Shown in pieces: positions 1 through 36,448 of a DNA stretch of 36,448 bases (position 1 is the first letter of the stretch; the number at the start of each line of letters is the position of its first letter). Origin of the DNA: an uncultured Selenomonadaceae bacterium (GTDB lineage: Bacteria > Bacillota > Negativicutes > Selenomonadales > Selenomonadaceae); contig CAJOPJ010000230.1 of the NCBI GenBank assembly GCA_905236325.1, forward strand, positions 1 to 36,448, in the 5' to 3' direction. Both the position numbers and the translations under genes were made by a program. Below the pieces are notes generated by a model. That model was not told where the DNA came from, ran no database searches, and saw nothing but the letters and a program-made list of their open reading frames with translations.

Positions 1-46
1 TAATAAAAATTTGTGAAATTTTAAAATCAATGAAAGGTTGATTGAC

Positions 47-1549
47 TTGAAAGTTTCTGTAATTTTATCCAGCTACAACCAAGCTGAATATGTTGCGCAG
101 TCAATTCAATCTGTTCTTGACCAGACTTTTACAGATTTTGAATTGCTGATTTATGACGACGGCTCAACCGATAACAGCCGCGAAATTATAAAAAATTTTT
201 CCGACGCGCGTATAAAACTTTTCCTGTACGATGTCAATCGCGGTCCTATTGATGCAGCGCAAGAAGCATTGAATTTTGCAAGCGGCGAGTACATTGCAAT
301 TCATCATTCCGACGACCTTTGGAAGCCGACTAAGTTGGAAAAGCAGGTTGAGTTTCTGGAAAAAAATCCTGACTACGCTGCGTGTTTTACTCAAGCAATT
401 TTTATTGATGAAAGCGGCGAAAGTTATGAACTGCCGACGGATCATCCTTACCATCATGTTTTTGAGTACAAAAATAAAACGCGCACAGAGTGGCTGAATC
501 ATTTGTTTTGGCACATGAGTTCATTTTGCAATCCAAGTTCACTTGTGCGCAATGAAAAAAATTTTATTAAATTCGACAGGCGATTTTTTCAGCTGTCCGA
601 CTTCAAAATGTGGCTGAATGTTTGTAAGCAAAAAAATTTATATGTTCTGCCGGAAAAATTGACAAAATTTCGACTGCGACGTACTGCCCAAAATTCCATG
701 AGTTCGCTGACTGTTGAAAAGGCAATACGCAATAAAAATGAATCCTACTTCACGGCGCGTGAATTTTTGCCGTTCACCAAGGACGCGCAGGAATTTTTAA
801 AAATTTTTCCTGAAGCCGAAAAATATCAAGTCAACGGCGAAATTGTAACTAAATTTGCATTTGCTGAACTTTGCCTTCAACACGCACAGCCGACTTATAA
901 AAATTTAGGCTTGGAAATTTTGTATCAGCTTTTGCAGGAAAAAAAATCTGCTGAAAAAATTAAAAAACTTTACAACTACACAGAAAAAAATTTTATTGCC
1001 GATACCGGAAAATATGATTCATTCGGCGCAAATTTGGAGTTGAAAAAACTGCACAGCGAATTATTTTTAGACTTCGGCGAAGACTTCAAGGCAGAAAATG
1101 TTTTTCAAAAAACTACTCTGCTGAATTCTGACGGCAAATTTTTTGTTGCATTCGATTGCGAATTGATTGCGCCGATTACAAGATTCAGATTCGACCCCGA
1201 AACGCGTAGCGGACTTGCAGTTAAAATTACAAAAATTGTTGTTAATGGCGAAGAAATTAAAAATTTTTCAAGCAACGCAATTTTAACTGTCGAAGATTGG
1301 AATTATTTTTTGACAGCAGATCCGCACTTTGTGATTGAAAAAAATATTTCTGAAAAAAGATTGCATGCTGAATTTACAGGCGTTGTTGAATTTGATAAAG
1401 TTACAAAAATTGAACAGCTTTTTGACAATCAACAAGAACAAATACGCCGGCTTAACGCAGAATTGAGCGGCATAAAAAATTCAGCGTCTTGGAAAATTAC
1501 AAAGCCTTTGCGCGATACAAAAAAATTTTTAAAAACAAAATTGAATTGA
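47..1549 (+). CDS. Family-2 glycosyltransferase with a ~250-aa non-catalytic C-terminal extension
   Basis: The N-terminus KVSVILSSYNQAEYVAQSIQSVLDQTFTDFELLIYDDGSTDNS is the classic GT2/GT-A nucleotide-sugar binding region, and HHSDD follows as a DxD-like motif. The C-terminal half has a coiled coil (QQEQIRRLNAEL) and an SWKITKPLR tail common in polysaccharide-synthesis proteins. The ORF opens at TTG 38, but TTG 47 has better spacing to GAAAGG (32-37). Confidence 0.8.
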   Translation: MKVSVILSSYNQAEYVAQSIQSVLDQTFTDFELLIYDDGSTDNSREIIKNFSDARIKLFLYDVNRGPIDAAQEALNFASGEYIAIHHSDDLWKPTKLEKQVEFLEKNPDYAACFTQAIFIDESGESYELPTDHPYHHVFEYKNKTRTEWLNHLFWHMSSFCNPSSLVRNEKNFIKFDRRFFQLSDFKMWLNVCKQKNLYVLPEKLTKFRLRRTAQNSMSSLTVEKAIRNKNESYFTAREFLPFTKDAQEFLKIFPEAEKYQVNGEIVTKFAFAELCLQHAQPTYKNLGLEILYQLLQEKKSAEKIKKLYNYTEKNFIADTGKYDSFGANLELKKLHSELFLDFGEDFKAENVFQKTTLLNSDGKFFVAFDCELIAPITRFRFDPETRSGLAVKITKIVVNGEEIKNFSSNAILTVEDWNYFLTADPHFVIEKNISEKRLHAEFTGVVEFDKVTKIEQLFDNQQEQIRRLNAELSGIKNSASWKITKPLRDTKKFLKTKLN

Positions 1550-1559
1550 GGTAAGCATT

Positions 1560-3428
1560 TTGAAAAGATTGGGCATTTTTTGCACTTATGACAGCGAAGG
1601 CATCGTTGACGACTATATTTTGTACTTGTTGCAGGAAATTAAAAAAATTTTGACGCACTTGACTATTGTCAGCAATGGCGAACCTACGCCTGAAAGTCGC
1701 AAAAAGCTTTTGCAGTTCACGGACGATTTAATCATTCGCGACAATTCCGGCTTTGATATGGAAGCTTGGCGGCAAGGCATTTTAAAGCAAAAAAATTTTT
1801 TGTCTGAGTATGATGAACTGTTAATTTTTAATGATTCGTTTTATGGACCACTGTATCCTTTCGAGGAAGTTTTTTCGCGCATGGACAAAGATTATCCCGA
1901 CGCAGATTTTTGGGGCTTAACAATTCACGGCAAAGTTGAAACTGTGCAAATGTCAACTTACGGCTACTTGCCGGAACATTTGCAGTCTTATTTTTTGATT
2001 GTGCGGAATAAAATGTTTCACAGCGCGGAATTTTTGGCTTACTGGGAAAATGCAAAAGTTGCAAAAACAATGGACGAAGCGATAACTGAACACGAAGTTT
2101 GTTTTACAAAGCATTTTGCGGATTTGGGATTTACTTACGCGGCTTATTGCGATACGCGCACTTGGGAGGAAGGTTATACAGTCAAAAATAATCATTACAT
2201 TCATTCTGCCGATAAGCTTTTGCGCGATTATCATTATCCTGTGCTGAAAAAAAAAGTTTTCTTGTATGACAGGCTTTCTGCCTTGCACGAGGATTATGGA
2301 AATATTCCGCGTGCGGCGTTGCAATTTGTTCAAGAAAATACAGATTATGATACTGCGCTGATTTGGAAAAATTTATTGCGCAAAAAAAATATTGCCGACT
2401 TAAAAACTGATTTGGCGTTGAATTATATTTTGCCGACTGATTTAGAAATTCCGACAAAAATCAATTTAAATGATGCTGTCATTATTGCGCATTTGTACTA
2501 TGAAGACTTAATGCCGACTTGCGTTGAATATCTTTGCAATGCGCCGAAGGAAATTACAATTGTCGTTACAGTCAGTTCAGCTGAAAAAAAATCTGTTGTA
2601 GAAAATTTATTTCGCAAAAAAAATCGCAACGCTGAAGTCAGACTTGTTGCGGCGCGTGGACGTGATATGTCAGCTTTGTACGTCGGTTGCGCCGATTTGT
2701 TTAAAAAATTTAAATATCTTGGTTTTGTGCACGACAAAAAATCTGCAAGAAGTGCTGCGCCTGTCAATCACGGCGAAGCATTTTTCAGGATGCTTTGGAA
2801 TAATTTTGTGCCGAGTGAAATTTTTGTTAAAAATGTTTTGGCAATTTTTGAAAAAAATCCTTGTCTTGGAATTTTATCAGTTCCTCAACCATACAACGGC
2901 GCATACCACGCAGTTTTTTTTACAAATAAATTTTGGTCACGCGCAAATTTGTTTGATATAGTTTTGCAACTTGCCGACAAATTGAAAATCTCCAGGAATT
3001 TTTTTGACAAGCAAAAAGTTCCGCCTGCTATTGGAAATGTTTTTTGGTGCAGAACTGCGGCTGTTGAATTGGTTACAAATCAAAATTGGCAGGTTGAAGA
3101 TTTTCCGCCCGAACCTATGGATATTGACGGCACAATCAGTCACGCGCTTGAAAGAATTTTGCCATACGCCGCGCAGCAGCAAGGTTTTTATACAGGTCAT
3201 TTGATGAACACGGAATTTGCGCGCGATCAAGTCGAAAATTTTACCAGCTTTTCCAGAATGTATTATGAATTTAATGTCGGTTTGGTCGGCTCAAATTTGT
3301 CAATTTTGACTGCTTGGGTTAAATACAAAATTCCGGAAAAATATTGGTTTTTACTGCGCCCTGTCAAAAAAGTCATGGACAAAAGCCAGAATTTTGTTTC
3401 AACGTTGCGCAGTCTGTTTCACAGTTAA
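1560..3428 (+). CDS. Rhamnan-synthesis protein F (RgpF)-like polysaccharide glycosyltransferase
   Basis: The 622-aa protein starts MKRLGIFCTYDSEGIVDDYILYLLQEIKK, which is typical of the RgpF family, and its length fits. The TTG start at 1560 lies 8 nt after GAGG (1548-1551) and directly follows the GT2 gene. Confidence 0.7.
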   Translation: MKRLGIFCTYDSEGIVDDYILYLLQEIKKILTHLTIVSNGEPTPESRKKLLQFTDDLIIRDNSGFDMEAWRQGILKQKNFLSEYDELLIFNDSFYGPLYPFEEVFSRMDKDYPDADFWGLTIHGKVETVQMSTYGYLPEHLQSYFLIVRNKMFHSAEFLAYWENAKVAKTMDEAITEHEVCFTKHFADLGFTYAAYCDTRTWEEGYTVKNNHYIHSADKLLRDYHYPVLKKKVFLYDRLSALHEDYGNIPRAALQFVQENTDYDTALIWKNLLRKKNIADLKTDLALNYILPTDLEIPTKINLNDAVIIAHLYYEDLMPTCVEYLCNAPKEITIVVTVSSAEKKSVVENLFRKKNRNAEVRLVAARGRDMSALYVGCADLFKKFKYLGFVHDKKSARSAAPVNHGEAFFRMLWNNFVPSEIFVKNVLAIFEKNPCLGILSVPQPYNGAYHAVFFTNKFWSRANLFDIVLQLADKLKISRNFFDKQKVPPAIGNVFWCRTAAVELVTNQNWQVEDFPPEPMDIDGTISHALERILPYAAQQQGFYTGHLMNTEFARDQVENFTSFSRMYYEFNVGLVGSNLSILTAWVKYKIPEKYWFLLRPVKKVMDKSQNFVSTLRSLFHS

Positions 3429-3565
3429 TCAAAAATGAGGTTTTTTTTATGAATCAAGCAGAAATTTTTAGACGATTCCGGAATTTCCTTCCGGCTCAAT
3501 GTTTTGGTTCAAGACTCAAGCAATAAAAAAACAACAGCTTGATTTAAAATTTAAAATAAAAAAAT

Positions 3566-3594
3566 TGCGGCACGAATTTATGTCGCATTTTTTT
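3566..3594. terminator. Intrinsic terminator between the convergent RgpF-like gene and ftsY
   Basis: A 7-bp stem TGCGGCA / TGTCGCA (one G-U pair) with an 8-nt loop is followed by T7 on the + strand. The reverse strand forms a weaker hairpin, also followed by a T-rich run. Confidence 0.5.
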
Positions 3595-3611
3595 ATATAA
3601 AAAATCAAAAT

Positions 3612-4526
3612 TCAATTGATACCAAAAAGCGCGTCGGCAAAATCTTTCGCATTGAAAGGTCGTAAGTCGTCCAATCTTTCGCCAACGCCAACCCATTTGA
3701 CCGGAATGTTCAATTCTTCCTTGATTCCGATAACCATTCCGCCTTTAGCAGTGCCATCTAATTTAGTCAAAACAATTCCTGTAATTCCGGCAGTTTTTGA
3801 AAATAATTCAGCCTGCCGAATTGCATTTTGTCCTGTAGTTGCGTCAAGTACAAGTAAAACTTCGTGCGGTGCGCCTTCAATAGCTTTGCCGATAAGGCGA
3901 TTGATTTTTTTTAATTCCTCCATCAAGTTAGATTTATTTTGAAGTCGTCCGGCAGTATCAACAATCAAGACATCAATTTTTTTTGCGATAGCAGAGCGTG
4001 CAGCGTCCAATGCAACGGAGGAAGGATTTGAGCCTTCGGAATGTTTAACAATATCTGCGCCTGTTCTTTGCGCCCAAACTTCAAGCTGATCAATTGCACC
4101 TGCGCGAAAAGTATCAGCCGCAGCAACCATAACTTTTTTGCCGAGATTTTTGTAATAAGCCGCAAGTTTGCCGATAGTTGTAGTTTTACCTGCGCCATTA
4201 ACGCCAATCATCAAAATAACTTTCGGCGGTGCGACTTCCAAAGTTTCGCCTTCCTCAGCAATTAAGATTTCGCGAATCTGATTGGACAAAAATTTTTTAA
4301 CATCGTCCGCAGTTTCAATTTCAGCTTTGCGAATACCTTTGCGAAGTCCTGTCATCAATTTTTCAGTTGTCTTAACACCGACATCCGACATTATCAAAGT
4401 TTCTTCCAAATCTTCCAATAAGTCATCATCAACTTTAGTTGCGCCGTGCAGAAGTTCCTCAATTTTATCAGCAAATTTTTCTTTAGTTTTGCTCAAGCCG
4501 GCTTTTAATCTGTCAAAAAATCCCAT
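3612..4526 (-). CDS. ftsY: Signal recognition particle receptor FtsY
   Basis: It has the MGFFDRLKAGLSKTKEKF start and the SRP-GTPase motifs GVNGAGKTTTIGKLA, DTAGR and TKLDGTAKGG. ATG 4526 is preceded by AAAGGTGG. The longer ORF reaching 4619 is probably 5' leader. Confidence 0.95.
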   Translation of the reverse strand: MGFFDRLKAGLSKTKEKFADKIEELLHGATKVDDDLLEDLEETLIMSDVGVKTTEKLMTGLRKGIRKAEIETADDVKKFLSNQIREILIAEEGETLEVAPPKVILMIGVNGAGKTTTIGKLAAYYKNLGKKVMVAAADTFRAGAIDQLEVWAQRTGADIVKHSEGSNPSSVALDAARSAIAKKIDVLIVDTAGRLQNKSNLMEELKKINRLIGKAIEGAPHEVLLVLDATTGQNAIRQAELFSKTAGITGIVLTKLDGTAKGGMVIGIKEELNIPVKWVGVGERLDDLRPFNAKDFADALFGIN

Positions 4527-4622
4527 AATCTTGCCACCTTTCAAATTAAAATTGGAAAATTGTAACTGTTGCCTGTGCACAGGATTATAAAATAAATATT
4601 GTTCATGAAAGTCAGCCAAAAT

Positions 4623-4651
4623 TTTATATCAGTTCCAAGATTGCCATTCAA
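4623..4651 (-). promoter_or_regulatory. Putative sigma-70 type promoter for ftsY
   Basis: On the minus strand it reads TTGAAT, a 17-nt spacer, then TATAAA, about 95 nt upstream of the ftsY ATG. Confidence 0.4.
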
Positions 4652-4829
4652 AATTATTTTTAATAACAAATCTGTGCTGGGAAAGTAAATAAGCAAAACA
4701 TCTTAAGCCTGTCCACGCATAAAAAAACAGCGAAAACGCCGGAATCGCAATATTTTTTCCACGCGGCGAGCGAATTAAAAATCTGCGACAAATGTTCGCT
4801 GTAAAAAAATAAAAATACCAAACTTGCAA
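4629..4829 (-). CDS. Doubtful small hydrophobic ORF (66 aa) between rimM and ftsY
   Basis: Codon choice (GCG, CCG, CGC, ATT, TTT) resembles the neighbouring genes. It starts with TTG, has no Shine-Dalgarno and matches no motif I recognise. An alternative 58-aa ORF in another frame starts at ATG 4837 with a good GAGGAAG SD. Confidence 0.2.
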   Translation of the reverse strand: MQVWYFYFFTANICRRFLIRSPRGKNIAIPAFSLFFYAWTGLRCFAYLLSQHRFVIKNNFEWQSWN

Positions 4830-4841
4830 AAAAACATTGCG

Positions 4842-5351
4842 TTAAACTTCCTCTAACTGCGCAGAATCGACAACAATTTTTTTTGCCTTAATATCAATTT
4901 CCTGAACAACGCTTTTAAGCGCAGGAATTAAAATTTCAGTTTCGCCGCGCACGATAAAAACATCATTGCTTTTTGTTTTAAGAACTTCGACAACTTTGCC
5001 GAGATTTTTATTTTGTAAGTCAAGAACTTCGCAGCCGATAATGTCGAATGTATAAAATTCGCCGTCCTCAAGTGGTGCGGCATTTTTTTTGTCGACTTGC
5101 AAAAATTGATTAGTTAGAGTCTTTGCAAGTTCACGATTGTCAAAACCTACAAATTTAATAAAAATTTCGCCGCCAATGTGATGAATTTTATCAACTTGAA
5201 AAATTTTATCGCCGACAAAAATTTCCTTCAAATTGTCGAATCTGCCTTCAAAATCAGTCAGCGGAATAATTTTTAAACTGCCGTCCAAGCCGCGAACTTT
5301 GCCCAACTTGCCTACAATTATTTTATCCCCTGATTGCAACGATTTTGTCAT
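4842..5351 (-). CDS. rimM: 16S rRNA processing protein RimM
   Basis: IIVGKLGKVRGLDGSLKIIPLTDFEGRF is the RimM N-terminal barrel, and a PRC-barrel-like C-terminus follows. The gene sits just downstream of ylqD, as in Bacillus. The start is uncertain (ATG 5351 or 5372) and overlaps the ylqD 3' end. Confidence 0.85.
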   Translation of the reverse strand: MTKSLQSGDKIIVGKLGKVRGLDGSLKIIPLTDFEGRFDNLKEIFVGDKIFQVDKIHHIGGEIFIKFVGFDNRELAKTLTNQFLQVDKKNAAPLEDGEFYTFDIIGCEVLDLQNKNLGKVVEVLKTKSNDVFIVRGETEILIPALKSVVQEIDIKAKKIVVDSAQLEEV

Positions 5352-5718
5352 CTTCCACCAAAACTTCCACATTCATAACTTCGCGCATATTGTCGCCGAC
5401 TTTCAAGTCAATTTGACGCTCCAAAGTTCCTTGAACAATTTCTGCGCCGATAGCAAGTTTTTCCAAAGTTTCGCGGCGCACGATTGATTCTTCGCGGCGG
5501 CGTTGACGTTGTGAAATTTCATTGCCGAAAAATCTTGCAATTTCTGCGCCTTGTTCAGGATGATTTTCAAGTTCGCGTTGGCGGTCAATATTTATTTGCT
5601 TAATTTCCAAGTCCATTTGTTCAGCAGTTTTTTTCAAATCGCCAATCAAGCGTTCTTTGAGTTTTTCTGTCAACTTTGCCTTAACAGTTACAGGCACAAT
5701 CACTTTTACACTTTCCAT
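5323..5718 (-). CDS. ylqD: YlqD family protein
   Basis: The 131-aa protein reads VIVPVTVKAKLTEKLKERL...LEKLAIGAEIVQGTLERQIDLKVGDNM...EDDKIVAIRG. It is collinear with B. subtilis YlqD and keeps the conserved position upstream of rimM. ATG 5718 is preceded by AAGGAGGAAAA. Confidence 0.8.
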   Translation of the reverse strand: MESVKVIVPVTVKAKLTEKLKERLIGDLKKTAEQMDLEIKQINIDRQRELENHPEQGAEIARFFGNEISQRQRRREESIVRRETLEKLAIGAEIVQGTLERQIDLKVGDNMREVMNVEVLVEDDKIVAIRG

Positions 5719-5756
5719 TTAATTTTCCTCCTTAACAATCGGTAAACAACTTGAAC

Positions 5757-5785
5757 AGTTTACACAATTATTTCATAACTTGCAA
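5757..5785 (-). promoter_or_regulatory. Putative promoter for ylqD-rimM
   Basis: On the minus strand it reads TTGCAA, a 17-nt spacer, then TAAACT, in the 74-nt folP-ylqD spacer. Confidence 0.35.
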
Positions 5786-5792
5786 ATTTTTT

Positions 5793-6536
5793 TTATCGAA
5801 TTAGACAATCAGCCATTTTGCACATTTTTGAAATCATTTTTACATTGTGAACTCGCAAAATATCAACACCGGCTTTAATTGCCAAAACACAAATTGCGCC
5901 TGTTGCTTCGTCGCGGTTATCAACCTCAAAACCTGTTGCGTAGCCGATAACGCTTTTTCTGCTGACTCCCAATAGCGTTGGAAATTTTTTAAATTCAGCA
6001 AGATTTTTCAGCAAAATTAAATTTTCTTCCTGCGTTTTACCAAAACCAATTCCAAAATCAAAAATAACTTCAACTCCGACAGTTTTTTTCTGAATTTGCC
6101 GAAAAAAATTTTTAACAGTGCTGATAATTTCGCCGCCGCCAAAATCACAAGTTGCAATGACCGGCGCGGAATATTTTTTTGCTAAATCAAGCATTTCTGC
6201 GCTAACGCCGTGAACATCATTTATAATATTTGCACCGCACTTCAATGCAAATTCTGCAACGCTCGGCTTGTAAGTATCAATTGAAATTGGAACAGAAAAT
6301 TTTTTCACGACAGGAATTATTTTTTCAAGTCGCGAAATTTCAACTTCAGCAGTGATTGGTTCAGCGTTTGGTCTTGTTGATTCCGCGCCAATGTCAATAA
6401 TATCTGCGCCGTCGGCAACTAATTTTTCGGCTTGTTTCACTGCTTCTTCAATTGAAAAAAATTTTCCGCCGTCAGAAAATGAATCCGGCGTGATGTTTAA
6501 AATCCCCATTACCAAAGTTTTTTTACCAAGTTCCAA
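5793..6536 (-). CDS. folP: Dihydropteroate synthase
   Basis: It carries the motifs GILNITPDSFSDGG, DIIDIGAESTRP, SIDT and INDV. GTG 6548 lies inside the SD AAGGTGGT, so TTG 6536, 8 nt downstream of GGTGG, is the likelier start. Confidence 0.92.
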   Translation of the reverse strand: MELGKKTLVMGILNITPDSFSDGGKFFSIEEAVKQAEKLVADGADIIDIGAESTRPNAEPITAEVEISRLEKIIPVVKKFSVPISIDTYKPSVAEFALKCGANIINDVHGVSAEMLDLAKKYSAPVIATCDFGGGEIISTVKNFFRQIQKKTVGVEVIFDFGIGFGKTQEENLILLKNLAEFKKFPTLLGVSRKSVIGYATGFEVDNRDEATGAICVLAIKAGVDILRVHNVKMISKMCKMADCLIR

Positions 6537-6579
6537 AATGCTTACCACCTTATTATTTACAACTTACTGCCTTTCAATC

Positions 6580-6608
6580 TTGACTTGATTTTAAATGTTT
6601 TATAAAAT
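6580..6608 (+). promoter_or_regulatory. Putative promoter for the 127-aa hypothetical gene
   Basis: It reads TTGACT, a 17-nt spacer, then TAAAAT, about 70 nt upstream of ATG 6677. Confidence 0.45.
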
Positions 6609-6676
6609 TATTGCAATTTAGACAGTGGCTTTTAGAAATTAAACTTTAGCAACTCAATGAAAGGAGATATTTTTTA

Positions 6677-7060
6677 ATGGCAACTTTAGACAGATTTAAA
6701 GACGCGCTGAAAATTGGAATATCTTTCGGCGACGGCGGACCTAACAGGCAACTTACCGCGCAGATGAAATATGACTACTTGGCGGCAGTTCATACTATGG
6801 AACAACTTACAAATTTGACTGCAGAATTTGAAGAACGCAAAAAACGCCGTGACGCATTGCGTGAAAAACTTTCCGACAGTTGCAGAAAGTCTTTGCAAAA
6901 AATTGCTGAAGGCGATGGAATTTTAACTGTTAAACAAATTGACTCCGCAATTAAAGGTCTTACAGAATTTAGAAATGAACTTGTTAAACTTGACAGCGTT
7001 GAAGGCGAAAGTGAAAAATTGTTTAAGTTCATTGAGGACGGAATTTCAGCCGGACACTAA
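6677..7060 (+). CDS. Hypothetical helical or coiled-coil protein (127 aa)
   Basis: It has a strong SD (AAAGGAGA 8 nt before the ATG), its own promoter-like element and typical codon usage. I recognise no family motif. Confidence 0.6.
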   Translation: MATLDRFKDALKIGISFGDGGPNRQLTAQMKYDYLAAVHTMEQLTNLTAEFEERKKRRDALREKLSDSCRKSLQKIAEGDGILTVKQIDSAIKGLTEFRNELVKLDSVEGESEKLFKFIEDGISAGH

Positions 7061-7061
7061 T

Positions 7062-7090
7062 TTGACAGCTAAAATTTTTTGTGCTAGATT
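7062..7090 (+). promoter_or_regulatory. Putative promoter for tRNA-Arg
   Basis: It reads TTGACA, a 17-nt spacer, then TAGATT, and ends about 16 nt before the mature tRNA 5' end. Confidence 0.5.
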
Positions 7091-7106
7091 TTTATAAACT
7101 GAAAGT

Positions 7107-7181
7107 GTGCTTGTAGTCCAGTGGATAGGACGTCGGCCTCCGGAGCCGGAAGCGCGGGTTCAACTCCCGCCAAGCGCACCA
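7107..7181 (+). tRNA. tRNA-Arg (anticodon CCG), CCA encoded
   Basis: I folded the cloverleaf by hand. The acceptor stem is GTGCTTG/CAAGCGC with one U-G pair, and the D arm is GTCC-AGTGGATA-GGAC. The anticodon arm is TCGGC-CTCCGGA-GCCGG, giving U33 and anticodon CCG, and the T arm is GCGGG-TTCAACT-CCCGC. The discriminator is A, followed by CCA and then a T10 run. Confidence 0.9.
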
Positions 7182-7235
7182 TTTTTTTTTGATAATTTAA
7201 TTTTTTTACTAATGTACTTAGTCATAAATTTTCAC

Positions 7236-7268
7236 AAAAAAAAATTAGCCGGAAAAAAATCTGGCTAA
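7236..7268 (-). terminator. Intrinsic terminator of the yhcH-like gene
   Basis: The hairpin TTAGCCGG-loop-CTGGCTAA (8 bp, one G-U pair) includes the TAG stop. It is followed on the minus strand by a T9 run. Confidence 0.5.
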
Positions 7269-7771
7269 ATATTCAAAATTACAGATTCATCATCAAGGAC
7301 AAGTTCAACCGGAACCTTGACGACAATTTTTGTTACATGTTCCGGCGCGTCGTCGTCCAATGAACCGCACGGTCTGTGAACATCGAGCGGAAATAAAACT
7401 GCGTAATTTCTGGCGCAAAGCATAACCGAACTTTCAGGAGTCAACGCTTGATAAAATGCGACATCGGCTTTTTCATCATAAGCCGAAACAAGTTTTAAGT
7501 CCGGACTTAGCGGACACCAACCTAAAACTTCCTCGCCGGCAAAAACATACTGAACATCAATAAATTTTTTGTGTGACTCCGGCTTGCAATCTTCAATCGG
7601 CTTTGTGTCATAATGCTGAACCTTGACAATAAAATCTGTGTGCGGCATTGGATATGCGCCGTCCTGAAAATTTTTAAAGTCAGTCGTTCGCAAGTATTCC
7701 AGCACAGAATAAATCACAGGATGAAAATCTCCGCCGTCTTTGTCAATGTTGTCAATATTTCCAATAAACAT
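7265..7771 (-). CDS. YhcH/YjgK/YiaL family (DUF386) cupin-like protein
   Basis: It is collinear with E. coli YhcH: ...FIVKVQHYDTKP....ESHKKFIDVQYVFAGEE...YAVLFPLDVHRP...KIVVKV. Confidence 0.75.
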   Translation of the reverse strand: MFIGNIDNIDKDGGDFHPVIYSVLEYLRTTDFKNFQDGAYPMPHTDFIVKVQHYDTKPIEDCKPESHKKFIDVQYVFAGEEVLGWCPLSPDLKLVSAYDEKADVAFYQALTPESSVMLCARNYAVLFPLDVHRPCGSLDDDAPEHVTKIVVKVPVELVLDDESVILNI

Positions 7772-7900
7772 TTCTCAACCTCCAAAATCCTTTCCTGCAG
7801 TTATTATATCAGCAATTAAAAAAACAGGCAAAACTTTTGATTTATTTTTGTTAATGTGATAATGTTTAGCAGAATTGATTTAGGAATGAGGAATGCGAAT

Positions 7901-8527
7901 TTGATAGCAATAATTGATTATGGCGTAGGAAATTTGTTCAGTGTTGAAAAAGCATTAACAGCGGTGGGCGCAAAAGTAAAAATCACAAGCGACGCTAAAG
8001 ATTTGCAAAGTGCAGAAAAATTAGTTTTGCCGGGCGTTGGCGCATTTGGCGACTGCATGAAAAATCTTGAGGCGACAGGTTTAATTCCGACAATTTTAGA
8101 ACAAGTTGCAACAATGAAGCCGCTGCTTGGAATTTGCGTAGGACTTCAGATTTTGTTTGAAGACAGCGAAGAATCGCCCGACGCAAAAGGCTTGGGAATT
8201 TTTAAAGGCAAAGTAAAAAAAATTCAGGCGAGCAATTTAAAAATTCCACACATGGGCTGGAACTCAATCAAAATTGGCAGAAAAAATTCAGCAGTAAAAT
8301 TTTCTGCGTCAAAACTGCTCAAAAATCTTGGCGACAAAAATTATTTTTATTTTGTACACAGTTATCACGCCGTGCCGTCAAATGAAAATTTAATTACTGC
8401 TACAACTGATTATGGCGAAGAAGTCACGGCGGCAGTTGAACTTGGAAATATTTTTGCAACGCAGTTTCATCCGGAAAAATCCGGCGATGTCGGCTTGCAA
8501 GTTTTAAAAAATTTTGTTGAACTTTAA
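7901..8527 (+). CDS. hisH: HisH-type class-I glutamine amidotransferase (IGP-synthase subunit H-like), no adjacent hisF
   Basis: It reads (M)IAIIDYGVGNLFSVEKAL, with the catalytic Cys in LLGICVGLQ and His-Glu in FATQFHPEKSG. TTG 7901 lies 7 nt after GAGGAA and gives the canonical HisH N-terminus. The ORF opens at 7856. Confidence 0.85.
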   Translation: MIAIIDYGVGNLFSVEKALTAVGAKVKITSDAKDLQSAEKLVLPGVGAFGDCMKNLEATGLIPTILEQVATMKPLLGICVGLQILFEDSEESPDAKGLGIFKGKVKKIQASNLKIPHMGWNSIKIGRKNSAVKFSASKLLKNLGDKNYFYFVHSYHAVPSNENLITATTDYGEEVTAAVELGNIFATQFHPEKSGDVGLQVLKNFVEL

Positions 8528-8594
8528 TCACTGAATTAGCAGCTAAAAATCTAATCTACTAATCAGCTAAAATCAACTGAAAGGAGATTTTTTT

Positions 8595-9566
8595 ATGATT
8601 ATTGTAACAGGCGGCGCAGGTTTTGTTGGCAGCAATATTGTGCACGAACTAAATAATCAAGGACGCACAGATATTTTAATTGTTGATAACTTGGGCAACG
8701 GCGACAAGTACAAAAACTTAATCGGCTTAAAATTTATTGATTATCAGCACATGGACGACTTCATCAAAACTTTGGGGAAGAGCGACTTTTTCGGACTTGA
8801 TATCGACGCAATTTTCCACGAAGGAGCCTGCGCTGATACTTTGGAACAGGATTTAGGCTTTTTAATGCGCCGCAACTATGAATATTCCAAAGCCTTGCTA
8901 AATTTTTGTATAAATCGCCAAGTGCCTTTTATTTACGCCTCAAGCGCGTCTGTTTATGGCAACGGCAAAAAAGGCTTTATGGAACGCGAAGACTGCGAAG
9001 AGGCTTTAAATCAACACGCCTTTAGCAAATTACTTTTCGACAGGTATGTAAGGCAATTTATTCACGACGCACACAGTAAAATTATCGGCTTAAGATATTT
9101 CAATGTATTCGGTCCGCAAGAAATGCACAAAGACAAAATGGCATCAATTTTTTATCAAATTTATCGACGCATGAAACTTGGCGGCAAATTTATTAAACTT
9201 TACAAAGGCACTGACGGCTACAAAGATGGCGAACAAAAGCGCGACTTCATTTATATTAAAGATGTTGTCAAAATAAATCTGTGGTGCATGGAAAATAATT
9301 TGCCGAATGGAATTTACAACTGCGGAACCGGTCAAGCACACACATTCAATGAAGTCGCTCAAGCTATAATTTCAACAGTCGGCAGCGGCAAAATTGAATA
9401 TACGCCTTTTCCGGACGAACTGCGCGGCAAATATCAAAATTTCACCGAAGCCGATATGTCGAAACTTACAAACGTGGGCTATCAAGAAAATTTCACGCCG
9501 CTGGATTCTGCTGTTCGCGAATATTTCCAAATATTGGACAAAGGCGGCTACTTTTATAATGTATAA
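8595..9566 (+). CDS. hldD: ADP-L-glycero-D-manno-heptose 6-epimerase
   Basis: MIIVTGGAGFVGSNIVHELNNQGRTDILIVDNL, IFHEGACADT, YSKLLFDRYVRQ and FNVFGPQEMHKDKMAS are near-collinear with E. coli HldD/RfaD. Confidence 0.92.
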   Translation: MIIVTGGAGFVGSNIVHELNNQGRTDILIVDNLGNGDKYKNLIGLKFIDYQHMDDFIKTLGKSDFFGLDIDAIFHEGACADTLEQDLGFLMRRNYEYSKALLNFCINRQVPFIYASSASVYGNGKKGFMEREDCEEALNQHAFSKLLFDRYVRQFIHDAHSKIIGLRYFNVFGPQEMHKDKMASIFYQIYRRMKLGGKFIKLYKGTDGYKDGEQKRDFIYIKDVVKINLWCMENNLPNGIYNCGTGQAHTFNEVAQAIISTVGSGKIEYTPFPDELRGKYQNFTEADMSKLTNVGYQENFTPLDSAVREYFQILDKGGYFYNV

Positions 9567-9605
9567 TTAAATTTGAGTAATGGATAATTAAAAATATTTT
9601 TCAAG

Positions 9606-9634
9606 TTGACTTTATAAAACTGTTGTGCTAAATT
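9606..9634 (+). promoter_or_regulatory. Putative promoter for the HMA-domain gene
   Basis: It reads TTGACT, a 17-nt spacer, then TAAATT. Confidence 0.4.
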
Positions 9635-9684
9635 TTAGCTATCGAAAATAAATTTCAATTAAAATATCTAAGCAGGTGATTTTT

Positions 9685-10095
9685 ATGGCAACAGCAGTTT
9701 TGGGAACAGTTATTGCAGTTTGGTTTGCTTTCTGTTTAAAAAAAATGTACAATTCGTTTTTCAAAGGCGAGGCGGCTTGTTGTTCTAACGAAGGCTGCTC
9801 AGGTTGCGCCGGCGGTTGTGCAATGCACAAAGCTATGGAGGACAGTTATCGTGCGCGTGTTGAAAAAATTTCACATTTCGCGCTGAAAAAATCTATTGAT
9901 GTGGACGGAATGACTTGCGACAAATGCGTTGCCAGAGTTGTTCGCGCACTTGAAAAAATTGATGGCGTGGCAGTTGTTGCTGTCAGTCTTGAAAAACAAT
10001 CTGCGCTTGTCGGTTTCACAAAAAATATTTCCAATGACATTTTATCTGACGCAATTAAACGCGCCGGTTATAAAGCTACTGCATTTGCAGCATAA
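9685..10095 (+). CDS. Membrane-anchored heavy-metal-associated (HMA/CopZ-like) protein with an N-terminal FeoB-associated Cys-rich (P12-like) segment
   Basis: The N-terminus has a TM helix (AVLGTVIAVWFAFCL), then KKMYNSFFKG and the Cys cluster CCSNEGCSGCAGGC. The C-terminus is an HMA fold with GMTCDKCVARVVRALEKIDGV. ATG 9685 lies 6 nt after AGGTGA. Confidence 0.75.
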   Translation: MATAVLGTVIAVWFAFCLKKMYNSFFKGEAACCSNEGCSGCAGGCAMHKAMEDSYRARVEKISHFALKKSIDVDGMTCDKCVARVVRALEKIDGVAVVAVSLEKQSALVGFTKNISNDILSDAIKRAGYKATAFAA

Positions 10096-10144
10096 AATAG
10101 CTTTTAAAATTTTATAAAAGCTTAAAGCTGACAACTTAAATATT

Positions 10145-10173
10145 TTGACAATACCTCTGTTATGTGTTAAATT
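10145..10173 (+). promoter_or_regulatory. Putative pncB promoter
   Basis: It reads TTGACA, a 17-nt spacer, then TAAATT. Confidence 0.45.
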
Positions 10174-10189
10174 TTTGCTTGTTTAACAC
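10164..10189. promoter_or_regulatory. Inverted repeat overlapping the pncB -10 region (possible operator)
   Basis: Perfect 8-bp arms GTGTTAAA and TTTAACAC are separated by 10 nt. The repeat spans the -10 element and the predicted transcription start. Confidence 0.3.
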
Positions 10190-10207
10190 TGTACGGAGGA
10201 TTTTTTT

Positions 10208-11668
10208 ATGACGCAATTTGACAGCCGCAATATCAGTATGATGATGGACTTTTATGAAATGACTATGGCAAACGGTTATTTTGAAAGTGGCGGCGAACAC
10301 TCCAGAGTTGCCTTTGATGTATTTTATCGCAGAAATCCCGACAACGGCGGTTTCGCAATTTTTGCAGGATTGGAGCAAATTATTGAGTATGTCGAAAATA
10401 TGCACTTCAGCGCGGAGGATGTAGACTACTTCCGCCGGCAAAATCTGTTCAGCGAAGATTTTTTAAATTACCTTGCTGATTTTCATTTTCACGGCGACAT
10501 TTACGCTTTCCCCGAAGGCACAATTATGTATCCGAACGAACCTTTCATGACAGTTATTGCGGACTTAATCGACGCACAACTGATTGAAACTGCAATTTTG
10601 GCGCAAGTTAATCATCAGTCACTGATTGCTACAAAAGCACGCAGAATTGTTCGCAGTGCGGAAGGCAGATTAGTTTCAGACTTCGGCGCAAGACGCGCAC
10701 ATAATTTCGACGCGGCTACTTACGGCTCACGCGCAGCATTTATCGGCGGAGTTCACGGCACTGCGACTGTTTCGGCAGGTCAGCAGTTCGGTATACCGAT
10801 TAGCGGCACTATGGCGCACAGCTGGGTTATGTACTTCAATGATGAATTTGAGGCTTTCAAACGCTACGCTGAAGTTTATCCTGACGCTACAACTTTGCTT
10901 GTGGATACTTACGATGTAATTCACAGCGGAATCCCAAACGCAATTCGCGTGGCAAAAGAAATTCTTGAACCTCAAGGGCACAGGCTTAAAGGCGTAAGAA
11001 TTGACAGCGGCGATTTAGCTTACCTGTCAAAACGCGTCAGGAAAATGTTGGACGACGCCGAACTTAACGACTGCAAAATTGTTGTCAGCAACAGCTTGGA
11101 CGAATTTACAATAACTTCACTTTTGAATCAAGGCGCGGCGATTGACAGTTTCGGCGTTGGCGAAAGATTGATAACCGCAAAGTCTGAACCTGTTTTCGGC
11201 GCGGTTTATAAAATTGTTGCAGTCGGCGAGGAAGGAAATTTTATTCCGCGAATCAAAGTCAGTGAAAATGTTGAAAAAATTACAAATCCCGGACTTAAAA
11301 GCGTTTACAGAATTTACAACGCGGACGGTCACGCTGTGGCTGATATGATTGCAATGCTTGATGAAGTTGTGGATTTGTCGGAGCCGTTCAGATATATTGA
11401 TCCTATTGAACCTTGGAAACAGCGTAAGTTTATAAATTGCACGGCGAAAAGTCTGCAAAAACTTTATGTCAAAGAAGGCAAGCGCGTTGAAACACTGCCA
11501 ACTTTGCAAGAAATTCGCGACTATGTAAAATTTCAACTCGATAATGAAATTTGGCAGGAAGAACAGCGTTATGAAAATCCGCACAAACATTTCTTGGACT
11601 TCACGCCTGATTACTATGAAATGAAAATGAACTTGCTTTATAAAACGCGGTCAAAATTGAACAGCTAG
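10208..11668 (+). CDS. pncB: Nicotinate phosphoribosyltransferase
   Basis: The 486-aa protein reads MMMDFYEMTMANGYF, SDFGARRAH, GTMAHSWVM, VRIDSGDLAYLS and GVGERLIT, matching the Firmicute-type PncB. The SD is GGAGGA. Confidence 0.92.
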   Translation: MTQFDSRNISMMMDFYEMTMANGYFESGGEHSRVAFDVFYRRNPDNGGFAIFAGLEQIIEYVENMHFSAEDVDYFRRQNLFSEDFLNYLADFHFHGDIYAFPEGTIMYPNEPFMTVIADLIDAQLIETAILAQVNHQSLIATKARRIVRSAEGRLVSDFGARRAHNFDAATYGSRAAFIGGVHGTATVSAGQQFGIPISGTMAHSWVMYFNDEFEAFKRYAEVYPDATTLLVDTYDVIHSGIPNAIRVAKEILEPQGHRLKGVRIDSGDLAYLSKRVRKMLDDAELNDCKIVVSNSLDEFTITSLLNQGAAIDSFGVGERLITAKSEPVFGAVYKIVAVGEEGNFIPRIKVSENVEKITNPGLKSVYRIYNADGHAVADMIAMLDEVVDLSEPFRYIDPIEPWKQRKFINCTAKSLQKLYVKEGKRVETLPTLQEIRDYVKFQLDNEIWQEEQRYENPHKHFLDFTPDYYEMKMNLLYKTRSKLNS

Positions 11669-11679
11669 GAGTGATTGAA

Positions 11680-12579
11680 TTGCTTTCAGAGGAAATTAAA
11701 AACTTCGGTATTGTCGGCTATCCTGTCGGACATTCATTGTCACCAAAAATTTACATGGCGGCTTTTGCGTCGGGTGGCTATCCAAAATACAACTATATTC
11801 CGATGCCAATGCCTGCAGGTCGGCTTATGCTTGTCGTGGACGGCGTTAAGGATTTGGAATTTCGCGGAATCAATGTAACAATTCCGCACAAAACCAACAT
11901 TATGAAATATCTTGACGCGATTGATCCTGACGCAAAAATTATCGGCGCGGTTAATACTATTGTCAATGACGGCGGAATGTTGACCGGCTACAACACAGAT
12001 GTTACAGGCTTTCTTGCGTCGCTGACTGAGGCTGATTTTTTGGCGGAAGATTGCAACGCTGTAATTTTAGGCGCAGGTGGTGTGGCTCGTGCGGCAATTT
12101 GGGGGCTTTGCAAGCGCAATGCAGGTTGCATAACAATCGGCGCAAGAAATCCTGAAAAAGCCGCTAACTTGGCTAAAGATTTTGAACAGTACAGCGATAT
12201 TTTGGTTTATGATTGGCAGGCGGAAGAGTTCAAGGAAATTTTGCAGTCGGCGGACATTTTGATTAACGCAACGCCGCTGGGTATGTATCCAAATTTGGAC
12301 GAAATGCCACCGGTAGACTTGACGCTTTTGCCTGAAGGCGCGTTGGTTTACGATATAATTTACAACCCCGCCAAAACAAAATTTTTGCAGAAGGCAGAGG
12401 AACTCGGCTTCAAAACTTTGAACGGCTTGTCAATGCTTTTGCGACAGGGCGAAGAAGCTTACAGGCTTTTCACAGGCGAACTGCCGGACCTCGACATAAT
12501 GCGGCGCGTTGCCTTGCAAGAATTGAAAGTTCTGCAAAGAAAAATTGACAAGGAAAAAGAAAAAACCACCATTCAATAA
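11680..12579 (+). CDS. aroE: Shikimate dehydrogenase
   Basis: It carries the motifs GIVGYPVGHSLSPKIY, NVTIPHK, AVNT, GYNTD, GAGGVARA and Y-D-IYNP. TTG 11680 lies 7 nt after AGGAGTG; GTG 11671 abuts the SD. Confidence 0.9.
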   Translation: MLSEEIKNFGIVGYPVGHSLSPKIYMAAFASGGYPKYNYIPMPMPAGRLMLVVDGVKDLEFRGINVTIPHKTNIMKYLDAIDPDAKIIGAVNTIVNDGGMLTGYNTDVTGFLASLTEADFLAEDCNAVILGAGGVARAAIWGLCKRNAGCITIGARNPEKAANLAKDFEQYSDILVYDWQAEEFKEILQSADILINATPLGMYPNLDEMPPVDLTLLPEGALVYDIIYNPAKTKFLQKAEELGFKTLNGLSMLLRQGEEAYRLFTGELPDLDIMRRVALQELKVLQRKIDKEKEKTTIQ

Positions 12580-12593
12580 CTTGGTTGGTGGTT
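12564..12593. terminator. Hairpin between the convergent aroE and DUF512 genes
   Basis: The stem is AACCACCA / TGGTGGTT (8 bp). A T-rich tract follows on the minus strand, so it is better as the DUF512 terminator, and the + side is weaker. It overlaps the aroE stop. Confidence 0.4.
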
Positions 12594-12643
12594 TGACTTT
12601 GACTGATTTTTATGTGAATAATCCTGAACCTTCGCGCGATGGT

Positions 12644-13960
12644 TTAACTGCCATAGGAGTATAAAACTTTTTTCGGCTGAAAATCTTGACCGACCAATGC
12701 TTGATAAAATTCTGCGCCGGTTCTGATTGGTACAATTTCAGCTGAAAAATTTTTCTGCAAATCTTCAACAGAAACATCATCAAGAAAAACTTTTTCGCCG
12801 GCGCGTAAAGCTGTTGCCGGAATTAAAATTTTGTCGCAGTCACTGCGGCTATTTTTTTGCAGATTTTTTAAAATGTCTGCGCCGGTCAAAAGTCCTGAAA
12901 CATTCACAGTCGCGCCGAAAAATTCATTCTCGACAGGAATAATTTTTGCGTCAACTTGCAAATTTTCAGCCAAACTTTGCAAAATTTTAGCAAAGGAAGT
13001 TCCTGCTACAACATCGACTTTCAAACTCACTGCCAAATGTTCACTGTCCATCGAATAAAAATCTTCAATAAAATTTCGCGTCAAGCCAATGCCATTTTCA
13101 ATTTGAGGAAAGTCGTCATAAAAATCAGCAGGCGGCATTTCGCGTTCAGCCAGAAAATAAAATTCGTCGCCAAGATAAATAAAAGTTTTGCCAATTTCTG
13201 CGCGTATTTTTTGCTGAATTTTTTCAACCTGCGCGATAACTTTTTCTGCGCCGACTTTATCAAACTGGTTAAGCTGAAAATTGTCGCGTCTGTGTTTAGT
13301 TACGCCGACAGGAACAATCGCCAAACTTTGAACATACGGACGACGCTTTAAAAGTTCGGCAATAGTGAAGTCCAATTCCGAGCCGTCATTCAAGCCGGCG
13401 CAAAGTACAACCTGAGTGTGATATTCCACGCCACAACTTTCCAACTTGTCGAGCTGTTCGGAAATTTTTTCTGCAAGCGGTGTTCTAAGCATTTTCGCGC
13501 GTAATTTTGGATTCATTGCCTGAATTGAAATGTAAAGCGGCGACAGGTGAAAATTTTTTATGCGTTTGAAGTCCGCGTCAGTCAAATTTGTCAACGTGAT
13601 AAAATTGCCATACAAAAAACTAAGTCGATAATCGTCGTCCTTGATAGACAAAGTTTTACGCATATTTGGCGCGATCATATCGACAAAACAAAAAACGCAG
13701 TGATTTTTGCACTGCTGAACTTTATCAACCGCCGATTCAAACTTTGCGCCAATTTCTTCGTCCGCGTCTTTGTCAAAGGCAATAATTTCCTGCTCGCCGT
13801 CCGCATGTTCGACTAAAAGTTCAATTTCTTCGTCCGCAAATAAAAAGCTGAATTCAATCAAGTCTTGCGGCTTGGAATCGTTCACAGCCAAAATTTTGTC
13901 GCCGACCACTAAGCCCAATTCTTCAGCCAAGCCCTGCGGTTCAATTTCTGCAATAGTCAT
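12644..13960 (-). CDS. PDZ domain + DUF512 (radical-SAM-like) protein
   Basis: The N-terminus is PDZ-like (GLAEELGLVVGDKILAVND). A Cys cluster CKNHCVFCFVD and a long DUF512-type C-terminus follow, as in the Firmicute gene usually found near der. Confidence 0.75.
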   Translation of the reverse strand: MTIAEIEPQGLAEELGLVVGDKILAVNDSKPQDLIEFSFLFADEEIELLVEHADGEQEIIAFDKDADEEIGAKFESAVDKVQQCKNHCVFCFVDMIAPNMRKTLSIKDDDYRLSFLYGNFITLTNLTDADFKRIKNFHLSPLYISIQAMNPKLRAKMLRTPLAEKISEQLDKLESCGVEYHTQVVLCAGLNDGSELDFTIAELLKRRPYVQSLAIVPVGVTKHRRDNFQLNQFDKVGAEKVIAQVEKIQQKIRAEIGKTFIYLGDEFYFLAEREMPPADFYDDFPQIENGIGLTRNFIEDFYSMDSEHLAVSLKVDVVAGTSFAKILQSLAENLQVDAKIIPVENEFFGATVNVSGLLTGADILKNLQKNSRSDCDKILIPATALRAGEKVFLDDVSVEDLQKNFSAEIVPIRTGAEFYQALVGQDFQPKKVLYSYGS

Positions 13961-15747
13961 CTGTTTTTACTTGCCCCGCCTTCACGCGTTGGAACATCGC
14001 CTTCAGCATCAAAAGTTTCAATGCTCACAGGTTCATCATAATTTTGTGCGCCGTGTTCACTATAAATTTCAGCATCGCGGCGTTCAGCTTGAGTTTCCTC
14101 ACGCGCAGAAATTACCAAGTCTACGCTGTCGCCTTCAGAAAGCTCAGCATTAGGCGCAGGAGTTTGACTTACAACAGTGCCTTCAGCTTGGTGGCTTGTT
14201 TCATAGCTGATTGAACCGACAATCAAGCCACGACTTTCAATGCTTGAACGCGCAACTTCCAAACTTGCATTTTGAACATCAGGTACGCTGACTTTTGCAG
14301 GTTCGTTTTGCTGTTTACTGCCGCGTGAAACAATTAAATCAACGCTTTGTCCACGCACAATTTTTGTTCCAAGTGTTGGGTCGTGCGATAAAACTGTTCC
14401 GGGTTCAGCGTCGTCATCTTTTTCATAAACCGAACCAAGTTTCAAACCAAGTTTCAGAAGTCTTTCGGTTGCCGCCGATTTAGTTAAGCCAACTAAGTCC
14501 GGCATATCGATAGCCTCGCCGCCTTTGCTGACATAAATTGTAACAAGCCTTTCAGCTTTGACACTGCGTCCAGGGTCTGGGTCTTGCGAAACAACTTGAC
14601 CGGCAGGAACGGTAGCGTCGTAAGTTTCGGCAACATTCACGCGTAATTTGCCGTCCTCAAGAATTTGTCTTGCTAAAGCTAACTGCTTGCCTTTGACATC
14701 AGGCACGATAACTTCCTCACTGCTCCAAAATTTGCCGAATGACATAAAACTTCCAATACCAATACCAAACAATAAAAATGCAACCACACCGGCAATAAAC
14801 ATTTTGCCTTTGTAGAAAGGTTTTTCGGCAGGTTCAGAATTTGTATTTGAAATATTTCTGCGCGGCGAAAAATTATTTTCTGAACGCGGCAAAAGTTGCG
14901 TTGCGTCAGGGTCACCGGGATTTATGACATTCAAACTTGCCTCAATGTTTGTCAAGGCTTGAATTAAATCAAAAGCTGTCGGGCGGTGTTCAGGATTTTT
15001 GCTCATAGCGCGGAGCGTAACAGCCTCGAACATTGGCGGAATATGCGAACGATACATGCTGGGAATTGTAGGTTCTTCTTCAATGTGTTTCATTGCGATA
15101 GCAACTGCATTTTCGCCTGTGAAAGGCAACTTGCCTGTCAACATTTCATACATAACAACGCCAAGCGAATAAACATCAGACTTTGGGGTGATAGTTGAGC
15201 CTTGCGCCTGTTCGGGCGAAAAATAATGCACGCTGCCGACAACACTGCCGCTGTAAGTCATTGTTGATTCAGTGACTGCGCGTGCAATTCCGAAGTCAGC
15301 AATTTTTGCGTGACCGTCAGCCGTCAGCAAAATGTTGTGCGGCTTAATGTCGCAGTGAACTAAATTATTTTCGTGCGCGTGAGCCAAGCCGCTTGCAATG
15401 TCTTTTGCGATTGTCACGGCTTCTGAAATTTCTAACGCGCCGACTTCGCGCAATTTGTCTTTGAGCGAATTGCCCTGCACATATTCCATAACAATGTAGT
15501 GATCGTCGCCGTCAATACCGACATCATAAATATTTACAATGTTTGCGTGCGAAAGACGCGCAGCCGCCTTTGCCTCGCGGTGAAATTTTTCAATAAATTC
15601 AGCGTCCGCCTTGTAGGCTTCGTGCAAAATTTTCACTGCAACTTTTCTATCAAGCAATTTATCATGCGCCAAGTAAACTTCTGCCATTCCGCCGGAGCCA
15701 ATTTTTTCCTCCAACGCGTAACGCTCGCCCAAAATTCGCTGAGCCAT
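13957..15747 (-). CDS. prkC: PASTA-domain Ser/Thr protein kinase (PrkC/PknB/Stk1 family)
   Basis: The Hanks kinase motifs are present: GSGGMAEVY, VAVK, HCDIKPHNIL, DFGIA and SPEQ. A TM segment (MFIAGVVAFLLFGIGIGSF) is followed by three PASTA-like repeats (VPDVKGK, MPDLVGL, VPDVQNA). Confidence 0.95.
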   Translation of the reverse strand: MAQRILGERYALEEKIGSGGMAEVYLAHDKLLDRKVAVKILHEAYKADAEFIEKFHREAKAAARLSHANIVNIYDVGIDGDDHYIVMEYVQGNSLKDKLREVGALEISEAVTIAKDIASGLAHAHENNLVHCDIKPHNILLTADGHAKIADFGIARAVTESTMTYSGSVVGSVHYFSPEQAQGSTITPKSDVYSLGVVMYEMLTGKLPFTGENAVAIAMKHIEEEPTIPSMYRSHIPPMFEAVTLRAMSKNPEHRPTAFDLIQALTNIEASLNVINPGDPDATQLLPRSENNFSPRRNISNTNSEPAEKPFYKGKMFIAGVVAFLLFGIGIGSFMSFGKFWSSEEVIVPDVKGKQLALARQILEDGKLRVNVAETYDATVPAGQVVSQDPDPGRSVKAERLVTIYVSKGGEAIDMPDLVGLTKSAATERLLKLGLKLGSVYEKDDDAEPGTVLSHDPTLGTKIVRGQSVDLIVSRGSKQQNEPAKVSVPDVQNASLEVARSSIESRGLIVGSISYETSHQAEGTVVSQTPAPNAELSEGDSVDLVISAREETQAERRDAEIYSEHGAQNYDEPVSIETFDAEGDVPTREGGASKNR

Positions 15748-15773
15748 TAAAATTTCTCCCTTCGGTCGAAATT

Positions 15774-15799
15774 AGACGCTAGTAAATTTTCTAGCGTCT
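15774..15799 (-). promoter_or_regulatory. Perfect 9-bp hairpin in the PP2C-kinase spacer
   Basis: The arms AGACGCTAG and CTAGCGTCT flank an 8-nt loop. No U-run follows on the transcribed (minus) strand, so it is not a classical terminator. It may be a processing or stability element. Confidence 0.35.
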
Positions 15800-15804
15800 G
15801 GTGT

Positions 15805-16503
15805 TTAATTTTTAACCACTATTACAGAAATATTATCGTGACCGCCACCGTCCAACGCGGCTTGAATTAAATCATCTGCAGGATTCTCACTTTCAAGTAT
15901 TATATGCCCAATGTGCCAATCGTCAACCATATTTGTTAAGCCGTCCGTGCAAAGCAAATAAATATCGCCGTTTTGAACTTCAAAACTGCCGACTTCGACT
16001 TCAATTTCTTCCATTGCGCCGACTGCCTGTGTCAAAACATTTTTCATTGGATGTACGCGCGCTTGTTCAGGTGTAATTTCGCCGCTGCGAACTAAAGATT
16101 CAACATAGGATTGATCTTCTGTAATTTGTTCAAATTTTAAATTGCACATTCTGTAAAGCCGGCTGTCGCCAACTTGTGCAAAATACGCCCTGCCTTCCGA
16201 CAAATTTAAAATTGTCGCAGTTGTGCCCATGCCTTGAAGTTCAGGATTTTCACGCGCCCTTTGTAAAATTGCTGTGTTAGATTTTAATATTGCTTGCTTT
16301 AAAATTTCCTCAGTCCAATCTTCCTGAACTTGCAATAAAAAATTTTGCACTGTGTCAATCAATAAATTGCTTGCAACTTCGCCGGCGACTGCGCCGCCCA
16401 TACCGTCCGCCACAACAAAAGCTGCAGGTTTGATAATTGCCAGCGCGTCTTCATTGTTTTTGCGAACTTTGCCGACATGCGTTGCTTGATAAATTTTTAG
16501 CAC
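15805..16503 (-). CDS. PP2C-family Ser/Thr phosphatase (Stp1/PrpC-like)
   Basis: It carries the motifs RKNNEDA, VADGMGG, GDSRLY and LCTDGLT..GGHDNISVIVV. The GTG start at 16503 lies 8 nt after GGAGG. Confidence 0.92.
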   Translation of the reverse strand: MLKIYQATHVGKVRKNNEDALAIIKPAAFVVADGMGGAVAGEVASNLLIDTVQNFLLQVQEDWTEEILKQAILKSNTAILQRARENPELQGMGTTATILNLSEGRAYFAQVGDSRLYRMCNLKFEQITEDQSYVESLVRSGEITPEQARVHPMKNVLTQAVGAMEEIEVEVGSFEVQNGDIYLLCTDGLTNMVDDWHIGHIILESENPADDLIQAALDGGGHDNISVIVVKN

Positions 16504-16624
16504 TTACTCAACCTCCAAAATTTTAGTCTTCATAATGACCTTTGCAAGACAAATTACGCCTTCTTTGTTGCACTTAAGCGTCATTTTATTTTTTCAAGGA
16601 TATTTTCTTAGCCAACATTTTCAA

Positions 16625-17404
16625 TCACTCCAAAACTTTGTAAATCAATGTAGTATTTCCAATTAAAATTTTATCGCCGTGCTTAAGTTCATGGCGATTG
16701 ATCTGCTTTTTATTTACAAAAGTGCCATTCAAACTGCCTGCGTCCTTCAAAATATGTCTATGGCGTTCATAAGAAATGTAGGCGTGAATCCTGCTTGCGC
16801 CTTCGTCGTCCAAAACAAAATCATTTGTATCTTTGCGACCGATATAAATTTGCTTTTCGCCAATAACTTTTTCGGCAGTTTTTAAATCAGTCAGCACTGC
16901 CAAGTCGTAAGAAATATTTTTTGGCGCGGCTGTTTTCATTGTTGAAGAAATTTTTGTCTTGTCTGCAATAATAGTTTCGCCGGCTGAAGTATTTTCAATA
17001 GCCAGCAGTGTTTGCGATAAAACATCATTTTCAAGATTTATTGTGTCCTGAGTATTTTTATTTTCATCAACAAAAGCTGTTTTAATTACAATCGCGTCGT
17101 CGCCTTCAATCAGCTTTTCAATTTTTATTGACAAATCGCCGTCCATAAAACAATTTTCGCGTATGACTTTTTTTTCGACAGCGATATAAAGTGCCTTTAT
17201 AATTCGCGCCGCGTTCAGTTTGTGATAATCTTCCTCCGACAAAAAAATGGTATAATCATTTGGCGCAACTTGAACGCCATTGACAGATTTTTTTTGTTTG
17301 GCAACTTCGCGCTCCAAAGCCTTAATCAGCGCAGGTGGATCAATTTCGCCGCGCTTTTGAAATAAATTTGAAATTTGACTGCTAATCACACTTGTAAGTT
17401 TCAA
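16625..17404 (-). CDS. FhaA-like protein (DUF3662-type N-terminus + C-terminal FHA domain)
   Basis: The C-terminal FHA signature is IGRKDTNDFVLDDEGASRIHAYI...LKDAGSLNGTFVN. The N-terminus (ISNLFQKRGEIDPPALIKALEREV) resembles the FhaA N-domain. The start is TTG, after GGAGATG. Confidence 0.8.
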   Translation of the reverse strand: MKLTSVISSQISNLFQKRGEIDPPALIKALEREVAKQKKSVNGVQVAPNDYTIFLSEEDYHKLNAARIIKALYIAVEKKVIRENCFMDGDLSIKIEKLIEGDDAIVIKTAFVDENKNTQDTINLENDVLSQTLLAIENTSAGETIIADKTKISSTMKTAAPKNISYDLAVLTDLKTAEKVIGEKQIYIGRKDTNDFVLDDEGASRIHAYISYERHRHILKDAGSLNGTFVNKKQINRHELKHGDKILIGNTTLIYKVLE

Positions 17405-17482
17405 GTTAAATACATCTCCAGTTTAGCTTTTAGCATTTTTTAAATTTCTAACGACTAAAGTCTAACAGTTTTTTTCTGCAAG

Positions 17483-17511
17483 ATTATAACACTTTTAATT
17501 TTTCTACTCAA
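17483..17511 (-). promoter_or_regulatory. Putative promoter of the fhaA-like / PP2C / prkC / DUF512 operon
   Basis: On the minus strand it reads TTGAGT, a 17-nt spacer, then TGT-TATAAT (extended -10). Confidence 0.5.
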
Positions 17512-17514
17512 TAT

Positions 17515-17543
17515 TTGAAACTTTCAAGGGCTTATGCTAAACT
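17515..17543 (+). promoter_or_regulatory. Putative promoter of the amidase gene
   Basis: It reads TTGAAA, a 17-nt spacer, then TAAACT, and is divergent from the fhaA-like promoter. Confidence 0.45.
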
Positions 17544-17563
17544 CACGCTTTGAGGTGATTATT

Positions 17564-18217
17564 TTGCTAAAAAAATTTTTATTGACGCTCGGAATATTTT
17601 TTCTGCTGACGGAATTAAATTTAGCACAAGCAGAAATTCAACCGCCGCCAATGGTTCAAAAACCAATTCCACAAACTGAAACGCGTCAAAGACTTACGCG
17701 TGAATATGCCGAACGGCACTATGGACTTTCAACAACAACAATAACGCCGCAAGCTGTTGTAGTTCATTGGACTGCCGGAGCAACTTGGGAATCGGCTTAC
17801 TATACTTTTTTGCCGGAAACTCGCGGAGACGGCACTGTTAATGTTTGTTCGCACTATATCGTTGCAAAGGACGGCACAATTTTTTGTTTGACTGAGGAAA
17901 CTGCTTTAAATCGCCACGCAATCGGCTACAACTGGTGCGCAATTGGAATTGAAAATGTTGGCGGCGTTGGTGGGCGTGAAGATTTAACTCAAGCACAACT
18001 TCAAGCAAATATTGCGCTTATAAAATATCTGCATGACAAATATCCGACAATAAAATATGTCTTTGGGCATTATCAGCAAGTTACAGCACGCGCAAGTGGT
18101 CTTTATATTGAAAATGTCGCCGGCTACAGTTCACAAAAACCCGATCCAGGTAAAAATTTTATGCGCGGACTTCGTGATTCACTTCAAGGCGACGGCTTAA
18201 TTTTCTTTCCGCTGTAA
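17564..18217 (+). CDS. Secreted N-acetylmuramoyl-L-alanine amidase (Amidase_2/PGRP fold)
   Basis: The signal peptide is LKKFLLTLGIFFLLTELNLAQA. The motifs AVVVHWTAG, CSHYIV, HAIGYNWCAIGIE and DPG are typical of the AmpD/AmiD-like fold. TTG 17564 lies 6 nt after GAGGTGA. Confidence 0.7.
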   Translation: MLKKFLLTLGIFFLLTELNLAQAEIQPPPMVQKPIPQTETRQRLTREYAERHYGLSTTTITPQAVVVHWTAGATWESAYYTFLPETRGDGTVNVCSHYIVAKDGTIFCLTEETALNRHAIGYNWCAIGIENVGGVGGREDLTQAQLQANIALIKYLHDKYPTIKYVFGHYQQVTARASGLYIENVAGYSSQKPDPGKNFMRGLRDSLQGDGLIFFPL

Positions 18218-18225
18218 AATTAAAT

Positions 18226-18263
18226 AAAAAAACTTACCAATGAAAAGTTGGTAAGTTTTTTTT
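18226..18263. terminator. Bidirectional intrinsic terminator (amidase / rsmE)
   Basis: The layout is A7-AACTTACCAA-tgaaaag-TTGGTAAGTT-T8. The 10-bp stem is perfect and is flanked by A and T runs. Confidence 0.85.
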
Positions 18264-18273
18264 GATTAAAAAT

Positions 18274-19062
18274 TTAATTAAGCTCATACTGAATATTTGC
18301 AAGTGTGGAAATTGCGGCGGTATCAGTTTTTAAAATTCTTTCGCCCAGAGTAACACTAACGCCGCCGATAAATTTAATTTCTTTTGCCTCGCGTTCAGAA
18401 AAACCGCCTTCAGGACCAATCAAAATAATGATGTCTTTGTCGCAGTCGCAAGATTTATAATCGCGCAAAATATCTTGAATTTTTTGTTCATGTTCAACTT
18501 CATTGCAAAAAAGCAACAGTGCGCCTTTGCAGTTAAATTTTTTTACGCCGTCTTTCTGAACATATCTGCCAAGAGTCGGCGCAATTTTTTTCAGCCAATC
18601 TTCAAGCTCAGTAATTTTTTCAAAATCAGGCAATGTATCGCGTGCAGATTGTTCAGCTGCTTCTTTGGCAATGCGCTGCCAGCGATCAAGTTTTGCTTTT
18701 GCACGGAGATTTTCAGGACGCGCAATAGTTCTGTCTGAAATTAGCGGCACAATTTTATCAATATCAAGTTCAGTAACTTTTTCAACAATATAATCAAATT
18801 TATTTTGTTTAGGCAAACATTCAGCCAGTGTCAAATGCTTAACAAAAATATTTTCAACTTTGGTAATTTCACTGACGCGTTTTGCTTGAATTGAATCCCT
18901 GCCGAAGTCTATCAATTCAAGCGTTGCTTTATTGCCGCGTCTGTCAACAGCAACAATTTGATCGCCTTTTTTTGCACGCAAAGCATGCGCCAAGTGATTT
19001 GCGTCGTTGCCGGTGATTGTGACATTGTCCGACAAATCATCTTCCAAAAAAATTCTCTTCAT
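18274..19062 (-). CDS. rsmE: 16S rRNA (uracil1498-N3)-methyltransferase RsmE
   Basis: It starts MKRIFLEDD...NHLAHALRAKKGDQI (PUA-like N-terminus) and has the SPOUT C-terminus IGPEGGFSEREA. ATG 19062 follows AGGAAAGGGGAA. Confidence 0.88.
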   Translation of the reverse strand: MKRIFLEDDLSDNVTITGNDANHLAHALRAKKGDQIVAVDRRGNKATLELIDFGRDSIQAKRVSEITKVENIFVKHLTLAECLPKQNKFDYIVEKVTELDIDKIVPLISDRTIARPENLRAKAKLDRWQRIAKEAAEQSARDTLPDFEKITELEDWLKKIAPTLGRYVQKDGVKKFNCKGALLLFCNEVEHEQKIQDILRDYKSCDCDKDIIILIGPEGGFSEREAKEIKFIGGVSVTLGERILKTDTAAISTLANIQYELN

Positions 19063-19082
19063 TGCCAATTCCCCTTTCCTAA

Positions 19083-20300
19083 TCATTCATATCTTAAAGC
19101 GTCGATTGGATCTAATCTTGCAGCTTTTCTTGCCGGCAGCATACCAAAAAATATTCCGACAAACAGTGAAAAACCGAAACTCACAATTATGCTAAGACTG
19201 CTGACAACAGTTGTAAAATTGCCAAATTTTGAAATTGCCTGCGCTAAACCGATACCTAAAACTATTCCGATAATTCCGCCCAAAAGACTAATCAGCGTCG
19301 ATTCAATTAAAAATTGCAACATAATTGAATTATAAGTCGCGCCGATTGCTTTTCTGATACCAATTTCGCGCGTGCGTTCAGTTACGCTGACCATCATAAT
19401 GTTCATAATTCCAATTCCGCCGACAAGCAATGATATTCCGGCGATTGAACCTAAAAGCAAAGTTATCATTGTTGTAGTTTCGCTCATTGTTTCCATTAAG
19501 CTGGTTAAATTTCTGACATTAAAATCATCGTCGGAGCCTTGTCTGATTCTGTGTCGTTGGCGCAGGAGCGTTTCAATATTTGCTTGAACTTCGTCCATTT
19601 TTTCTGAACTTGAAACTTGAACATTGACAGAGCGAACATAAGTAATGCCCATCAATCTTTCTTGCGCAGTTGTAAGCGGAATTAAAACTGTATCATCTTG
19701 ATCTTGTCCGCCGCTTGAAGAACCTTTACTTGCAATCAAACCAATAATTGTGTAAGGATTTGTTCCAATGCGAATTTTTTTGCCAACAGGATTAACTGTG
19801 CCAAACAAATTTGTTGCAACTGTTGTGCCGATAACTGCAACTCTGTTGCGAACATCAACATCATGTTCAGTAAAAAAAATTCCGCTTTGCATTGTCAGCG
19901 ACTGAATTTGCGCATATTCCGGAATAACGCCGCTAACCGTAGTACTCCAGTTTTCGTGACCATAAACAATTTGATAAGTTCCCTGCACGACAGGCGAAAC
20001 ATAATCAATATTTTTGATTCGGCTTTTAATTGCTTGAGCGTCGTCATAAGTCAAAGTTTGGACACTGCCGGCTCCGCCACGTACTCCTGTTCTGTTTGAA
20101 CTGCCGCTCATAACAACCAGCATATTTGAACCAAGACGCGAAATTGAATCGACAACATTTTTTCTAACGCCCATACCAACCGAAACCATTGCAATAACTG
20201 CGCAAACGCCAATTATTATTCCCAACATTGTTAAGGCAGTGCGCAATTTGTTTGAAACTAAACTTAAGCCTGCCATTTTTAGCAATTCTGTGAATAGCAA
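19083..20300 (-). CDS. MacB/FtsX-family ABC transporter permease (no adjacent ATPase or adaptor)
   Basis: It has NKLRTALTMLGIIIGV, a large periplasmic MacB_PCD-like domain and a C-terminal FtsX 3-TM bundle with TREIGIRKAIGA and PARKAARLDPIDALRYE. The start is TTG, after GGAGTG. Confidence 0.88.
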   Translation of the reverse strand: MLFTELLKMAGLSLVSNKLRTALTMLGIIIGVCAVIAMVSVGMGVRKNVVDSISRLGSNMLVVMSGSSNRTGVRGGAGSVQTLTYDDAQAIKSRIKNIDYVSPVVQGTYQIVYGHENWSTTVSGVIPEYAQIQSLTMQSGIFFTEHDVDVRNRVAVIGTTVATNLFGTVNPVGKKIRIGTNPYTIIGLIASKGSSSGGQDQDDTVLIPLTTAQERLMGITYVRSVNVQVSSSEKMDEVQANIETLLRQRHRIRQGSDDDFNVRNLTSLMETMSETTTMITLLLGSIAGISLLVGGIGIMNIMMVSVTERTREIGIRKAIGATYNSIMLQFLIESTLISLLGGIIGIVLGIGLAQAISKFGNFTTVVSSLSIIVSFGFSLFVGIFFGMLPARKAARLDPIDALRYE

Positions 20301-20331
20301 ATTTTTTCACACTCCGAAAAAAATTTTTTCA

Positions 20332-20340
20332 ATTATAGCA
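20332..20340 (-). promoter_or_regulatory. Extended -10 element (TGCTATAAT) upstream of the MacB-type permease
   Basis: The minus strand reads TGC-TATAAT about 25 nt upstream of the TTG start and just downstream of the ybaB terminator. There is no good -35 element. Confidence 0.4.
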
Positions 20341-20351
20341 CAAATTTTGCA

Positions 20352-20396
20352 TAAAAAAAATAGGCTGCAGGAAAACTAAAATAATTTCCTACAGCC
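20352..20396 (-). terminator. Intrinsic terminator after ybaB
   Basis: On the minus strand the stem is GGCTGTAGGAAA / TTTCCTGCAGCC (12-bp arms, one mismatch), followed by TATTTTTTTT. Confidence 0.6.
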
Positions 20397-20407
20397 GCTA
20401 AAAAAAA

Positions 20408-20791
20408 TTATTTTTTTCCGCCGAGCAAGCCGCCAAGCATATTAGCCATATCGCCAAGATTAGCTCCGCCAAGTGCATTGCCGATAAAAGCTTTTGAATT
20501 TGATTCAATTTTTTTGTCCATTTCGGCGTTGGCAGAATTGACTGCACTTACAACCAAATCTTCAATCGCGCTGACATCGCCGTCTTCCAAAAGTTCCGGC
20601 GCAATTTTAATTTCCTTGAGATTTTTTTCGCCGTCAACTGTGGCAGTAACCATATTTCCGCCGACAGAAGCAGTTGCAGTTTCTTGCTTGAGTTTGGCTT
20701 TATTATTCTCAAAACTTTGCTGAATTGCCTGCGCTTGTTTCATAATTGCCTCAAGATTGAGTCCGCCAAGACCTGCGCCACCCTGTGCCAT
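20408..20791 (-). CDS. ybaB: YbaB/EbfC nucleoid-associated protein
   Basis: It reads GGLNLEAIMKQAQAIQ...VGGNMVTATVDGEKNLKEIKI..ELLEDGDVSAIEDLVVSAVN and sits in the canonical position after dnaX. Confidence 0.9.
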   Translation of the reverse strand: MAQGGAGLGGLNLEAIMKQAQAIQQSFENNKAKLKQETATASVGGNMVTATVDGEKNLKEIKIAPELLEDGDVSAIEDLVVSAVNSANAEMDKKIESNSKAFIGNALGGANLGDMANMLGGLLGGKK

Positions 20792-20797
20792 AAATAA

Positions 20798-22204
20798 TCA
20801 TTCCTCACTTTCAATTTTTGTAAAACCTTGCGCTTGAAAAATTTTTTGCGCATTTTCAACAAAAAATTTTTCCTTGTCGAGTTCCGAAGTGTCAGCAGAA
20901 ATAATTATCTGTCGATTGGCAAATTTTGTTGCAACTTCTTCAAGCGCGTTTTTGTGACTTAAAAAAATTCTTGAAACTGTATCAGATTTAAATTTTAAGA
21001 CTAAATTTTTGCCGTCGAAAGAAACAAATTCAGCTTGTCTTAAACTAATTTCTGACTGCTGGATATGATAAAGAATTTTTTTGCCATCGTCAAGCGTATT
21101 TCCAATTTCAGATTGAACAGTTTGAACGCTTTCAACTTTCGGCTGAGAATTTTCGCCGGTAAAATTCATCAACGCCATTTCCAAAATTATATCAGGAATA
21201 CCGCTGCCTTGCATTTCTAAGACTGCTTTGCGCACTGCCGAAATAAAATTATCAATTTCGCGCAATTTTTGTGGACTGCTTGAATTTAGATTTTCAATTT
21301 CAAAATCGCGCAATCTGGTAATTAAAGCTTCGGCGATAGAGATTGAACTTAAGCCGGAGCGATAAGCCTTTGTAACTGCATTTGCTAAATCAAGGCGATT
21401 TTTATTTTGAACTGCGCTGATAATTTCATCAAGGTCGGAATCAGAAATTAAGCCCAGCGTTTTATTAACATCGTCCAAAGTTATTGTGCCGTTTGACATT
21501 GCGTAGCATTGGTCAAGATAAGTCAGTGCATCGCGCATTGAACCTTCAGCCAGTCGTGCAATTTTTTTTGCCGCTTCTTCCGGCAGTTCAACTTTTAATC
21601 TGCCGGCAAGTTTCATCAAATAGGGCGTGATTGTTTCAACAGGAATCAATCTGAAATTCAAAACTTGACAGCGTGAGCGAATTGTCATTGGAACTTTTTG
21701 CAGTTCAGTTGTTGCCAAAAAAAATGCAACATTCGGCGGCGGTTCTTCAATCAACTTCAATATTGAATTGACAGCCTCAAAACTTAGCATATGAACTTCG
21801 TCGATTATGAAAGTTTTTACGCGCGATTGTAAAGGAGCAAGATAAGCTGTTGATAATAATCTTGTGACATCTTCAACGCTACGATTTGAGGCTGCGTCAA
21901 ATTCAACATTGTCCGGCGAACTTTCGATAGACAGGCAACTTGCGCATTTGTTGCAGGGAATTTCACGCGGCAATAAAGTTTTGCCCTCCTGCAATGCTTT
22001 TTGAACTGTTTCGCAGTTCATTGCCTTTGCCAAAAGTCTGGCAGTTGAAGTTTTACCTGTACCGCGCGTGCCGACCAATAAGTATGCGTGCGAAAGTCTT
22101 TTATTCAAAACTGCGCGTGTCATTGCTGTTGAAATATGTTCTTGCCCAACAAGTTGTCCGAAAGTTTTTGGTCTGCCGCGCGTATAAAGTGCCTCATAAG
22201 CCAT
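20798..22204 (-). CDS. dnaX: DNA polymerase III subunit gamma/tau
   Basis: It carries the motifs GQEHISTAM, SHAYLLVGTRGTGKTSTARLLAKAMNC, the Zn module CNKCASC, IIDEVHMLS and SRCQ. Confidence 0.95.
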   Translation of the reverse strand: MAYEALYTRGRPKTFGQLVGQEHISTAMTRAVLNKRLSHAYLLVGTRGTGKTSTARLLAKAMNCETVQKALQEGKTLLPREIPCNKCASCLSIESSPDNVEFDAASNRSVEDVTRLLSTAYLAPLQSRVKTFIIDEVHMLSFEAVNSILKLIEEPPPNVAFFLATTELQKVPMTIRSRCQVLNFRLIPVETITPYLMKLAGRLKVELPEEAAKKIARLAEGSMRDALTYLDQCYAMSNGTITLDDVNKTLGLISDSDLDEIISAVQNKNRLDLANAVTKAYRSGLSSISIAEALITRLRDFEIENLNSSSPQKLREIDNFISAVRKAVLEMQGSGIPDIILEMALMNFTGENSQPKVESVQTVQSEIGNTLDDGKKILYHIQQSEISLRQAEFVSFDGKNLVLKFKSDTVSRIFLSHKNALEEVATKFANRQIIISADTSELDKEKFFVENAQKIFQAQGFTKIESEE

Positions 22205-22238
22205 TTTTTTAATTCCTCATTCCTGTACTAATTCCGCA

Positions 22239-22267
22239 TTGAATTATACACCTTTGTTTGATAAAAT
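22239..22267 (+). promoter_or_regulatory. Putative promoter of the ZnuA-like gene
   Basis: It reads TTGAAT, a 17-nt spacer, then TAAAAT. An imperfect palindrome, TGTACTAATTC-6 nt-GAATTATACA (22224-22250), overlaps the -35 element. Confidence 0.4.
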
Positions 22268-22297
22268 TAAAAATATTTTTCTTGGAGGCGATTTTTT

Positions 22298-23179
22298 TTG
22301 AAAAAAATATTTTTGTTAACAATTTTGATATTAAGTTTTGTAATTTCAGGTTGCGGAAATTCAGACGACGACAAATTGCATATTGTAACTTCATTTTATC
22401 CAATGTACATTGACGCAATAAATATTGTTGGCGAAGTTGAAGGCGTTGAAGTTACAAATTTAACGCCGCCGCAAACAGGTTGTCTACACGACTATCAACT
22501 TACAACTGACGATATGAAAAAACTTGAACGCGCAGATATTTTTATTGTCAACGGCTTGGGCATGGAAAGTTTTTTGGACAAAGTTGTTGAAGAACACAGC
22601 GATTTAAAATTTATTGACGCGTCGCAATCTGAAGATATTTTTGTTTTGAAGGACGGCGAAGAAATAAATCCGCACATTTGGATGAGCGTTACTTATGCAA
22701 TGCAACAGGTGCGTGTCATTTCAAGTCAGCTTTGTGAATTGGACCCTGAACATGCTGAAATTTATAAACAAAATACGCTGGAATATTTAAATAAACTTTC
22801 TGTCCTGCGCGACGAAATGCATTTGGCTTTAGACAACCTGCCTAACAAAGACATTGTAACTTTCCATGAAGCATTTCCATACTTTGCGGCGCAATTTAAA
22901 TTAAATATTGCAGGCGTAATTGAACGCGAACCTGGAACTGAACCGACACCGCAAGAATTGGCTGAAACAATTCAGCTTGTAAATAATCTGCCGGTGAAAG
23001 TTTTGTTCACTGAACCGCAATATTCCCCAAAAGCAGCCGAAACTATTGCAAGAGAAACCGGCGCAAAAATTTTCACACTCGACCCTGTAACTACAGGCGA
23101 AGCTATTCCGGAAAACAAAAATGCCTATCTTGATGCCATGCGCAAAAATATGCAAACTCTGGTTGAGGCACTGCAATGA
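22298..23179 (+). CDS. Cluster A-I (ZnuA/TroA/AdcA-like) metal-binding lipoprotein
   Basis: The lipobox is LSFVISGCGN. The likely metal ligands are in GCLHDYQLT, NPHIWMS and FHEAFPYF, and the C-terminus has LFTEPQYS. The start is TTG, after GGAGG. Confidence 0.82.
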   Translation: MKKIFLLTILILSFVISGCGNSDDDKLHIVTSFYPMYIDAINIVGEVEGVEVTNLTPPQTGCLHDYQLTTDDMKKLERADIFIVNGLGMESFLDKVVEEHSDLKFIDASQSEDIFVLKDGEEINPHIWMSVTYAMQQVRVISSQLCELDPEHAEIYKQNTLEYLNKLSVLRDEMHLALDNLPNKDIVTFHEAFPYFAAQFKLNIAGVIEREPGTEPTPQELAETIQLVNNLPVKVLFTEPQYSPKAAETIARETGAKIFTLDPVTTGEAIPENKNAYLDAMRKNMQTLVEALQ

Positions 23180-24189
23180 AATATTTTATGCTGATTACAA
23201 TTCTGCTTGTACTTTTGATTGGCGTAGGAATTGGCGCGTATCGTTCACTGCAAGATTTGCAAAATTTGCCGATTAAATCAATGAAAAATATTCAAGACAC
23301 AATCGACCAACGCGACGCAGAAAATTTTTACAGACTTGTCGATATTGATAAAGTACTGGACGACGCGGCGAAAGAAATTTTATCTGCAAAAATAAATGCT
23401 GAATTTGGCGCAACTGCCTATTCAATGCAGGAATTGGCTAATATTTTTGAACAGCGCAAGCCGGAGTTTACTTCAATTACAAAAAAAGCTGTCGATGATT
23501 ATATTTCAACCGGCAAAGTAAATCTTTCAAATACTTCAAGCCCAACTTTGAAGTGGCTTAAAGATTCAGAAATAAATTCTTGCGTCATAAAACAAATTTC
23601 AAAACCTGTTATCAAAGAAAATTCAGCGACTTGCAAAATTGAATTTTACAATCAAAGTTTGCTGTTTAGTTTTGAACTTGAATTTGCGCTGGAAAAAATT
23701 GACAAAAATCAGTGGCGAATCATTGGAGCAACAGGTTTTGAAAATTATCTTGCAGGATTGAATCGTGCGCTGAAAAAAAAGTTGGAACGCCTTAACGCGC
23801 CTGTTCGCAATGAAATTAAAGATATTTTTATAATCAAAGGCTTTAGTGCAAAAGTTGTTGAAGGCGATGAATATGGCTTTTCAAAGACACTGAAAATTGA
23901 TTTAAAAGCTGATGTTAAACCTGAAAAGCCGTTGTCAAAAATTGTCGGAAGAATTATCATTGTAGGACGCAACGGCGACGAAGGTATCACGCCTTTTGAA
24001 ATTGATATGGCTTATAAGCCGACAGGACTGCAAACCTTCACAATCAACAAAACTTTAAATCCATTTGTGCAACAAGACGCTGACGCAATGAAGCATGGTT
24101 TGCGCAGGAACGACTTGCATATTGAAATAACAGAAATTATTTACATGGACGGCACAAATTTAAAGCAATTTGAAGAAATTCCTGAATGA
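23176..24189 (+). CDS. Hypothetical N-terminally membrane-anchored protein (337 aa)
   Basis: The ATG overlaps the ZnuA-like stop (ATGA). There is one TM helix (FMLITILLVLLIGVGIGAY). The first soluble half loosely recalls NTF2-like DUF2939/DUF4878 proteins (AENFYRLVDIDKVLDDAAKEIL). I do not recognise the second half. Confidence 0.6.
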   Translation: MKYFMLITILLVLLIGVGIGAYRSLQDLQNLPIKSMKNIQDTIDQRDAENFYRLVDIDKVLDDAAKEILSAKINAEFGATAYSMQELANIFEQRKPEFTSITKKAVDDYISTGKVNLSNTSSPTLKWLKDSEINSCVIKQISKPVIKENSATCKIEFYNQSLLFSFELEFALEKIDKNQWRIIGATGFENYLAGLNRALKKKLERLNAPVRNEIKDIFIIKGFSAKVVEGDEYGFSKTLKIDLKADVKPEKPLSKIVGRIIIVGRNGDEGITPFEIDMAYKPTGLQTFTINKTLNPFVQQDADAMKHGLRRNDLHIEITEIIYMDGTNLKQFEEIPE

Positions 24190-24266
24190 TATAAAAAAAT
24201 TTTGTAACAATGTAAAAATATATGTTAAAATACCACCGCAAATTTTTTTTAGGTGGGATTTTTTTT

Positions 24267-24788
24267 ATGAACAGTTTAACCGGACTAAACGCTTTGATTG
24301 TGAATAATATTTTTTACATAATAATTGGCGTTGGATTTATTTTGTTGGTGCTGTTTTTTTTGCTGATAACTGCAAAGATGGATATTTCTGACCTCCGGCA
24401 ACGTTACAAAAAAATGATGGGCGAATCGGACGGCTTGGAGCTTGAAAGAATGCTTAATGAACACGCCGACATAATGAAAAGAATTTCCGGCGATATGCGC
24501 AGAGTTGACGGCGAAATTTCAAATATCAACGCGCTTTTGGAAAAGGCAATTACGCGCGTTGCAATTATCAGATACAACGCCTTTGATGATACAAGTTCGG
24601 ATCTTAGTTTTTCACTTGCTCTGCTCGACGACAACAACACCGGCGTAATAATTTCTTCGCTGTATGGTCGTGATACTTCACAAACTTACGCAAAACCAAT
24701 AATCAATGGCAATTCGCCGCAATACAAATTGACTGATGAAGAAATTCAAGTCCTCAAGGAAGCGTCAATTTCACCTGTTAGGAAGTGA
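24267..24788 (+). CDS. DUF4446-like membrane / coiled-coil protein
   Basis: It has a TM helix (IFYIIIGVGFILLVLFFLLI), a coiled coil and a conserved C-terminus IIRYNAFDDTSSDLSFSLALLDDNNTGVIISSLYGRDTSQTYAKPI that fits my memory of DUF4446. ATG 24267 lies 9 nt after AGGTGGG. Confidence 0.7.
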   Translation: MNSLTGLNALIVNNIFYIIIGVGFILLVLFFLLITAKMDISDLRQRYKKMMGESDGLELERMLNEHADIMKRISGDMRRVDGEISNINALLEKAITRVAIIRYNAFDDTSSDLSFSLALLDDNNTGVIISSLYGRDTSQTYAKPIINGNSPQYKLTDEEIQVLKEASISPVRK

Positions 24789-24793
24789 TTTTT

Positions 24794-25675
24794 ATGCAAA
24801 AAAAAATTACATTGGCTGAAAATAATTTGCGCGTGAAGTTGGAGCGCAATTCAGAAATTGAAATTGACACAGCGGCTTTTTTGTCGGACGCTGAAGATAA
24901 AACTACCGAAGCTGATTTAGTTTTTTATGGCAATGAAAATCACAATTCCGGCGGCGTAATTCACAATGCTGATGACTCAATCTCAATCGACCTGTCAAAA
25001 ATTCCTGCGCAAATTGTTAAAATTACTTTCACTGCAACAATTTATGAACCGCAGGAAACTAAGCATAACTTCAGTCAAGTTGGCGCAATGAATTTAAAAA
25101 TTTACAACATTGCAGGTACAGAAATTTTTGCCTTTCCAATAAGCACAGAAAAAAATGTCACGACAATTATTTTAGGCGACTTTTGCCGGCAAAAAAATTG
25201 TTGGACTTTCGAGGCTAACGGTGCATTTTATCCTATAGAACTTAAAGACATTTGCAAAATTTTCGGCTTGAATGTTGAAGGCGAAGTTGAGGAAAATAAC
25301 ATAAAACCTGAGGAAGTTGAAAAATTCAGCAAAGATTATTCTGAAAAAAGTTTTTTTGATAAATCTGTCGGCGTTGTCAAAAAAGCAGGTCTGGAACTTA
25401 TTTATAAAGCTTTGCAACTTTACTATGTCACCCAAAAGCCAAATTGTCCAACGCGCGTTAAGGCTGCAATTTATGGTACGCTTGGAATGTTTATTGCGCC
25501 ACTGGATTTTATTCCTGACTTTATGCCGATTATGGGGTTCACTGACGACGCCGGCGCAATCGCAGTTGCTTTGACTATTGCGCATTTTTACATTGACGAC
25601 GAAGTTAAAAAAAATGCCAAAGACAGACTACAAAGTTTGTTCGGCAAAGAAATTTTGTCTGAATTGAAAGTTTAG
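24794..25675 (+). CDS. Degenerate TerD-like domain fused to a DUF1232 (YkvA-like) membrane domain
   Basis: Residues ~1-165 align by eye with the TerD at 26858 (DLVFYGN.NH.SGGV.H...ISIDLSKIP..I.KITFTATIY...NFSQV....LKIYN....W.F.A.G). The C-terminus AAIYGTLGMFIAPLDFIPDFMPIMGFTDDAGAIAVAL is the DUF1232 signature. Confidence 0.7.
   Translation: MQKKITLAENNLRVKLERNSEIEIDTAAFLSDAEDKTTEADLVFYGNENHNSGGVIHNADDSISIDLSKIPAQIVKITFTATIYEPQETKHNFSQVGAMNLKIYNIAGTEIFAFPISTEKNVTTIILGDFCRQKNCWTFEANGAFYPIELKDICKIFGLNVEGEVEENNIKPEEVEKFSKDYSEKSFFDKSVGVVKKAGLELIYKALQLYYVTQKPNCPTRVKAAIYGTLGMFIAPLDFIPDFMPIMGFTDDAGAIAVALTIAHFYIDDEVKKNAKDRLQSLFGKEILSELKV
24941..25006 (+). repeat. Copy 1 of a 66-nt near-identical block shared by the adjacent TerD paralogs
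   Basis: Positions 24941-25006 match 25850-25915 at 64 of 66 nt. Both mismatches (24961 and 24973) are synonymous third-position changes. The flanking coding sequence is much more diverged. Confidence 0.9.
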
Positions 25676-25687
25676 GTGGTGATTTTT

Positions 25688-26836
25688 ATGGAACTTCGCA
25701 AGGGACAAAAAGTTCAGCTGAATGAAAATTTGCTGACAGTTCGGTTTGAAAGAAATTCCGGCGCAGTTGAAATTGACACGGCGGCTTTCTTGCAAACTGC
25801 AAGCCCAACAGTTGCTGAGGAAGATTTTATTTTTTATGGCAATGCCATCCACAATTCCGGCGGCGTAATCCACAATGCTGACGACTCAATCTCAATCGAC
25901 CTGTCAAAAATTCCTAAACACATTGAAAAAATTTCTTTCACTGCGACAATTTATGACGCGGCAGTCCGCAAACAAAATTTCAGCAAAATCAGCGGCGCGT
26001 CGCTAAAAATTATCAACCGGCAAGGCGTTAATCTTTACAATTTTGCGCTGGAAAGTTTCACTTCGGAAACTGCGATTGTACTTGGCGAAATTTATCGCTA
26101 CAAAGACAGTTGGAAGTTCAACGCAGTCGGCGCAGGTTTTTATGGCGGCTTAGCTGCACTTTGCAAAAATTTTGGCATTGAAGTTACCGAAGAAATGTCG
26201 GCTCCATCGCAACCAACTCCGCCACCAAAAATTATAATTCCGCCGCCAACTAAAATTGAACTTCAAAAAGGACAAAAAATCAATATCAAAAAAAAGTCCG
26301 CCAATCTTGGCGAAATTTTAATCAATTTAAATTGGGCACAGCCAACTAAATCAGGCGTTCTTGGCAGATTTAAAAATTCTATCGACTTGGATTTAGCTTG
26401 CCTTTATGAACTTAAAGACGGCGAAATCGGCGCAATTCAAGCACTTGGAAATTATTTTGGCGATTTAAATTATCCACCCTACATTGCGCTTGACGGCGAC
26501 GACAGAACAGGTTCTGTTGCAGGCGGCGAAAATTTGCGCATAAATGGCAAATACATAGATAAAATCAGTCGCATTTTGATTTTTACTTTTATTTATTCCG
26601 GCGCGGCAAATTGGCAACAAGCTAAAGGCGTTGTCACAGTAAAATGTCCCGGCAATCCTGACTTGATTGTGCGTATGGATGAGTACGGCTTTGACTTGCC
26701 AACTTGCGCAATTGCTTTGCTTGAAAATATCGGCGAAACATTTTGTGTTGAAAAAATTGTCAATTTCTATTATGATTCTAAACAGATGGACGAAGACTTC
26801 GACTGGGGTCTTACTTGGACTCGCGGAAGTAAATAA
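25688..26836 (+). CDS. TerA-like protein with two TerD-family domains joined by a Pro-rich linker
   Basis: The N-domain is of the degenerate type (FIFYGNAIHNSGGVIHNADDSISIDL...YKDSWKFNAVGAGFYGGLAALCKNFG). The linker is PSQPTPPPKIIIPPPTK. The C-domain is of the TerA type (LQKGQKINI, DLDLACLYELKDG, LDGDDRTGSVAGGENL, CAIALLEN). Confidence 0.75.
   Translation: MELRKGQKVQLNENLLTVRFERNSGAVEIDTAAFLQTASPTVAEEDFIFYGNAIHNSGGVIHNADDSISIDLSKIPKHIEKISFTATIYDAAVRKQNFSKISGASLKIINRQGVNLYNFALESFTSETAIVLGEIYRYKDSWKFNAVGAGFYGGLAALCKNFGIEVTEEMSAPSQPTPPPKIIIPPPTKIELQKGQKINIKKKSANLGEILINLNWAQPTKSGVLGRFKNSIDLDLACLYELKDGEIGAIQALGNYFGDLNYPPYIALDGDDRTGSVAGGENLRINGKYIDKISRILIFTFIYSGAANWQQAKGVVTVKCPGNPDLIVRMDEYGFDLPTCAIALLENIGETFCVEKIVNFYYDSKQMDEDFDWGLTWTRGSK
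25850..25915 (+). repeat. Copy 2 of the 66-nt near-identical block
   Basis: See copy 1. It encodes the identical peptide HNSGGVIHNADDSISIDLSKIP. Confidence 0.9.
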
Positions 26837-26857
26837 ATTGTTAGGAGGAATTTTAAA

Positions 26858-27436
26858 ATGGCAATCAGTTTGAAAAAAGGTCAGAAAGTTGATTTAACAA
26901 AAGGCAATCCAAGTTTGACAAAAATTTTAGTCGGACTTGGTTGGGATACCAATAAGTACGACGGCGGCTTTGACTTCGACTTGGACGCTGCGGCTTTTTG
27001 CTTGAACTCAACAGGCAAAGTCAACAAGGACGAAGATTTTGTTTTTTATAACAACCTCAAGCACGAAAGCGGCGCAGTCGAACACATGGGCGACAACTTA
27101 ACCGGCGAAGGCGAAGGTGACGATGAAGAAATCAAAATCGACTTGCCTAAAGTTCCTGCCAACATTGAAAAAATCGACTTCACTGTCACAATTTATGACG
27201 CAGAAGCACGCAAGCAAACTTTCGGTCAAGTTTCTAACGCTTACATTCGCGTTGTGGACGATTCAACAGGCAAAGAACTTATCCGCTACGATCTTGGCGA
27301 AGATTTTTCAGTCGAAACTGCAGTTGTTGTCGGCGAACTTTATCGGCATAACGGCGAATGGAAATTTAACGCTATTGGTTCAGGTTTCAGCGGCGGCTTA
27401 GCTGCTCTCGGCAGAAATTTTGGAGTTAATGTCTAA
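26858..27436 (+). CDS. terD: Canonical TerD-family stress protein
   Basis: It reads [63 protein letters not shown] and [21 protein letters not shown], which is close to the textbook TerD/TerE/YceD pattern. The SD is AGGAGG. Confidence 0.92.
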
Positions 27437-27774
27437 TGCATGAAGCATCTTTGGCTGAAAGTATAATAAAAATTGCACTCGACACGGCTGAAAAAAATTC
27501 TGCAAAAAAAATAACAGCTGTCGGCTTAAAGTTAGGTGAAATGGCTGGCGTTGAAGTCGAGGCGTTGAATTTAAGTTTTAATGTTTTAAAACAAAAAACA
27601 CCGGCGCAGGACGCGGAATTAAAAATAAATCGCGTCCCAATCCGCGCCACTTGCAACAAGTGCGGTAAAACTTTTGAAGTTCCGCACTATAATTTTTTTT
27701 GCCCTGAATGTGACGGAATTTTAATTTTGCAAAGTGGACGCGAACTTCTGGTTGAATTTGTTGACTGCGAATGA
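27436..27774 (+). CDS. hypA: HypA-type Ni/Zn metallochaperone (hydrogenase maturation factor A family)
   Basis: It has the MHE N-terminal nickel motif ([11 protein letters not shown]) and the zinc ribbon CNKCG...CPECDG, and its length of 112 aa fits. The start shares one nt with the terD stop (TAATG). Confidence 0.85.
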   Translation: MHEASLAESIIKIALDTAEKNSAKKITAVGLKLGEMAGVEVEALNLSFNVLKQKTPAQDAELKINRVPIRATCNKCGKTFEVPHYNFFCPECDGILILQSGRELLVEFVDCE

Positions 27775-27833
27775 TTTATTTTTGACAAGTTCACGCGAAG
27801 TTAAATTTCAAAAATCTTGAGGAGTGAAAATTT

Positions 27834-28685
27834 TTGACAAAATTACAGGCGCACGCAAATAATATCGCCTTGCCGCACGCAATTTTTTCAATGCCATTTG
27901 CGTTTATGGGCGCGTTAATGGCAACTGAAGGCGCGGTTGATTGGTGGATTTTATTTTTAATTACAGTTACAGTGACTGCTGCGCGTTCGGCAGCGTTGGC
28001 GTTGAACAATTTAGCAGACTTGAAATATGACAAACTGCAGCCGCGAATGAGCTATCGTGCAATGGTTCGCGGCGAAATTTCACGCACTGAAGCAATAATT
28101 TTTATCGCGCTGTGTTTTGTAATTTTAATTGTGACAGTCGCGCAGTTACCGCCAATCTGCATTAAACTTTTGCCGATAGCAGCGTTGCCGTTCATAATCT
28201 ACCCATTCACCAAAAGATTTACCGGCTGGTGTCATTTAGTTTTAGGCTTAGCACTTGCAATGGCACCTGCCGGCGCATGGTTAGCCTCCGGCGGCGAACT
28301 TTTTAAGCCGGCACAAATTTTTTTGTCATTGGCTATAATGTTTTGGATTGCAGGTTTTGACGCAATGTATGGCGCACAAGATGAAAAATTTGATAAATCG
28401 CAGAAGTTACATTCTTTAGCTACAGAATTTGGCGCACGCGGCGCATTTAAAATTGCGACTGCTTGGCATGTGATTAGCATAATTTGTTTGCTTATTTGCG
28501 GCGTGATTTTAAATTTGTCGACGATTTATTATATCGGCGTCGGCGTTGCGGCAGGTACTTTGATTTATCAGCACGCGATTGTCAGCTACAATGATTTCAG
28601 CCAAGTTACGCAAACTTACTTCCTGCGCAACGGCATTGTTTCAATCGCGCTTTTGGTTTTTACTTGGCTTAACTACCTTGTATAA
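27834..28685 (+). CDS. UbiA-superfamily aromatic prenyltransferase (4-hydroxybenzoate polyprenyltransferase-like / MqnP-like)
   Basis: The protein is multi-TM and has Asp-rich motifs NNLADLKYD and GFDAMYGAQDEKFD. The start is TTG, after GGAGTG. Confidence 0.75.
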   Translation: MTKLQAHANNIALPHAIFSMPFAFMGALMATEGAVDWWILFLITVTVTAARSAALALNNLADLKYDKLQPRMSYRAMVRGEISRTEAIIFIALCFVILIVTVAQLPPICIKLLPIAALPFIIYPFTKRFTGWCHLVLGLALAMAPAGAWLASGGELFKPAQIFLSLAIMFWIAGFDAMYGAQDEKFDKSQKLHSLATEFGARGAFKIATAWHVISIICLLICGVILNLSTIYYIGVGVAAGTLIYQHAIVSYNDFSQVTQTYFLRNGIVSIALLVFTWLNYLV

Positions 28686-28751
28686 AAAAATTTTTTATGC
28701 TATTATTTTTGCATTGTAATTATAAAAATTATTTTTAGGAGGCTTTATAAA

Positions 28752-30020
28752 ATGGCTGACAAACCTAAAATTGTAATTGTCGGCGGCGGCTTTGGCGGAA
28801 TTAAAATTGCTAAACTTTTCGCCAAAGAAAATGTCGAAGTTACTTTGATTGACAGACATAATTTTCATTTATTCCAGCCGCTTTTGTATCAAGTTTCAAC
28901 TTCAGTGCTTTCGACTGATGAAATTGCTTATCCGATTCGCAGTTTTTTCCGCAAGGCTAAAAATTTCAAGTTGTTTATGGCTAAAGCACGCGGCGTTGAC
29001 CAAGAACGCAATGTTGTTATCACCAATCACGGCGAAATTTCTTACGACTACTTGATTTTGGCGGCGGGCGCAACTACTAACTTTTTCGGTATGAAGGAAG
29101 TTGAAGAGCACGCGTTCGGTATGAAAACAATTCAGGAAGCCTTGCACATTCGCAACCATGTTCTGCATGAATTTGAACGCGCAAGCAAACCTTACCGCAC
29201 GCCGGAAGACCGCAAAAAGCGCATGACTTTTGTAGTTGTCGGCGGCGGACCAACCGGCGTTGAAGAAGCAGGTGCGCTTACCGAATTGATTGAAATTCAG
29301 AAAAAAGAAATTCACGAACTTGATTTTAATGATGTCAGCGTAAAATTGATTGAGGCAACGTCGCGAATTTTGCCGATGATGTCTGAAGATTTACAGCAAA
29401 AAGCAATTCAGGTTTTAAAAGATAAAGGCGTTGAAGTTATGCTCGACACACAGGTTGTCGGCTACGACGGCGATGTTTTGAAACTAAAAAATGGCGTTGA
29501 AATTCCAACCACAACAGTTATCTGGGCAGCCGGCGTTCGCGCTGTTGATATGATGGCAAATTGTGGTGCAGAAACTGCACGTGACGGCAGAGTTTGGGTT
29601 GAAGAAGATTTGCGCTTAAAAAATTCTGTTCATGGCAATGTTTTTGCAATCGGAGACTGCGCGGCTTTTATGCACGGCGATATGCAAAGACCGCTGGCGA
29701 CTGTTGCGCCTGTTGCAACTCAACAAGCAGTTGTCGCGCACAAAAATATTATGAAGTTAATCAAAGGCGATACCAACCTTGAAAAATTTGTCTACAAAGA
29801 CTTAGGCGCAATGGCAACTATTGGACGCGGTCAAGCAGTTGTCAACAGTCCGCACATGACAGGTTTTCTGGCTTGGAGTGCGTGGATGCTTGTTCACTTG
29901 ATTAGACTTGCAGGCGCGCACGCAAACTTCACTGTTGCTATTAAGTGGGCGTGGAACTTCCTTTCCGGTACTCGACTTGGCAGAATTATTACTAACATTG
30001 ATTTGGAAGATAAATATTGA
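28752..30020 (+). CDS. ndh: Type II NADH:quinone oxidoreductase (NDH-2)
   Basis: It has two Rossmann motifs (IVIVGGGFGG and VVVGGGPTGVE), an AIGDCA motif and a C-terminal membrane-anchoring helix region. Confidence 0.88.
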   Translation: MADKPKIVIVGGGFGGIKIAKLFAKENVEVTLIDRHNFHLFQPLLYQVSTSVLSTDEIAYPIRSFFRKAKNFKLFMAKARGVDQERNVVITNHGEISYDYLILAAGATTNFFGMKEVEEHAFGMKTIQEALHIRNHVLHEFERASKPYRTPEDRKKRMTFVVVGGGPTGVEEAGALTELIEIQKKEIHELDFNDVSVKLIEATSRILPMMSEDLQQKAIQVLKDKGVEVMLDTQVVGYDGDVLKLKNGVEIPTTTVIWAAGVRAVDMMANCGAETARDGRVWVEEDLRLKNSVHGNVFAIGDCAAFMHGDMQRPLATVAPVATQQAVVAHKNIMKLIKGDTNLEKFVYKDLGAMATIGRGQAVVNSPHMTGFLAWSAWMLVHLIRLAGAHANFTVAIKWAWNFLSGTRLGRIITNIDLEDKY

Positions 30021-30577
30021 GCAGAAAAAATTTTTTAATATTTGGCACGGCGGGATTATTTTTAATTTGCGCTGTGATTTTTTTGACTTCACTTTACCAA
30101 ACAACACGCGCAGAAATTTTACGCATGCAAACCGAAACGCAACGCTTGGAACTTGAAACAGCAGAATTAAAAAAATATTTTGCAAAAGCCGGCAACGCTG
30201 AAAAATTTTTTGAACTCAATGAAGAAAATTTTATTTCAGTGCGTGAATTTTTGCCGGCGACTTTTGAACAGGAAAAGTTCACTGACTCAATTTATCGCGC
30301 AGCAAACAAAAATAATATTTCAATCAGCGCATTGCAGATTGAAGAACCTTTGCAGTTGGAAGTCAGCGAAAATTTTGCAGGAAATTTTTTCAAACAATCA
30401 ATCAGAGTTCAATTTGCGGCTGAATATGTTCAGCTGTTGAATTTTTTGCGTGAAGTTTTGGACGGCAAAAGATTTGCAACACTTGGAAAAATTTCTATCA
30501 GCGCGGAAGATGAAATTTTAAATTGTGACGCAGAATTTTTTATTTACACAGCAAAGTTGGTGACAAATATTGAATAA
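30017..30577 (+). CDS. PilO / T2SS-M-like bitopic membrane protein (orphan)
   Basis: It has an N-terminal TM helix (FLIFGTAGLFLICAVIFL), a coiled coil and a C-terminal domain patterned like PilO (FLPA....F.D.I...A....I.I..L.I ... IRVQFAAEYVQLLNFLREV...R). The TTG start overlaps the ndh stop (TTGA). Confidence 0.5.
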   Translation: MSRKNFLIFGTAGLFLICAVIFLTSLYQTTRAEILRMQTETQRLELETAELKKYFAKAGNAEKFFELNEENFISVREFLPATFEQEKFTDSIYRAANKNNISISALQIEEPLQLEVSENFAGNFFKQSIRVQFAAEYVQLLNFLREVLDGKRFATLGKISISAEDEILNCDAEFFIYTAKLVTNIE

Positions 30578-31820
30578 TACAGCTGTTATTCATGGAAATT
30601 TTTTATACACGCCTGACAAAGACAATTTTGTTACATTAAAAAATGGCTATATGTATTTGCGCAATGGTCGGATTGAATATCTTGGTAACAAATGTCCAAT
30701 TGAAAATATTCCAGTGCTGAATTATCAAGACAAATTGATTTTGCCGGGATTTTATGATATGCATCTGCATGCGCCGCAATTTAATCAAATTGGTCATGGA
30801 ATGGACGAACAATTGCTTGACTGGCTGAATAAATATACATTTGCCGAAGAAAGTAAATTTGTTTCTGCCTCTTACGCTGAAGAAGTTTACAAAATTTTTG
30901 CAGATGAACTGGTGCGTAATGGAACTGTCGGGACGGCAATTTTTTCCACAATACATTTTGAAAGCACCAACAAATTAGCTGAAAAAATTTTAGCAAAAGG
31001 ACTTCGCGCTTATGTCGGCAAAGTCAACATGGATACAAATTCGGCGACGACATTGACTGAAGATACAAAAATTTCATTGCAGGAAACTGAAAAATTTATA
31101 CAAAAATGGCGGCAAAATAAATTTGTAAAACCAATCATAACGCCGCGATTTGTACCAAGTTGTACACCTGAACTTCTGCAAGGACTTGGCAATTTGGCTG
31201 TCAAGTACAATTTGCCTGTTCAAAGTCATTTGTCTGAAAATATTTCTGAAGTCAACTTGGTAAAGAAACTTTTTCCGCAAGAAAAATATTACCTGGAAGT
31301 TTATGATAAATTTAATCTGTTTGGTGAAACGCCAACTTTAATGGCGCATTGTATACACCTTAGCGACGCAGAAATTTCAAAAATTGCAAAGCGCAATGTT
31401 TATGCTGTTCATTGTCCTGACTCCAATCTCAACTTGAGTAGTGGAATTATGCCTGTCAGGAAAATGCTTAATGCCGGTGTTAAAATTGCGCTGGGAAGTG
31501 ATATTGGCGCAGGTCACAGCTTATTTATTCCGCACGCAATTGTCAGAGCTGTTCAACTTTCAAAACTTGCAAACTTAGCAGACAATTCCTGCACACCACT
31601 GAAACTTTCTGAAATTTTTTATATGGCAACTAAATCCGGCGGAAGTTTTTTTGGAAAATCCGGCAGTTTTGAAATTAATTTTACAGCTGATTTTATTGTG
31701 GTCAATGTGCCTGAAAGTCAAAAAAATAAAAGCCTTGAAGAACAACTGCAAAATTTTATTTATCATGGCAAACCACAGGATATTATAAAAATTTATGTGG
31801 CAGGAAAACCTGTCAACTGA
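30570..31820 (+). CDS. Guanine deaminase-like amidohydrolase
   Basis: LPGFYDMHLHAPQ (HxH), LLDWLNKYTFAEE, YVGKVNMD, ITPRFVPSCT, VQSHLSEN, MAHCIHL, HCPDSN and GSDIGAG are collinear with clostridial-type guanine deaminases. The TTG start overlaps the previous gene by 8 nt. Confidence 0.78.
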   Translation: MNNTAVIHGNFLYTPDKDNFVTLKNGYMYLRNGRIEYLGNKCPIENIPVLNYQDKLILPGFYDMHLHAPQFNQIGHGMDEQLLDWLNKYTFAEESKFVSASYAEEVYKIFADELVRNGTVGTAIFSTIHFESTNKLAEKILAKGLRAYVGKVNMDTNSATTLTEDTKISLQETEKFIQKWRQNKFVKPIITPRFVPSCTPELLQGLGNLAVKYNLPVQSHLSENISEVNLVKKLFPQEKYYLEVYDKFNLFGETPTLMAHCIHLSDAEISKIAKRNVYAVHCPDSNLNLSSGIMPVRKMLNAGVKIALGSDIGAGHSLFIPHAIVRAVQLSKLANLADNSCTPLKLSEIFYMATKSGGSFFGKSGSFEINFTADFIVVNVPESQKNKSLEEQLQNFIYHGKPQDIIKIYVAGKPVN

Positions 31821-31848
31821 TAAATTATTTTTTTGGGAGGAATTTAAA

Positions 31849-32403
31849 TTGGCAAATTTAACTTTAGCACAGGCAAAAGAAATTTTAGCTAAACACACAA
31901 CTGAAGAGCATTTGTTTACGCACGCAGCTGCAGTCAGCGCAGCTATGGAGGCTATGGCTGAATATTTCGGCGAAGACAAAGAACATTGGGCGGCGATTGG
32001 TTACTTGCACGATGTTGATTTTGAAAAATTTCCTGAAGAACATTGCGCTCATGTACGCGAACTTTTGAAACCTGAAGGCGTTTCTGCTGAAGATATTGAT
32101 ACAATTATTTCGCACGGCTATGGCTTGACTGCTTCTGATGTTAAACCAACCACAAATTGCCAAAAATCTTTATTTGCTGTTGATGAACTTACAGGTATCG
32201 TTCACGCCTATTCCTTAATGCGCCCTGAAAAATTCGCAGGTATGAGCGTTAAAAGCCTTAAAAAAAAATTTAAAGACAAAAGATTTGCCGCAAAATGCAA
32301 CCGAGATGTTATCACAAAAGGCGCACAAGATTTAGGAATCGACTTGGGCGAACTTATGGAACTTTGCATTAAGGGCATGGCGGCGCACGCTGAAAATTTT
32401 TAA
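31849..32403 (+). CDS. HD-domain metal-dependent phosphohydrolase
   Basis: It has the H...HD signature (THAAAVSAAMEAM...IGYLHDVD) and ISHGYG. TTG 31849 lies 8 nt after GGGAGG. Confidence 0.75.
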   Translation: MANLTLAQAKEILAKHTTEEHLFTHAAAVSAAMEAMAEYFGEDKEHWAAIGYLHDVDFEKFPEEHCAHVRELLKPEGVSAEDIDTIISHGYGLTASDVKPTTNCQKSLFAVDELTGIVHAYSLMRPEKFAGMSVKSLKKKFKDKRFAAKCNRDVITKGAQDLGIDLGELMELCIKGMAAHAENF

Positions 32404-32491
32404 TGTAAACTTAATCTTTCATAAATAAATCACATTTAAGGTTTATAATTTGCCACAGATTTTAAAAAATTTGAGGGATGTGTTGTTATTT

Positions 32492-33166
32492 ATGAAGTTT
32501 TTTCGCACTGTTTCTATTGCAACTATGTTAATGTTAAGTTCGTCGATTAGTTTTGCGTCAGGTGAAATTGTAATGGGAGATCAAGGCGCAGAAATTGCAG
32601 AAGTACAACAACAGCTTGTTCAACGCGGCTATGATGTTATGGCGGACGGCGATTTCGGTCCTGCAACTGTTGACGCAATTAGGTCTTTTCAAGAAACTCA
32701 AGGAATTGAAGCCGACGGAATGATTGATTCCACAACTTTTAAGCTTTTAATTGGTCGCGATATGCCTGAAATTACTCACGGCGCAAATTATATCGGTCGC
32801 AGAATAGTAAACACTGCACATCAATATCTTGGTGTGCCTTATGTTTTTGGTGGAAATAGTCCGCGTACAGGTTTGGATTGTTCGGCTTATGTAAAGCTGG
32901 TTTATTCACAGGTCGGAATTGAACTTCCACGCACTGCTGATGCACAATACACGCGTGGAACTCCGGTTTCAGTTACTGACTTAATTCCAGGCGACGCTGT
33001 ATTTTTCCAAACTTATGCACCCGGCGCATCGCATGTAGGAATTTATATTGGCGACGGCAACTTCATTCACGCAAGTTCAAGTCGTGGCGTGACTGTTTCT
33101 TCGCTCAGCGCAGCTTACTACAGTTCACATTATCTCGGCGCACGCAGAATGATTAATCAACATTAA
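32492..33166 (+). CDS. Secreted NlpC/P60 (C40) peptidase with a PG_binding_1 domain
   Basis: It has a signal peptide, then a peptidoglycan-binding repeat (GDQGAEIAEVQQQLVQRGYDV.ADGDFGPATVDAIRSFQ). The catalytic residues lie in GLDCSAYV and HVGIYIG...IHAS. The start could also be TTG 32483. Confidence 0.88.
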   Translation: MKFFRTVSIATMLMLSSSISFASGEIVMGDQGAEIAEVQQQLVQRGYDVMADGDFGPATVDAIRSFQETQGIEADGMIDSTTFKLLIGRDMPEITHGANYIGRRIVNTAHQYLGVPYVFGGNSPRTGLDCSAYVKLVYSQVGIELPRTADAQYTRGTPVSVTDLIPGDAVFFQTYAPGASHVGIYIGDGNFIHASSSRGVTVSSLSAAYYSSHYLGARRMINQH

Positions 33167-33196
33167 AAAAAGAACCTCCGCTTTGGAGGTTTTTTT
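33165..33196. terminator. Bidirectional intrinsic terminator (NlpC/P60 / aroC)
   Basis: The layout is A7-G-AACCTCC-gcttt-GGAGGTT-T6, and it abuts both stop codons. Confidence 0.85.
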
Positions 33197-34271
33197 AATT
33201 TAACCGTGCGCGATAATTTTTTAAATTTTGCAAAGTATCACAAAGCGCATCGCCGCTAAATTTTTCAACCACGCAATCAGCCATAACCAAAGCTGCCATT
33301 GATTCGCCGACAACTTCTGCTGCAAAAATTGCACAAGTATCGCTGCGTTCCTTGCTTGCAGTTGAACTTTCAAGCGTTTCAATGTTGATAGTTTTTAGCG
33401 GCGTCATCAAAGTTGGAATCGGCTTCATTGCGGCACGAATGATAATTTCTTCGCCGTTTGACATACCGCCTTCAATTCCGCCGGCGCGATTGGTTTTTCT
33501 GTAAATTTTTTTGTCAGCGTCAAGAAAAATTTCATCGTGAACTTCGGAGCCAAATTTATCAGCATTTGCCCAACCATCGCCAATTTCAACAGCTTTAATT
33601 GCTTGAATTGACATAAACGCCATTGCAAATTTAGCATCAAGCCGCTTGTCGTACTGAATATGACTTCCTAAGCCAACAGGTGCGCCTGAAATTTTTATTT
33701 CAAAAATTCCACCGACTGTATCGCCTTTTGATTTTGCGCTGTCGATTTTATTTTTAATTTCAGTTTCGCCTGTGACACCGCCGACGCTTTTAACTGCCCC
33801 TGAAATTTCAATTCCGCATTCGCGCAGAAAAATTTTACAAAGCGCACCTGCTGCCACACGCATAGCAGTTTCACGCGCACTTGAGCGTTCCAAAATGTCG
33901 CGAATATCCTTGCGTGCAAATTTTAAAACGCCGGGCAAATCGGCGTGACCGGGACGCGCATTTAAAACTTTGTCTCCGAAAGCAGAATCTTCGGCTGACA
34001 TTTTTTTTTGCCAATTTACAAAGTCACGATTTTCCAAAAGCAAAGTTATCGGACTGCCGAGCGTTTCGCCGAATCTTATTCCGCTGCCGAAAATAATTTT
34101 GTCGGATTCAATTTTCATTCTGCCGCCGCGACCATAACCTCCCTGTCTGCGTTTTAATTCAGCGTTCACAAAGTCGCTTGAAACTTTCAAACCTGCAGGT
34201 AAGCCTTCCAAAATACAAGTTAAAAATCTGCCGTGACTTTCGCCGGCACTTAAAAATCTTACACTGTTCAT
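33195..34271 (-). CDS. aroC: Chorismate synthase
   Basis: It reads FLSAGESHG, RRQGGYGRGGRM, RPGHAD and ERSSARETA. ATG 34271 gives the canonical N-terminus, whereas the ORF opens at 34310. Confidence 0.95.
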   Translation of the reverse strand: MNSVRFLSAGESHGRFLTCILEGLPAGLKVSSDFVNAELKRRQGGYGRGGRMKIESDKIIFGSGIRFGETLGSPITLLLENRDFVNWQKKMSAEDSAFGDKVLNARPGHADLPGVLKFARKDIRDILERSSARETAMRVAAGALCKIFLRECGIEISGAVKSVGGVTGETEIKNKIDSAKSKGDTVGGIFEIKISGAPVGLGSHIQYDKRLDAKFAMAFMSIQAIKAVEIGDGWANADKFGSEVHDEIFLDADKKIYRKTNRAGGIEGGMSNGEEIIIRAAMKPIPTLMTPLKTINIETLESSTASKERSDTCAIFAAEVVGESMAALVMADCVVEKFSGDALCDTLQNLKNYRARLN

Positions 34272-34450
34272 AATTCCTCCAAAAAAAATTTCACAAATCT
34301 GCAAGTTCAATCTGGCTTTTTTGCAAAAAAATATTTTTAATTTGTTTGTGGTTATAATTTTTGCAGAATGTTGTTTGAAAAGACTCCTGCAATGTAGGAA
34401 AAATTTTTCAACAAATATTTTTTGTCGATTATAACACAGGTAAAAAAATG

Positions 34451-34479
34451 TTGACAGCAGAAAAAATTTTCCATAGAAT
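34451..34479 (+). promoter_or_regulatory. Putative promoter of the small membrane-protein gene
   Basis: It reads TTGACA, a 17-nt spacer, then TAGAAT. Confidence 0.5.
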
Positions 34480-34513
34480 CACTGCTGAAATTATTTTTTT
34501 CGGAGGGGATTAA

Positions 34514-34753
34514 ATGGAAAGTTTACCGCCGCTTGAAGTTATACTTGGAATGATAATTGTTGCACTTGCCGGAGTAGCATTGGGTGCTGCAATTTGTTTG
34601 CCGATTGTGCATAAAAATTCAGACATACCGCTTGAAAAACTCAGCGGCGATTGGATTTGGAAATATACGCCTGACTTAGTTTTGTCGATTGTCGGCTGTG
34701 TCATTACTATCATTGTAAGTTTTATTTTAATTGGTGGATTTTGGCATACTTGA
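34514..34753 (+). CDS. Small two-TM membrane protein (79 aa), hypothetical
   Basis: It has a good SD (GGAGGGG), its own promoter and two clear hydrophobic helices. Confidence 0.6.
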   Translation: MESLPPLEVILGMIIVALAGVALGAAICLPIVHKNSDIPLEKLSGDWIWKYTPDLVLSIVGCVITIIVSFILIGGFWHT

Positions 34754-34803
34754 TTTTAGGCTTTAAAAATTGCTAACAGCTAATATCTTGAAACTAAATT
34801 TCC

Positions 34804-34832
34804 TTGCAATGCTGAAATTAGTCTGATATAAT
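34804..34832 (+). promoter_or_regulatory. Putative promoter of the ompH/skp genes
   Basis: It reads TTGCAA, a 17-nt spacer, then TATAAT. Confidence 0.55.
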
Positions 34833-34879
34833 ACGCCGCGTTAAAAAAAATTAATTTTGTAAAGGAGCGTTTTTTTACA

Positions 34880-35344
34880 ATGATACAGTTGGAAAAAAAG
34901 CAAGTCAAAGTAATCAGCGTAATTATCGCGCTGGTTTTTATCGGTAGCGTTGTTGCATTAGCACTTACGCAAACAGGTTCAATCGCCTCAGCCGCAAGTT
35001 CAAGCGTAGTTGGCGTTGTAAGTCGCGACCAAATTATGCAAAATCATCCTGACATCACAAACTTCCAAACGCAAATGCAAGCAGCTGTTGAAGAAGTCCA
35101 AAAAGACTTTGAGGAAAAATCTGCCGGAATGAGCGACCAAGAAAAACAGGATTATTACGCACAATGCACGCAAAGACTTCAACAAAAACAGCAGGAGCTT
35201 TTGGAACCAATCGTTCAGTCAATAAATGACGCAATTAAAAAAGTTGCCGACGCGAAGGGGCTTGCAGTTGTAATTGACCAAGCAGCTGTGGTTTATGGCG
35301 GACAAGACATCACGCAGGACGTTATCAGCAAACTTGCAAAATAA
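34880..35344 (+). CDS. OmpH/Skp-family periplasmic chaperone
   Basis: It has a signal/anchor segment, VVGVVSRDQIMQNHPD, a Q/E-rich helical arm and a C-terminal IKKVADAKGLAVVIDQAAVVYGG, which is the typical OmpH layout. Confidence 0.82.
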   Translation: MIQLEKKQVKVISVIIALVFIGSVVALALTQTGSIASAASSSVVGVVSRDQIMQNHPDITNFQTQMQAAVEEVQKDFEEKSAGMSDQEKQDYYAQCTQRLQQKQQELLEPIVQSINDAIKKVADAKGLAVVIDQAAVVYGGQDITQDVISKLAK

Positions 35345-35425
35345 TTTAGGTTATGGCTTTTAGCTTTTAGCTGTCAGAAATTTGCTAGAAGTTAAAAGCT
35401 ATTTTTATTGGAAGGTGGACGGCTT

Positions 35426-36448
35426 TTGCAAAAAAAATACAAATTGACTGCGGCGGCACTGTCAGCAATTTTGATTGCCGGCGGAGCATATTTTTTCAGT
35501 GTGCAAAAAAATCAATCGCCTTCCACAGTTGAAACACAACAATCTGCAAATCAAGAACCGCAAGGCTTCGGAATAATCGACTTAGCCAGAATAAAAACTA
35601 AACACCCCGACGGCGAAAAATTGCAAAATTTAATTGCGCGTGAAAAAAGATTACGTCTTGAACTTGACGCAGTAATGCAGCCTTATCAACCGCCGCAAAC
35701 TGAACCGGAAGTAGATACGCAGTCGATTGAACGCTCGGCGCGTGAAAGAAATATGCAAGAAATTATGGCAAAAATGGCAGAATTGCGTGCCAAAAAAAAG
35801 CAGTTGGCTGAACAAATTACTGCCGAATCACGCGAAGAATATTTGCGTCGCCGCGATGAAGTCAGAAGTTACTACCTAAACGCCGCACTGAATATTACGC
35901 TGAAACTTCAAAACGCTGATAATTTGCGACTTAAAGTTGATGAAATTGAACAACTGCAAGCCGAACTTGAGCAAATTACGCTTGAACGCAATGAAAAGCA
36001 GCGCGAAATGTTGGAACAGTGGACGGCAGAAATAAATCAGCGCGTTGAAGATGCAACTGCTGAAGAATTTGCACAAGCACGCGCAGAAATTGAAAAATTA
36101 CGCACTGAATCAACAACTGAAGCCGAAGAAAAAATTCAAGCCGTGCAAGAACGTAATCGCTCTTTGACAGAACAAGCAATACAAGAAATAAATTCAAGAC
36201 AGACCAAAAGGCGTGAACTTGCTGGAGAACTTCAGGAAGTGGTATCGGAACGCGAAAAGCTTGAAAATCAAATTTTGGATTCAATAATAAATGAAGCCGG
36301 CAAGTTGGCTGCAATTTACAAGTTGGAAGTTTTGCTGGTGAAAAATTCCGATAGTTGGACTTTCGGCAAAAATAATTTTGGTTATAATTTTGAAAAATTC
36401 AGTTCAGAAAATTTAAATTCCAAAAATGGCGCAATAATTTTTCCGACA
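35426..36448 (+). CDS. Long-armed OmpH/Skp-like coiled-coil protein (5' partial view; open at the window end)
   Basis: This ORF is absent from the supplied track because there is no stop before the window end. I translated it by hand from TTG 35426, which lies 6 nt after GAAGGTGGA. It reads LQKKYKLTAAALSAILIAGGAYFF...GFGIIDLARIKTKHPDGEKL, then about 230 aa of E/Q/R-rich helix, then IINEAGKLAAIYKLEVLLVKNS. It stays open for all 341 codons. Confidence 0.7.
   Translation, partial: MQKKYKLTAAALSAILIAGGAYFFSVQKNQSPSTVETQQSANQEPQGFGIIDLARIKTKHPDGEKLQNLIAREKRLRLELDAVMQPYQPPQTEPEVDTQSIERSARERNMQEIMAKMAELRAKKKQLAEQITAESREEYLRRRDEVRSYYLNAALNITLKLQNADNLRLKVDEIEQLQAELEQITLERNEKQREMLEQWTAEINQRVEDATAEEFAQARAEIEKLRTESTTEAEEKIQAVQERNRSLTEQAIQEINSRQTKRRELAGELQEVVSEREKLENQILDSIINEAGKLAAIYKLEVLLVKNSDSWTFGKNNFGYNFEKFSSENLNSKNGAIIFPT

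Follow-up and report, generated by a model that had tools for sequence, protein, structure and literature searches.

The window that we analyzed, a 36,448-nt contig from the chromosome of a rumen Selenomonadaceae bacterium, is housekeeping in content and contains a compact array of five plus-strand genes, encoding, in this order, a DUF4446 protein, a TerD::DUF1232 chimera, a TerA homolog, a canonical TerD and HypA (Table 1). An ORF check placed all five genes exactly where the original prediction had put them, with spacers of 5, 12 and 21 nt between genes 1-2, 2-3 and 3-4, respectively, and a single nucleotide shared by the TerD stop and the HypA start (TAATG); Pfam searches with all five proteins, along with TIGR00100 for HypA, upheld the TerD, DUF1232, DUF4446 and HypA assignments. 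Each of the five starts is preceded by a Shine-Dalgarno-like motif, and the genes are probably co-transcribed. The promoter-like site that had been predicted upstream of the array is indeed present, with an extended -10 TG, but it is a weak candidate for the array promoter because it is one of 36 similar matches in 8.9 kb, twice the shuffle expectation of 18.4 +/- 4.4. In the two related loci L103 and L104, the DUF4446 homolog lies behind a divergently oriented gene, so that the promoter must be located 5' of DUF4446 there. As predicted, the array contains no convincing terminator, but none was detected 3' of HypA either; with the same-strand genes around the array spanning 11 kb (22298-33166), the transcription unit may extend beyond HypA.

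Table 1. Features of the array and its surroundings (positions in the window)
Feature	Length	Coordinates	Strand	Evidence and details
Promoter-like TTGTAA-18-TAAAAT		24202..24231	+	9/12 match; within the 77-nt spacer 5' of DUF4446
DUF4446 protein	173 aa	24267..24788	+	Pfam PF14584 2.3e-46, full length
TerD::DUF1232 chimera	293 aa	24794..25675	+	Pfam TerD 2e-28 (aa 17-157), DUF1232 3.4e-10 (aa 222-257)
Chimera, TerD domain		24842..25264	+	followed by a flexible linker
Chimera, helical DUF1232 module		25457..25564	+	Pfam core
TerA homolog	382 aa	25688..26836	+	Pfam TerD 5.3e-52, two stretches
Canonical TerD	192 aa	26858..27436	+	Pfam 2.5e-87; PDB 3IBZ 2.2e-73, 2KXT 3.6e-72
HypA	112 aa	27436..27774	+	Pfam 1.1e-30; TIGR00100 90.5 bits vs 88.1 cut-off
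Tandem duplication, upstream copy		24778..25072	+	RBS box 24778-24799; conversion tract 24914-25047/25072; 909-nt spacing; repeat families D1, D2, D5, D9
Tandem duplication, downstream (parental) copy, 5' end of the terA-like gene		25672..25981	+	repeat search

The protein encoded by gene 3 consists of an N-terminal TerD-like domain without a Ca loop, a Pro-rich linker and a C-terminal domain that contains GDDRTG and the WGLTWTRGSK tail. In a tblastn comparison with the annotated TerA of Klebsiella plasmids, it shows 35% identity at 93-100% coverage (E ~1e-53), and by these sequence criteria is a true, full-length TerA homolog. The canonical TerD encoded next to it retains both Ca-binding motifs, DFDLD and a second stretch of 13 residues, in an alignment for which the Ca-site residues of TerD were taken from PMC8779313. 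Among the 44 full-length TerA-like genes identified, 38 could be evaluated for the next gene, and in 35 of the 38 this gene encodes TerD; the TerA-like protein and the Ca-site TerD can accordingly be recognized as the core pair, conserved over dozens of related loci. In six related loci, an ORF with a Swt1-like HEPN domain is located between the TerA-like gene and the TerD gene, and the one of L012 shares the reading frame of TerD.

The two genes that flank the pair have a far narrower distribution. The DUF4446 protein is predicted to comprise an N-terminal transmembrane helix, long helices, a small four-stranded sheet and a C-terminal helix (AF2 model, pLDDT 86), with a hydropathy peak of 3.1 at aa 4-43; comparison with the PDB yielded neither a fold nor a sequence match, and our literature search found no paper on DUF4446. 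Its homologs, 56-64% identical, lie directly 5' of TerA-like genes in L093/L094, L103, L104 and L105. Like its counterparts in hypABCDEF operons, the HypA of the window carries the MHE nickel motif, at the N terminus, and a CxxC...CxxC zinc site, and scores above the TIGR00100 cut-off; in contrast to these hydrogenase-maturation operons, it is encoded by an orphan gene: hypB-F and hydrogenase genes are absent from the window and from all HypA loci examined. No paper on a TerD-HypA link was found.

The order DUF4446, TerA-like, TerD, HypA is shared by the window, L103 and L104 (56% identity to the window for DUF4446, 62% for TerA-like, 91% for TerD and 84-85% for HypA), and parts of it occur in L188 (TerA-like, 72% identical, then TerD, then HypA), L093/L094/L105 (DUF4446 then TerA-like) and L090/L091 (TerD then HypA). 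The gene order is thus not restricted to this genome, but most relatives carry the pair with neither DUF4446 nor HypA nearby: DUF4446 precedes the TerA-like gene in 4 of 38 evaluable loci, and HypA directly follows TerD in 4 of 32. The flanked order was seen in only about four deep-branching lineages (the window, L103/L104, L093/L094 and L188), all uncultured and mostly represented by short contigs. The outer flanks of these loci differ, with ZnuA and an unknown gene, an opposite-strand HisKA gene, FabD or TylF on the 5' side, and UbiA, EF-G, or RNase_T followed by UbiA on the 3' side. In a neighbor-joining tree of the TerA-like proteins (midpoint root only), the DUF4446/HypA-linked genes form the deepest branches, a position that fits an ancestral cassette that would have been cut down to the pair later.

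The TerD::DUF1232 chimera has an even more restricted spread. In the AF2 model, a beta-sandwich (aa 1-156, pLDDT ~90) is connected by a low-confidence linker (164-169) to a set of helices (172-289). The N-terminal half is 51% identical to the N domain of the TerA homolog and, like that domain, has lost the Ca loop by deletion, and the C-terminal half resembles stand-alone DUF1232 proteins of 181 aa (59% identity); no other protein among 5.8e9 or 1.84e9 (1.84 billion representatives) matched both halves. Apart from the window, the chimera was found only in contig L095, a scaffold that is interrupted by an N gap and matches the window in a mosaic fashion. The original prediction had cast this protein as a membrane-tethered TerD that is a component of the module; this is not borne out by its distribution, nor is membrane insertion evident from the hydropathy of the DUF1232 part, which reaches at most a marginal 1.39 over 19 aa. 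A repeat search traces its origin to the adjacent gene: the RBS boxes at 25672-25693 and 24778-24799 are 86% identical and the segments 25823-25956 and 24914-25047 are 88% identical, with sliding identity between the two copies at 87-92% in the middle part vs 37-65% in the flanks. This pattern identifies the chimera as the product of a tandem duplication of the terA-like 5' end (the RBS and the whole N-terminal TerD-like domain) joined to a DUF1232 module, the duplicated part having since been homogenised in part by gene conversion. The DUF1232 part, for which two diverged alleles are available, has a pN of 0.22 vs a pS of 0.89 and thus evolves under purifying selection; for the TerD domain compared with the TerA N domain, omega is ~0.47, a value that permits relaxed constraint. 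The chimera is lineage-specific and recently born, not a conserved component of the cassette.

The classical partners TerC, TerB and TelA are missing from the window, as stated originally: none was matched among ORFs of at least 110 aa, and tblastn queries with TerB and TerC of Klebsiella and TerC of Aneurinibacillus detected no match. This absence does not, however, set the array apart, as had been proposed, because TerC is present in only 7 and TerB in only 4 of 189 related TerD loci; the lack of TerC and TerB in cis is the rule for TerD loci of gut and rumen Firmicutes. The terZABCDE(F) loci of IncHI2/Klebsiella plasmids (e.g., L189, pRGF20-1-tmexCD) are likewise compact and same-strand, and encode a TerA of two domains (35% identity; GDDRTG and WGxxWxRGSK as shared C-terminal features) adjoining a canonical Ca-binding TerD (~60%). 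The window, unlike these plasmid- or island-borne loci, is chromosomal and lacks TerZ, TerB, TerC, TerE and TerF as well as the adjacent PRTase, ATP-grasp, StiP, HpcH and HAD module, whereas DUF4446, DUF1232 and HypA do not belong to the classical locus. The yceCDEFGH-type clusters of Firmicutes and gut Clostridia also contain one-strand rows of TerD paralogs, with two-domain TerA-like proteins being common, but usually include StiP, PRTase, HpcH-lyase or HAD (35, 41, 48 and 33 of the 189 loci, respectively), as in the Aneurinibacillus cluster L076 (StiP-PELOTA, HAD, three TerD, TerC); a P-type cation ATPase is also very frequent there (79 of 189). The window contains none of these five gene types. 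The orthologous pairs of other rumen Selenomonadaceae (L010-L026, L046, L108-L134) have the same order (TerA-like 60-75% and TerD 81-89% identical) but are located behind GT2 glycosyltransferases, often 3' of TerD-TerD-GT2-(PNP)-Ca-ATPase and sometimes with the HEPN insert, without DUF4446, DUF1232 or HypA. The tdd genes of Streptomyces belong to another phylum and are mostly single genes, and we know of none with DUF4446 or HypA partners. Like the window, these stand-alone genes, which PMC8779313 mentions, encode TerD-family proteins that work with no TerC or TerB in cis; their links are with Ca2+ binding, growth and differentiation, not with tellurite.

The best explanation, to which as a whole we give an even chance, is that the array is a reduced Ter-family cassette built in three evolutionary layers, with TerA and TerD acting via DUF4446 at the membrane. 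The first layer is the TerA homolog with the canonical Ca-site TerD, by analogy with other Ter systems presumably a cytoplasmic, Ca2+-responsive stress-response pair. In the second layer, present in a few deep-branching lineages, the pair has the single-pass membrane protein DUF4446 on its 5' side and a translationally coupled HypA on its 3' side, an order retained while the outer flanks changed; in the absence of TerC and TerB, DUF4446 is predicted to bring the pair to work on the inner membrane face, and HypA, presumably co-expressed, may provide a link to Ni/Zn handling or be a mere passenger at the operon end. The third layer, confined to this lineage, is the chimera derived from the terA-like 5' end, a DUF1232-bearing paralog without a Ca loop that could serve as a helper, a membrane-proximal docking subunit.

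A narrower interpretation, somewhat less probable yet one to be taken seriously, holds that the TerA-like protein and TerD alone make up the functional unit, with DUF4446 and HypA being uncoupled neighbors by descent in a small clade, HypA serving [NiFe]-hydrogenase maturation elsewhere, DUF4446 keeping the parAB-side role that it has in other Firmicutes, and the chimera being a young, possibly neutral by-product of the tandem duplication. The pair does occur without either flank in most relatives, DUF4446 is also found behind parA-parB, and the omega of the duplicated TerD domain (~0.47) allows for relaxed constraint. HypA is encoded elsewhere in the order ComF-HypA-UbiA without any Ter gene, or alone, and is packed tightly behind whatever gene lies 5' (4-6 nt behind ComF), so that the TerD-HypA link could be inherited synteny and HypA an inherited neighbor rather than a functional partner; with UbiA kept 3' in the window and L104, the Ter genes may just have come to lie 5' of HypA. 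Against this stand the survival of the four-gene order at 56-62% identity (DUF4446, TerA-like) despite the replacement of both outer flanks, the exact 1-nt TerD/HypA overlap, which is retained in all cases (L090/L091, L103, L104 and L188), the occurrence of TerD-HypA with EF-G, not UbiA, on the 3' side, and the purifying selection on the DUF1232 part of the chimera.

It is improbable that the array is an anti-phage or biological-conflict module in which TerA and TerD would sense an infection signal and the membrane proteins DUF4446 and DUF1232 would carry out the response at the membrane, a scheme that has been put forward for Ter systems generally. Ter systems have been tied to phage inhibition and described as conflict systems (PMC7824862; PMC8779313), and the HEPN-domain ORFs of the six related loci point in the same direction, but none of the five array proteins has a PADLOC match, the locus encodes no nuclease or other effector domain, and the 36-kb contig shows no mobile-element, integrase or defense-island signature and no Ter biosynthetic genes; genes for signal synthesis, such as PRTase, HAD and StiP, are absent. 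We regard it as very improbable that the chimera results from faulty metagenome assembly or is a pseudogene in decay, which would leave a locus of four genes. The protein comes from a single contig in the protein database, and the N gap and mosaic identity of L095 leave some room for this scenario; yet L095 reproduces the TerD-linker-DUF1232 junction base for base in contiguous sequence, the ORF of the chimera is unbroken and has an RBS of its own, its TerD domain is too divergent from the adjoining gene for a collapsed repeat and represents a separate paralog, both domains fold in AF2, and pN is well under pS in the DUF1232 part.

With respect to function, terC and terD are the minimal tellurite-resistance genes, terA relieves the growth burden of terCD, and terAD alone confers no tellurite resistance (PMC8779313). 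Since TerC is missing from the window, a tellurite-resistance phenotype is not expected, and resistance from this module alone is unlikely; the array may instead function in envelope stress, metal stress or the response to phages. The array represents a variant of a stress system that is known, though poorly understood, rather than a system of a new kind.

The five same-strand open reading frames proposed for the array were all found at their predicted positions in the six-frame ORF list (see the table), separated by spacers of 5, 12 and 21 nt and by a 1-nt overlap of the TerD stop with the HypA start (TAATG), and a Shine-Dalgarno-like motif lies upstream of each of the 5 start codons. A Pfam profile search recovered all the domain assignments of the original prediction (TerD, DUF1232, DUF4446 and HypA). 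The array is part of an 11-kb run of same-strand genes that extends from ZnuA to NlpC/P60. The window is the entire contig, and its gene content is housekeeping, including FtsY, RimM, DnaX and YbaB, a cluster of PASTA kinase, PP2C and FHA, shikimate pathway enzymes and Skp/OmpH; the best relatives of the TerD and HypA proteins come from rumen Selenomonadaceae MAGs. The 337-aa ORF that overlaps the ZnuA stop by 4 nt contains an N-terminal hydrophobic segment and has no match in Pfam, NCBIfam or PADLOC and no homolog among the 189 fetched loci.

Coordinates of the array genes and of the other features discussed in the text
Sequence	Positions	Feature	Length or score
Window	22298-33166	Neighbourhood with ZnuA upstream and NlpC/P60 downstream	
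Window	23176-24189	ORF with N-terminal hydrophobic segment	337 aa
Window	24193-25590	Stretch compared with L095	
Window	24267-24788	DUF4446	
Window	24794-25675	TerD::DUF1232 fusion	293 aa
Window	25688-26836	TerA-like	382 aa
Window	26748-26776	Promoter-like TTGAAA-17-TATGAT	10/12
Window	26858-27436	TerD	192 aa
Window	27436-27774	HypA	
Window	27834-27863	Promoter-like TTGACA-18-AATAAT	11/12
L095	104-1495	Stretch compared with the window	
L103	6623-6651	Promoter-like TTGAAA-17-TATGAT	10/12
L012	5531-12961	NlpC/P60, GT2, TerA-like/TerD pair, aminotransferase, ZnuA	
L012	9422-10579	Swt1-like HEPN domain and TerD in one ORF	385 aa
L046	2374-10579	TerD pair beside P-type (Ca-type) cation ATPase	
L049	6937-15374	TerD pair beside P-type (Ca-type) cation ATPase	
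L092	414-3163	ZorA-like, OmpA-like and DUF8245 proteins	
L096	982-5336	Solitary HypA near Ter-type genes	

The promoter-like site noted earlier upstream of DUF4446 is present, but it counts for little, given that the region contains 36 such sites against 18.4 expected. No terminator was detected after HypA (fold z = +1.0), and a search for riboswitches in Rfam returned none, the sole match being a tRNA-Arg. In both the window and the related contig L103, the TTGAAA-17-TATGAT site falls within the 3'-terminal part of the terA-like gene, 82-103 nt upstream of TerD, and could be either an internal promoter for TerD-HypA or merely conserved coding sequence. The region's best sigma-70-like match, TTGACA-18-AATAAT, is located at the very start of a UbiA/MqnP-like ORF whose TTG start has alignment support from the 383-kb Selenomonadaceae-like contig L092; the promoter-like match is probably spurious or, alternatively, the true UbiA start could lie further downstream.

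Classical Ter loci are large, consisting of seven or more genes along with a biosynthetic module, and are linked to resistance to tellurite, phage or colicins. As originally predicted, the array is devoid of TerC, TerB and TelA: no ORF of at least 110 aa in the 36-kb contig has a Pfam match to any of the three (PF03741 in the case of TerC), and tblastn searches of the window with the Klebsiella and Aneurinibacillus TerC and with the Klebsiella TerB were negative. A classical locus split by the window edge was considered and rejected because neither the 24-kb stretch on the upstream side nor the 8.7-kb stretch on the downstream side contains TerC, TerB or TelA. The array thereby differs from the classical terZABCDE, in which TerC and TerB are both encoded in the locus, as well as from the Firmicute yceC-H type, in which TelA (YceH) and/or TerC (YceF) accompany the TerD paralogs. 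Contrary to the initial impression, the lack of the classical partners is not unusual but common among the loci compared here, with TerC encoded in 7 and TerB in 4 of the 189. The Ter-linked biosynthetic module (PRTase, ATP-grasp, StiP, HpcH-lyase and HAD) is represented in 33 to 48 of these loci (HAD in 33, StiP in 35, PRTase in 41 and HpcH-lyase in 48), whereas tblastn with Klebsiella and Aneurinibacillus queries identified no StiP, PRTase, ATP-grasp, HpcH or HAD in the window. The partner set that includes a P-type cation ATPase (79 loci) is much more frequent than TerC or TerB, and a Selenomonadales P-type ATPase used as the tblastn query produced no match in the window. The window is distinctive in that it encompasses none of these partners and, instead, contains DUF4446, DUF1232 and HypA. 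In other Selenomonadaceae, the TerA-like/TerD pair is found behind GT2 genes, often downstream of a TerD-TerD-GT2-(PNP)-ATPase array.

The TerD pairs adjacent to a P-type (Ca-type) cation ATPase, such as those in L046 and L049, come from rumen and gut Firmicutes; those of Selenomonadaceae additionally adjoin genes for GT2 glycosyltransferases and a PNP/UDP phosphorylase, and in L049 an HMA Cu-type ATPase is also encoded directly upstream.

The fourth gene of the array encodes a full-length TerD beta-sandwich domain (PF02342; Pfam, 2.5e-87, positions 1-187 of 187) with highly significant similarity to the solved TerD structures (2.2e-73 for PDB 3IBZ and 3.6e-72 for 2KXT). Klebsiella TerD contains two Ca2+ sites that consist of residues 40-42, 78, 79 and 89, and residues 29, 82, 84 and 88, respectively (PMC8779313), and in an alignment of TerA-like and TerD-family proteins (A4), both predicted Ca-site motifs, DFDLD and a second motif of 13 residues, are retained in this protein. 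The Ca-binding loop of 10 residues is missing from both the N-terminal domain encoded by the third gene and the TerD domain of the fusion. The third gene contains two TerD stretches (Pfam, 5.3e-52) and aligns with the annotated TerA proteins of Klebsiella and Enterobacter plasmids at 35% identity over 93-100% of the length (tblastn, E about 1e-53; 6e-54 for terA of Klebsiella plasmids). It further shares with TerA, a protein of about 385 aa, the two-domain organization, the GDDRTG loop and the C-terminal WGxxWxRGSK tail (A4); the product is not simply TerA-like but a full-length TerA homolog.

In six related Selenomonadaceae loci (L012, L124, L015, L121, L127 and L116), a Swt1-like HEPN domain (PF18731, 8e-22) is encoded between the TerA-like gene and TerD; in L012, this domain and a canonical TerD form one continuous ORF that may represent a HEPN::TerD fusion.

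To assess the conservation of the gene order, we assembled 80 loci from GTDB genomes, with TerD as the anchor, 80 from metagenomes, with the TerA-like alignment as the anchor, and the contigs reached via homologs of HypA, DUF4446 and the TerA-like protein, and mapped the window proteins on them by tblastn. The metagenome scan with the TerA-like protein alone yielded zero confirmed relatives; the scan with an alignment of this family (A2) recovered relatives, all lacking DUF4446 and HypA, and missed L103. Among the 44 full-length TerA-like genes, TerD follows in 35 of the 38 evaluable cases, DUF4446 precedes in 4 of 38, and HypA follows TerD in 4 of 32. The array thus recurs elsewhere in part: the order DUF4446-TerA-like-TerD-HypA, including the 1-nt overlap, is found in L103 and L104, but the fusion gene is lineage-specific. 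Shorter versions of the same order include TerA-like, TerD and HypA preceded by a TylF methyltransferase in L188, the locus with the closest TerA-like relative (72%), DUF4446 followed by TerA-like in L093/L094 and L105, and TerD followed by HypA in L090/L091. The flanks vary both upstream (an opposite-strand HisKA gene, FabD, TylF, or ZnuA with the gene of unknown function) and downstream (EF-G, RNase_T then UbiA, or UbiA). Given that L103, L104 and L105 encode an identical DUF4446 protein and that the HypA of L090/L091 belongs to the same 90% cluster as that of L103, the first three loci form one group that probably also includes L090/L091, and the independent lineages number about four. In the midpoint-rooted neighbor-joining tree of the TerA-like proteins, the lineages linked to the DUF4446 and HypA flanks are the deepest, and the large derived clade contains the pair only; this topology, although insecurely rooted, is compatible with a cassette of four genes that was ancestral and underwent later reduction. 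The pair in L012 is preceded by NlpC/P60 and GT2 and followed by an aminotransferase and a ZnuA that is 66% identical to the one in the window; in the window, ZnuA is upstream and NlpC/P60 downstream, so the two pairs may share a broadly homologous, rearranged chromosomal neighborhood.

The fusion protein combines a TerD domain (Pfam, 2e-28) with DUF1232 (PF06803; 3.4e-10, 39.9 bits against the gathering score of 23), and no second protein containing both domains was detected among the 5.8 billion proteins searched with the fusion. Likewise, an exhaustive HMMER search of 1.84 billion representatives produced no match to both halves, the matches covering either residues 3-165 or residues 160-291. 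A 230-aa database protein (P0273) that matches residues 85-291 was considered as a potential second fusion and rejected, as inspection by eye revealed no TerD-like sequence in its N-terminal 110 residues. The N-terminal half of the fusion shares 51% identity with the N-terminal domain encoded by the adjacent terA-like gene, and the C-terminal half shares 59% identity with stand-alone DUF1232 proteins of 181 aa that are encoded in unrelated neighborhoods (GIY-YIG, radical SAM); across the exhaustive HMMER matches, DUF1232 is a C-terminal module attached to diverse N termini. At the nucleotide level, a direct repeat with a 909-nt spacing covers the ribosome-binding box (86% identity) as well as a 134-nt tract (88% identity), the latter flanked by sequence of much lower identity, a signature of gene conversion. 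These similarities indicate that the fusion is a lineage-specific chimera, with the TerD half copied from the 5' end of the terA-like gene. The gene represents a clean, datable gene birth by partial tandem duplication and domain capture, with subsequent gene conversion.

The only other contig with this fusion, L095, a 1.5-kb scaffold from another assembly, encodes DUF4446 (88% amino acid identity) followed by the same fusion and is base-identical to the window across the TerD-linker-DUF1232 junction; hence, an assembly chimera was rejected as the source of the fusion. The DUF1232 core of L095 is a diverged allele (pN 0.22, pS 0.89), which implies purifying selection. Within 1.5 kb, the nucleotide identity between the two sequences is mosaic: it is about 91% in the DUF4446 gene, rises to 100% through the 5' portion of the fusion and across the junction, and falls to about 70% in the core of DUF1232. 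Such a pattern suggests either that strains or paralogs have recombined or that a chimeric co-assembly is involved.

In the AF2 model of the fusion, the TerD sandwich is predicted with confidence and is connected by a flexible linker to a C-terminal module made of helices, in which the loop formed by residues 235-250 has low confidence. No 19-aa segment of the DUF1232 region reaches the usual Kyte-Doolittle threshold of 1.6, the best being 1.39 (aa 222-240), and over 15 aa, the best hydropathy is 1.85 (aa 253-267); this domain may or may not serve as a membrane tether.

The DUF4446 protein is a nearly complete match to its family (PF14584; 2.3e-46, positions 1-149 of 150), with an N-terminal TM helix indicated by both hydropathy and the AF2 model (pLDDT 86), in which long helices and a small alpha/beta domain follow. 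A Foldseek comparison of this model with the PDB gave nothing below E 0.2, and a PDB profile search returned only coiled-coil noise. HypA is identified by PF01155 (1.1e-30) and by the NCBIfam equivalog TIGR00100 (90.5 bits against the cut-off of 88.1), as well as by the N-terminal MHEASL and the zinc site CNKC...CPEC (CxxC-x(n)-CxxC). No HypB or [NiFe]-hydrogenase is encoded in the contig or in the examined HypA loci, and in all contexts examined, HypA is an orphan, with no hypB-F nearby.

Both genes also occur apart from TerA and TerD, and these flanks may be incidental, the neighbors being linked by descent only. A DUF4446 gene with 54% protein identity is found in the order parA-parB-DUF4446, and HypA homologs of 77-80% identity either follow ComF by 4-6 nt, in the order ComF-HypA-(178 aa)-UbiA, or are solitary, between PGM and an aminotransferase. 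UbiA is still located downstream of HypA in the window and in L104, and accordingly the Ter genes may have inserted ahead of a HypA-UbiA pair that was already in place.

A second case in which HypA and Ter-system genes are co-located, although less closely, is that of L096 (as well as L097 and L098). Here, a distance of 2-4 kb, with an opposite-strand PGM gene in between, separates a solitary HypA, 80% identical to that of the window, from genes for Ter-type PRTase_2/TRSP and C-C_Bond_Lyase. In L092, a few kb upstream of ComF-HypA-UbiA, there is what looks like a Zorya-type defense locus.

A mechanism can be tentatively outlined in which TerA and TerD would form a Ca-responsive cytoplasmic pair and DUF4446 would provide the membrane interface, the role played elsewhere by TerC and TerB; the TerD::DUF1232 paralog, which lacks the loop, would add to this interface in the lineage of the window, and HypA, co-translated with TerD, would be a Ni/Zn link or a passenger. 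The minimal tellurite determinants are terC and terD, with terA relieving their toxicity, and terAD without terC confers no tellurite resistance in E. coli (PMC8779313); thus, tellurite resistance is not the expected phenotype of the array. A role in conflict or defense, as proposed for Ter systems in general (PMC7824862), is possible in general terms and agrees with the HEPN inserts in some of the related loci; against it, PADLOC 2.0 gave zero component matches for the five array proteins and the upstream 337-aa protein. It is conceivable, although we consider it rather unlikely, that DUF4446 is a hitherto unrecognized membrane partner of TerA/TerD that replaces TerC/TerB, with HypA as a Ni/Zn link, so that DUF4446-TerA-TerD-HypA would be a distinct, minimal Ter-type system for membrane or metal stress, ancestral to the Selenomonadaceae TerA family, and TerD::DUF1232 a newly evolved second membrane adaptor.

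Full-text searches, covering the literature other than the principal comparative analysis of the Ter systems (Anantharaman, Iyer and Aravind 2012), found no paper that mentions DUF4446, links TerD with HypA or pairs the TerD domain with DUF1232. The array is a genuine variant of a known system; it is conserved in part, has apparently not been described before and is known from a handful of uncultured lineages, with a function that we infer. Its value is limited by the arrangement being known from only about four uncultured rumen lineages and by the possibility that the neighbors are linked solely by descent. Nevertheless, a naturally reduced cassette, consisting of TerA and TerD, a small single-pass membrane protein and a metallochaperone, might provide a simpler system for the study of the action of the TerD family at the membrane and, if this reading of the cassette is true, would give the first functional lead for DUF4446.
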